From Selaginella moellendorffii (taxonomy: Eukaryota; Plantae; Lycopodiophyta): 64,000 bases of DNA. The notes below the pieces were generated by a model that was given only the letters and a program-made list of their open reading frames with translations, did no database searches and had not been told where the DNA came from. Each line of letters begins with the position of its first letter. Position 1 is the stretch's first letter. The position numbers were made by a program, and so were the translations under genes. The DNA lies in the NCBI RefSeq assembly GCF_000143415.4, contig NW_003314365.1, positions 263,902 through 327,901 on the forward strand, given 5' to 3'. Below, piece after piece: positions 1 to 64,000 of this stretch.

Positions 1-372
1 CCGGTCTCGGTCTCGGTCCCGGTCCCAGTCTCGGTCTGGACCTTGGACTCCATCTTGGGTCCTTCTCGGACTCCATCTCGAACTCCATCTCGGACTCCGT
101 CTCGGTCCATCTCGGACTCCATCTCGGACTCCATCTCGGACTCCGTCTCGGTCCATCTCGGACTCCATCTCGGACTCCGTCTCGGTCCACCTTGGACTCC
201 ATCTCGGACTCCATCTCGGGTCCATCTCGGAGTCCATCTCGGACTCCACTTTGGGTCCATCTCAGACTCCATATCGGACTCCATCTCGGACTCCACTTCG
301 GACTCCATATCGGACTCCACTTCGGGTCCATCTCGGACTCCAACTAGGGTCCGCCTCGGACTCCATCTCGGA
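1..372. repeat. Hexamer-based tandem array (CTCGGA/CTCCAT/GTCCAT; 12-mer CTCGGACTCCAT) inside LTR family A
   Basis: Directly visible tandem units. They produce low-complexity ORFs in several frames. Confidence 0.95.
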
Positions 373-607
373 CACTTCCACGTGTCATGTGTTGGTCCTT
401 TTTGGGTCCCTTTTTGGAGCCTTGCTTATTGCTCGCTTCGTGCTCACTCCTTGAGCACTTTGTTGGGAGTTCCACTCCTGCGCTCGGCCTTCCAAGTCAG
501 AGCTTTTAGTCCAAACGTGTTACACTCGTTTGGGCTTTCGCTTCGGCCACTACCACGTGGCACCCTTTCCGGATCCACTTTGGGGCCTAGGCATTCTGTG
601 TCTCACA
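1..607 (+). mobile_element. 3' part of an LTR (family A) ending ...TCTCACA; runs off the left edge; inserted into a hAT transposase
   Basis: Bases ~1-607 are the reverse complement of ~1596-2200, including the terminus. The hAT reading frame is cut exactly at 608. The predicted TSD CCTTG (608-612) cannot be checked because the other end is outside the window. Confidence 0.8.
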
Positions 608-1595
608 CCTTGTTGCAGCCTTTCACCAGTGGTTTTACCCACGACAACCACCCGATGTCTTTGAAGAGAAGGTCCAAGACGTGGCACACACACCAGCTGT
701 GGAGAATGTGAGGATACTCAGCTGTCATGAGTTCTCCCATCTGCACATAGTTTGATGCATTGTCAATGATCACTTGAACAACATTTTCTTTGCCAACTTC
801 TTGAATCACTTTCTTCAGCTCAACCCAAATCCACTATCCCATCTTTGTCTTGCCCTCGGAATCTACAGACTTCAAGAAAACCGAACCCTGGACGTTGGAG
901 GCCATGAAGTTGATCAAGGATCGGCTATGGTTGTCAGACCAGCCATCGGTGATGATGCTAACTCCATGTCTTCTCCACCCCTCACGGATTGGATCAAGTC
1001 GAGCATTGACACTATCATAAAGCTTCTTCAGCTGTGTACTCTGTAGCTTCTCATATCCCATCATCTGTGCAAGAGCTCCAGGGCCGAAGTCGATAGCAGC
1101 TTGAAGCAACTTCCTCAGATTTGGCCTCCGAATGGTGTTGAAAGGGATATTTTCAACGTAGAAGAACTCAGCCATGGCATCATCCAGACATTGAACCTTT
1201 GCAGACTTCATCATCTATTGAATGTCACCATCCAGCGCTGGTGCAGCACTTTGTTTAAGACTGCTGCTCCTGGAAAGTGGAACGCTGCCGCTGCTTGCCT
1301 CGCCCAGCCCTCCGGTAGCCCCACCACTTGCCCCACAGCTGGCACCACCGCTCACCTCACCAACCTCAGTCTCGTGAGCTAAGGCAAGTCTCTCTTGGGG
1401 ACTTGCTGCAATCATGGAGCTCTTTGTGAGCTCCATATGATTAAAAGTTGCCTGAGCCTTGTTCACCACCTCTAGTGGCACCTGTTCTGTACAAATCTCT
1501 ACATTCCTTCCTTTCACACCCCCAAGGTGAGCACAAACTTGTTCAGCCATGTCGGTGTAAGTATTCGAGCAATACTTACACTTCCATGGACTCAC

Positions 1596-3293
1596 TGTGA
1601 GACACAAAATCCCTAGGCCCCAAAGTGGAGCCGGAAGGGCGCCACGTGGTAGTGGCCGAAGTGAAAGCCAAACGAGCGTAACACGTTTGGATTAAAAAGC
1701 TCCAACTTGATAGGTCGAGAGCGGGAGTGGAACTCCCAACAAAGTGCTCGAGGAACAAGCATGAAGCGAGCAATAAGCGAGGCTCCAAAAAGGGACCCAA
1801 AAGGACCAACACATGACATGTGGAAGTGTCCGAGATGGAGTCCGAGATGGACCCGAGTTGGAGTCTGAGGTGGAGTCTGAGATGGAGTCCGAGGTGGAGT
1901 CCGAGATAGAGTCCGAGATGGAGTCCAAGATAGACCGAGACAGAGTCCGAGATGGAGTCTGAGATGGACCCGAGTTGGAGTCTGAGATGGAGTCCAAGAT
2001 GGACCGAGATGGAGTCCGAGATGAACCGAGATGGACCGAGACGGAGTCCGAGATGGAGTCCGAGATGGACCCGAGATGGAATTCGAGATGGAGTCCGAGA
2101 TGGACCCGAGATGGAGTCCGAGGTCGAGATCGAGACCGGGACCGAGACCAAGACTGAGACCGAGATGGAGATCCGGACCAAGACTGAGACCGAAGCCGAG
2201 GCCGAGACCGAAGCCGAGGCCGAGACCGAAGCCGAGGCCGAGTCCGAGTCCGAGTCCGAGTCCAAGTCCGAGTCCGAGTTCGAGTTTGTGTCTGAGAGGG
2301 TGAAAGCCCAAAGCGTTTGTCTCCCAGACTCTGGGGGGTTTGGTGAGCTCCAAAAGTATAGTAAGGGGGAGGACTGCAGTGGACCCAGTTTGGCCAGGAA
2401 AGGCCAGTTTGGCCTAGGAAGGCTGTACCCAGTGTTGGGTGATGAGCTGCCCACTGGGAAGTCCAAAACTAGAGTGAATATGGACCGACAAACGGGGTAG
2501 CTTGGTAAAGTGTTCAAGAGCCGGCTCTAGTTCCCCCAGGAGATCGACTGGCCGATGCTCTCAGTCCAAGTGTGGGTGGCACTACCTACTTGGATACTTG
2601 GTGTGGCTCAACAGAACCTCGCTCTAAGCCCATGGCTAGAGCACCTAAAGGCGAAAGGTAGGGAGAGTACCCACGGGGCTTGTGTAGGGCCACGGTGTTC
2701 TGAAATGTTGTCCCGAAGTCCCAAATGGGGGAAAGGAGGAGGAGCAATCCTCTAGTGTAGTGACTACGGATACAGTCACATAGTGATGAAGTCCCAGAGG
2801 ACAATGAGACTTAGTGGCTAGGCCTGCGGGCCTTGATTTAGTGGCAGTGTTGGCAAACATGGCCATGGACAAAAAAGGGACGTGGCAAGAATTGACAAAG
2901 GGATGTTGGGGAAGGCTATTTCCCATGTCTATGGGCATCCTAAGGATGCTAAGGAGTGGATCTGGGATGACCACTCGTGGACGGACAGCCCAGTCTTGGA
3001 GAGACGGGATTGTGATGCAAGTGGTATTGAACCACCAGTGCGGCAAAGGTGAATGGGCATGGCCTTAGCGTAATAGGCTGATATGTCAGTGGTACCTTTG
3101 GGTGTCAGTCTTGGGATTGGACACGTGGAGCACTTGGACCAAGTGCAAGGGTTGAGTGGCATAGATGCCATTCAAGGGACTAGCAAGTCCCAAGTCCTAA
3201 ATTGGACTTAAGGAGGTTGTGAATGAGACTCTTCCAAGTGGTGAGAGGTGTGGTTAAGTGACTAAAGTAGAATGGAAAATTTAGTCGCTTACA
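1596..3293 (-). mobile_element. Solo LTR, family A (1698 bp), TG...CA, 5-bp TSD CTCAC
   Basis: Starts TGTGAGACAC (1596) and ends GTCGCTTACA (3293). Flanked by CTCAC at 1591-1595 and 3294-3298. Excision restores the BED finger frame. Orientation is inferred from a minus-strand TATA-like box near 2356-2363. Confidence 0.88.
1830..2290. repeat. Hexamer-based tandem array (GAGATG/GAGTCC/GAGACC) inside solo LTR A
   Basis: Directly visible; inverse of the array at 1-372. Confidence 0.95.
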
Positions 3294-3404
3294 CTCACGC
3301 CGTGGCTTATCTCGGATGTCGGCCTCAATTTCAAAACATAAGCCCAGCTCCAGCATGACTACCTTCCTCCCCCCATCCTAGACTTATCTCAGCGCTTCTG
3401 GATC

Positions 3405-4326
3405 TGTCGCGAATGTGACTTCGAGTATTGAAAGGTACTTGTTAACCAGTCCTTACGGACACTCTTTCTTTACTGCCATGACGGTAGGAGGTCGGTACAG
3501 TTGGATCCCTTTAGTAGCCCCTCTTGTGCTAGTGGAGTTAACTGGGCATTTCGAGTGTACTTAGACTAGACAAGCATAAGGACGGAATTCCTACGTGCTA
3601 TTAGATAAGCATACTTAGCCCAGTAAGGAATTCCCGTCTCATTTTGTCTTGCACTTGCTAGTGACAAGAACCGTTGCGTATTGAGACTAGTCCCTCAATA
3701 TTGCTGGATGATAGTTTACCGTGTCTGCCAAACACCCTCGCTATCAAGCCCTTTGTGTTGGTCTCATGTTGGTCCCAAATGCTATTTATTGAAGGTGTCT
3801 AGATTAGCTCATTTGGCATATCTACGAAATGTAGAGATCAGCCTGAACACAATGGTGTTCGTCCCGTGTCCAAATTCGCACTCTAAGGCCATTCCATATT
3901 TGGTAAGTTTCGGACTTGTCCTAAAGACTAACTCCTGGTACTAAGGGAAGCTTGGGGTGAAAGCCCAAAGCGTGTGTCCCTCAAGGGGGGCAGGGGGCTG
4001 TGGGGGGTTTCAAATATATAGTAGGGATAGTGGTTGGAATGCATGTCTGACCACCTGAGACATTAGTTTGGCTCCCGCTAGGCTGTGTCGCTCCTTGTTT
4101 TGCGTCTGGCTTGGGTCTAAACTTAAGCTCCACGCTGCTCTAGTCGGTGGGGTACCCTCCTCCTCACATTAGGCCACCGGTATGCCAAAATTGTGCTAGA
4201 CTTCATCTGACACCATTTTGCGTGTAAGTGCTGGATACGGGGAGCTGGTGCTCGTGGGATTGTACCAGGCCCTCGTTTCGTAGCGCAACGGGCTTGGAGT
4301 TCGGCTCCAAATTCATATGTGCTACA
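3405..4326 (-). mobile_element. Solo LTR, family B (922 bp), TG...CA, 5-bp TSD GGATC
   Basis: Starts TGTCGCGAATGTGA and ends TCATATGTGCTACA (imperfect terminal inverted repeat). GGATC lies at 3400-3404 and 4327-4331. Minus-strand TATA CTATATATTTG at ~4012-4022. Confidence 0.85.
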
Positions 4327-5224
4327 GGATCCCACAAACCCTGATTTTACATGAACCCTAATACTAAGTAAAAGAAAACATATTCTTTAAGGTTTTTTAA
4401 AAATATTCTTGGTGTTTAAATGCCGTATTATATGTGCGTTTTAAACGGCATTTTTTATTAATCGTACCCATTCGAATGCAAGTATGGGAGAGACATCATG
4501 GCCCTTAGATGATGAGACCACCACGACAAAAGCACGAACAATGACGATCCCCATTGATGAATCTTCACCATCGTCGTCTCGGCTTTGCACCTCAGCTAGC
4601 TTGCCAGTGATCCCAGAGGCAGCAGTTCGGAATGAAGAGAACGTTCCAAAAGAGGAGGAGAGGACATGATTCCCTACATAGATGGTTTTCTCTAGGATTC
4701 AATCGAGCAGCTAGAAGTTGCAGCTCACTTATAATTCTCTCTCCAGATCGAGTAGTGACGAGGTGCATTTCCCATGGGGTTTTGGGGAGCTGGAGCTCAC
4801 TTTAATCTAGCACTGTAATTAACAAAATGTTGAGCAAATTTGCAAAAGAAAAGTTTAATACCTTCAATTCATCTGCTGACCCAAGACCATTTTGCTAGCG
4901 CACATGCCATTAGGCCTTAAAAATAATTTTGGTAAACAGAAAGAATTTTCTTACTAGGCATCTGTGAGCAGGTTAATTCCTTAAGCATAGCTTCCCCACC
5001 TGAAGGAAAGTAACTCGCCCTCATCTCCAAACAGACACAAGTGAGTTCCCTAGTGTGACTGGGACAGAAGGAAGACTAAGAAATCAGAATCTCTATAGCT
5101 TCTCTCCACTGCAAATCTGCAAATCTGTGCCAACTCTCTCACCACATCAAAAACAGGGAAATCTTACACTAGGAATTGATTCATTTGCCTAGCTCAATTC
5201 ATCAGTGCTAACATGTGCAATTGA

Positions 5225-5570
5225 ACTACAATTCAGAGAGAGCCCAGACCACAAAAGCAAGATTGCATCATTGGCACACTCCCTCACCAGCCCTGCCTAT
5301 GGTGCTGCTTATGCAGCCATGGGCAAAGCAGCCATGGAACCCTAGGAGTGCATGGTGTAACAGCTGTCACCATGCCCTCCCTCTTCCCTTCCTGGCCACA
5401 TGTGCATGCTGGCCATTAGCCACCACAACATTGAGCCTATATTCCTGCAAACCATAGTTACCAGTCCTATCCCAGGCCTGGGATGGCTTTTGAGGCTGCC
5501 CTAGGCCTAAGATTGGATGGCTACTGAGTCTAGGCCCATTCTTTATATATATAAGAATATATTTTAGTAT
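5225..5570 (-). mobile_element. 5' region of a non-autonomous Helitron-like element; inverted homolog of 14057-14430
   Basis: Minus strand reads TCTTATATATATAAAGAATGGGCC. Shares blocks such as GCAGCCATGGA.CCCTAGGAGTGCATGGT.TAACA.CTGTCACCA and CACTCCCTCACCAGCCC with 14040-14430. Confidence 0.6.
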
Positions 5571-5644
5571 ATTTGCAGTTTCATAGTACAAAATAATTTA
5601 TACTTATACATGCATGGCTTAATCTTTGAGACAAGCATATGACT
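5571..5644 (-). pseudogene. 74-bp fragment of the 5' end of 18S rRNA
   Basis: Reverse complement AGTCATATGCTTGTCTCAAAGATTAAGCCATGCATGTATAAGTATAAATTATTTTGTACTATGAAACTGCAAAT matches the universal eukaryotic SSU 5' end with a few substitutions. No other rDNA lies nearby. Confidence 0.92.
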
Positions 5645-6380
5645 CATATATAATGCACATGCTAGCTGGAAGTGTTGTGGGTGAAAGCCATGGATTAAAG
5701 AAGACATGCATTGGTCCAAGAATCACATTGCACCTAGAATAGGAGAAATCTGCCCACTACTCCGGATCCATTCCCAATAACATGTACTCTTAGCATTGTT
5801 GAGCGATGATTGTGTTGAGAATTGGCACTATGCTCATGCCACACAAAGTTTAGAGTCATTTGGAATTGACACTTTTATGGCTGTTGCATCACAGCCTGAT
5901 GCTTCTACCTCTGGAATTGACCAGCGCTAAAATTACTCTAGAGCTCCTAAGATCAAGATTAAGAAAGAAAGTCATATGTTGATACTGAGCACAAATTTCC
6001 TTTTTTCTTGCAATTTAGTGTGACAATCAGGAAGAAGAAACTTTGTGCCAATTGTAGGTGTCAGTAGTTGGAATGCTAGGAGAAGGTGTCTTGATGGGCT
6101 GGCCACACAATCAATAATGACGGCTGCTGATTTAGCCTTGAACCACACCAAACTAACCTTTTGTGTGTTGTGGGTATTTAAGACATGTTCATTTGGGTTT
6201 GTGGATGCCATCGAGTTGCAAACCTGGAGCTAGAGCTAGCCTTCAATGTGGCCAAAACCATCAAAAAGTTTGCAATCCTTGTTCTTCTGTGAGAGAGAAC
6301 AAGCCCAAGGTGAGTTCTCGAAGCCATAGCTTGCAAACCCCATCCACCTCTTATGGCCCAAGTGTCATTGTATTCTTCAA

Positions 6381-6491
6381 AACTTTGACAAGCTTCCCTT
6401 TGAGCTCCTTGCCTTCTTCTCCACCCGCCAGGCTCTTGAAAGCAGCAGCATAGCTTGCATTGTTTGTTATACAATCACGTTCTTTCATCCT
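6381..6491 (-). pseudogene. Fragment of a PLS-type PPR gene, same subfamily as 15036-17158
   Basis: RMKERDCITNNASYAAAFKSLAGGEEGKELKGKLVKV aligns by eye with RMKMESSCSPDARVFVAALKACSGIASKEEAFEEIGGKAVKL. Confidence 0.7.
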
Positions 6492-6790
6492 CTATCCTGT
6501 TCAGAGTATAGGAAATCTGGATTTGAGGAGTTTAGACAACAATAAAGTATGGTAAATGCATTAATATTTTATGATTACAGCTAACTTATGGGGCATGATG
6601 CAGGAGTTGAGCAATAACCACAGTCACCACAATTTAGTTTTTTTGAAATGTTTAGCACCTTCACACACACTAAGTTATGGTTAAGACATTCATGTTTGGT
6701 CAAGAGAATGTCTTTCAATTGTGGAGTTGATCAAATAGCAAACATAGCTAAACTCAGCAAACCTCTTAAAATAACATCAAATTTGCCAAC

Positions 6791-6818
6791 CACCCAACAT
6801 TTGCTGGGCAATTGCTAA
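6791..6818 (+). mobile_element. Helitron-like 3' terminus (hairpin + CTRR)
   Basis: CCCAACA-TT-TGCTGGG hairpin (6793-6808), 6 nt, CTAA (6815-6818), then T. Near-identical to 14988-15013. Confidence 0.7.
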
Positions 6819-6821
6819 TAT

Positions 6822-6851
6822 CATATATATATTATCAAGTTTATATATATA

Positions 6852-6908
<57 letters not shown>
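6822..6908. repeat. (TA)n microsatellite, interrupted in its left part
   Basis: Direct observation. Confidence 0.97.
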
Positions 6909-6911
<3 letters not shown>

Positions 6912-6912
6912 A

Positions 6913-6942
6913 CTAGTATTTGCCCAGCATTATCAGTGGTGG
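6913..6942 (-). mobile_element. Helitron-like 3' terminus on the minus strand
   Basis: Minus strand reads ...CCACTGATAATGCTGGGCAAATACTAG|T: decayed hairpin with the TGCTGGGCAA arm, CTAG, then T. Confidence 0.65.
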
Positions 6943-8113
6943 CCTAGCATATGTTGTGTAGTTAGCAAAATATTGTTTTATTTTTTAATATATTAAAAAT
7001 TAAATTAGAATAGTATCAGAATAACAAATATTGTATTCCACTTTGATTGAAGGAATTATGTCTAGAAATTGCTAGATGAATAAAAAATCAATTCTTGTAA
7101 ACTTGATAATATAAATATTTAGAATAAAATATATTCCTAGGTATAAGTAAGAATAAATATTCATTAACAAAAATATAATAGAAAAATTATTCTTTAGAAA
7201 CATGAATATATTTAAAGAAATACCTAATAAATAAAAAAGTAAAAACAATTTTTCTATTATTAAAAATATATTCTATATAAATTATATTTTTATTTCATAT
7301 TTTAGGTCCCAACAAGTATGCTAACACTCAAACCCTTCTCAAAAGATCAAGGTCTGTCTATGGTGCACCCCACAAGGGGATCCCACAAATTAATTTCTTT
7401 TTGTCTGTATAGGTTTAATACCCACTACAAGACATTAATTAATTAAATATTTTATTTAGAATATAAAATAATAAGTTTTCAGGAACATTAATATATTACT
7501 ACTCAAATCCAATCAAGAAAATATTTATTTATAAATATAAATGTTATAAAAACTATAAATTCAAATCTTATATTCCATAGTATTATGTACTACATTATCA
7601 TAGTTTTGTTAATAATGAGTTATATTGTAAATAGATAAGGCTACATGTAAAAAAATAATATGTACTTTTATTTTTAAAGTTGTTTAATGTTTTTATATTA
7701 ACACTTCAAACTTTAATCTACACATTCATAAAATTAAGTCAACCCACAATTGATATACCATTACCTATTGTTGAGTTTTATATATTTTAATGATATTTAG
7801 ACAAGCTATCTGTACAGAATATAATTTTCTTATTATATTTGTAAGTACTGTTAAAATTAAATTATAAAAGCTAATTTTGACCTAAGCTATTCAAATATTA
7901 TAATACTTTATAAAACAGAACAAGTTTAGGCAAAGTTGATTATTTTATTCATAAAGAATTAAAAATAAATTTATTCACATAAAAAATATTTACTCAACAA
8001 CTCATTAAACATAATTTAAATCTCTGCCAGTTTTGGATTTTGATTTGGTGATGCCACCAAAGACATACATAATCTATCAGCTCAACAAAATGGGTTTTGG
8101 GATTGCAGATCAC

Positions 8114-8520
8114 TTAGTTCCATTCATTGGAGAGCAATGCACAAAAGACTACATTACAGACATTCACAAGGCCAGTTAGCAAAGTAGCAGCACCACTCTT
8201 TGTTGAAATTACATTGCCACTGTCCACTACAATCATAACTCTTACTTTTGAATACATCAGAAAGGCCACACATTCAGAAATCGTTGAAAGGCTGGCCATG
8301 GTGGGGAATTCTTGCACAAGGCTCCATAACAAAGTTGCTTCCGGATTCTCGTAAAGCCTTAGAGCATCAATGAAAATCATGCGGCAGCCTTCCTAAGAAA
8401 GGTATCTCACAGTCGCATGGTGGACTTTCCAATGCCAGCTGGTCCAATTATAAATTGAAATCCATACATATGGGTTGCCTTGCCTCTCATCGCGACTTAG
8501 AAATTACACCCTCTTCCCAC
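8114..8520 (-). pseudogene. Decayed P-loop NTPase fragment, Crinkler/CR-NTPase-like
   Basis: Walker A GPAGIGKST (8419-8445) preceded by FQFII. After a stop and frameshift: MIFIDALRLYENPE...RVMIVVDSGN with Walker B at ~8222-8239. Confidence 0.65.
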
Positions 8521-8744
8521 GGTACTTCTGGGCACCTGCAGATGAAATAAATCAGCCTTCCTCACCCATATGATGGAAGGGATCGAGCACAAGTCAATCT
8601 TAAGGATCCTAGTGCAAAAATCCAGAAAAAAATCACTTTTTATCTTCTGTGCTAGAACTCTTCTCTTACTTTAGAGGCAAGGATTGTGGCATCTTGTTCC
8701 AAGAAGAGAGTCATGTGGCTCATGAGATTGAAGCATCTAGTGAG

Positions 8745-8856
8745 TGACACAAACCATGGGAATATTCTAAGAATATTCCATAGCCTGTGGGATTTAAGGC
8801 CGTAACGCCTTAAAGGTTGGGAGGTTGGCTTAGGGTTTGCGCTCTTGTTCGTTTCA
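8745..8856 (+). repeat. 5' LTR (112 bp)
   Basis: Direct repeat of 13506-13617 with 11 mismatches. Confidence 0.97.
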
Positions 8857-9088
8857 TTGGTATTGGAGCAGCACGTTCTTTTGGGGATGGTAGGTGAGGA
8901 AGACATTGATCAATCTCATGTTTGAATCAATCTCATGTTTGTGATTACCATTGGTACATCAAGCATGCCAAGGATTATGGTATCGTGGAATGGGAAATTA
9001 TCACCCGGATGTTTGTGATAGTCAAGAGGTGCATTCTTGGTTGGAATTGTGAGAAAGTTGTTAGTCTCACAATCTTTGTGAGGATAAG

Positions 9089-12000
9089 GTGAAGATAGAT
9101 TTCTTTGTGACGAAGCTTACGGGCCATGCTTCTTCGTGGTGGAAGAACTACATCAAAGCTAATCCGACGCCGACTTCTTGGACTGATTTAACGAAGGTTT
9201 TCCGTTTTTCATTTGTCAAGAAGTTTGAAGAGGTTGATCTCGTGAACCAGCTATTAGAGATCCAGCAAGGGACTTTGTCTTTGGATGCGTATGCCCGCAA
9301 GTTTTGTTATCTTTTCCTTAGTCTCACGGGCACCTATAATGAGCTGCTAAAGGTGCAATGTTTCATCAAAGGATTGAGCTCAATGGATGTGCAGCAGAAG
9401 GTTAAGAAGGATTTTCCAGCAACATTGACTGATGCTATCACTAAGGCTTAGATCTTTTCGCCCAAACCGTCAGTCAACTTGGTCAACGCTGGTCCAAAGG
9501 ATGGTCTTCAGGGTGGTCAACGTGATGACCAACCCACCAATACTTCATCTTCAGGGAAGAAACAGCTGTTGTTTCGTCGTAGCTCGAAGAGTGGAGATGG
9601 CAATGAGGCAAAAAGACATTGGTTAAACCAGCGAGAGAAAGACAAGGTGGAGGGCAATTGTTTTCGTTGTCACAAGGCTGAACATCATGGCAAGGATTGT
9701 CCTTTTGTGAAGGGATCAAAGAATGCTAAGGTGAATGTGGTGGAATCCATCATGGATACAACTTAGGCATCTGCTGTGGTGGCTCTTCCACACCCTGTGG
9801 CAAAAATTCAAGAATCTAAGTCTCGAGTTCGTATAAACTCTGTAGAGATTAATGGTTCTATGCACAATCAACTTGTGAAGGCCAAGGGGAACATTCAAGG
9901 ACATGCTGTTAGTATTCTTTTCGATCCAGGTGCTACACACAACTTTTTGAGCTCCAAGGTGGTGAAGAAACTTGGTCTGCCTATGGAAAAGAGTTCAGTA
10001 ATCTATGAGGTGGTTATGGCAGATGGACATAGCACTCATGTTTACAGTGAATGGGCTCCGAGTGTTCCTTTGACGGTACAGGGGATTCTCGACCATCCTT
10101 CGTTCCAGGTTATGGATCTTGGTCGCACATATGTTATTTTTGGGAAGGAATGGTTTTATGACAAGAAGCCAGGGATCCATTGGGAGTGTAATGTTCTGTG
10201 TATCGAAGTTAGTGGCACTATAAAAGAGATTGTCGGGACAAACAATAGTGATACTCCATTGATTAACGCTTTGGAGTTGGTAACATGCTCGCATGAGATA
10301 GCTAGGTCTTTTGTGTTGTACCTGTTTCTTTCTAATTTGATCATGTTTGATTTGGAGTACATTTGCGGGCATGAGGCACAGGTGGATTCCATTCAGGAGG
10401 AGTTTCGTGACGTATTTCCGGATGAGTTACCTAATGGTTTGCCTCCAGAACGTGGAATTTAGCATGAGATTGATTTGGTTCCTGGAGCTACTCCTTTTCA
10501 GCGACAACCGACTCGTACTAGTCCTGTTGAAGATGAGGAGATTAATAGGCAACTTGCTAAATACCTTCAAAAAGTGTGGTTACGGATCAACAAGTCTCCT
10601 TGGGCTGCTCCAGTGGTGATGGTCAAAAAGAAAGATGGTACATGGCGTCTTTGTGTGAACTACAAGGGATTGAATGATAGAATAGTCAAGAATATGTTCC
10701 CGATCCCTCGTATCAATGATTTTCTCGATCATCTTTGTAGTGATATTTTTCGAAGATTGATTTGAGGCAAGGATATCATCAGATTTGTGTCAAGCCAGAG
10801 GATGTTCCGAAAATTGCATTTCAGACAAGGACAAGTCACTATGAGTTTTTAATGATGCCATTTGGTTTGACAAATGCTCTTACAACTTTTCAGAGATTGA
10901 TGAATCAAGTTCTACAACCTTACTTGGGAAAGTTTGCAATTGATTATTTTGATGATATCCTGGTATTCAGCTCTTCCGTGAAGGAATATGAGATGCATGT
11001 GCAAAGTGTTTTACAACTTTTGAGGGACAACAAGCTCTACTCGAAGTTATCCAAGTGCGAGTTTTTTTTAGAGGAGATTGGATATCTCGGGCATTTGATT
11101 TCAGTACATGGAGTGAGAGTTGATCCCGCAAAGATTCAGGCTGTGGTTGATTGGCCTATACCTTTGACAGTACATGATCTCCGTAGTTTCCTTGGTATGG
11201 TTGGAGTTTTTCGACGATTTGTGAAGGACTTTTCAGGGATAGCAGCCCCTTTAATTGATCTTCTCCAGAACACGTCAAAATATGCTACTATTCATAGTTG
11301 GGATGAGAAGTGTGAAATTGCCTTTCAACATTTGAAGCAATGTTATATCTCTGCTCTGGTGTTGAAGATTTTTGATCCTGAAAAGCCTCTTGTGGTCAAG
11401 ACAGATGCTAGTGACATTGCTATTGGAGCCGTATTGCTTCAAGGTGGGCATCCTCTTGCGTACATGAGCCATAAGTTTGATGCCACACAGCAGAATTGGC
11501 CTACTCAAGACAAGGAGTTGTATGCTGTGATTGCTGCTGTGAAGGAATGGCAACATTATCTATATGGATCGAACTTCCATGTGGATTTAGACCATCAGTC
11601 TCTCCAATATTTCAGTCGACAAAAGGATCTTCGAGGCCACCTTGCTCGTTGGCAAGAGTTCCTGCAAGAAATGTCTGTTAAGATCCGGTACAAACATGGA
11701 GGTGACAATAAGGTGGCTGATGCATTATCCAGGATGGTAAATTCTATCTCGTTCGTGAAGCTATCCAGCGATCTCTTGGATGAGCTTAAGGAGTTTGCTG
11801 ACTTCGACTCATTTATCATTGATATTCGCGCGAAGGTTTTGTTGAGGGATGCCTCTACGGATTTGAAGGGTGACAAGTTCACGTCATTCGAAATACGAGA
11901 TGGAATTCTAATGAAGAAGGGACGTGTAATGGTTCCTCGTGTTGACAAACGCATCAAATGGATTTTGGTTGAGTGTCATGATGTGCCAAGTGCTGGGCAT

Positions 12001-13257
12001 CCGAGGGTATTGAGAACGTATATGTTGGTGAAGAGGCATTTCTTTTGGCCTGGGATGAAGTCAGATGTTGAGAAGTACGTACGTGGTTGTTTGACCTGCC
12101 AGGCGGTCAAAGTTGATCATCAGAATCTCGCTGGCCTCTATCATCCTTTACGTGTACCCGAAAATAAGTGGGATAGCATCTCAATGGACTTTATCACTGG
12201 TTTGCCCAAAACCTTTCGAGGAAATGATGCTATTTGGGTTATTGTGGATCGTTTGACGAAGATGGCTCACTTCTTCCCTGTGAAGACAACAATAAAAGCT
12301 TTTGAACTTGCTCAAATGTTTGTAGACCGGTTATTCAGTCTCTATGGTTTGCCGGGTGACATTGTGAGTGATTGGGATCCTAAGATCACGTCCAAGTTTT
12401 GGCAAACGATCTTTGAGAAACTAGAGACTAAACTGAGCATGAGTAGTGGTGAGCATCCACAATCTGATAGGCAAACAGAGCGCATGAATCAGCTATTAGA
12501 AGATATGCTACGATCTTTTGTGGGAAACTTGACTCGATAGGGAGTATGGGAGAAATACTTGCCTTTGCTTCAGTTTGCTCACAATAGCGCTCATCAATCA
12601 GCTATTGGCATGTCTCCCTTTATGGTGATGTATGGCTATGAGCCTAGGTCTCCTGTGAGTTTGAATTTGGCTTTGGTTCGGGTTCCTCATGCTTATGATT
12701 TCCTGGAGAATATGCAAGACAAGCTTGAGTTGGCAAAAGTGAACATGAGGCAAGCTCAAGAGCGAGACAAAAGATTGGCTGATGAATATTGTCGTCATCA
12801 AGAGTACAAAGTTGGTGACAAGATTTTCCTTAAGCTGTTAAATGCACAATGGTCTCTGAAAGGAGGTGGCAGTGCTAAGTTGTCTCCACGGTATTGTGGG
12901 CCTTGGACAATTTTACAGCATGTGGGGGATATTGTGTACACTTTGGACTTGCCAGTTAGTTTGAATATTCATCCAATGTTCTATATGAACAAGCTTAAAG
13001 CGTGTTTGCACTCTGCTCATATTGTGGATCAGTCCATCATCCAGGTTCTAGAGATTGATGTAGAGAAGGCTGGTCCGGCCAATATTCTTGCTCAAAGATT
13101 GGTGAAAACACGCCGGAAAACAACTAGGGAGTTGTTAGTTTAGTGGAATGGTTATTCCATGGACGAAGCTATATGGGAAACTAAGGATGACGTGAAGAGA
13201 GTGTTTCCGAGTTTTGGTTATGACTTGGATGACATTCCTGAGGAAGGGGAGAATTGA
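9089..13257 (+). pseudogene. gag-pol polyprotein remnant: retrotrans_gag, CCHC knuckle, aspartic protease, RT, RNase H, integrase, chromodomain
   Basis: CFRCHKAEHHGKDC; ILFDPGATHNF; MPFGLTNA and YFDD; TDASD; H..P..GH...CLTC; ISMDFITGLP; QTERMN; ELLV*WNGYSMDEAIWE. Several in-frame stops and frameshifts. Confidence 0.95.
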
Positions 13258-13505
13258 GTTCTATACCCGTATTGCTATATGATTTGAGCCATTTGTTCTA
13301 TTCTCATTCTCTTGTTTTCCATGACTGTATTGTCATGTGAGAAAGCCGTATTGCTTTCTTTCTTTTGTGGCCGTTTGTCGTGACGTTGGTGTTGCCATTT
13401 GCACATCTTTTCTCCATGGCTGTATTGCCTTGGACTCCCTTCATGTGAGGCTTGTTTAGCTTCTTGAGGCTGCCGTATGTGGCTAGGTCATGAGGGAAGG
13501 GAGAA

Positions 13506-13617
13506 TGACACAAACCACAGGAATATTCCAAGAATATTCTATGGCTTGTGGGATTTAAGGCCGTAATGCCTTAAGGGTTGGGAGGTTGGCCTAGGGTTCG
13601 CACTCTTGTTCGTTTCA
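13506..13617 (+). repeat. 3' LTR (112 bp)
   Basis: Direct repeat of 8745-8856, followed by TSD GTGAG. Confidence 0.97.
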
Positions 13618-14489
13618 GTGAGCCAATCGTCATGCCTCCCAGCTCACCAAAGCTGCCAATGTGATCGATTGCCTTCTGGAACACCTTGGAGTTAAACGTG
13701 ATCCCGTTGCTCACTCCCCCAAAATTGGCAATGGAGAAAACATGCAGCCATGCCATCGGTAGCCCTGGGACCAGCCTACTCTCCACACTGTTGCATCCCT
13801 AGATAGTAGGCGAGCAATCACCTGGTAGGAACAGTGATGGCAATGCATTCTTCACAGTGCTTTCTTCACTTGACAGTCAACACTTTGCATGTGACATGTG
13901 TTGCAGTGCCTTCCTCTCCCGCCCCATGCAGTTTGGCTGCCTCCCATTGGCTATTAGCAAATATCAGTGTGATTTTATAGTTACCCCCCATCGGACGGCT
14001 ATAATTGGCTGGATCCGGCAGCCCAAAAAGTTCAGTAAATGATAGATACATATATATCTATAATAATAAGAATGATGGGCCCAGACCGCCCCAGCCGTCT
14101 GATTCAGGGCCCGGGGCAGCCTCAGAAGCCATGGTTCTTGGGAAGGGGAGGTCACCCCAGGCCCAAGCCAAGATCGGTGGCCATGGTGGGCAGGATGCAT
14201 GTGTGGCTGTGAAGGGAAGAGGGTGTGGTGACAGTTGTTATACCATGCACTCCTAGGGCTCCATGGCTGCTCTACAATGCAGTTATGTGGGCATTCCCGT
14301 GAGAGTCCATGTGTTTGTAAGCTCCTAGAGGAGGTGCTCACAGGGATAATAGGGGCAAGTAGAATGATAGTCGGGGGCTGGTGAGGGAGTGCACCAGAAA
14401 TGAAGAGCTGGGCTATGCTTGAATCCTAGAGCTAACTAGCACCATGGCAGCAGGTGTGGGTGATGCAAGGTATATAAGTGACCTGAAGG

Positions 14490-14600
14490 TGTGTGCAACC
14501 TGAAGGTGTCGAGGGAGTTCTTTGAGCTGTCAAAGGAGGGGAAGCTGAAGAAGCTGAAGTATGCTGCCAATGATCCTCCAGCATCCACTCGAAGAGCATA
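14490..14600 (+). pseudogene. Fragment resembling the 2-oxoglutarate/Fe(II) dioxygenase N-terminal (DIOX_N) domain
   Basis: LKVSREFFELSKEGKLKK resembles the DIOX_N 'REFFxLPxEEKxK' motif. Confidence 0.5.
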
Positions 14601-14626
14601 AGAGCCAAGGCTACATGGCGATGATC

Positions 14627-14970
14627 TCATTCCAAGTCATGGCATTGCATCCCGCACTGGCTGCCAAGTCGAAAACTTTGCGAGCTTCCACCATGCAGCC
14701 CCAGCAAAGAATTCATGACAACCACCTCAGCTTCCATCTCAGCATGACAGATCTGCTGGTGGATGGCCCTTCCAGTCTCCACAGCCATGGAGCTCCCACA
14801 GGCCCGGAGCAGTGCAGCGTAAGTTGGAGGGTCAGGTACCAGGCCTTGGACTTGCTGCATCCACGAGAAGAGATCCAGCACAGCTGGTGCTTGCTCTGCC
14901 TGGACATATGTGAGCATTAACATCATCCCAAGACAATGTCATGCCTCTCCATCCGGTCAAAGACTCTACA
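14627..14970 (-). pseudogene. PLS-PPR gene fragment, antisense within the Helitron-like element
   Basis: RVFDRMERHDIVSW ... LDLFSWMQQVQGLVPDPPTYAALLRACGSSMAVETGRAIHQQI; frameshifted and truncated. Confidence 0.85.
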
Positions 14971-15035
14971 TCCACCTCCTTGTAAACCACCCAGCATTTG
15001 CTGGGCAAGTACTTCTGTAAGTATGGCAAGAAAGA

Positions 15036-17158
15036 GTGTTTACGTGGCAACAAAAATTAGCCAAGCTATATACCCAAGAGAGTTTAGGGTTTAGGTCGAG
15101 GAGCGTGGCTGCGAGGGTCTTGGCACGGCATCCAGGTGCATTTCCAAATCCATGGCGGCTCCTCCAGCAATCCTTCCATGCCGCAACGCTCCAGGTGTGT
15201 CGCAGCACCAGGGATGTAGAAACCGGGAGGAGGATCCACGCTACCACGGGGATTTCCAGCATTGCCGTTCCCAGCGCCTTAATCCGCATTTGTGCTCGAT
15301 GTGGCAACATGGTAGAAGCTCACAGCGCTTTGCATTCCATGTCCGGAGCATTGCTGCGTGGTGTGGATCCCTGGATGCTGGGATACATTAGTCCGGGTCT
15401 AGAACCTCTCACAGGCATGGAAGGAATATATCTTGCTGCTGCCAAGGCTTGCTCGCGTTTCGCCGAAAGCTCCCCCAAGCAAGATGCAGGCTGGTGGATG
15501 GAAACTGGGATGAGGGTCTACTCCGGAGCAGCGGCAAAGGGATTCATCGACTCGGACATCAAAGTCGCGAATGCGGTGATGGAGATGCTTGCCAAGCTCG
15601 GCTCCACGGTGGAAGCTCGCAGAGTTTTCGATAGGATGGCGATCCATAGCTGCGTCTCCTGGACAGTGCTGATGCTGGGATACGTCGAGAACGACGAGGC
15701 GGGGCTGGCTTTGCTGTGCTTCGATCGCATGAAGATGGAAAGCTCGTGCTCACCCGACGCTAGAGTTTTTGTGGCGGCTCTCAAGGCGTGCTCGGGCATT
15801 GCTTCCAAGGAGGAGGCTTTTGAGGAGATTGGCGGAAAGGCCGTGAAGCTGAGGTGTTTGGAGAGAGGGATGGCGATTCACTCGCAGGCTGTGGAGCTCG
15901 GATGCAACCAGGCCAACAAGTTTGTAGCGAGCTCGCTGGTGGATATGTACTCCAACTGTGGAAGTTTGCTCGACGCTCGGATGGTTTTCGACAAGAGTTT
16001 CGTGCTCTTTCTCGACGACGTCGTGCTCTGGAACGCAATGCTCCATGCGTACGTGGAGAATGGAGAGCCCGAGATGGCCGTCCGAGTCTTCGATTCCATG
16101 CGACGGCTCAAAACTGCGCTGCTCCAAACACTCGGACTTACTCCACGGTTCTCAAGGCCTGCTCGAGCTTGGCGAGTGAAGAGGAAGGCCAGACGCTAGA
16201 AACAGGAGGAGTTGTCAAGCTTTCCTCGCTGGAGAGAGGCATGGCTCTCCACTCGGAGGTGTCGAGCCGGGGATTTCAAATGGACAGCTTCGTTGCCAGT
16301 ACGCTCGTGAGCATGTACGCGAGCTGTGGAAGCATGGTGGACGCTCGCAGAGTCTTCGATCGCTTGCTCAACCGGAACGTCTTCTCGTGGACAGTTTTGG
16401 CGCTCGGCTACGCCTCAAGCGGGGAAGAGACCTCGGCACTCCACTGCTTGGAGCTCATGAGAGACGAAGGCCTGGTTCCCGAGAGCCCGACTTTCGTCGC
16501 CGCTCTCAAAGCTTGCCAGAGCCTGGACGCAACTCTAGCAGTTCACGAAAAGATCAACAGGTATGGAGCGCTCGTCCACTTCGATTCTCCGCTCGCCACC
16601 TCGATCATCGATGTCTATGGAAGATACGGCGAGGTGGCGAAAGCCCAGCAAGTTTTCGACTCGCTCCCATCGTCCAGGAGCGGGAAAGCAACTTGGACCG
16701 CGCTGCTCGCTGGATTGAGCCGCAGCGGCGAGAGCGATCGAGCCTTGGAGCTCTTCGAGAGGATCCTGGGCGAAGGCGTGGATCCAGACGCGACCACCTT
16801 GCAGTGTGTGCTGAGCTCTTGCAGCCACTCTGGCCGGATCCAAGCCGGGAGGAAGCTCTTCGACACGATGGAGCAAAAGTTTGGGATCCAGCCGTGCGTG
16901 GAGCACTACATTTGCGTGGTGGATCTGCTGTGCCGCGCGAATGACCTCCAGGCCGCGGTGGAGCTCCTCAGATCGATGCCTTTCAAGCCGACTGCGGTGG
17001 GATGGACGATCCTCCTCGCGGGGTGTGAGAAGTGGACGAACTTGGAGATTGGGCGAGTGGCATTCGAGGCGCTGCTGGGAATGGAAGAGACGAGAGATGG
17101 ATCGAGCTATGCCTACGTACTCATGGAGAACATTTACAAGCAAAGAGATCAAACTTAA
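15036..17158 (+). pseudogene. PLS-class PPR protein with E domain, frameshifted near 16100-16110 (pseudogene or sequence error); start uncertain
   Basis: PPR motifs run in frame 15036..~16100 (ARRVFDRM..VSWTVLMLGY) and continue in the 15854..17158 frame (PNTRTYSTVLKAC; EHYICVVDLLCRA; MPFKPTAVGWTILLAGC). No intron signals at the switch. Confidence 0.88.
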
Positions 17159-17288
17159 AACTATGGAATAACTTAAAGGAATATACTGTAGAATAATCTT
17201 AACTTGAGAGGATATACTATGGAATAATCTCATAGACCATAAACCCTAAACTTAACTTCGTTTTAAATGGTTTAAGAACAATGGGGCG

Positions 17289-17561
17289 ATGTCACTTTTG
17301 TCAAAGAAATGGAATATCATCGCCCTCTTCTCTGGATCGCTCGATCGATCGTCAATCGCAATCGATGACCAGCACCATGACGAGCAAGGCGAGGAGGAGG
17401 ACGAGGAGCGCATCAAGCGCTTGGGACGGCTCCTCCGGTCGTGCACCGCCGCCAGGGACATCTCCGCTGGCCGCCGCGTCGACCACAGCATCGCCAATCA
17501 CCGCCGCCCGCCTCCCACAATCCTCTCCAATCTCCTGGTATATATAAACCCTCCAATGTGA
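17289..17561 (+). pseudogene. Truncated N-terminus of a PLS-PPR gene
   Basis: LGRLLRSCTAARDISAGRRVDHSI...ILSNLLV is a typical first L-motif; the sequence stops abruptly after it. Confidence 0.55.
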
Positions 17562-17599
17562 AAGGACCTCGACTAATTATAGAGTCACAGTTTAGGGTT
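17539..17599 (+). promoter_or_regulatory. TATA box and telo-box upstream of the REase-like ORF
   Basis: TATATATAAA at 17539-17548 and TTTAGGGTT at 17591-17599; ATG at 17625. Confidence 0.5.
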
Positions 17600-17624
17600 C
17601 ACCTTATTGTCGTTAGCAAGAGCG

Positions 17625-18662
17625 ATGGCGCGGAGGACGCAGACGGGTAATACATATCTGATGGCTCGTCTGAGGGCGAAAGCTTTACTCACCGCTGCTC
17701 AGGGGGACGCTCTCGACTGCAACCCCAAAGAGTTTGTTTACAAGGGGCAGATCAGCACGCTCAAATCATTTGAGGGGATCTGTGAGGCTCAAAAGGCCAA
17801 GCTCTCAGTTTCAGACACTGGTGTCAGCTGGAAAGCAGGAATGAGCTTCCGCCTGGAGGATAAAGTCTGCTACGTAGAAGACGTGGTGACGCCCATCCTC
17901 GCTGCAACCCTCGACCGCCTGGGCGAACACTACCTCACCGACGACACCATGCTCCATCTTGGCACACCAATCAAGCTGAATCCATCCGGCAGCAGGGCAG
18001 TGGGAGCTATCTTCCATATCGCATTGGCTGATCCAGACGAGGGAGAGGGAGAGGAATTCAACTCGGACGACGACTCGGTTGGCTTCATCGTGTTTGGAGT
18101 GGCTCGGACCCTGCCCGAATTGCTGGAGGCTTGCAATGAGCTGCTGGCCGCCAACCCAGCCGTTCGCATTGTGCTGGGAGTGAAGCAGTACGAGATGAAA
18201 ACCGAGCAGCTGGTGGCGATCCGCAGCTGCAAGCAGGGCGATGGCACAGTTGAGAAGAAGGCCGTGAGTTTTGGATCCAAGGCGCTGGACCCGTCGACTG
18301 TGCTACTACTCGAGAGGGACGGAGCTCAAGTTTCGGGTGTTGGGCTGGGAGGGGTGGCGTGTGATAGGATTGGGTTGGAGGATTACCAGATGGAGCTGCC
18401 GCCAGCGGATGTGGTGGTTGATCTCTATCACCTGCAGCGATTGCTTGATGGTGTGACGAACAAGGCACCGGAGCCTGTCTGGAATGACTTAGGCTACGAG
18501 CTCACTCTAACCGAGGAGCAGCAGCGGGCATGGTGTGAGGAGCGTGAACGGCTATTTGCGGAAATGCGGGAGCGTAACAAAGATGTGGAGGACCCCTGTA
18601 AGAAGAAGCCCAAGTCCAAGAGCACGTCCAAGAGCAAGACTAAGCGTAAGCGTTTAGCCTGA
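17625..18662 (+). CDS. Intronless Crinkler-like/Uma2-type PD-(D/E)xK restriction-endonuclease-fold protein, probably catalytically altered, with a C-terminal basic NLS-like tail (345 aa)
   Basis: Open 345 codons. FIVFGVARTLPELLEACNELL....VRIVLGVK and VSFGSKAL...VSGVGLGGVAC...YQMELP..VVVDLYHLQ match by eye the C-terminal half of fungal Crinkler-like REases. Tail is KKKPKSKSTSKSKTKRKR. Confidence 0.6.
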   Translation: MARRTQTGNTYLMARLRAKALLTAAQGDALDCNPKEFVYKGQISTLKSFEGICEAQKAKLSVSDTGVSWKAGMSFRLEDKVCYVEDVVTPILAATLDRLGEHYLTDDTMLHLGTPIKLNPSGSRAVGAIFHIALADPDEGEGEEFNSDDDSVGFIVFGVARTLPELLEACNELLAANPAVRIVLGVKQYEMKTEQLVAIRSCKQGDGTVEKKAVSFGSKALDPSTVLLLERDGAQVSGVGLGGVACDRIGLEDYQMELPPADVVVDLYHLQRLLDGVTNKAPEPVWNDLGYELTLTEEQQRAWCEERERLFAEMRERNKDVEDPCKKKPKSKSTSKSKTKRKRLA

Positions 18663-18954
18663 GAGTTTATTTAGCGCATTTCTTACATCTAGATGGTAAT
18701 TTGTTTTGTGCTTGATAAGCAGTTAGTCAATTCATGTCAATAAAAAGTCAATATAGTCAGTGCAAGTCTTCAAAACCTGTTTACTTTCATTGACTGCCAA
18801 AGCCGATCGCCAAGAAGAAGCTCCGCAAGTTTGTTGGTATGTTTGCTGCACAATCTTGTTCTTCAAACTCTATTCTTCCGCTAGGATTTATAAGTAAATT
18901 ATTTCTAAGGCCGTTTAGATTATTAATATATTTGATGACAGAATCTACTCATTC

Positions 18955-19545
18955 TTAGAATCTGGCGTCTTTTGATTCGTACCACGTTTCGTAGCAGTCG
19001 CTGGTTGTGTAGACGAAGATCTGGCCTTGGTTTGGGTGATGAACAGCCATTCTCGCCCTCATCGGTGGATCTTCACGTTTAATCACTTCAACAATATGAA
19101 TTCTTTTGGAAGGAACAGCCATTTGTTCTTTCCATGGCTCCAACTGTACTCCACGAAACTTGGAGATAATGTCTATTACTCCCTTTGCCGCCAGTTTTGA
19201 GCTCTTGATCGTCACCTTCTTGAGCTTGTGATCCACGCGAACCTCGTCTATGCCTGATTGAATCTATTCTATGAATTTTACATAATGTTTTTGGTGTACG
19301 TACCTCGGATGGCTTCCAGTTTGGCTTTGATAGTCTTTGCATTAGCCTCGCAACACACTTCCCCCAATCTGAAATGCATTGTTACCTGTGCACGGAAGTT
19401 TTTTCGTACGGAAATGGTGACAAGACAAAAGTACGGGTGGAACTTTATCACGCACTGTTACCTTGGGCTGATCATCCCAATCCTCATCCACATTCTCTTT
19501 TCCGCGGCTAAATGCTTCCTCCTCGTCGATCTTGTCAACAGCCAT
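18955..19545 (-). CDS. Heavy-metal-associated (HMA) domain protein, 3 exons
   Basis: GT-AG splicing gives ...QPK|VTMHFRLGEVCCEANAKTIKAKLEAIR|GIDEVRVDHKLKKVTIKSS. Confidence 0.75.
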
Positions 19546-21579
19546 GGAAGCAAATGGTCTATCTTTATAAGCACCCAGCCGTGATTCGCGCCGGAACTTC
19601 TTTTAGCCTCTACAAGACATCCCAAAGAATCAGCCATTCATGAGAATTGACCACAAACTTCGGAGGTATGATGAGATCCAGTGCCATAGTAGCTGTTAAA
19701 ACCTCAAGACAAGTATAGCTCTGGTCTGATCTCTTTCCAACTTACCTTGCGGGCCAAAACTCCTCCCCTCAATCACAGCCCTTCCTCTTTCGGTCGACTA
19801 CATCCCAATGTTGTAAGATTCCCCAGCAGATAAGAAACCAAGGAATCTACTATTACCACCTTCCGAAAGGAATGGTAAATCAGCATGTGACACTGTCGAT
19901 GCTTGTGCTTGAGTAAGACCCACGTCATGTTTCTCCCAGAAATCTCTAGAAATAAAAAAACAACACGCTCGCTCACCAAAGCCCGCGTTTGGTTAGGGCC
20001 CCATACCTTTAGAAATTTTTTGATGGATTCATGAATTGACCATCATCATCCATGTTGACCGGGTCGCCTGGACAAAACCAAAACCATCTGCCATTCTTTA
20101 AAATCAAAACCTTGATACCACCTTATTATTACTAGTAGTATAGATTTACATGACACTTCTTTCCTGGGAAAATGTAAACAATTCTCAAGAAGCCTCTTGC
20201 ACAGTTGGTGTTGCCCCGCCGCCATGGAGTTGATATGTTTGGCTTACATGCACCTGGAGGACTCCTGGAAGCTCTGGTATCACACGCCCAAACAAAATCT
20301 TAGGTACTTACACAAGAAACAAACAAGCCATTCTTTTTTTCTACTCTTTCATCCGTAGCTACAGCCTCTTTTCTTTTTTTTTCTATTCTTTCATCCATAG
20401 CTAGAGCACGAAAGCCTCAAAAAGAGAGAGCAGAGGGTTTCTTCTTACCGGAGATCGCCTTGGCTTGATCCGCCGTGAGCTTGGCGGAGAACCCGTGCAT
20501 CGAGTGCTTGTAGTGGTAGAGGATCGCGTCCTTGGCCGCGTCGGGGCTGGAAAAGCTCAAGGAAAATCAGTGACCAAGAACACAAAATCTCACGCTCACC
20601 TTCCAAGAACCGAGGCTAGCACGTCTAGCTGCTTGGCTTCCAAAGCGTTGGGGCTCTCCTCGCCCGATTTCGCCATGTGGACGATGTAAACATCGCTCTT
20701 TTGCTGTAAAACCATGGCATGGATCGATCAGAGCTGCGAGAGGAAAACCCAAGAACAAGAACAACTCACAGCATTGCCACTTTCTCCCGCCATGCTGCTC
20801 CTTGCAAGTTCTTCCTCTTCTTCTCCGAGAACTCAAACCCTAATAAATGGAATGTCTCCGAGTGGCCTTATCCAACACGCATCGTAAAGCGTGTCAATGC
20901 ATGGTTCACGCCAGATCGATCTCCCATCGTCGCGTCGTCTTCGCCTTATAGTCAGAGGAGAAGCACGCGTCCGTCCACCTTTTTTTTTTTTCCTCTCTTT
21001 GTTTCGCTTGTGGACAAGAATTATAACTTCTCTGACCGCGCCAGGGGAGTGAGCGAGCGAGCGGCATCCCTCTGATTAATTTCTTTTTTTGTAAGAGCGA
21101 AGATCCAATCCAATGCCCAGTTCCTCCTCGATCGATCCTCTTTTTTTCTGGATTCTCCTGTAAAGAAAGAGATCCCTCTCCAAATTTTTTTCCCCCTTGT
21201 TCTTCGCCCGGCTCGCGCTTTGTTGTTGGATGGAATGGATCATCGCCCGGGGTGGAGGAGCTAGAAACAAAACAGTTATATACCTAAGCGAGCTGGCCCT
21301 GTGTTCTCGCTCCAGGAATCGAGCACCCGAGGAGGCAGGGAACGCGCAGCGTTTTCGTTTTCGCGGCATTGATTGTGGGTCCTTTGCAGCTGTATCCTTC
21401 CAGCGCAATTAGGTCAGCCACCACTACAGGGAGGGGGAGATGGAGGGAGCCCAGCAAAGCTCCTAGCTCCTAGCTCTTCCATCCATGGGCGTGACTTAGC
21501 CGCGGGCGAGAGCGAGCAACGAGGTATAGAGAGAGTGAGGGCGCATTTGGGAAGAAAGAAGGGATCCTAGCCCAAGATC

Positions 21580-23848
21580 ATGACGAGGATCGTCCACTGC
21601 CCAGGATGCAAGGAGCTGCTTGTCGAGCCCACGGCCGGGGTCACAATCTACCAGTGTGTCAACTGCCTCACGGTCTTGATCGGTGAGCTCCTCGCGTGTT
21701 CTTCGCTTGCTTGGCACTGATTTTGTGGTGTCATTCTTTCTCTGTGTGGCAGCCAAGCATGCCAGATCTTCGCTCGCAGTCGCAGCCGATCAAAATCAAA
21801 ACAACGCCGCCGCGGCCGCCGCTGCTGCCAAAGCTTCCACCCCTTCTCCTCCTCCTCCTCCGCCGCCGCTCTACAAGCACAGGGAGCGGCAGCCCATCGC
21901 CATTCCAAATCCCAGCCCTCTTCCCGGGAATCCACTCGACGCCTCGGCCTCGCCTTTGTACACGCCCAGGAATGGGATTGGCAGTGGTAGCGAGAGGATG
22001 TCCTCGGCCGCGGCACCAGCACCAGCACCAGCACCGGCAGCCATAGACGAGGACAATTCTTTGCTCCTCCAGGACATGAGGAAGCTGGCCAGGGAAGCTT
22101 TCCCGGCACAAGCCCAAGCTCCGGAGGACGGCAAGAACGCCACCACAAGGCTAGCAAGCAGCAATGGCAGCAGCGCCGGCAATGGAGGAAGAATGACGAG
22201 GCAGGAGCTGGACGAGTTCACGTTTCCCAGGCAAGCTCGCGACTTGGATGCCATGAGTGACTATCACTCCACACTGGAAGAGCTCGACTCGAGTGCTCAG
22301 TCGGACGATCTTCGCCGGAAGTCGTGCGTTCATGATCTTCATCCAGTGGAGGCTCCCACTTCCACTGCTGCCACTGAGACTGGAGAAGATCTGCGCTGCA
22401 ACGCGGCGGCGAGGAGGAGCAGGAACAGTAGCAGCTCGTCCGATGCGTTGGGAGGACATGAAGAAGATCATCATCTGGCTATGGTTGCCGTCACCGCCGG
22501 CCCCGCAGGGAACAAGAAGAAGAGAGCGTATCCTCCACTCAACTCGCCTTACGTCGTGTGCCAGCACTGTGACAAGCTGCTCGAGGTCCCTCGCTCGCTG
22601 CCACCCTCCAAGACGAGCGTCCAGAAGCTCCGGTGTGGCGCTTGCCACTCCATCTCCAAGTTCGCACTCGCCGACGTCGAGCACGAGAGGAAGCAGCAGC
22701 TAGGCATTGTTCCCGTGGACTCTTTCGATCGTTCCAGCGGCGGCTCGACGATGAAGAACGCGTCAGGGATCGATCACAACAGGAAGATGGACATGGTGGC
22801 GATGATGATGAGCTCCTCGAGCTCGCCAGTTCCAGGCTCGGCTCCAGCTTCGTATCACGCAGCTCATTTCCATCTCCAAAAGCGCATCACGGACAACATC
22901 ACCAGCAACAGCAAAGGCTACGAGTCGGCTCCCGAGTTCCATCACGGCGCCTCCGCCTCCACTCCCTCAAGCCACGCCAGGACCATCTCCGCGGGATCCA
23001 GCTCCACCGTGCCGCTGGCGCCCTGTCTCCACGAGCTCTTCGGCTACGAATCGCCATCGCAGTTCCTCAAGGTGGCTGACAACAAGAGCACGAGGTCCTC
23101 CACAAAGTCTTCGTCGGAGACGAGCCCAAAGCCCAAAGCCGGGGGTGGCGGAATTAAGGCGCTGCTTCTCAAGAGCATCCAGGAGATCAGCAAGCTCCAT
23201 TTCCAGCAGCAGCATTACTCGGTTGTGACAATCAACGGCGCAACCATACCGGACGAGCTCGTGAGAAAGGCCGAGGAACTAGCTGGGCCGATTCATCCAG
23301 GAAACTATTGGTAAGCTCACTTTTGCTATCTTTTTCTTTCTTTTTCCTGTTCTTGACGATGATGATCAACAGGTATGACTACCGTGCTGGGTTCTGGGGA
23401 GTGATGGGAGGGCCGTGCATCGGGATAGTTCCCGTAAGATCATATGACCCTGCTATAGTTTTTTGACCGGGTACTTTTTGCTTTTTGCAGCCATGCATTG
23501 AGGAGTTCAAGCACCCGGCGATGCCAGTAAACTGCGCGGGTGGCAAAACCGGAGTGGTGATCAATGGCCGAGAGTTACATCAGCAGGATCTCCAGGTTCT
23601 CGCCAAGCGCGGCCTGCCTTCCATTCCAAACACTTCCTACACAATCGACATCGACGGTGTGGTGGTGGACTTGGCCACCGGGAATGAGATCAGGTGCCTC
23701 GGCAAGCTCGCTCCCTCGTAAGTTCTCTAGCTCTCTTCGATTTGCTTGCTCTCTTGTCTCACCACTTTTCTTCTGGACTGCTGCTTCCAGGATCGAGAAG
23801 CGAGGTGTCGGCTTTGGAATGTTTCCCCTGTCTCGGGGATTGACATAG
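21580..23848 (+). CDS. EDR4: EDR4-like zinc-ribbon protein with an XLG-like C-terminal domain (multi-exon)
   Basis: N-terminal MTRIVHCPGCKELL...YQCVNC; central PYVVCQHCDKLLEVP...KLRCGAC; C-terminal AGPIHPGNYW|YDYRAGFWGVMGGPCIGI|..NCAGGKTGVVINGRELH. Confidence 0.88.
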
Positions 23849-24161
23849 AGAGAACGAGGGTCCGTGTTGCTGACTTCTAACTCGTACATAGACTCTGAGT
23901 TCCAGCGAGGCTTTTTAGCGAAAGGTGAGAGTGACCTGGTTGAAAATAGAGGAGAGAGCTTGTTGGTGTTTTTTTCTTCTTTTTGTCACGACTGACTCCA
24001 TACGATCAAAACAGGGCTTTGAACTTATTTTTTGTGGAGCAAGCCACACACTACTACTTACAACAGAACGAGTGAATATTCGTGTGTATATACCCGCGCC
24101 GCGCGCCACAGCAAATTCAAAGCTTTAAGAAACAAAGGAGGAGGGAGGAGGAGCAGCAGGG

Positions 24162-25246
24162 ATGGATCGGAGGAGGGGAGCGAAGATCGCGTATATCAAG
24201 GAGAGGCGCTCCGTGATGTTTACGACCAAGGAGGTTCCTCTGGCACTGGCACGCTTGCAGCACCAGCCTCAGCCGGTGGCCAGGAAGAAGCCCGAGCACT
24301 GGTACCGCAAGAAATTCAAGGAGCGCGAGCAGCAACTGGAAAAGCAGAAGAAGAGCGCGTGGAGGATCAATGACTTGCGGGCCAACAAGAATGGATTCCA
24401 CCACGATGTCTACTGGATCACACAGGACCTCTACCGTGGGAACTGGAGGCTCAACAAGAAAGAAGGTACTCGATCGAGCTCCTCTCAAACTCGAGCTCAA
24501 GCATTTCCATGGTGGCTTTTGTGCAGGGAGTGGCATCCAAAGCTATTGCACGGGCAATCGGTACGAGGGCGACTGGAAGAAAGATCGAAGAGAAGGATAT
24601 GGTACTTTCTACATCCGGGAAGATGGAAAGTACAGAGTTGTCTACAAAGGCTACTGGAAATCGGGGAACTTGCACGTAAGTTCTCTTTCGCTGCTACTGG
24701 GATGGACGACAAGTGAGGATAGCTCACAAGACGATGGATGTACTGGCAGGGGCCTGGCTACCTTCACTGCGCTTATGGCGAAGTGTACGAAGGCGACTTT
24801 GAGCGCGGCGTTCGCAGTGGCTATGGCCGACAGACGTACTATTGCCCCCAAAGTGGGAGATATCACGTCTACGTTGGCCAGTGGCGGGATGACAAGCGCG
24901 AAGGCACGGGAACACTGACAATGGGTGAGCAAAAGCTTAGACAAGTGTTCTTGGAAAAAACTTGATTTGGTTTGATCTTGCAGTGAATGGCGATGTGTAT
25001 GAGGGGTGTTTTTCCAACGACAAGAAGCATGGCAAGGGTGTGTTCTATTACACAACCTCCAGGTGTAGATACGACGGGCTGTGGAGGGAGGATGTTGCGA
25101 TTTGCGGGACTTACTCGAAGCTGGAATCCGACTACGAGTTTAAGACACCACTACCACACCTCGAGCTGAGAAATGCCGATACCTTCGCGAGCTGTCTCAT
25201 TGACAAAATCGTCCAGGATGACGGGCTCCAAATTCCTTCTTGCTGA
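24162..25246 (+). CDS. MORN3: MORN repeat-containing protein 3-like (ciliary/sperm), multi-exon
   Basis: Repeated YxGxWxxxxxxGxG motifs (YEGDWKKDRREGYG, YVGQWRDDKREGTG, YEGCFSNDKKHGKG) and C-terminal PLPHLELRN. Confidence 0.85.
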
Positions 25247-25447
25247 TCCAGAGAAGTTGGGAAGTTTTGTTTGTCTTCTTTTTTTCTTACACTAGGCGAT
25301 ATATAGATATGCTTACAAACGAAAGAAAGAGAGCTGGAAGAGTACGTTTTCTCGCGAAATGAATCCTGGAATACGACCCGGACGAATGAAACGAATGATC
25401 GATCTGTACAAACAACTTGACGATTGGCCGTGTCGTAGCTTTTTCTC

Positions 25448-26719
<1,272 letters not shown>

Positions 26720-27265
26720 TCTTCTGCTCGCTCGATTCTTCTCCTCCCTCCCTTGTAAGCCAAGGATCCAAGTTTCCAACCAAGGGAGATGTGGGTTTTA
26801 TAGGCAGCCTTGTTCCAAAGTGTGGTGGTCGGCATTTGGCGGGACGGGGTCCAACCGGTAACGCGCGGGAGTTGGCGACGGCGGCCACCGCCTATGGGCA
26901 GTCAAGCCTGGCCGCCTTCCACAAATGGCGGAGCCTGCTAATTTCGGAGACGTACTTGCTTGCGCCACATCCTCGTTTCAAGGAGATTTCTTTTGCCATT
27001 GGACGCAAGCGTTTCGGAGATCCCCCACCTATTCAATTCGTGCCGCACTGACCAAGTCCATTGAATCTAGCAGAGCGCAAAACGGTGGATACATCCAACC
27101 AACAAGTCTGTTTCCGTTGCTGTAGCTTGCTCGTCTTCCCTGCCACTAGAAACCAAACTAACACCAGCGAGTTCCACGCATGGCACCACCACTTTCACCA
27201 TTCCCTGTGCCTGCCTTTTCGAGCCTCTCAAGTATCTACTGGGCTGCTCCCCAGTTCCATCCAAA

Positions 27266-29174
27266 CTAATGCTCGTGTCCATTATTGAGGTCCATCTCCA
27301 CCTGTCTTATTGTCCACTGAATTCCCTCCAGTTTCTGTAAGTTTGTCACCACCCAACATATCAAAGGCTGCCCACGATTTTGCTCTCACCTTGACAACGT
27401 CGTGATACCGCCTGGCAATGTCATCAAAGTACTGATCCACGCCTTGGTACTCGCGCAACCTCGTCACCTGCGAATACCACGACTGGTAAGCGACGAGCTT
27501 CCGTGAGATTGGTCCCGATACTTACGGCTCTATTATATCCGGCAGTGGCTTCGTCGTCTGCTTCCAGCAAATAATTCCTGCAGCCAGCCATGAAGTGAGC
27601 AGCCCGCCACGCCAGTAAATATTTAAAAGCGCACACCTGATCTTGTGCAACGCTGCGATTGATTCTTCCGTATACGTGTCTCTGAGAACAAGGTGTTCCA
27701 GCACACTAGGAAAAGGAAAAGATAACGGAATCATGCATTAGTAATATAGGAAACGTATACCGCAGCTTCGCATTCATTGTCTCGCAACGCTTACACAGCC
27801 AAGCTTTTCTCATCTCGTCCTGCCAGTTTGACAAGTAATCGATCTATATGCCCGCGATTGTTTCGAACACTTACATATTCATGCTGGTGCTGCAGCTTAT
27901 AGTCCTTGACCAGCTTTATCAGTACTCCCAATATCTGCTCAAGAACCTGGGATATGGCTGATCAAGCTTCGCTCTTCAAGGACAAAAATTTAAAGAAACG
28001 TACATTGTAGTATTCTGAAAACTTTCGGTCCGCAGAGTAGAGATCGCTAAGTAAAGCCGCCTCTTCGCTCTCGTTGGATTCTACAGCTGCTTTAACCCTG
28101 GAAGAAACACCTGATAGGAAATGACCTCGAATATCTTTACTGACCTTTCAGCAAGTCTATAGCTCTTTGTACCATGAGAACCAAAGCCATCTACGACAAA
28201 AGTAAGTTAGATCTGAATACTGAAAGCCACGACTCAAAGTACTGACCACTCTCTTGAAAGGAAGAGCTGATTTTCTCACACTTGGCTTTTAGCCGTGATT
28301 CAATTTCCGGAATCAGCAGCATAAGGTAGCCTGTGCTGTCCTGGCAAGACAATCTCGTCAGAAAAAGGCCATTGAGATGGCACTAACCTCAGCAAAAGGG
28401 GCCTTTGATAGATGTGTCTGACGAAGCCACGCAGGAGTTATTCCCAGGAACCGGTTGACAACACCGGAAACTCCAACTTCACTAACATCGTGGCTGGGAT
28501 TGGGAGTGCTGGTGTTGCTGGAGCTCATGCTGATGCTGGTGGTGCTGCTGTCCAGCGAGCTTTTCGACACAATGCTGCACTTCTCCGCTTCCTCGTCTAG
28601 TATGTCGCCATCTTTAGTTACGGAAGGGAGCCGCAAGCGCTGGCAAGCTTCGGCCACAGCCAGACGCTCCTCCAGGGCTTCATACACCTTGACGGGAGAA
28701 ACAACAGCTAAAGAGAAAAAGTCTAGAAACTAAACTTGAAAAGCTCTTCACTACCTGTGGAGTAGAGCGTAGTCCGAGCTGCAAGAACAATGCCTGAACA
28801 TCCCTGATTCCACCTGCATTTGCCACTGAGATAGCCTGCTGGAATTCTTCCACAAGTGTCACTGCTTCGCTGTAAGCCGCCTATAACAACAGCGCCAGTG
28901 GTTTAAGAGCACTCCGAAAAGAATGAAACGAACCACCGACCATCACTTCGAGGAAACGAAGCCTCTCCCGCCCCATCTCTTCACGCGCCTAACGAAGACT
29001 TAGATTGGAGCTCAATCTCATCGACCTAGCCAAGCAGCAGAGTACCTGGACGAGATCATAGTAAGCAGCTTTGGCGACATAAGATCCGTCGGGGGCAAGG
29101 CAATGCCGGTTAAGCTGCTCAACAAGCTGCGCGAGGCCGTCATCCACCATCGCTCCACCTTCCAGCTGCTCCAT
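27266..29174 (-). CDS. AUG4: AUGMIN subunit 4 (HAUS4), multi-exon
   Basis: QLVEQLNRHCLAPDGS, YEALEERLAVAEACQRLRLP, NRFLGITPAWL, LEHLVLRDTYTEESI and KLEGIQWTIRQVEMDL. Confidence 0.93.
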
Positions 29175-31899
29175 TCTCGCCTAGGGCAAAGAAAGAATTC
29201 AAACACCCTCTTTTTTGTTGTGCGTTATCCTTTTATGTAAAATACATTTAGGACCTTGTCGTAATGTCAAGCTCACCTGCTATTTACTTGGAGTGATGTG
29301 GAAGAAGCTTCACTCTGCAGAAGCTTGAAACAAAAGCTGAAAACTGGATCCAACAACGTCCAGAAACAAGCAGAGCACAACGCGGGCTGCATAAAACAAC
29401 GCCATGCGCGATTGTGGGCTGCGTGCACCGGACCCTCGTCACAGCGGGATGCCTAGCAACCAATTGACGCACGCTGGGCTCGCAAAGCTCGAGCATGGGC
29501 TGAGACCAATCCTGCATGCACAGCTGCACAAGCCATCCAAGTGCTACCAGAAAGTTTCATGGCCGACAAGCAACTTTCAACAACATACCTCCAGTCTACT
29601 CTACCATTGCCACCGGGCCCATGTTCGATTCTACATGTTCAACTCGAGCATTAAATTCCTGGTGTGTCCTCTAATTTTTAATTAAACTAGTTTGCAATTA
29701 TTATTATGGTTTGCGTATATTACTCAATTTGTCCATTTTTTTCCTTTCTCTAGAAATGTTATAGCTGATTTTCTTCTTTGCAATGTACCAACATAAGAAT
29801 GATCACAAGAAACGTAATTCATAATTATGAGTGGTGCAAGTTGGACCCGCCAAGATCTTCTGGGCCAATGTGGGCATTGACAAGGGAGAGGACCATGCTC
29901 CTCTCGCTGGACCTCCACCAGGAGTTTATCAGCTAGTGTCGGTGCCTGCAGCGCACGACCGAGATGCTCTACCGGCGATTGTGTGAGTACAGGAGAGCCA
30001 CCGAAGTGAACCCCAAGAGCATGCGGCAGTTTGTGGAGCAAGAGACCAAACCACGTCCAGGTGGGGATAGACTCGGATCAGGAGATCCTCAAGCACACGA
30101 CCAACAGCAAGGTGAACAGGTTTCTTTCCTGCAAGTTGCTCTTTAGAAACCATGATTCGCTCCATAAGAGCGAGGATCCGGGTACGAACGTAAATCCCCT
30201 AGAATTCGTTCTTCCTAACACCAAAAAGCAGCACTTGGTTCGTGTCGTGTCGAGAATTCCAAATCAGATTGGCACCTGAGAGAAATGGACAGGAGGTAGA
30301 AGTCCTTGCAAATACTGATGATCAGAGTGAAACCAAGCCCCTTGTTGCACTTTGGGTCTCTCAATAGCTTCACGCCGCTACAGTCAAAGCACTAAAAATG
30401 CTATAGATTATAGAAGGAATCTGTGACTTTATCCATAGAAGAGTCGTATGCTGTGGGCAGCATATACGATTATGCAAGATTTCTTTCGATAAGAACTCTT
30501 TTAAAAGAAGCGAAATATTCAACAGATGATAGCTTCTTCATGAAAATAAGTAACTCTACTGGTTTCCAAATTCCAGCCTTGACTTTGCCAAGAGCGAGCG
30601 GTGTAGTCACATCCTCGCAGTTCATCCCGCGGTAAAGGAGAATGCTCATACAGATCTCTCGCAAGTCCTTGCCCTGCATCATCAGCATGCTTTATAATTC
30701 AAACTCTGTGTAAAAACGAAAACGTACCAGTTTCAGTCCCCCATACAGCATGCCCATCTCCTCTGGACCACTGCAGAAAAAAAAGAAAAGAAAAAGACCG
30801 TCAAATACTTGATCAGTAGCTTGCTTACTGTAGATATCTAGGCAGCAGCATGACATAAGATCCAATGCTTACTTCAAACTCCAGGAAATAAGAGTTATCA
30901 CACCAAAACAGGGATGAGTTTAGCACACTTGCCCTGTGCGTCTCAATGGCTGGCGACTGGAGATACTTGTCTCGGTGATTACCACCATGTCCCCGCCTCT
31001 GGATGATTGCAGTAATCGCGCGGCACACTTGTGGAAAACTTACGATCTCCTGACAACGGCACAACATGTTTAGACACAGAAAAGGAAGAAACACGTACAG
31101 ACTTGCTCACGGGTGGGTGAGTAGACAACACAGCGGCTACGAACACCAGCGGTGTACATGACGTTCCGCTTCATCAGTAGCACTGTTGAAAAAGCTCCAC
31201 AACCAAAGCGCAGCATTAGATAATTAAGCAGCGAGGAGTTTATTAACCAGCTCTAGTTTACCAACCATTGCCTCATTGGTGTCCCCTGCTTGGGCCGTAA
31301 GGTACTCGTTCATGCTGCGATAGGAAAATAAATAAATAAAGGTTTGTTGAACACAATCAGCCTCCAGTAGTACCTTGCAAAGCCATCTATCAGCGCTTGC
31401 TCGTAGTCTCCCTGCGCCGTTTCGAGTCCTATCACGCAGCATGGCTCGCCTCTCTTGGATGAACGGGCCCTCGCAATGGAGCTCGAACAAAACGGACTCT
31501 TCGTCGATGAGGGATCCCCGGGTAGTAGTGCGTAACGAGTCTCTCCGGGCGCCCGTCGAATGGTGGAAAGGCGAGAGCAGCCATGCCAAAGTCAAGCCAC
31601 GCGTTGCCCCCCTCGCGGCTGCTCTCGATCAAGGGCGACTTGGCGTCATAGACGAGCCGGCCAGGGAAATCAACCAACCAGGCGGGCGAAGGCCTGGAAG
31701 GGTGCTGGACGCATGCACCGTGTTGGCAAGGGCGTGTTGGCAAGACTTGTTGATATCTTCGCTTGGTCGTTCGTCATCTGGGAGCCTCAGCGGTAGAGGG
31801 TAGTATGCCCCTAATCAAATTTGTGAGCAACACACCATGTTCCAACTATTGCAAACCTGAAGTTGGAGCCACTGCCTTGAGCGCCAGCCCATTTACAAA

Positions 31900-33300
31900 T
31901 ATATACCTTAAAATAATAATATAATAGGCTGAGATTATAAATTAGTTTATTAACTTAAAAACATAAAGTAACTTTTAGGGTTTGTATAAATTAAAAAACT
32001 ATTATATAATATATTTATAAAATAAGTATTTGAATTGTTTTCTTTCTTTAAAGGATTTGTGGGTGATAAAAAATTAAGATTTTATATTATAACACTTCAG
32101 AACTAATCCTTTTATTTTATGTATATCAGTTATAATTAAGTAATAACAGCATACTGCTTTAAAAATAATTTCAATTTAAATAATTATAATGTTTTTTGTT
32201 TACTTAACTTTTTTTCTACTATTTTAAATTTAAATATTTAATAACTATTGTAAATTTTTATATGATACAAGTATTATATTTATTGACTATTTCTCACCCA
32301 AAAAAATAGTATAAGTATTGAGTATTATAGTATAAGTACTATAATATACAAATACTATATGTTTAGTTTTATTTATTTATATTTTGTTTAAATTTCTATA
32401 TTATAATTATAATAATTAATTAATTCTAAACTTTCATTTTAAACTCAAGGTGTATATTCAATATTAATTATAAAAATTCATTATAAAGTGGTAGACTAAA
32501 GTCCTATAACAACAAAAATAATAAATTTAAATTCTTAAATAATTGAAGAGATAAAAGGAAAAATTATTTAAGAATATTTAGACTTAAAATTTATCTCACT
32601 ATTTCTTTTGAACTTTAAGCAATTTTTTGGAGCTTAAAAAGTTAGCTAGTTAAATAAAAAAATTGCAAATTTGATTAAAATTAGATAAGTTGAGTTTTAA
32701 TAATTTATAAAAACCCTAAATTTTACAAAAACTATAAAATTTAAAAGCTAATAGTATTACATTCTTAATTAACACAAAATATGCTCACATAAAATATCCA
32801 GGGAATGAACTCCATGACAAAATATTTACCCACATCACTCAAGAACTTCCATTTTTATGGTTTTAAGCTCTAATCCTTTGTTAAGTGGTTGAATTAATTT
32901 TTAATTTTTATATCAATAAATATTACATTTATAATAAATGTGCAAAAGAACCAAATATGTTATTTTTAATGTCATCAAATATTGTTATAAAAATAATATC
33001 CAAACCCACCATTTACATTCCATAGGTGCAAACTCCAACATGTTAATGAATATTTTGACAAATCCTTAATATAATAAGTGTAAAAAAAATTTAAATTGGG
33101 AACTAAAATTTTTAAAATATAATTATAATTAATTTAAAGAGGCAGATTCTCAATAGGTTACTTTAAAGTGGGTTTCATTTGATTAGTTAAAGAGATTGAT
33201 TATTTACATGGTTTATAATATTAGTTTCTAATCAAGCCACAAGTTTCATTTGTAAGTTTCTTTTTTTCGTGGTTTATTAAACATGATTCACATTAAAACT
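31900..33300. other. Extremely AT-rich non-coding block, probably decayed non-autonomous TE sequence
   Basis: No ORF of 60 aa or more. Sharp compositional contrast with the flanks, similar to the block at ~6960-8030. Confidence 0.5.
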
Positions 33301-33716
33301 TTTGGAACGGAAAATGCCTCACATCAAAATAAGACACTGATGGCAAGCTCTTTAGTTTGATGCGATCGGCGCATCTAAAAGCTTTTGTTTCTAGGAGGCA
33401 CAGGATGACAGTCTTCGTGAGAAGTTTTGAAACGAGTTAAAGCAATTTCAAGGACCCAATCGTTGTTCCAAAACCTTGAAAATGGTTTAGCTGACACAGA
33501 CTATTGTGTTTCGCTGCTCTCGCCATTCGATTCGGCACATCGATGGAGCTGTGATTTCCGAGGGCATCGCCATCGGAGCTTGTCGACTTGATGATGCAAA
33601 TGGGAGCGATGATAGGGTCTTTTCTCGGTTTCCTCACATTTCTCTCTCATATTGTACTTTTGAAACCTTTTAATCTTTTCAATATTTTCAAATTAGTATT
33701 TTAAGATCTGTTTTTG

Positions 33717-35355
33717 TCATCGTATCAATCTTGGTCTCATGAATTCCGAGAGTATCTGAAAGAAAAACATGCAAGAAAAATCAACCCATTTTTCAAGCCA
33801 CTCTTGCTACCTTGTCGTCAACTTCCGCTTTTAGTTGCTGGAGATTCTCCAGCACTTCCCACAGAACCTTGCTGAGGTCGTTTTTCAGGTCTTCCAGAGA
33901 TCTCTTTCCTGACGAGAAGTCCTGTGAGAGCCTTGATTAATATACGAACAAAGCATGTTTTAAGTACATTACCGCTTTCATTTCTTCAAGAACGGCATCG
34001 TTTTCCTCGAAAAAGGTGAGGTACGCGAGCACAGACTCCACGGCAGCACCAGCCAACTGAAACGACAGTATTGGAGAAAAGAACACGCCAAATAAAGGAG
34101 TTTTGTGTAACCTTTTGCTTGATCTCCTCCAGCGTATCGGTGACAAAGATTGCTGAGTTGGGAGAACTTGCAGACATTTTGCCAGAACCGTCACCCGCCT
34201 GGGTGAGGCGACAGCATAAGAAAGAAGTAAAACAAGGAAAAACGATAGCTCACTTCGATGCTCGGTAGAAACCGGGACTCTATCAAAGCGGGCTTGTAGA
34301 GCTTGAGGCGTGGAGCCAAATCCCGACTGAGCCTGAAGTATGGATCCTACACAGAAAGAAAGAATGAATAAAAGTGGTAAACAGACATGAAAAGTTAGAC
34401 CTGATCAATTGCACATGGAATGAGACATCTCATCTTGATTCCCTCTCCAAACACATCATCGAAAGACGTCGAGAATGCTGGTGCAATCTGATGTTACATT
34501 CAAATGACATGAGTAAAAGTCTACTAGAGCAGCGAGCAATACCTGGACAGCGGGGTACAAAAGCTTCCCGAGGACATCCGTTTCTGCGTTCAATCCAAAA
34601 ACAGCACTCATCTGCAGGCTCCGTCGCAAAGATTCTCCAGTGATCAAAGAAATCATCATACCGCATTGCTGCTGAGAAAACTCGAAATAGTGAGCACGTT
34701 GTCGAACAGGGCACTGTAGGGAGCCGGAGACATAAGAAAAGATCAAAACGAGATTACCGCACCACGTACCCAGAGACATAGTCTAAATTAGAGAATATAA
34801 AAGTCCGCTCCAAACGAAATCCGCAAGAAATGATATCCTTGGCATTGTTTCGGCCCAGTCTTTGGCACTCTTCCTGGCTTATATCTTTCCAGATGAACTT
34901 CTCATCATCGGATAGCTGAATCACCAGAGGGACATCGAAAGCGTCCTGCAAGTACCTTTGGAAATCGTTAGAAACACTCCTAGAGCTTGAGAGAGTAGAG
35001 TGCGTACTTTGTGAACATGAATTGCACAAGGTGGCCCAAATGTAAGGATTCCGACGATGGTCCACGCCCCGTGTACAAGAAGAACTTGTGGCCTTGCTCG
35101 TACGCATCGAGAATGGACTCTAGATCCCTGGTAGAGGAGAGGGGATTGCACGGGTTTACCGAAACGAGCATACCTGTGAGCGAAGAAAATCCCGCGGCGC
35201 AAGAATGGATGGGCGGGCTTGTTGGTCAGCTTCTCCAGTCGCTGGATGAGCTGTGGATCGATCAGCTTGCATCCAAAATCCGAGACGATCCGCGCGTAAT
35301 CAACGGCGCCATTCCTCGCCGAAACAGAGTAAGGCGTCACAACCTGTTCACCCAT
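33717..35355 (-). CDS. Divergent cytosolic-type tryptophanyl-tRNA synthetase paralog (multi-exon, intact frame)
   Basis: [15 protein letters not shown] (HIGH), [16 protein letters not shown]|DPYFR and GKMSAS (KMSKS). Exons join in frame via GT-AG introns to ...[12 protein letters not shown]. Confidence 0.92.
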
Positions 35356-35436
35356 AATTCTAGGGCAGATATTAAAGGTTCCGGCAAACTTTATATTCTC
35401 TTTGGTGACATGGCTGCCCTCCTTTTCATGGCGAAC

Positions 35437-38244
35437 TTAAAAACCATGAAACAATGGAGGTGGCAAGCCCAGATCCTTGCTCTGCTCCACGCTGCAATGC
35501 ATCGTTCCAGGGATCGCTCCAGACACCAGCCTTGCCGGCTCAAATCCCGAAGCTACGAAGTGAGCCAGTGCCAGAGTGCCATCGACAACATCCCGCAAGT
35601 TTGGAAGCGACATGGACAGTGTCATTGGCCGCTTCACCGCTGCTCCAGCCTTTGCCTGCTGCTCACTCGCGCTTCCTCTGTCCAGCTTTGTCATCTCCAG
35701 GAACCTCTCGGTTGCAGCCTCCCACGACAAGCGATGGCACTCCTCGGCCGACAGCGGCACCGGCTCCGACGCCATGGCCACCTTCACCTTCTCCACGAAT
35801 TCCGTGGGGCTGCTGTAAGTGAGGCAGTTTGGGAAGCCCCGGAAGAACTCGTTGGACGGATGATCGGCGCAAACAACGATCTTTCCCATGGCCAGTGCCT
35901 CTGCCGTCGTCGTGCACACCACATCGCTCACGCTTGGATTGATAAACACCTTATAGCTGCAACAGAGACCCGTTAGTAAGCAACCATATCCAAGTCCAAA
36001 AGAGAGTACCTGTGTAGAGACTCGTCTGCATGGTCTCTGCCTTGATGGAAATTTATGCCCAGGCCAAGGTTCTGAGCCGTCGACTTCACATCGGCTGCAT
36101 CTTCTCCGGAACCATAAACGTCCAGCTTCAAGTCCGCCAGGTCCTGCTTGTATTGCGCTAGTAAATTAACAAGTTCCCTGTACCCCTTTCCCCATATCAT
36201 CTTGCCGAGGAAGTAAGCGCCCTTGGTGAAGGCAGACTTGCCAGAGTCTGTTTCCACGGTCACCTTCTTCCCAATCTCCAAAAACTTCGGACTCACGCCG
36301 TGGACGTTGCAAACTTGCGATTTCGGCAGCTCTTGTGTAGCAGCGGAGAGCCGCAATACCTGTAACACCGCGGTTCACTACAAGCAGAATCAAAGTGAAG
36401 AAAAGCACGGCGTACCTTGTTACAGTAGATGCCGACCACCCAATTATTGATGTGCTTGAGTAGAAACGCTTGCAAGGCACCGTTCTTTTCGCGTTGAACG
36501 TACTCCAAGTAGTTGGTGTGGACCACGCCAATCACGTCCTTGAACTTCTTGTTCCATCTTCTCCCGTGGTAGTACCACGTGAGATGCTCCGGCTCCTCCA
36601 AAACCGCGACGTCTGCTTCTTTATCGGGTATGAACTGCGAGATATCACCGCAAGCCAGTATACTTCGCTTGTGCGTCGAGAACTGCAAATTCACCAGCAT
36701 TAAGACGATCGCTATGATACAAGCTTACTCTGCCGGGGTAGAATGCAATCTTGAAATCCGCCTTGAATCCAATTCTTTCCTCCAGCCAAGTACGAACGTA
36801 CGATTCCTGTTCCTCGGGAGTGTTGAAGCTCATGTGGCTGGGATATACCAGAGCCTGGTCCTTCTTACAAAGCCAAGGAATGAGCAAGGTCACATTTCTC
36901 ATCCCGTCCTTGGCTAAGTATGCCGCACGGAACAAAGGATTAACAGCGGTTCCTGTCATCCATGGCAAGCTTGCCGTCGTCACGATTGCAATTTTACGCC
37001 TTCCATCGTCTGGCAAATCCGCAGCTTCAGTACCCTCCTTCCACATTCCACCTCTGTACCTGTACCCTGTGCTCTGCAGAACACTAGCGACCCTCAAGTC
37101 CAGGTCGTCCTTGGGTTCTGACTCTGTCGACGTTGCTACAAGCTCCGCGTTGCCGCTGGATGCGCGTTTGCACCGCCGCAGCATCTTACAGAAGCTCACG
37201 GAGACGTCTGCATGATCATACAGTCAATGCCACAAAACAGAAACACGAACCTTTTCTCACGCCGAGTTGATCAAGGAAAGGCTCTGATTGCCTCACCAGA
37301 TTCTCCAGCAGCTCGGGAACGTCCAAGGGCGCCACATCATTTCCAGGCTCCTGACGCGCCTTCGTTAAGAACTACTAAGTAGAAGTCTAGAAAGAAAAGA
37401 GTCGAACCTCTGTAAGTTTTCTCGCACCATCGGAATTTGGAAGAGTGAGTTTCTGCAACAAGGAGCAAACGAAAGCAAAGCTTATGCTCTGAGAACCAGA
37501 AGAGAGGTGGCTTACCAGGCTGCTCTTGACGTTCTCAAACAGTTCCGTCTTCTTGACGTTCTCGAGGAACTCGGAGGGCGTCTTGCTCTTGGCCGCAGTC
37601 GATTCCAAATCCCTGAGTCCTTCTTTCATTCGTTTGAGAGGCTCCCAGTCCTCTGAGGCTGGCAACTTCACCATCTTTCTCGTCCGTTTGGCACTGGTGC
37701 CTGTGCCCCTCTCCCGCCACCTCCAGCTCGCATTGTCGCCCTTGACCCAAGGGGAGCGCTGCTCCAAGGAAGTAGTGGATGGATCGTCGCCATCGCCATC
37801 GCTGGCCAAGGGAGCAAGAGCCTTCTTGAGCATGGACAGATCCATCCTGTCCCTGCTCCTCTTGGAGTCATCACGCTTGACGAAGTTGGGATCCGACTGG
37901 ATTCTCCTGAAAGTGGAGAGCGTGGGCCGCAACCTCCGTATGAATTCCACGTCCTCCACCTGTGCCGAGATGGCTGTGAGCGGAGAAATGGCCAGAGGAG
38001 CCGGCGACGCGTGCTGCCTCTCCTTGAATCTCCCCAGGAGATCGCGACTGCTGCCCGGGACTGGAAACCTAAAATTCTCCCACTCCTTGTCTAGGGTGCT
38101 GGCCAGATCCCGGAACGATTTGGCCCGCGCCTTCATCAGCTTGAAGTCCTGATCCGCGCTCCTTTGCACGTCCGATAAGCTCCGAGAGATGAAGGACAGA
38201 GCTCGCTCCGTCCGCCCATCCACGGAATCCACCCACGCCGCCAT
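35437..38244 (-). CDS. DGD1: Digalactosyldiacylglycerol synthase 1 (long N-terminal extension + GT4 domain)
   Basis: [65 protein letters not shown] and [22 protein letters not shown]. Confidence 0.97.
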
Positions 38245-38502
38245 CCCTGGGTGCAATCCAATTGCTCGCTTGCTCGCTTGCTTGCTTGCTGATGAGACCT
38301 AAGCTCGTTCTAACTATAGCTCGCCCAGCCCAGCAGTAGTGCGTACCCCATGAATTTCTTCTCCAGATTGCCGCAATGCCGCCGCGGTGGTTAAAAGCAA
38401 GTCTTCTGCGTCTGTGAGGAGGAAAGGATATGCGGGCATCCCGCCCTGTGCATATGCTGTAGCCACGTGGTCCGCTGACGTGGACAGAATGTCCCTGGAA
38501 TC

Positions 38503-38542
38503 ATCTCTCTCTCTCTCTCTCTCTCTGTGCGTGTCTCTCTCT
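38503..38542. repeat. (CT)n microsatellite in the DGD1/RLPH divergent promoter
   Basis: Direct observation. Confidence 0.85.
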
Positions 38543-38695
38543 CCCGTTTTGCTTAAAGAGACGGCGATGAATGGCGCGCTTTGGAAGGGAATCCGCGTAA
38601 TAACGCCCCAGGAGGTTTCCCCAAATCTAAGCACTCCGCGCCACGCAAAGCTAGGGTTTGTCACTCCCGGGCCCGGCAGCTTCGCGAAGCTGGCC

Positions 38696-39850
38696 ATGGC
38701 GGCGACGACCGTGGCGAGGCGCCCGACGGTGTGCATTGGCGATGTGCACGGCCACTTGATCCGGCTGCACGCGCTGTGGCGGAATCTGGAAGCAGGACTG
38801 GGCGCGCTGTTCGCATCGGCCACGGTGATTTTCCTCGGGGATTACTGCGACAGGGGCCCCGATACCGCCGGGGTGCTGGATTTCCTCGTCGCATTGCCCA
38901 CCTCATATCCCTCCCAGAAGCACGTCTTCCTGTGCGGGAATCACGACTTTGGGATGTCGGCCTTCCTGGGGCTGCTCCCGGCGGTGCCTGGCTTCCCGTT
39001 TAGCCGGACGTGGGAGGGGACCAAGGGCGCCGAGGAGAAGCAAGAGGCGGAGGGGTGGTGGAGCGGGCGTGGATTCGAGGACATGCACTTGCAAGGGAGG
39101 CGATGGGGTGGCAGGGTCAAGGCCAAGTTTAACGTGAAGAAGAACATGGAGTACAGGGGCTCCATCTTTGATTCGGAGCCCACGTTTAGCTCTTACGGGG
39201 TGGAGCATGGCGATCGGGAAGGTAGTCTTTTCTTTTTCCGCAGCCATTTTTGCTCCTTCCTGAGTCATTCTGTGTTTGTGATGGTGTGCGTAGGACTGCT
39301 TGGTGCTGTTCCTGAGGATCACAAGGCATTCTTGCGGAAGCTCGTGTGGATCTACGAGCAGGTATATTGTTTTTACTCTTTATCGATTCCATTCTTTCAC
39401 CCCACCAGGATGGAAGCGAGAGCTGCGGCAAGCTCGTTGCAGTTCACGCGGGGCTTGAAGCAGCGCGGCCCCTGGAAGAGCAGCTGAGAGTTCTCAGGGA
39501 GAAGGACGTGAGGCTTTCGAGGCACGAGAACATGCTGGGACGGAGCAACGTGTGGAATGCTCCAGAGGCAAGAAGTATATTGAGTCTCTCGTAGGTACTC
39601 AAAATTTCTCCTTTTTTTTTTTGTTCAGGAGCTTGTCAAGGATGGCGTGATGGTGGTGAGCGGCCATCACGGATCGCTGCATATGGAGAGTCACAGGCTT
39701 ATAATCGACGAGAGTGGCGGACAGGATAACATGCCCCTGGCTGCCGTCGTGCTGCCTGGTAGACAAATCGTCCGAGACACAGATAGTATTGGTCACGTCC
39801 TGGATGGTTTGGCCCAATCACCTCTCTCTCTCCAAGCTAGTGCCGATTGA
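38696..39850 (+). CDS. RLPH: Rhizobiales-like phosphatase (PPP family, RLPH), multi-exon
   Basis: GDVHG, FLGDYCDRGP, CGNHDF, MHLQGRRWGG, AVHAGL, SGHHG and IIDESGG. Confidence 0.93.
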
Positions 39851-39891
39851 GAGATAAAGAGTTTACCTGAGGGTAGGGCAACGAGAGAAAG

Positions 39892-40739
39892 ATGGCTTTG
39901 TTTTGCCAGGCAAGGGGAATCCATGGCGCCAGCATGAGTGTGTCTTGCGGCAGCAGGGAATGGCGAAGGCCACAGAGTGTGGTGTGTGTCAAGAAGAAGG
40001 AGGAGAGTAGCGTGGTGTGGGAGGGGGCGGAGAGTGAGATTGAGCTGGACAAGTCGGACCTGTTGCAGCTCAAATTCAGCCGGTTGCTGGGGGAGTCGCG
40101 GGAGACGAGCATTGCAAAGGTTCCATTTCTTCTCATTTCTTCTCACCTCCTCTCTCTCATGATCCTGCTCTGCAGGTGGTGGCCAAGAAACTCAATCCCC
40201 ACCTCAACAATCTGGAGATCCACAAGCTGGTGAAGAAGAGGGGCGCGGATGCTCTGATGCGCCTCGTCTCCGATTCCTGGATGCAACGAGCTGCTGCCGC
40301 CACGGAGCCACCGGAACCCAAGCCTGTGAATCCTCCTCCAGGAATCGCTGCTCTCGCCCGCGCTCAAGCTCCAGAATTCGAAAACGGTGGCCTCATCGCT
40401 CTCGCACCCAAGCCGCCCAAGCCAGCAATCGGACCATCGGAGGAGGAGGATGGTGGAACGCTGGATGCGGCTGTCAACCCCGAGTGGATGGACACCGACA
40501 TCTCCATGGAGAAGTTCGTCAAGCTGCTGAACGAGCGCGAGCTGGACGTGATGAAAAAGGAAGATGGGATGAATGCGCGGCGAGCGGACAAGAAGCCGGC
40601 CAAGAAATTCGATCGTCGGCCTCGCAGCAGTGACGTGATTGGGCGGAGGCGCAGGGCCAAGTCGCGGCAGATGCCCTTCTCCACCTCCGCTAACGCGAAC
40701 AGGAAGCTCACCAAGAACAAGGGGAAACCAGCCAAGTAA
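39892..40739 (+). CDS. Truncated tandem paralog of the SDP-type S1 protein (N-terminal domain only, basic tail)
   Basis: LDKSDLLQLKFSRLLGESRETSIAK|VVAKKLNP matches LDKADLMQLEMRRMLGDSRDLSIAK|VVAKKLNP of the next gene, with the same intron position. No S1 domains. Confidence 0.8.
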
Positions 40740-40805
40740 ATGTAGGGTTCATAGGTAGGGCTTCTTGTCACTCTCCTCCACTGGTGGAAAAATAGGAAGA
40801 TTTCT

Positions 40806-43800
40806 ATGGTTCATGCCTGGCTATGGCCGAATCCGTCGTCGGCCTTGGCCCTGGGATGCATTCCTCCTCCTCCACAGCAGCAGGCATTGGGTCGCGGGCG
40901 GAGGGCTGGGATTTGGATTGCCGCTGCCAAGAGGCAGCAGTGGGAGGACGTCTGGGAGCCCAGACAAGTGACGCTCGACAAGGCGGATCTCATGCAGCTG
41001 GAAATGCGTCGCATGCTCGGAGACTCTCGCGACCTCAGCATTGCAAAGGTGAGGGAATTCCAGGGCTAGCTATACGATGATTGTCTTCTCGTTCTGTTCC
41101 ATAGGTGGTGGCCAAGAAGCTCAATCCATCCGCCACTAATCTCGAGGTGGAGAAGATTGTCAAGCAGAAAGGTGTCAAGACGTTCCTCAGCCTGGTTGTC
41201 AAGGAGTCGGATTTGGACGAGGATCGAGAAGCAGCGATTCAACGTAAGGATGAAGCCATGGACAAGTCCAGAAGCGAAGCGCCGCCGCCGGTCATGCTCT
41301 CGCCAAGGCCTTCGTTTGGTGATGGAGCTGCTTCTCCTCCACCTCGTCGTCAAGCTGGAGGTTTTGAGTTTGAGTGGCCCCGGGAAGCAGACGAGCTACG
41401 AAAGAATTTGGAGGACGACTATCGGGATTTCTCCAGGCCCGATATCATCCAGCTCTCTCCGAAGCCTAGAGGTGGTTCTTCGACGACACCACGCGTTGGT
41501 AAGCCTTTGGTTCCCAGGCTTCCATCATCGGATGCTCAAAGGACGTCTCCTGGAAAAGCTGAAGCCCCGGAAAAGCCCGCTCCTGAGCTTCATTCAAGAC
41601 CCTCGAGGGGTGGCGGAGCTAAGGACATGTTTCCAGTCGCAGGTATAACACCACAGCAGGCGCCTCCACCTCCAAAAAAGCTGCCTGTTCCCAGTCTCAG
41701 CTCCAGGCCTGCAATCCCGCAGCCAACTCCACCATCACATCAGCAAGAACATACACCGGCAAATGCCGTGCAAGAAAAACCAGACTTACACGTGCCTGAG
41801 CTCACGCTGAGACCTACAATGCGGCTCCCAACTCCACCTGCAGAACCCGAACAGGAGTCCAAAGCTCCACCACAAACGATTGCGATGCAAGTTCCAAGCC
41901 TCACCTCAAGACCTGAAATGCCGGCTCCTACTAGTAAAGCCGAACACGAAGCCCAACAGCAGATGGGACCGGACTTAACAGGAGTGCCGATACCAGAGAT
42001 GACTCCACCAGCAACGATCCAAGAAGTAGAAGATCTCGTAAAACTCGAGAAAGAACCAGACTTAACCGTTTCAGGTCTTGCTCCCAGGCCTGAGGTCCGG
42101 TCTTCAAAACTGGAGACGAAAGAACACTCGGATAACCCGACTCCAACCAGACAAGACAAGGAGTTACGAACTCCAAGTCTCACTTCGAGACCTGCGCTTC
42201 GGCCGTTAACACCACCTGCAGCAGATGAGTTTTCAGCTGGAGAACGGCCTACAAGTGGACAAGAAATACCTGTGCCTAGCTTGAGTGCCAAGCCTGCCGT
42301 GCCAGTGTCCGAAAAATCCGAGGCGGCGGACAGTTTTGGAGAAGGGAAGGCGATTCCCGGTGGTGTTGACAGTGGAAATGGTTCCGCCGCTCATCTAGAA
42401 AGTTCATCTCCTCAACCAGCCAAGGTAGACCTGGATGCTGTGCAAGCAAAGTACAATCCTCAACCTGGTTATTTTGTGTTGTTTTGAAACGAGCCTTACT
42501 GGGTGTATGCAGGAAGCCTGCACCACGTCTTGTGCAAGAAACTGTGGCGGAAACTCCTGATCAAGTACGCATAAGAATGTTTGTTTAGTCGCTGATGTGG
42601 TTTTTTGCAGGAAGAAATAGACAAGGACTGGGCGCTAGCAGAGGTTGCTCTGGATACAAGGGCAATTCAAGACGTGTTGTTTATTGGGAGCAATGCGGGT
42701 GGAATGATCGTAAGTGGTTGTGTTCGTCTTCTTATTATTTTGTCACCATGGCATTTCTCAGGTGCGATTTGGTCACTTGAACGGTTTTGTTCCGGGAAAG
42801 GACTTGCTCGAGAGCCGAGGACTGAAAACTTTCAGGGCCTGGGCTAGAGAAAGGGGCCATGATGCCAATCACACGAGCATTTTGGACTCATCTAGCTCGT
42901 CAGAGTCGACGTTTGCCGTGTCCAAGATGAGCAACCAAGGCCTAACCGGCGAAGTTGAAAGTCATTTGCTACATCCAGCTTGCGACTCTGATCTAGACAG
43001 GGTTTACAGGGAGGAAAGGCTCTCCTTCCTTTCATCTTTAGTTGGCCAGGTACGTATAGCTCTAGGACATGTTTTATTTTACATCGCATATTTTATTGCC
43101 TGTACAGAGAGCAAAGGTTACTGTGACGTATGTGGATAAAGCGAAGAAAAAGCTTGTTTTCTCCGAAAGGAAGGCCGCCCTCGAAGATCCAGAGGTTACT
43201 CAGAGACGAGCTGATTTGATGGTTAGCCTTGTGTTCTAGTCTAATCTAGTGATACTGAACGGGCGCATTTTACAGGCAAAACTGAAGACTGGAGATATCG
43301 TGAAGGGAAGAGTCAGAAACATCTCCCTCTTTGGTGTTTTTGTAGAGGTTAGAAATAAGCAAGCAGTATGCTCTCTGAAGCTCTAACTTGTATCACGCAG
43401 CTGGTTGAAGGTGTTAGCGGGCTGATGCACTTCTCAGAGCTTTCGTGGACGCCTGTTCCTGATCCGGCAAAGTTCGTAAACGTTGGCCAGGTTTGTTGTA
43501 CGGATGTCATGTCGTCTTGGCTGAAACTTAACTTTCAACTTGTAGGAAATCGAGACAGCGGTACACAAACTCGATTACGATCGACAGCGTATATATCTTT
43601 CTCTGAAGAGGATGTCTGTAAGTAGATCTGAGTCCACACAAATGAACGCTAAATGGCCGTCTTTTGCGTTTTGACGACAGCCAGACCCGTTGTTAGAGAC
43701 CGTGGAAAGCATGCTGGCCCGACAAGAAGACGTGAATTCAAATTCTGCAACTGATCCACAAGTAAGATTGTTTCATGCCTGAGTCGTTCTCAGTGTATGT

Positions 43801-44186
43801 CATGCTTAGATCCTCAGCATTCCGGAGTTGGAGGCACTGCTTAAAAGGCTAGAATCGCGACAGGAGATCCAGGAAATAGTGAAAGGGCGACGCGTGCATA
43901 GTGCATCAGTCGTTCCGACTTTTCAGGTACAGAATCTGTTGGGATTTCTTCGTGACAATAACTCGGTGGTGAGCTCCAGGTGTACCTGTCTTCGGCGCAG
44001 CATGACGAAGCGTACAAGTTACTTGCTCGCTCTGGCAACGAAGTCCAGGAGGTACGTGTGTGCATGTCTTCTCTGCTCTCTTTAACGTTGCATGCGCAGG
44101 TGCTGCTTCGCACAAGTCTGGAGCGAAGCACGCTCAAATCCATCATATCGGAGTATACAACCAGTGTCCAGGAAGAAACAATCTAG
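40806..44186 (+). CDS. SDP: Chloroplast S1-domain RNA-binding protein, SDP (At1g12800)-like, multi-exon
   Basis: Conserved N-terminal domain, Pro-rich linker, S1 motifs (VRFGHLNGFVP; LKTGDIVKGRVRNISLFGVFVE; GVSGLMHFSELSW) and C-terminal YKLLARSGNEVQE. Confidence 0.85.
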
Positions 44187-44232
44187 ATAACTAGGCTCCT
44201 AAGTGCGAGTTTTTCGTTTCTTCCAGTGAGGC

Positions 44233-45351
44233 ATGCTAGATCGAAGCTCTTGCCTGGAACTCATGCGTTCCTGTTGCTCCCTTCCAAATGCAAGAAGGTT
44301 TCATTCCCAGGTGCAGCATTTTGACGTGTTTGTGGCCAACAAGGTGGTGGAGATGTATGGCAGGTGCGGCAGCCCGGCTCTCTCGAGGCAAGTGTTTGAC
44401 AGCATCCCTTGCAAGGACTGCTTCAGCTGGGTTCTGATGCTGTGCTCGTATGCCAACAACGACTGCCCGAACCAGGCCAAGAAACTCTTCGACGAGATGC
44501 CGGCATGGAACTTAGTGGCATGGACGGCCCTGCTCAACATGTACGCGCGAGGCGGCCAGACTGACCAAGCGCAGCTCGTCTACGACTCGATGGCAGAGCG
44601 AGACAACGTGTGTGCGCTGGTTATGATTTGGGTGTATGCCCGCACAGGGCATCTGGAGCAATCCAAGCACGTATTTGACGTGCTGCAAGACAAGAACCTC
44701 GCGTGCTGCAACGCAATGCTTTCGGCGTTTGGAAGCAGCGGAAGCATAGTGGAAGCGAAGGAAGTATTTATCGCCATGCGAGAGAGAGATGTCATATCGT
44801 GGAACGCCCTGCTTGCAGCCTATGCCCAATGCGGGCAAATGTCCAAGTGTGGCAATTTGTTTGGATGCATGCCCGAGCGGGACGTGGTGTCGTGGACGGC
44901 AGTCATCAGCGCCTACGCTCAAGCGGGCCAGCCGCAGATGGCACTGCAGCTCTTCAACGAAATGAACCTGGTGGAGCACCCGGATGGCATCTGTTTCGTG
45001 AGTGTTCTCGGGGCGTGGAGCCACAGAGGAGCTGTGAGAGGTGGCTGCCACTGCTTCACGTCCATGACTTGCGACTTTGGGCTTGTAGCGAGCGGGCAGC
45101 ACTACAGCTGCATGGTGAGCCTCTTGTGCAGGGCGGGATACGTGACCGACGCCCAAGCCTTGATGGCCGCCATGCCATTCGCTCCGACTGCCTTGGACTG
45201 GAGATGCTTCGTAGCGGCGTGTCGGGGCGGCCATTACAGCAGCAAGGATGGCCTTGCCGTCGCGTCCCAGGCTGCCATGCAAGCGGAGCCTGGCGTCGGT
45301 TCACCATATGTAATGCTCTCTAACATGTGTAGAGCGGCCACCGTGGTTTGA
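44233..45351 (+). CDS. Intronless PLS-class PPR protein with E domain (372 aa)
   Basis: Tandem S-type motifs (MPERDVVSWTAVISAYAQAG), HYSCMVSLLCRAG, MPFAP..LDW and PYVMLSN. Confidence 0.92.
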   Translation: MLDRSSCLELMRSCCSLPNARRFHSQVQHFDVFVANKVVEMYGRCGSPALSRQVFDSIPCKDCFSWVLMLCSYANNDCPNQAKKLFDEMPAWNLVAWTALLNMYARGGQTDQAQLVYDSMAERDNVCALVMIWVYARTGHLEQSKHVFDVLQDKNLACCNAMLSAFGSSGSIVEAKEVFIAMRERDVISWNALLAAYAQCGQMSKCGNLFGCMPERDVVSWTAVISAYAQAGQPQMALQLFNEMNLVEHPDGICFVSVLGAWSHRGAVRGGCHCFTSMTCDFGLVASGQHYSCMVSLLCRAGYVTDAQALMAAMPFAPTALDWRCFVAACRGGHYSSKDGLAVASQAAMQAEPGVGSPYVMLSNMCRAATVV

Positions 45352-45595
45352 TTATGGAAGCTGTTTCGAAAGATAGCACAAGAATGCTCCCATGCTTCGT
45401 ATCGGTACTTTCGCCAAGGAAGCTCCCTCACACACGATTCTCGACGCTACAGCATAGCCTACGACGATTGCTCAAAGACACTACGATAGAATTGAGGAGG
45501 ACCTCGCTAAGATTCCAGACTTGATTGCCGAGTCCTCTGGCTTGATCTGAAAAAAGAGGCTTTTATTGGCAAAATTCTATGGCCTTTGCGAGACG

Positions 45596-47531
<1,936 letters not shown>

Positions 47532-47747
47532 GATCAAATCCCAAATACCAAATACGTGAAGGGCGAAAAATAGGAAAAGGAAGAGATGCTATGGATCATT
47601 GGATTGGACACTTTCCAAATTTGACGCCGGGCCGAGTTGACGTGGCCCAATCGCTCTAATTGCATTATTGTTGTTGCGGCAAATGCAAGTAAAAGTGTCC
47701 GCTAGTCATCCAGTCCTAAACACCGATGATCCTCCACTCCAGATGAA

Positions 47748-48366
47748 CTAATCGATCACTAGAAAATGGTTGTCTTGTTGCTCCCCCTGCGCCTTTTTCC
47801 TCTTCTTGTCGGGCAGCTCGTGCGACGCTGCCTTGAGCGCCGTGGCCACATCCTCATTCCTGCGCGCTGCTTGCAAACGAACACGAGTAGTAACACAAGC
47901 CCCGCAGTAACAGCACAACAGCTTACCAGCCAGGATAACATCGTCCATGTTGATCGACTTTCGACCGGCGTGATGCGCAAACAGTTGGAGCTCCTTGCCT
48001 AGCTGTTCTGGAAATGTGGGAAACACACACACACACACACAAAAAAGTAATGAGCCTTCACACTTGCATAAATCGTACCTCACTCACTCACCGGTGAACT
48101 TGTGGGTGATGTCGCAGATGGCCGTCATCACCGGCTGGGAAACAGTCAGTCCACTCTGTCGAGCTGCAAAACCGCGATATGAGACTTGGGCACTAGCTAT
48201 AGGGCCAAACAAGTAGAGCACCTTGTGATTCAGCGACCCCAATCACAGCAATGCGAAGCCGATCACGCAACACCCGCGCCCGTGCTTGCTTCACTCGATC
48301 CTCTTCCTCCACCACAGCCACCTCCTCTTCCTCCTCCTCCTCCCCCTCGACCTCTACTTCCTCCAT
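47748..48366 (-). CDS. MHF1: CENP-S/MHF1 histone-fold protein
   Basis: LRDRLRIAVI, VSQPVMTAICDITHKFT and QLGKELQLFAHHAGRKSINMDDVILA|ARRNE. Confidence 0.93.
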
Positions 48367-48475
48367 ATTATCTTCGCGCAAAAATAAAAAAGAAAAGAAG
48401 TCTCCTTCCCCTCTCTCCGGGATAGATATCTCCTTTCCCCGGGTCCGGGATAGTGTCACCCGCGTTGCATGTTCG

Positions 48476-49760
48476 CTAGGTGTCCACACAGTCGAGCTCG
48501 CTCGTCACCTCGTCCAGGCAGGCAATGGTGGCCACGGTTGCGGCACTGCCAATGACGCTCGTCTGGATGTCCTTGACGCTTATGTACTCGTCCATCATGG
48601 TGTAATAGCGGCACTTGTCCGGCCTCTCGTTCACCTCACCGGCACCGCTGCTGGCACCGGTGTTGGTGGTGGTACTCGCGGTGTTAGTGTTGTTGTTAGA
48701 ATTGTTGGTGGAGGCAGCCTTGTAGTCGGTCACCAGCGTCTTCCACTTCTTCCTACACGCCTCGGGCTCCTTGTCAAAATCCGGGCACGACGCGACCAGC
48801 TTTGTGTAGACCTGCCTCCACAGATCCACGCCCTGCTTGGGCGGCTTGCTAAACTCCTCTTGCATCCCACCCCGGACTTGGATGAGCTGCATCACCCAGT
48901 GGTCCTTCCAGCGCGGCCGCTTCCCCCGCTCCTCTCGACCACCCGCATCCTGCTCCTCCTTGATTGTCGACGCTGCAGCTGCCGGATTGGAAGCTCTTTT
49001 CCTCTTGCTGCTGCTGCTGCTGCCGTTGCTCTTTGGTGGCTGCATCACCAGGGGATCAGTCTTGGCCTCTGTCACGAACCACAATTAATGCGCGGGCAGA
49101 ACCAAACTACGAAGTATAAGCAGTACCTCCATCCTTCCTCGGCCGCAACGGCGGCAGCCTGGGTTTCGGACGCTCCTGGCTCTGCTGTGGCTGCTGCTGC
49201 TGCTGCTGCTGCTGAATGAGGCATGACGTCCAGCCCGACAGGTCCACATGCTCCGGCTCACGCTTCTGCGGCTGCCGATCTCTCTGCTGCTGCTGCTGCT
49301 GCTGATGGTGCTGGTGCTGGTGCTGTTGATGCTGCTCCTGCGAGCAGGGAAGTAAAGGCGGCCAGCCACAGCCGGGCACAAAGTCGGGGAACACCCAGGC
49401 AGCAGCAGCGGGAGTGTCGGGCCTCTGGAGCACGGGCATCTTCCACGACGACGACGTACAGTTTGTGTTTGACGTACCAGCACATCCGGGCTCGGCCGCA
49501 AAGCGGGCCGCCATTTGGTGCTGCATCGCAATGTTGCGCGCTTCCAGCCGCACCCTCACCTCGTCCCGGATCTTCCTCGTCTCGTCGAACAGCCAGCGCT
49601 GCTCCTCCCGCAGAAACTGCCGCTCCTCCGCGTCCGCTGTGGCCGCGAGCTTCATCCTCCCCTCCCAGATGAGCGCCTTCACCTCGCGGATCTCCATTTT
49701 CAGCCTCTCCACCTCCTCCTCCACCGCCTCGTGCGGCGCCATGCAGCCGTTAGCGACCAT
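48476..49760 (-). CDS. Trihelix (Myb/SANT-like) transcription factor with N-terminal coiled coil and polyQ, 2 exons
   Basis: RPRWKDHWVMQLIQVR...LWRQVY...EACRKKWKTLVTDYK...CRYYTMMDEY. A GT-AG intron at ~49070-49126 joins RKDG|EAKT in frame. Confidence 0.85.
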
Positions 49761-49834
49761 CGCCGAGGAGGAGCCCCCAGGGTTAGGGCAAGCAGCGCTT
49801 TATACTTGTCAAGACAGACGAGCCACTATAAACT

Positions 49835-52279
49835 TTAATGCATCCTCCTCGACTGCTCGCCCAGCTTGAGCAGACACTCCCATATCTTGTGTCTGATGGA
49901 CAGAGGCACGCTCTCCAGCTTAGAAAACTCCCCCAAGAGCGCAACATAGGACGGGCAGTCGAGCTTCTCCCGGGCATTTTCACAGTCGAGCAGCCTTCCC
50001 AGTAAACTACAGGCCGCGCTCACACCGCTACCATCGTCCTCGTCTATAAACAAACCAAGGCAGGCATACGTAACTCGAAAACAAGGAAGGCCATATCATA
50101 GCTACGAACCTGCCGTTTCCACTCGAAGTAGAGACTTAAGAGCAGAATCGACTCCCGCGCCTGCCATGCTCACGGCATGAGCTTCCTTGGTCGCCAGGCT
50201 CTCCAAGACGCTTGCCGCTTTGCGTCTCAAGGAGAAAGAGCCACTTGACGCAACAAGGCGAATGAGCGGCGCCGCACCACCAGCATCTACGATCTTGTCC
50301 CTGAAATCAGCCAGCTGAGCCTATAAAATATTGATCTCATGCGTATGTACCTTGGATCTGCCTTGAGCGACATGATCTCCTTGAGAACATTTTCAGCCTC
50401 AACCTTGGCCTCGTAGGTCGCATCCTCGGAGTTGACAATGTCCAAAACTCCCCGAGCGACGCTTCCAGACCGGACCTGCATCCAAATCTCTGAGGTGAGC
50501 CGTGAGCGAGTACAAAGCGCACCGTGGTAGCCTCCACCTCCTCCTGCGTTTGAGACAAGCGTACCAGAGCTCCAACAATCTGCAAACGCATCACATGGCA
50601 AAACTAGTAGACAGGCGCTGAAGATGCAACCTTACCTTTTCTTGGAGGGACTCCGGAACATCGGGTGTTTTCAAAACCGAGACGAGGGCCGGAATAGCAC
50701 CGAAGGCATTGATAGCTCTCCTCACTTTCTGGCTATATCAAATTGCCAGCATCAGGAAACCATCCACGCGAAAGAACAGGAAGGACGAGTCACCTTATTG
50801 AAAGCTTTTCGATGGCGGTTGCTGCAGCCCCCATTGCAGTCTCGTCGCCACTTCCCAGAAGATAAACCAAGTGAGGAACTGCGCCAGCCTTGGCGAGCTT
50901 TCGTCTGTAGTCTTCGGTTATAGCCACCTCCCCTATAGCCCGGGCACCTTGCATGGCATAAGACACGTCCTCGAGGCCGAGAATAAGGACCAAACGCGGG
51001 ATAGCATCCCACCAGGGCAATACCGTCGAACTCTGAGCTTCACTTTTGGGCTTGTTGTCGCCGCCGGCTGGAGTCTCTACTAAGCCCACCCTCTTCAGAA
51101 AGTTTAGCCTGCTGCGGCCTTCCATTGCCAGTTGCGTTGCTTCGTCCACACTCTGCTGGCTACTGATATGCAGTCCCAAAAGGAGATCTCCAGCCCCGAA
51201 TGGAGACTCTTGCGATCCAAGTGGGTGCTCCAGGGTCACCTGTTCCGGAACTTTGGGAGCTCCCACGCCAGTAGCCTTGAGAGACTTGTAAGCGTCAGCT
51301 CCAACCAGCGGGACAAACATCAAGCCTTGGTCTATTGTGGCCATTTTCGCGTCCGGATTCTTTGCAAGTCTCAGCAGTGCGTTCCTAGCCTCCAGCCGAG
51401 CAACTTTGGACACCTTCTGAAAGTCCGCTTTCAAGATATTGGCCTGGCGGCGATAGCACACTGTGAGTGAAATGTGAAAACGAGACAGAAGACATGCCTA
51501 CCAGCTTTGGAATAACACCCGCGCCTAGCAGCAAGCTCTGGATGCCTTCCGAAAGCGAGAGCTTGGCAATTATCCCAGCAGCTGCATTCTGTTCGCCCTG
51601 TAGCTCCGAATCTAGCATGAGAACTACTGCAGCTAGCAACTCGGGGTTGGCTATTTTTTCCCGCAGCCCTGGCTCCGCCGCCAGATTCAGCAGCACATTT
51701 GCAGCTTGGTCTCTCACCTGAGACGAGATTGATGAAAACGGGAGAGACACAGAAGTAGAGAGCTACCTCGGGTGGTGGACTCTTCCGCGTTAGCAAGCCC
51801 GTAATCTCTTGTATGGCACCAGCCTGAGCAACCAAGGAGCCATAAGGTTGTACAGCCGAGACCTCACGAAGAAGCCCAGAGGCTGCTTCAGAGGCAGCAT
51901 GAGAGCCCGAGGTAACGAGTGAAACCACCAAATCCAGGCACCCGGGGCAGCTCACAATCTCCTCCACGCTCTCCTTGCCACCTTCTGATTGCCTCCACAG
52001 CTCGTCCACTGCCTCCTCTCGCTTGTCCAGGGGATTGTCCAGCCCCAGCAATCGTACGAGCTGCGGCACGGGCGAATCACCATGGCCCTGCATTCGTTTG
52101 GTGGTGAGTGGAGGGCGCGCTACTTTGAGAAAGACGATCGGCCGTACCTCGGAAGGAAAGGCGGGGGAGGCCCGCAAGCGGAGCCTGGTGGTGCCTGACT
52201 TTGTGACCGTGGGCGTGGGCAATGGAGGAAGCCGCGCGGGCACTCCCGCGGCATGCCATAGCCATGGCAAGCACGACAT
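49835..52279 (-). CDS. Armadillo-repeat protein with a putative plastid transit peptide (multi-exon)
   Basis: VRLLGLDNPLDKREEAVDELW, AGAIQEITGLL, AGVIPKL, AIPRLVLILGLED and AGAVPHLVYLLGS. Confidence 0.88.
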
Positions 52280-52351
52280 CACCTAAAGCCCTAGGTGCTT
52301 TCCTCGCTTACACGGATTTAAGAGATCCTCCAGAGCATGAATGATCTATAG

Positions 52352-52807
52352 CTAGCTGGCGAGCTTGAATGCGTCGATGAAGAGGCCATACGTGAAGCCC
52401 ATCTTGAAATTGTTGAGGAGCGCTACCCCGAGGGACGGGCGCTGGCGGGTGAAGTAGAAGCGGGTCATGTACTCGGTGAGGAGCACGCACAGCGCCGACG
52501 CGATGACATCGTTGACACCCACCGCCCCAAACGACAGGGAGATTGTCTGTGCCACGAAGAAGCCGCCCAGCAGTGATATGCCTCCAAACAGGGCTCTCCT
52601 CCAGGGGCTCCTGAAGTAGTTTGTAGCCGCACCCGGGACGCGCCCGACCAAGTCTAGCAGCCTTTGCCGACGACGCTTGCCTCCACCCTCATCTACTGCT
52701 GCTGCCGCCACTCCATTCCTCCCAATTCTCCTCCTCGTGGCCGAGGCCGCGGCCGCGGCCGCCACTCCCGCCGCGCCCGCCACCGCCGGCGCCCACAGGA
52801 TCGCCAT
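52352..52807 (-). CDS. ycf20: Ycf20-like protein (DUF565), nuclear-encoded, intronless
   Basis: SPWRRALFGGISLLGGFFVAQTISLSFGAVGVND...LLNNFKMGFTYGLFIDAFKLAS. Confidence 0.93.
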   Translation of the reverse strand: MAILWAPAVAGAAGVAAAAAASATRRRIGRNGVAAAAVDEGGGKRRRQRLLDLVGRVPGAATNYFRSPWRRALFGGISLLGGFFVAQTISLSFGAVGVNDVIASALCVLLTEYMTRFYFTRQRPSLGVALLNNFKMGFTYGLFIDAFKLAS

Positions 52808-52887
52808 CTCTCCAGCCGCAAGCAAACCCTAGCGCAGGCACTCGTTCACGTCCTAACTACCGGACAGGCCCTAAACGCTTTCGCGCC

Positions 52888-54223
52888 ATGACGACGAACA
52901 ACAAGGTGGATAGAGTTGTTGGCATCGATCTGGATGGCGTCCTCTTGCACCTCTTCCCGACGCCGCACGGGAATGTGGGTACATTCTTTGTTGCAAACGG
53001 CCTCATCTCATGCTCATATCACATTGTCTAGATGTTTGCAATGAGCGAAATAGCTGTGTCGCTGTTCAAGGAGAACCCAGGAGCATTTGGCAAGGTTGGT
53101 CTCTCTCTTCACGACAGCTCGCCACACCCAGTCCAATCACGCTTTCAATCGATTGACCAGGAGCTGAGATCAGGCAGGTACAGCAGAGTCCAGACGAAGG
53201 AGAAGGGGCTCATCAGGCTGCTGGATGAACACGAAATCCCCCCCGAATCAGCCACAATCAAAGGAGCAACCCTCCTGTCGCCGCAGACGCTGGAAGAGAT
53301 CCTCCACAACAGGAGACGAGTAACCTCCTGCAACCTCTTGTATAGTTTCCACAGTGTGAATTCCTCCCCTTTCTTTCTTCAAGGGCCAACTGTTTGGAAC
53401 TTAGGAAGATCTGGTTGCAACGCTGCAAGTGAACCTGCTGAGGATGATAACCGAGGAAGCTGTCCAGCTTATCGGCGAGCTGCAGTACGAGGAAGCACTG
53501 CCGCTTGCAATGGACGCTGTCCAGATCGGGCAGAAGCTCTTTTATCCGCGCCACACTCCTCAGCTCGTCCCTCTCTACCTCATGGCCATCCAGGTAACAT
53601 CGTCACGGAGCTGGATACATCTCTGACAAGTGCTTGTATTATATTCCAGGCCAATCTGGGTCTTGAGCGGGTGATGCAGAGCGAGGACCTGCTGGGGCTG
53701 GCTGCATGGCTACTCCTCCAGGACAAATCCGGAGCGCGTCACAACGCCATGCGAGCAGAGCTAGGGCGGCTCTACGGGCAGCTGCATGTTATCAAGGTTA
53801 CCACAAAAGGTGGCGAGTATTTGACCAACTTGTCGCGTGCAGGGGAATGTGGACGAAGCCCTCAAAGCATACTCCGAGGAGATTTACTACAACTCTCTTG
53901 AGTATGGCGTCTATGACACCCACACCAGCGTTAGTTTCTTCCACCTCGGCCAAGTCCATCGCTCCCTGGTGGGTGTTTAAATCCAAATCCAGCTCTGCAA
54001 TCCAAGATGGCCGAATTTTATGTGCCCAGGGGCGAACGCGCGACCATATGGCCTGTTGCGATCTCGTCATCGAGTCGTGGCTTCCCAAGCTCAAAGAGTT
54101 AGTGTTTGATCCTTCCCATGTCCACGGGTGTGGCCTCAAGCCCGACACTGACCGTGTCCACGTCGAGTGCACCTCTCCACTGGCTCATGTCCATTCGCAC
54201 GAGATGACCAAGCTCCTCCAGGT

Positions 54224-54262
<39 letters not shown>

Positions 54263-54510
54263 CGGTGGTACAAATGAGCACCGGGCTTGGATCGTGAATT
54301 CAGGAGATAAGCCAGCAGCGAGCAGAGTCATACGGGCCACACCACGTCCGGGTTGGCGAGGCGTTCATGGCGCAGGGCCTCCTTCACCTGTACAACCACC
54401 GGAGCAGCCTGGCAATGGCGGCGCTAGAGCACGCGAGCTCGGTGGTGAGAGACAAGGACCAAGCGCTCTTCCAGCTCTGCCTCGAGGCAATCCGGATGCT
54501 CCAAACTTAA
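52888..54510 (+). CDS. ZMYND12: ZMYND12-like TPR protein (inner dynein arm associated) lacking the MYND finger, multi-exon
   Basis: YEEALPLAM...QLVPLYLMAIQ|ANLGLERVMQSEDLLGLAAW...AELGRLYGQL...EEIYYNSLEYGVYDTHTSVSFFHLG matches the ZMYND12 TPR region by eye. Confidence 0.75.
54225..54260. repeat. (CT)n microsatellite in an intron
   Basis: Direct observation. Confidence 0.9.
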
Positions 54511-54567
54511 AATGCCATGACACACTTAAAAATATTTAAGGGTGTCCTCCGGTCGGTTAGGTCACAG

Positions 54568-57500
54568 ATGGCGGGCGACAGCCGCATTGCGTGGTTCAAG
54601 GCCAAGGTATGCGCAGGCCTGGAACTGGACGATGGCATGTTCCAAGACTACCAGGGGGAGTCGAGGAGGATGGGTGGTTTGCTCCAGTTCCTCGACGGCC
54701 CTGCGCCCCTGGTGCTCTTTTACGTGGGCACGCAGCCCAGCCCCGACGGCGAGCAGGACATGGAGGTGCTGCTGTCGTCGAGCAGCACCAGCGGCGTACT
54801 CCCCCAGGATGCCACCTCCGACGTGGTCATGTACTTCGTCAAGTCGCTCACGCCGGGCCCCGTGCTGCCAGGCGCCATCGCCTCGAGCTTCGAGTTTGGC
54901 ACGCTTCCCATGGGGCCTTCCCTGGCAACACTGGAGCAGGCAAGAGCCCTTCCCCCTCGCCTCTCTCACTCCCTTGTTCCTTGCTTTGGCCCTTGCAGCT
55001 GCTCAACCAGGTGTTTATCCCCGTGCTCAGCAAGGAGGCGGGGCGGGGGGAGACGCATTTCTGGGCCACCGAGGTGGCCGAGCACAGCGGAAGTGAGCTC
55101 CTCAGCAACATGCAAAGGTTCCAAACTCAGGTTTGCGTGCCGGGGAGAAAGCAGCACTTGTATGTGATCAACTCGCTTCCACTTTGCGCAGGTGTCGACC
55201 GTCAAGCAGCTCCTGATTGGTGACACGCAGCTGGCAATACCTGCGCTGCCAGTGGAAACGTTTGACAGAGCGGAGATTGACTTCGACCTCATCCTTCAGG
55301 TGCCGTGTGCTATGATAGTGCTACACTGTCCTCATTCACCTATGCATGCTTGTTTTGTCACCAGCTCGAGACTGCAGTTACGGACTGGTTGCAGGCTCTG
55401 GAAGCACTAATAGCTCGCGAGCTGAAAAAGGTAACTTCCTATATTGACAGCAGGCACTCTTGCAATGTGATTGATGCTCGCACAGGTTGTAACCGGGAAG
55501 AATCCTCTGGCAGAGCTGGAGTTTTGGCGAGACAGGAGCAGCTCGTTGAGCGGTCTCTACCAGCAGCTCAACTCTGCCAAGAGAAAAAGAGTTCTTGCTG
55601 TTTTGGAGCATGGCAACAGCAACTCGGAGCTCGTCGGGACCTATAAAGCTCGCGTAAGAGGATTGGCTGGCAGTTTCTTTCACATTGTACACTGTGGGCT
55701 GAATGTCGCAGTTTGGCGAGCTTGCCAAAATGTTTCTGGAGGCCAAAGACAATGTCAAGTTCCTCACGACACTAGAGAGGCATTTCAAGGTACTCTCCCA
55801 AGTATGTGTGATGCCGGTTAACACCAGCGTTTCAGACTATTGCTGGCGGGGCGCTGCCAAGGGTACTGGAGACAATGAATCCGATGGTGAATGCCCTTCG
55901 CATGGTCTGGATTATCTCTCGCCATTATTCGGACGACGCACGAATGGGGTCCTTGATGGAGAGAATTGCACACCAGGTATGGCCGCCAGTTGGCATGCGC
56001 GGCGAAAACAAAACTCTTTGTGTAGATTGCTGAAAAGGTTTCATCGGAAATAGACCTGAAGACACTTTTCACGGTGCCTGCTGAATCTGCGGTCTCGAAG
56101 CTTACAATCGGCAAAGCTGTGTTGGATTCATGGAGCGAAGTTTATATGCAAGTCCGTGAACGAATTGAAGTTCAGGGTCGTGATCCCAGGTACGAACCAT
56201 CTCTTTCTTTGGCTTTGGCTGGCGGGCTACACCGTCTTTGCAAGTGCAGGTGGGAGTTCGATAGAAAGAAGCTGTTTGAGCGCACAAGCTACATGGCATC
56301 CATTTGCATTGACCTCTTACATATAGTTCAAGTTTATTACGATTTTCACAACTTCCTAGGGCCAGAGCTGAAGGCCGTGACCGGTGATACTCAGGGTGTT
56401 GATGCTGTGACCCAGGTAATAGTTGAGGAATGGTTTACTTTGTTCCTACACGTGCTAACGTTGGCAACTCGTGTAAATAGAAAGTTGCTGCGATGATAGA
56501 GCCCGTGGAAAAGCTTGCATTTGACGTGTTTGACAAAGCCTTCGCATTGCAATGGTCGGCCACAGTCTCAAACTTCAATATTGAGAAAGAAAATATTGAG
56601 CATCTTACGAAAGCATTTATTGACACTTCCTTCAAGAAGCTGCGCAGTGCTGAAGGTGTGGTTCTTCCTATTTTCTTTTCTTTTCTTTTCTTTTCGTTTT
56701 TTTTTTCTCTAAGTGAGCTCTTTCTGTATAGGCGCTTTGGAGTTGCTTCGGAGTTTCAAAAACATCAAGAGCGAAGGGACCATCAACAAGCAGATGATGG
56801 ATAAATTCAATGACATAATTATTCAAGTATTCACGCAGCTATCTCTGTAAGATAATAAGTCTTATTGTCTAGTTTCCCACGATTGATTACTTACCCCATT
56901 CATGGTTAATGCAGTTCACCAAGGAGATTGAAAGTGCACGAGAAATTTTTGACCGGCTCTCGTCTACCCCTCCAAGAACTCGGAACCAAGTACTTTTCTG
57001 TCGTTTGACCGTTGCTTAAACACCTAGTGGCTGACACCTTTGTGCCTACAGCCTCCGGTTGCAGGTTCGATAAACTGGGCGAGGTCTCTCTTTGGACGTT
57101 TACGCAAAACAATGCGGAAATTCGAAACAGGTGGCACGGATATCGTTCAAGCTGCATCAGGGCTGGAGGTTGGTTGTCGTGGTATATCCTTTGTCTTAGC
57201 CATGTTTTAACAGATGGAAATACATTATCGAGCGTTTGCAAAGCAAATGATGTATTTTGAGAAGCAATGGATAACGAAGTGGGCGGATTCCGTCAACCAC
57301 CACGCATCGGTATACATGAAACAGGTACGCCAAAAACCGAAGGCTGAGCTTCATGCAGTGAGGCTTTTGCAGTCCATATTGAGCAAGGGCCCGATAGGGA
57401 ATGTCTCTATCAATTTTCATCCAAATCTTGTTCAAATCATTAGAGAGGCGAAGTATCTGGACGCAATGGGTTTTCAGCTTCCCGAAGTGGCGCTGAATGT

Positions 57501-60500
57501 AGCACTCCAGGAAGAAAAGTTTCAAACGTGCATCGAGAGCCTTCAGAATATGTTGCAGGTACCGGATTTTAATCTGGGATTGTGCAGCATTTAAAGAAAA
57601 TCTTTCCTTCCAGAGGTACCATAATGTCCTGGAGATGTTGACGCCAGTGGAGTCGAAGCTTTTGGCAATTCGTGTGGATAAACTGCAGCATGTGCTTGAT
57701 CCTGGCTACAACCAGCTAAACTGGAACTCGTTGGGCATTCCGGAATTTGTGGGGGCGTGCATGAAATCAGTCTACGAATTTAAGTCCATAGTAACCCAGG
57801 TAAACAAGTCACCTTGACAGTCTCAGTCATGTTCCTTTGTCTTGTCGAACCTGTTTACAGGTTCAAAACAACTCGGCTAGCATCGAGAAAGCCATAGAAA
57901 CCATTGCCAAAACAAAGCTTTTGAACTTACCATCTGCCACTGGGGATGTCGAAAGCATGGAATTTCAGGTTCTAGTTTGACATATGGTTGCTGCAAAAAT
58001 GTTATAGCGTGCACCTTTGTGCAGGAGATGTACGATTATATTGAAGAGCAGAGACTTAAGTCCGAGGAGAACGCACTAAAACAGTGAGTGTTAGATCTGA
58101 CAGAATTTACAAGTTTTTAGCGTTTACGTTACAGGTACCAAGGGATCTCTCCTCTTCTGAAAAAACTGGAAGAAGTGGTGGTAGCAACAAACACGGGATC
58201 ATCACCTGCGTTGATTGACTACTATAGTTTCTGGGAGCGAAAAATCTTCAAGGCTCTCAACCAGATGGTGATCGGTGGGCTAGATGCTCTTAAAGCTCTC
58301 TATCAGAAGGTTCCTACTGTAAAGGTACATGCTCCAAGTTCTTCTGGGTAGCCGTGTGATTATTGTGATGCAGGTTTCAAGCAGTAAGAAACCGGATTTT
58401 ATACGCTATTTTAAACTGAACTGCTACTTAAATATCCCGGACATAGTTGTGCAGCCAAGCTTGACTGAGCTGACCAAGCTGCTTACAAATATGGTATGCG
58501 TTTCGAAGTAACAATTGGGTGTGCGTTGTGACGTAACCCGCCTTGTATCAGGTACGGAGTATCGTTGACTCGGCAAAGCCATTTATCAGGTGGATGGATG
58601 GGACTTGTTTGGAGACACCCGAGCAGGTTCGCATCTGGAAAATGATTATAGTTTCCTTGAATCAGTTCAATGCAAACAGAGAGTTGGCAGTGAAGATGCG
58701 GAGCCTTTTATCTTTTCATTCTACAGCGACGTCTCGCTTAATCCCAAGGTGCGTTTCGCCACTCTGTTTAGTTAGCTCAAGAGGCTTCTCATACATTGCA
58801 GATCATAACATCCATGCTCACGTTAAATACTTGCATCGACAAAGTCTTGACTGGAGCGCACAAGTAAATTGCCATCTTTAAGCGGCATTTCACCTTTGGT
58901 TGTTCGTCAGACATTTGGATCACTGGAGAAAGTTTCAACACCTATGGAGGCAAGATAAACTCACCATTATTGGAAAGTTTGCGTCCAAGAATCCAACTTG
59001 TGCAAAATTCGAAGAAAAGCTTGCTAAGTATTACAAGGTAATGCATTTTTACCCTTATTGTGGCTTAGATGATTTTTGCAGGTTGCAACCGACATCTTAG
59101 AGCTTCCTAAAGAGAAAGCTGTGGAGTTTCTCGTATTTAACAGCCACCAGTTGGCGGCTTCTATCAATCAAGTAGCTCTTGGATGGGTCCAAGCTATTGG
59201 GAATGAAATGTCGAACTGTGAAAAGCCCCGAGTGACTGAACTCCACGCAAAGATTGACTACCTGTTCAATACTTTACACCTGGTATAACACCACTTTTGC
59301 TTCCTAGTTTTTATCGAGATTGTTTCCGCAGCCTCCAGAGACCTTGGAGACTCTGAAAATGGTCCTGAATGTGGTTGCGGAAGTCCAGAGTTCAGGCATG
59401 GTCATGGAGTTAGAGTATGTGATTGCATCTTGGTTGATGTGATCAGGCAATGTCCTTGTCAAACACAGATACATGGACCTGGAAGAAAGAAACAGAACGC
59501 GGGAACTTTTTGGACTACACAACGATCCAGAAGAAAAGTCACGTATTTTAAGTATCAGAGAGAGGTAATGTTTTGTAATTTATAATCATTATTTATTTGC
59601 AATTTTACTCCTTACCAGATGGCTAACCTTGGAGAAAGAGTGTTCTCTGCTAAACATTTCCTTGCAAGAAATCAAACTGAAGTTCACTGAGACCACAAAG
59701 AAACAGGTATCAGCGCACTTCTGTTTTTAAATGCATCTCTCCTGCTTTTATGATTTCAGGTTGTTGAGTTTGCCAAGGAAGTCTCAGGATTTCGTGATCA
59801 GGCAGTACAACGAGGTCCGGCAAAAGCTCCGGACCTAGATGTTGGAGTGGAACTAATGGAGACCGCGCATGTATTGTCTCAAGTTCGAAATGGTGAATTT
59901 GTCTCATCGCGGTTTTTCAGGCCGAGTTGCTGAGGCTCCAGGGAAATAGGGAACAACTTGTCCTAGCTCAAAAGCTGTTTGACTTGCCTATAACACCATA
60001 CCCTCTTTTAGCCGAGGTATCATTTGCTGCTATTATGGCACACTACACACTTGTTCTTTGTGACTGAAGGTGGAGACACTGTTGAAAAGCCTTTCACAAA
60101 TCTATACAGTCTACACCGATTTCAGAACAACCGTTGACAATTACGCTAGCACTTTATGGGTTGAACTGGATATCCAAAGGCTAGTAGCTATTACTGAAGA
60201 ATTTACTGTTCGGCTGAAGAGACTGCGTACTCTCAAAAACTTTCAACCGTATGCCCTGCTAGAAGCAAAAGTCAAGGGCTTTCAGGATTCGCTTCCGCTT
60301 ATTCAAGTAAGCTGCTGCACTTAAGGTGTTCTAATGTGCTTCTTTTTGGTGTACGTGTGTAGGACCTGAAAAGTGATGCGTTACGATCACGCCATTGGGA
60401 AAAGCTGATGGAAGTAACAGGAAAATCTTTTGACATGGATCCTAAATCATTCACACTGGCAAACCTTTTCAGAATGGAGCTACATAATTTTGCTGCTGTA

Positions 60501-63500
60501 ATCAGGTAACATTACAACTTACCTGTTCCAATTTTACATTTTATTTTTGCTCCTACAGTGACATAACGAATTCAGCACAGAAGGAGCTCAACATTGAAAT
60601 GGACCTGAAAAAAATGGCTGAAATATGGAAAGAGCAGCAATTTGAAATATTCAAATACAACAAGGACGGCATGGATCGGGGCTGGGCATTAAAATCCACA
60701 GAACCTATCGTTGTACTGCTCGAAGATATGATGCTTAACCTTCAGAGCATGGTGAGCTCGCGCTTTGTGCGTGCATTCTTGAACGAAGTAAATAACTGGG
60801 AGAGAAAGTTGAGCCTCATTGGAGAGGTCATCGACATCTTAATGCAGGTATTCTTCCCACTTTTTCCACTTACTCATGTAACCATCGATTTATGATCTGT
60901 GTAGGTGCAAAGGAAGTGGATGTACTTGGAAAGCATATTTATCTCAGATGATATTCGACATCAGCTGCCCGATGAGGCCAAGCGTTTTGATAATATCGAC
61001 AAGACCTGGAAGAAGATAATGAATGAAACTGTTAAAAATCCAAATATAGTGGATGCCTGCACGGCACCAGATCGGCTTGCGACGCTCAATGTTCTTTACA
61101 CGCAGCTGGAAACTTGTCAAAAGAGTCTGACAGAGTAAGAGCTTTTCTGTTCTGCTTTCTTTTTTCAGTACTGTTTTGACCTGCCGGAAAATGCAGGTAC
61201 TTGGACACAAAGAGAAATGCGTTTCCACGTTTTTTCTTTGTTTCTGATGATGAGCTTCTCTCAGTTTTGGGCAGCTCTGATCCAACTGCTATTCAGGAAC
61301 ACATGCTCAAACTTTTTGACAATTGTGCAGCTTTAGACTTTGGAGAGCGGTCAAAAACTGTTGTCGGGATGAAATCATCTGAAGGTGAAACATATGCCTT
61401 ACGGGCTCCTATATCAACAGATGGGCCTGTCGAAGTTTGGATGAAAAAGGTGGAAGCTGAAATGAGGCGTTCGCTATATCAAATATCTAAGGAAGGTGTG
61501 TATCACTATGCCAAGGCAAGGCGTACCAAGTGGATTACAGACAATCTCGGTATGGTTACCCTTGTTGGGAGTCAAATATGGTGGACATGGGAGGTTGAAG
61601 ATGCTTTCAACAGTGTGCGGTCTGGTAACAAAAATTCCATGAAAGTCTTTAGCTTCAAGTTGACAGATCAGCTTAACGAGCTAGTTGGAATGGTTCGCTC
61701 CGATTTGAGTAATCTACAGCGAAAGAAGGTTCAATGGTTTAAAAGTCTTTTCCTCGAGTGACATGAAGCTTTACGCAGGTGAATGCGTTGATCATTATTG
61801 AGGTGCATGCAAGAGATATAATAGATACGTTTGTCCGAGACAGTATTCTGGACCACAGAGAGTTTGCCTGGGAGAGCCAGCTGCGTTTTTACTGGGACCG
61901 GGAGGTTGACGATATAGTCATAAGGTTGGATGGCTGTAGTAACTTGTGTTTCACCATACGTTTCTGATTGCAGGCAATGTACTGGACAGTTTCTTTTTGG
62001 CTACGAATACATGGGTCTAAACGGAAGGCTCGTCATTACTGCTTTAACCGATCGATGCTATATGACTCTAACAACTGCTCTTACTTACCGTCTTGGAGGC
62101 GCTCCCGCTGGCCCAGCAGGAACAGGCAAGACCGAGACGACAAAAGATCTCGCAAAATCTATGGCGTTACTTTGTGTCGTTTTTAATTGTGGTGATGGTC
62201 TGGACTACAAGGTTAGTCCAAAGAAGCTCTTGCTTTGGAAAAGCTTACGGTTCTCCTTTTTCACTGTGCAGGCCATGGGGTCGATTTTCTCTGGTCTCGT
62301 GCAATGCGGAGCTTGGGGTTGCTTTGACGAGTTCAATCGCATCGAAGCCGAAGTTTTGTCTGTCGTTTCTTCCCAGATTAAGCAAATTCAAGTTTTGTAA
62401 ACTTCTGTCAAAGACTTCATGCTGATCGATTTTTCCTGCAGGAAGCCTTGAAAAACAACCTCAAAAAGTTTCAATTTGAGGGGAAGGAGATAGCTCTTGA
62501 TTCGAGGACAGGAATTTTTATTACAATGAATCCAGGTTATGCCGGCAGAACGGAGCTGCCTGACAACTTGAAGGCTCTGTTTCGTCCAGTGACAATGATC
62601 GTGCCTGACTTGCAGCAAATCTGCGAGATCATGCTTTTCTCTGAAGGGTACGGTTTTCCTGTTATGAAAGGAGCTCTCTAACTCCCTTTGCTGCAGTTTT
62701 GACACAGCAAAAGTTCTAGCAAAGAAGATGACTGTACTTTACAAGCTTGCAAGGGAGCAACTGTCCAAGCAATACCACTATGACTTTGGCCTTCGTGCCC
62801 TGAAGTCAGTGCTAGTAATGGCAGGGGCATTGAAACGTGGTGCTCCTGACATGAGTGAACAGCTGGTGCTTATGCGAGCACTTCGTGACATGAACCTGCC
62901 GAAGTTCATATTCGAGGACGTACCGTTATTCCTTGGTCTTATTAACGACTTGTTCCCTGGCCTGGATTGTCCTCGTGTGCGCTATCCGTCATTCAATGAC
63001 ATTGTTGAACACGACTTGGAGGTACATAAGCTTGCTAGCAGTGAAAGGCAGCTCTTAGCTGATGGCATCTTGGATTACAGGAAAATGGCTACCTGGTCAT
63101 GACCGGTCCGAGTGAACAGGTTGATAAAGTTATTCAGCTATACGAAACTATGCTCACTAGACATACCACCATGGTTGTCGGACCAACCGGAGGTGGTAAG
63201 AGCGTGATCATACAAACGCTTGCACGAGCTCAGACTAAACTCAATTGTCCAACCAAGTTGAGCATTATAAACCCAAAGGCTCAGCCTACGACTGAGCTCT
63301 ACGGTTTGATGGGTAAGGACATGGTATTTCTTTTATTTGCTTGATAAGAAACTGTATGCAGATCCTGAGACTCGAGACTGGACGGATGGTCTACTTTCAA
63401 ATATATTTCGAGAAATGAACAAGCCTCTTGCTCCAGATAGAAACGATAGGTTCTACCTCGTATTCGATGGAGACGTGGACGCTCTGTGGGTAGAGGATAT

Positions 63501-64000
63501 GAACAGTGTGATGGATGACAACAAGCTGCTCACTCTTCCGAATGGAGAGCGAATCCGTTTGCAGAATCATTGTAAGCTGCTTTTTGAGGTACGAGGACTT
63601 CGATTTTCCCCTTACTTGATTACTTTATATTCCTTGCTCCCGTAGGTGTCGGATTTGCAGTACGCTTCACCAGCTACCGTAAGTAGGTGTGGGATGGTCT
63701 TTGTCGACTCTAAGAATTTGGGATTCAAACCGTATATTTGGAAATGGGTCAACAAACGAGCCAAGTAGGGATTTTGCATTTGTTTGGCTGGATTTACATT
63801 TCTAGATGTTACAGTAAGGAGGAAGCTGGATTATTGAACGAACTATTCGAGAAGTACGCACAAAAATGCATAGAATACGTGCTGGAAGGCGTAACAGAGG
63901 AGGAAATCACTTCTCCTTTGGTATTGACAATTCCGCTTACCAACCTGAATATGGCTGCTCAACTGTGCACTCTTTTAGAAGCTATCCTGACAGAAGATCA
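54568..64000 (+). CDS. DNAH10: Axonemal inner-arm I1/f dynein heavy chain 1-alpha (DHC1/DNAH10); 5' portion only, continues past the window
   Basis: [53 protein letters not shown]1 loop [18 protein letters not shown]2 loop GPTGGGKS and [19 protein letters not shown]. Dozens of short GT-AG introns. Confidence 0.95.

Follow-up and report, generated by a model that had tools for sequence, protein, structure and literature searches.

What could be the role of a plant tryptophanyl-tRNA synthetase (TrpRS) that has retained the site for tryptophan (Trp) and ATP and has lost the part that reads the anticodon? The question is raised by a gene on the minus strand of a 64,000-nucleotide stretch of the Selaginella moellendorffii genome, referred to here as the window. 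An earlier reading of this DNA, made from the sequence alone, had described the gene as an intact TrpRS paralog of that kind, and its claims are taken up below along with the results that bear on them.

Gene structure, transcripts and alleles

The gene model was made by reading the minus strand of positions 33600-35500 by hand and was then checked by script. It contains an open reading frame (ORF) of 1110 nt, which encodes 369 aa without interruption, and its ten introns are all of the GT-AG type and 46-56 nt in length. The protein that had been read earlier is reproduced by this model, including HLGH, QLSDDEK, AIDQDPYF and KMSAS, the exon that follows DTLEEIKQK and the later helix. Residue for residue, the product is XP_002990135.1 (P0270; SELMODRAFT_185043, UniProt D8T3F6, scaffold GL377669.1), which carries the NCBI name “tryptophan--tRNA ligase, cytoplasmic” from Selaginella moellendorffii. 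The parts of the gene are as follows:

33717..35355, minus strand: complete coding sequence of the paralog, with 11 exons, 369 aa and the stop codon at 33717-33719; hand-built and script-checked
35174..35355, minus strand: exon 1, N-terminal hairpin and helix alpha1' holding the tRNA 3' end; D99 kept, K102R, R106D (human numbering); no transit peptide
35008..35127, minus strand: exon 2, LYTGRGPS and HLGH (ATP site), Y159 of the Trp pocket; 75% identity to the canonical Selaginella exon
34770..34955, minus strand: exon 3, VIQLSDDEK with Q194, E199 and K200 of the Trp pocket
34543..34713, minus strand: exons 4 (34713-34662) and 5 (34611-34543) with intron 4, CP1 helices alpha5/alpha6, dimer interface and acceptor-stem binding (role of CP1: PMC1538984)
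34254..34487, minus strand: exons 6 (34487-34401) and 7 (34346-34254) with intron 6, PAVQ (Q284), CAIDQDPYF, and helix alpha9 with R321 and R326
34112..34198, minus strand: exon 8, KMSAS loop and helix alpha10, ending in ...EEIKQK
34057..34111, minus strand: intron 8, 55 nt; the canonical counterpart interval holds a 24-aa AFSGG exon and one more intron
33973..34056, minus strand: exon 9, five extra residues (LAGAA), then 23 residues homologous to canonical exon 10
33811..33921, minus strand: exon 10, helix alpha14; L426S, T427L, G428E; K431 kept
33717..33755, minus strand: exon 11, C-terminal end and stop codon

The profile matches of the protein are those of a eukaryote/archaeal-type TrpRS (class Ic). 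The paralog scores 60 bits against Pfam tRNA-synt_1b (PF00579; cut-off 21.1) and 213.9 bits against the NCBIfam trpS equivalog TIGR00233 (cut-off 176.75), for which the canonical Selaginella enzyme reaches 292.1. The signature motifs GxGxS, HxGH, AIDQ and KMSAS are all present, as are the Trp-specific residues Y159 and Q194. The paralog is a single 369-aa unit, and its ORF is flanked by stop codons, so it is not fused to a second unit. Beside it, the 64-kb window contains no other TrpRS-like sequence, and none adjoins the canonical gene. The upstream neighbor has glycosyltransferase family 1 domains and, in our reading of its sequence, looks like a digalactosyldiacylglycerol (DGDG) synthase.

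Splicing could be followed in contigs of four runs, each from a different study. The introns spliced out of them are the ten predicted ones and no others, with CT..AC ends that correspond to GT..AG on the gene strand, and no alternative junctions or inserted letters were found in these contigs over the paralog. In addition, 11 runs from five studies contain 0.42-0.47 of the sampled 31-mers of a 1801-nt stretch, where a share of 0.44 is expected if only exon-internal words are present. These runs were only guessed to be RNA, and it is the fully spliced contigs themselves that are the evidence of transcripts. The sequence-only reading had proposed an RNA-seq check of the junctions at about 34059-34113, with the concern that an exon encoding AFSGG might have been missed there. 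The junction 34056|34112 across intron 8 is present in all four runs, spliced as predicted, and is the sole junction observed at that place. A hidden AFSGG exon is thus ruled out, both by this single junction and by the length of the intron, since 55 nt is too short for 20 aa.

The other haplotype of the assembly carries the same gene (XP_024519360.1, P0151, scaffold GL377666.1) with eleven exons of identical length. Between the two haplotypes, 13 of the 1110 exon positions differ (7 non-synonymous, 6 synonymous and no indels), compared to 11 of 529 intron positions and an 8-bp indel; the flanks also carry indels. The NG86 dN/dS is 0.34, with a one-sided p of 0.05 against neutrality, a value that rests on 13 changes. 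A further allele, unlike both haplotypes at several sites, was seen in one run (X13), again with no indel across the covered part of the coding sequence (CDS). The haplotype comparison is weak but consistent evidence of constraint on the paralog. Together, the open frame, the ten GT-AG introns, the two intact haplotypes and the spliced contigs of four runs bear out the earlier description of the gene as intact.

Relatives and the missing exon

The search for a second, canonical cytosolic TrpRS, which had been suggested along with the first description, found one on another scaffold. This gene, SELMODRAFT_442375 (P0285; 390 aa, 12 exons, scaffold GL377589.1), shows all the canonical features, YALSGGGD and MLTGEIK among them. 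Since it is present, the paralog is an extra copy and not the housekeeping enzyme, and the idea that the paralog might be the only cytosolic TrpRS is ruled out. In a full-length protein search with XP_002990135.1, the paralog's own cluster scored 805 bits and SELMODRAFT_442375 came next at 443 bits, followed by hundreds of plant TrpRS at 417-440 bits. No ortholog beyond S. moellendorffii rose above this canonical background in the full-length search, which covered proteins of 203-645 aa. No third Selaginella TrpRS was returned by protein searches with exon 3, a profile, the full length, or the canonical anticodon domain. The literature was also searched for Selaginella TrpRS and for trans-heterodimeric synthetase paralogs, and nothing relevant was found.

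In the tree, the paralog falls inside the streptophyte TrpRS clade (support 92/96), and in the best tree it groups, weakly, with the canonical Selaginella enzyme (49/63). The branch leading to the paralog measures 3.21 substitutions per site, compared to 0.39 for the canonical copy. The paralog is 53-56% identical to plant TrpRS, whereas the canonical Selaginella enzyme shows the 69-76% identity that canonical plant TrpRS have to one another.

The exon structures of the two Selaginella genes can be aligned almost completely. The canonical exons are 182, 120, 186, 52, 66, 87, 93, 81, 72, 69, 111 and 54 nt long, and those of the paralog 182, 120, 186, 52, 69, 87, 93, 87, 84, 111 and 39 nt. All ten intron positions of the paralog are common to the canonical gene, with the same intron phases. 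A retro-copy or a pseudogene was rejected in view of the ten introns at ancestral positions, the intact frame and the expression. What the paralog has no counterpart of is canonical exon 9 (72 nt, 24 aa), which encodes IANYALSGGGDTKELQRKNGANLK. The net loss is 19 aa, measured against the canonical Selaginella enzyme and 184 canonical TrpRS alike, and corresponds to about residues 372-390 of the human protein; the earlier estimate of about 20 aa, including the SGG loop, was close to this. Going by the human structures, what the missing exon encodes is the segment wrapped around the anticodon, namely the end of alpha10, the AFSGG loop and alpha11.

The exon could have been lost in more than one way. 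It is possible that exon 9 was lost whole and that the next acceptor shifted 15 nt upstream, and it is also possible that most of exon 9 was deleted along with intron 9. The divergence of the two sequences is too high for these routes to be distinguished. Under either route, the paralog is, as judged from its exon structure, a DNA-level duplicate of a plant cytosolic TrpRS gene.

Two further comparisons were made. Loop-less TrpRS also exist in metamonads, and a common origin of these enzymes and the paralog is rejected by the approximately unbiased (AU) test (p=0.018). A double TrpRS (P0001) was looked at as a possible fused version of the kind of pair proposed below, and was set aside when residue mapping placed its C unit as dead in both functions.

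Retained and lost contact residues

The contact residues used here were taken from human TrpRS structures, and their numbering was set by HMMER alignment to the human chains. In the human enzyme, the anticodon pocket is formed by the helices alpha10 (364-375), alpha11 (384-390) and alpha14 (427-450), and the loop between alpha10 and alpha11 wraps the anticodon triplet (PMC1538984). The anticodon is contacted by F377, S378, G380, R381, D382, I384, H387, L426, T427, G428 and K431 (PMC1538984). The 18 residues that contact Trp and ATP are listed in PMC2275098.

The three classes of contacts have fared very differently in the paralog. For Trp and ATP, 17 of the 18 contacts are identical, and the one exception, A168S, is a main-chain contact, so the catalytic core is kept as had been claimed. 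Six of the ten acceptor-arm/CCA contacts are identical (D99, N261, F267, G268, R321 and R326); the changes K102R, T259S and G265A are conservative, and R106 is variable among canonical enzymes too. In the anticodon pocket, by comparison, one contact out of 11 is identical (K431). Seven loop and helix contacts are deleted within the 19-residue gap, in agreement with the reported loss of the anticodon-reading loop, and the remaining three are changed (L426S, T427L and G428E). The sequence-only reading had also held that the T and K contacts of the later helix were replaced, which is right for T427, now a leucine, and wrong for K431, which is kept as the K of DLKN. By Fisher's test, the anticodon contacts differ from the catalytic contacts (p=6e-6) and from the acceptor contacts (p=0.02). 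A similar picture emerges from the columns that are near-invariant among the 184 canonical sequences. In exons 1-8, 103 of 122 (84%) are kept, versus 13 of 26 (50%) in the C-terminal exons (p=4e-4). This non-uniform loss of conserved sites argues against neutrality. The most diverged of the retained parts is exon 4, with 17% identity to the canonical gene.

The AF2 model of the paralog is a confident one (pLDDT 91.9, pTM 0.92). In it, the helices of the C-terminal domain form a compact bundle, and alpha10 runs into alpha12 via a four-residue linker. Foldseek comparisons gave TM-scores of 0.94-0.95 to human TrpRS (2QUI, 2AZX, 1ULH), including an entry of the tRNA complex, so the Rossmann fold and the helical C-terminal domain match those of solved TrpRS structures.

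It is useful to compare the paralog with TrpRS of other kinds. With canonical eukaryotic enzymes such as human WARS1 and SELMODRAFT_442375, it shares the fold (TM 0.95), the PF00579 and TIGR00233 matches, HxGH/AIDQ/KMSAS, the Trp pocket (Y159, Q194, E199, K200 and Q284) and acceptor-arm residues. It differs from them in having no 24-aa exon for the alpha10-alpha11 loop and alpha11, in the replacement of L426, T427 and G428, in its shorter N-terminus, and in the strong divergence of CP1 helix alpha5. Bacterial TrpRS are also without helix alpha11; however, they keep the equivalents of F377, S378, G380, T427, G428 and K431 (PMC1538984), while the paralog keeps only K431. The loop-less metamonad enzymes, from Carpediemonas membranifera and a Barthelona species, have an intact active site, a deleted AFSGG loop and a replaced TGE.K helix, much like the paralog. 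Their loss was independent (AU p=0.018), and K431 has been lost in them as well.

Possible functions of the paralog

In TrpRS, tRNA is bound across the dimer: one subunit charges it, and it is the other that reads the anticodon (PMC1538984), a point that the sequence-only reading had not taken into account. As a result, a subunit without a pocket disables its partner's active site and not its own, and the active site of the paralog is usable if its partner has an anticodon pocket. This arrangement favors one of the four roles that the sequence-only reading had listed without choosing among them, namely that of a heterodimer subunit. The paralog could be the catalytic subunit of a heterodimer in which the partner supplies the anticodon pocket, a reading that is preferred here, tentatively and with somewhat less than even confidence. 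We infer the heterodimerisation, the identity of the partner and the aminoacylation activity alike. The proposed course of events is that the plant cytosolic TrpRS gene was duplicated at the DNA level and that one copy lost the exon encoding the loop and helix around the anticodon and evolved fast, with its Trp/ATP site and its grip on the acceptor end of the tRNA preserved. The anticodon would be placed on one subunit of the class Ic dimer and the CCA end would enter the active site of the other, and each dimer of the paralog and a pocket-bearing partner would thereby have a single complete site for charging tRNA-Trp. The likelier partner would be a putative copy with a dead active site and intact anticodon residues, in which case the other cross-subunit site would be wholly dead; the canonical TrpRS is the alternative.

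That class Ic enzymes can evolve such a division of labor is indicated by the TyrRS of trypanosomatids. As outlined in PMC8319005, this is a double-length chain with one catalytic unit, which carries a deletion within its anticodon domain, and another that is without KMSKS, and activity depends on both; the pseudo-dimer of Leishmania major and T. brucei is credited there to Larson 2011 and Kaser 2018. As far as that outline goes, the likeness to the paralog lies in the class, in a competent unit whose deletion cripples its own anticodon domain, and in the possibility of one complete cross-subunit tRNA site. The difference is that the two trypanosomatid units are fused and belong to a TyrRS, whereas the Selaginella unit is a separate 369-aa TrpRS gene beside a normal TrpRS. 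A more specific form of the preferred reading would have the paralog and a putative anticodon-only, dead TrpRS as a two-gene split, in which the two proteins would be obligate partners and would share just one tRNA site, formed across the subunits. The split would have arisen by complementary degeneration and would perhaps be tied to the tRNA economy of a plant with tRNA-less mitochondria. This form is possible, and rather doubtful.

Several points weigh against the heterodimer. The CP1 helix alpha5, which lies at the interface, is 17% identical to the canonical gene, and this could mean a new partner or, equally, an interface that is lost or purely homomeric. With a canonical TrpRS already in the genome, it is hard to see what a second, split enzyme would add. 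That no ortholog was found outside S. moellendorffii among proteins of 203-645 aa and that the haplotype dN/dS is borderline also count against it, as does the existence of the loop-less metamonad TrpRS with intact active sites, which might work alone.

The metamonad enzymes bring up the alternative that the paralog is a stand-alone homodimer, charging tRNA-Trp through the identity elements of the acceptor arm (discriminator A73, G1:C72) and whatever other contacts remain, such as K431. The acceptor-arm contacts and K431 are indeed kept, A73 is described as the major identity element (PMC1538984), and the TrpRS of Carpediemonas (P0128) and Barthelona (P0132) are loop-less yet have 18 of 18 active-site residues. 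However, mutations of K431 alone lower aminoacylation by the human enzyme 290- to 790-fold, and C34 and C35 count among the major identity elements (PMC1538984), while here ten of the 11 anticodon contacts are gone, and the metamonad loop loss is of separate descent; an enzyme that works alone is unlikely. The paralog could also be an expressed duplicate that is functionless or decaying, possibly mildly dominant-negative through titrating the canonical TrpRS. The branch of 3.21 versus 0.39 substitutions per site would fit such decay, as would the failure to find orthologs among proteins of 203-645 aa and the haplotype differences, 7 of 13 of which are non-synonymous with a dN/dS test at only p=0.05. 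What makes a functionless or decaying gene unlikely is that the frame, 20 of 20 splice sites and 17 of 18 active-site residues are intact after about 44-47% protein divergence, and that the invariant columns are kept at 84% in exons 1-8 versus 50% in the C-terminal exons. Both haplotypes are also in frame, the run X13 contig is free of indels over the covered CDS, and correctly spliced transcripts of the gene come from several studies.

A complete Trp/ATP site next to a lost anticodon pocket is, of course, also what would be expected of an enzyme that activates Trp independently of tRNA, making Trp-AMP for specialised metabolism or signalling nucleotides, or acting in amino-acid sensing. Adenylation headed the list of the sequence-only reading, which also named sensing, and such purely tRNA-free roles are opposed by the retained acceptor-arm contacts. 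Residues that serve only the acceptor arm and CCA end (D99, N261, F267, G268, R321 and R326) are kept, and K102R and T259S are conservative, which is unexpected if tRNA is no substrate. No biosynthetic genes adjoin the paralog either, and a tRNA-independent role appears improbable. Another thought is that the paralog is a eukaryote-type TrpRS dedicated to organelles, where it would charge imported A73-type tRNA-Trp as in trypanosomes. The mitochondrial DNA of S. moellendorffii is without any tRNA genes (PMC5654404), and trypanosomatids have a separate mitochondrial TrpRS (PMC8319005). Like the paralog, the mitochondrial TrpRS2 of Trypanosoma brucei is a second eukaryote-type enzyme beside the cytosolic one, in an organism whose mitochondria import all their tRNAs. 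Unlike it, TrpRS2 carries a presequence, and its anticodon domain is adapted to an edited anticodon; the paralog has neither feature, being essentially without a pocket. The Selaginella protein begins right at the conserved hairpin, and its frame is closed 29 codons upstream of the ATG by a stop codon, with no start in between. The transcript is collinear with the genome upstream of the ATG, so there is no presequence, and the organellar role is therefore highly improbable. That in-frame stop, at which the upstream glycosyltransferase gene ends, also rules out an N-terminal targeting extension.

As for the preferred reading, that of a heterodimer, the kind of system is already known from the trypanosomatid TyrRS, at least as that enzyme is outlined in the source named above, and a plant TrpRS divided between two genes would be a new form of it. 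The idea behind it is that a duplicated homodimeric synthetase that binds tRNA across its subunits can lose complementary halves, which leaves the copies mutually dependent. To our knowledge, such loss in a class Ic synthetase has so far been seen only as a fused pseudo-dimer, in the trypanosomatid TyrRS. If the two halves were indeed separate, expressed plant genes, they would offer, within the translation machinery, a natural example of complementary degeneration or of constructive neutral evolution, and one that could be tested directly by mixing both proteins and measuring charging.

Even without such pairing, the gene has something to say about the family. The element of eukaryotic TrpRS that reads the anticodon lies on a single exon, and a protein that has lost it still has a confident fold model and intact active-site residues. 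The annotation “tryptophan--tRNA ligase, cytoplasmic” hides a protein that probably differs in function. By the pattern of its retained residues, the Selaginella paralog is a maintained TrpRS in which the catalytic core is whole and the anticodon pocket has been gutted, and it may charge tRNA only when it is paired with a partner subunit that bears the pocket.

The glycosyltransferase neighbor and the AT-rich flank

The TrpRS paralog that lacks the AFSGG exon has a glycosyltransferase gene as its upstream neighbor, and the same gene is found at the haplotype-2 locus (L002) and at L003:

Window 35372-37199 and beyond, also L002/L003 109-2919, minus strand: glycosyltransferase gene upstream of the TrpRS paralog

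Its 829-aa product carries glycosyltransferase family 1 domains and, judged by sequence, looks like a putative digalactosyldiacylglycerol (DGDG) synthase. The stop codon of this gene lies about 80 nt before the ATG of the TrpRS paralog and is in frame with it. A contig of 1537 nt, assembled from the single sequencing run X1, extends upstream past this ATG toward the glycosyltransferase gene; therefore, either the 5' UTR of the paralog overlaps the 3' end of the glycosyltransferase gene, or a degree of read-through occurs. Directly downstream of the 3' end of the paralog, the stretch at window 32860-33300 is very AT-rich and gene-poor, the genic sequence being richer in GC.

A third allele of the paralog

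In sequencing run X13, which bears the label of another organism code, the paralog is present as a third allele that combines variants of haplotype 2 with private ones:

Window 33866, 34003, 34460, 35089, 35091, 35218, 35236 and 35289: sites of the X13 allele, X13 contig compared with the window

The private changes are I23V, H74L, and two synonymous substitutions, and no indels are seen over the part of the gene that X13 covers.

Anticodon-pocket variation among TrpRS relatives

The canonical TrpRS of S. moellendorffii is encoded on another scaffold, by a gene with a GC-AG boundary at intron 10:

L001 10001-11755: canonical S. moellendorffii TrpRS gene

At the anticodon-contact positions, this enzyme reads YALSGGGD, whereas other plants have YAFSGG(R/Q)D. 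Also unlike other plants, it has K and Q at the positions of human I384 and H387.

Residue mapping also covered other TrpRS enzymes. In the TrpRS of two metamonads, Carpediemonas membranifera (P0128) and Barthelona sp. PCE (P0132), all 18 of the 18 active-site residues are present, the AFSGG loop is deleted, and the contacts of helix alpha14, K431 among them, are replaced. P0001, a 793-aa protein encoded on a JGI metagenome contig of 2936 bp, joins two eukaryote-type TrpRS units on one chain. The N unit has lost KMSAS, but its AFSGG/TGE.K anticodon residues persist, as do HxGH and the Trp pocket; the C unit is degenerate in its anticodon pocket as well as in its active site.

Among plants, the annotated TrpRS models of Gossypium barbadense (P0296, 376 aa) and Camellia fascicularis (P0333, 383 aa) have no AFSGG segment and are probably gene models in which the AFSGG exon was skipped. 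Both retain MLTGEVK. Such skipping illustrates how readily the AFSGG exon is lost as one unit.
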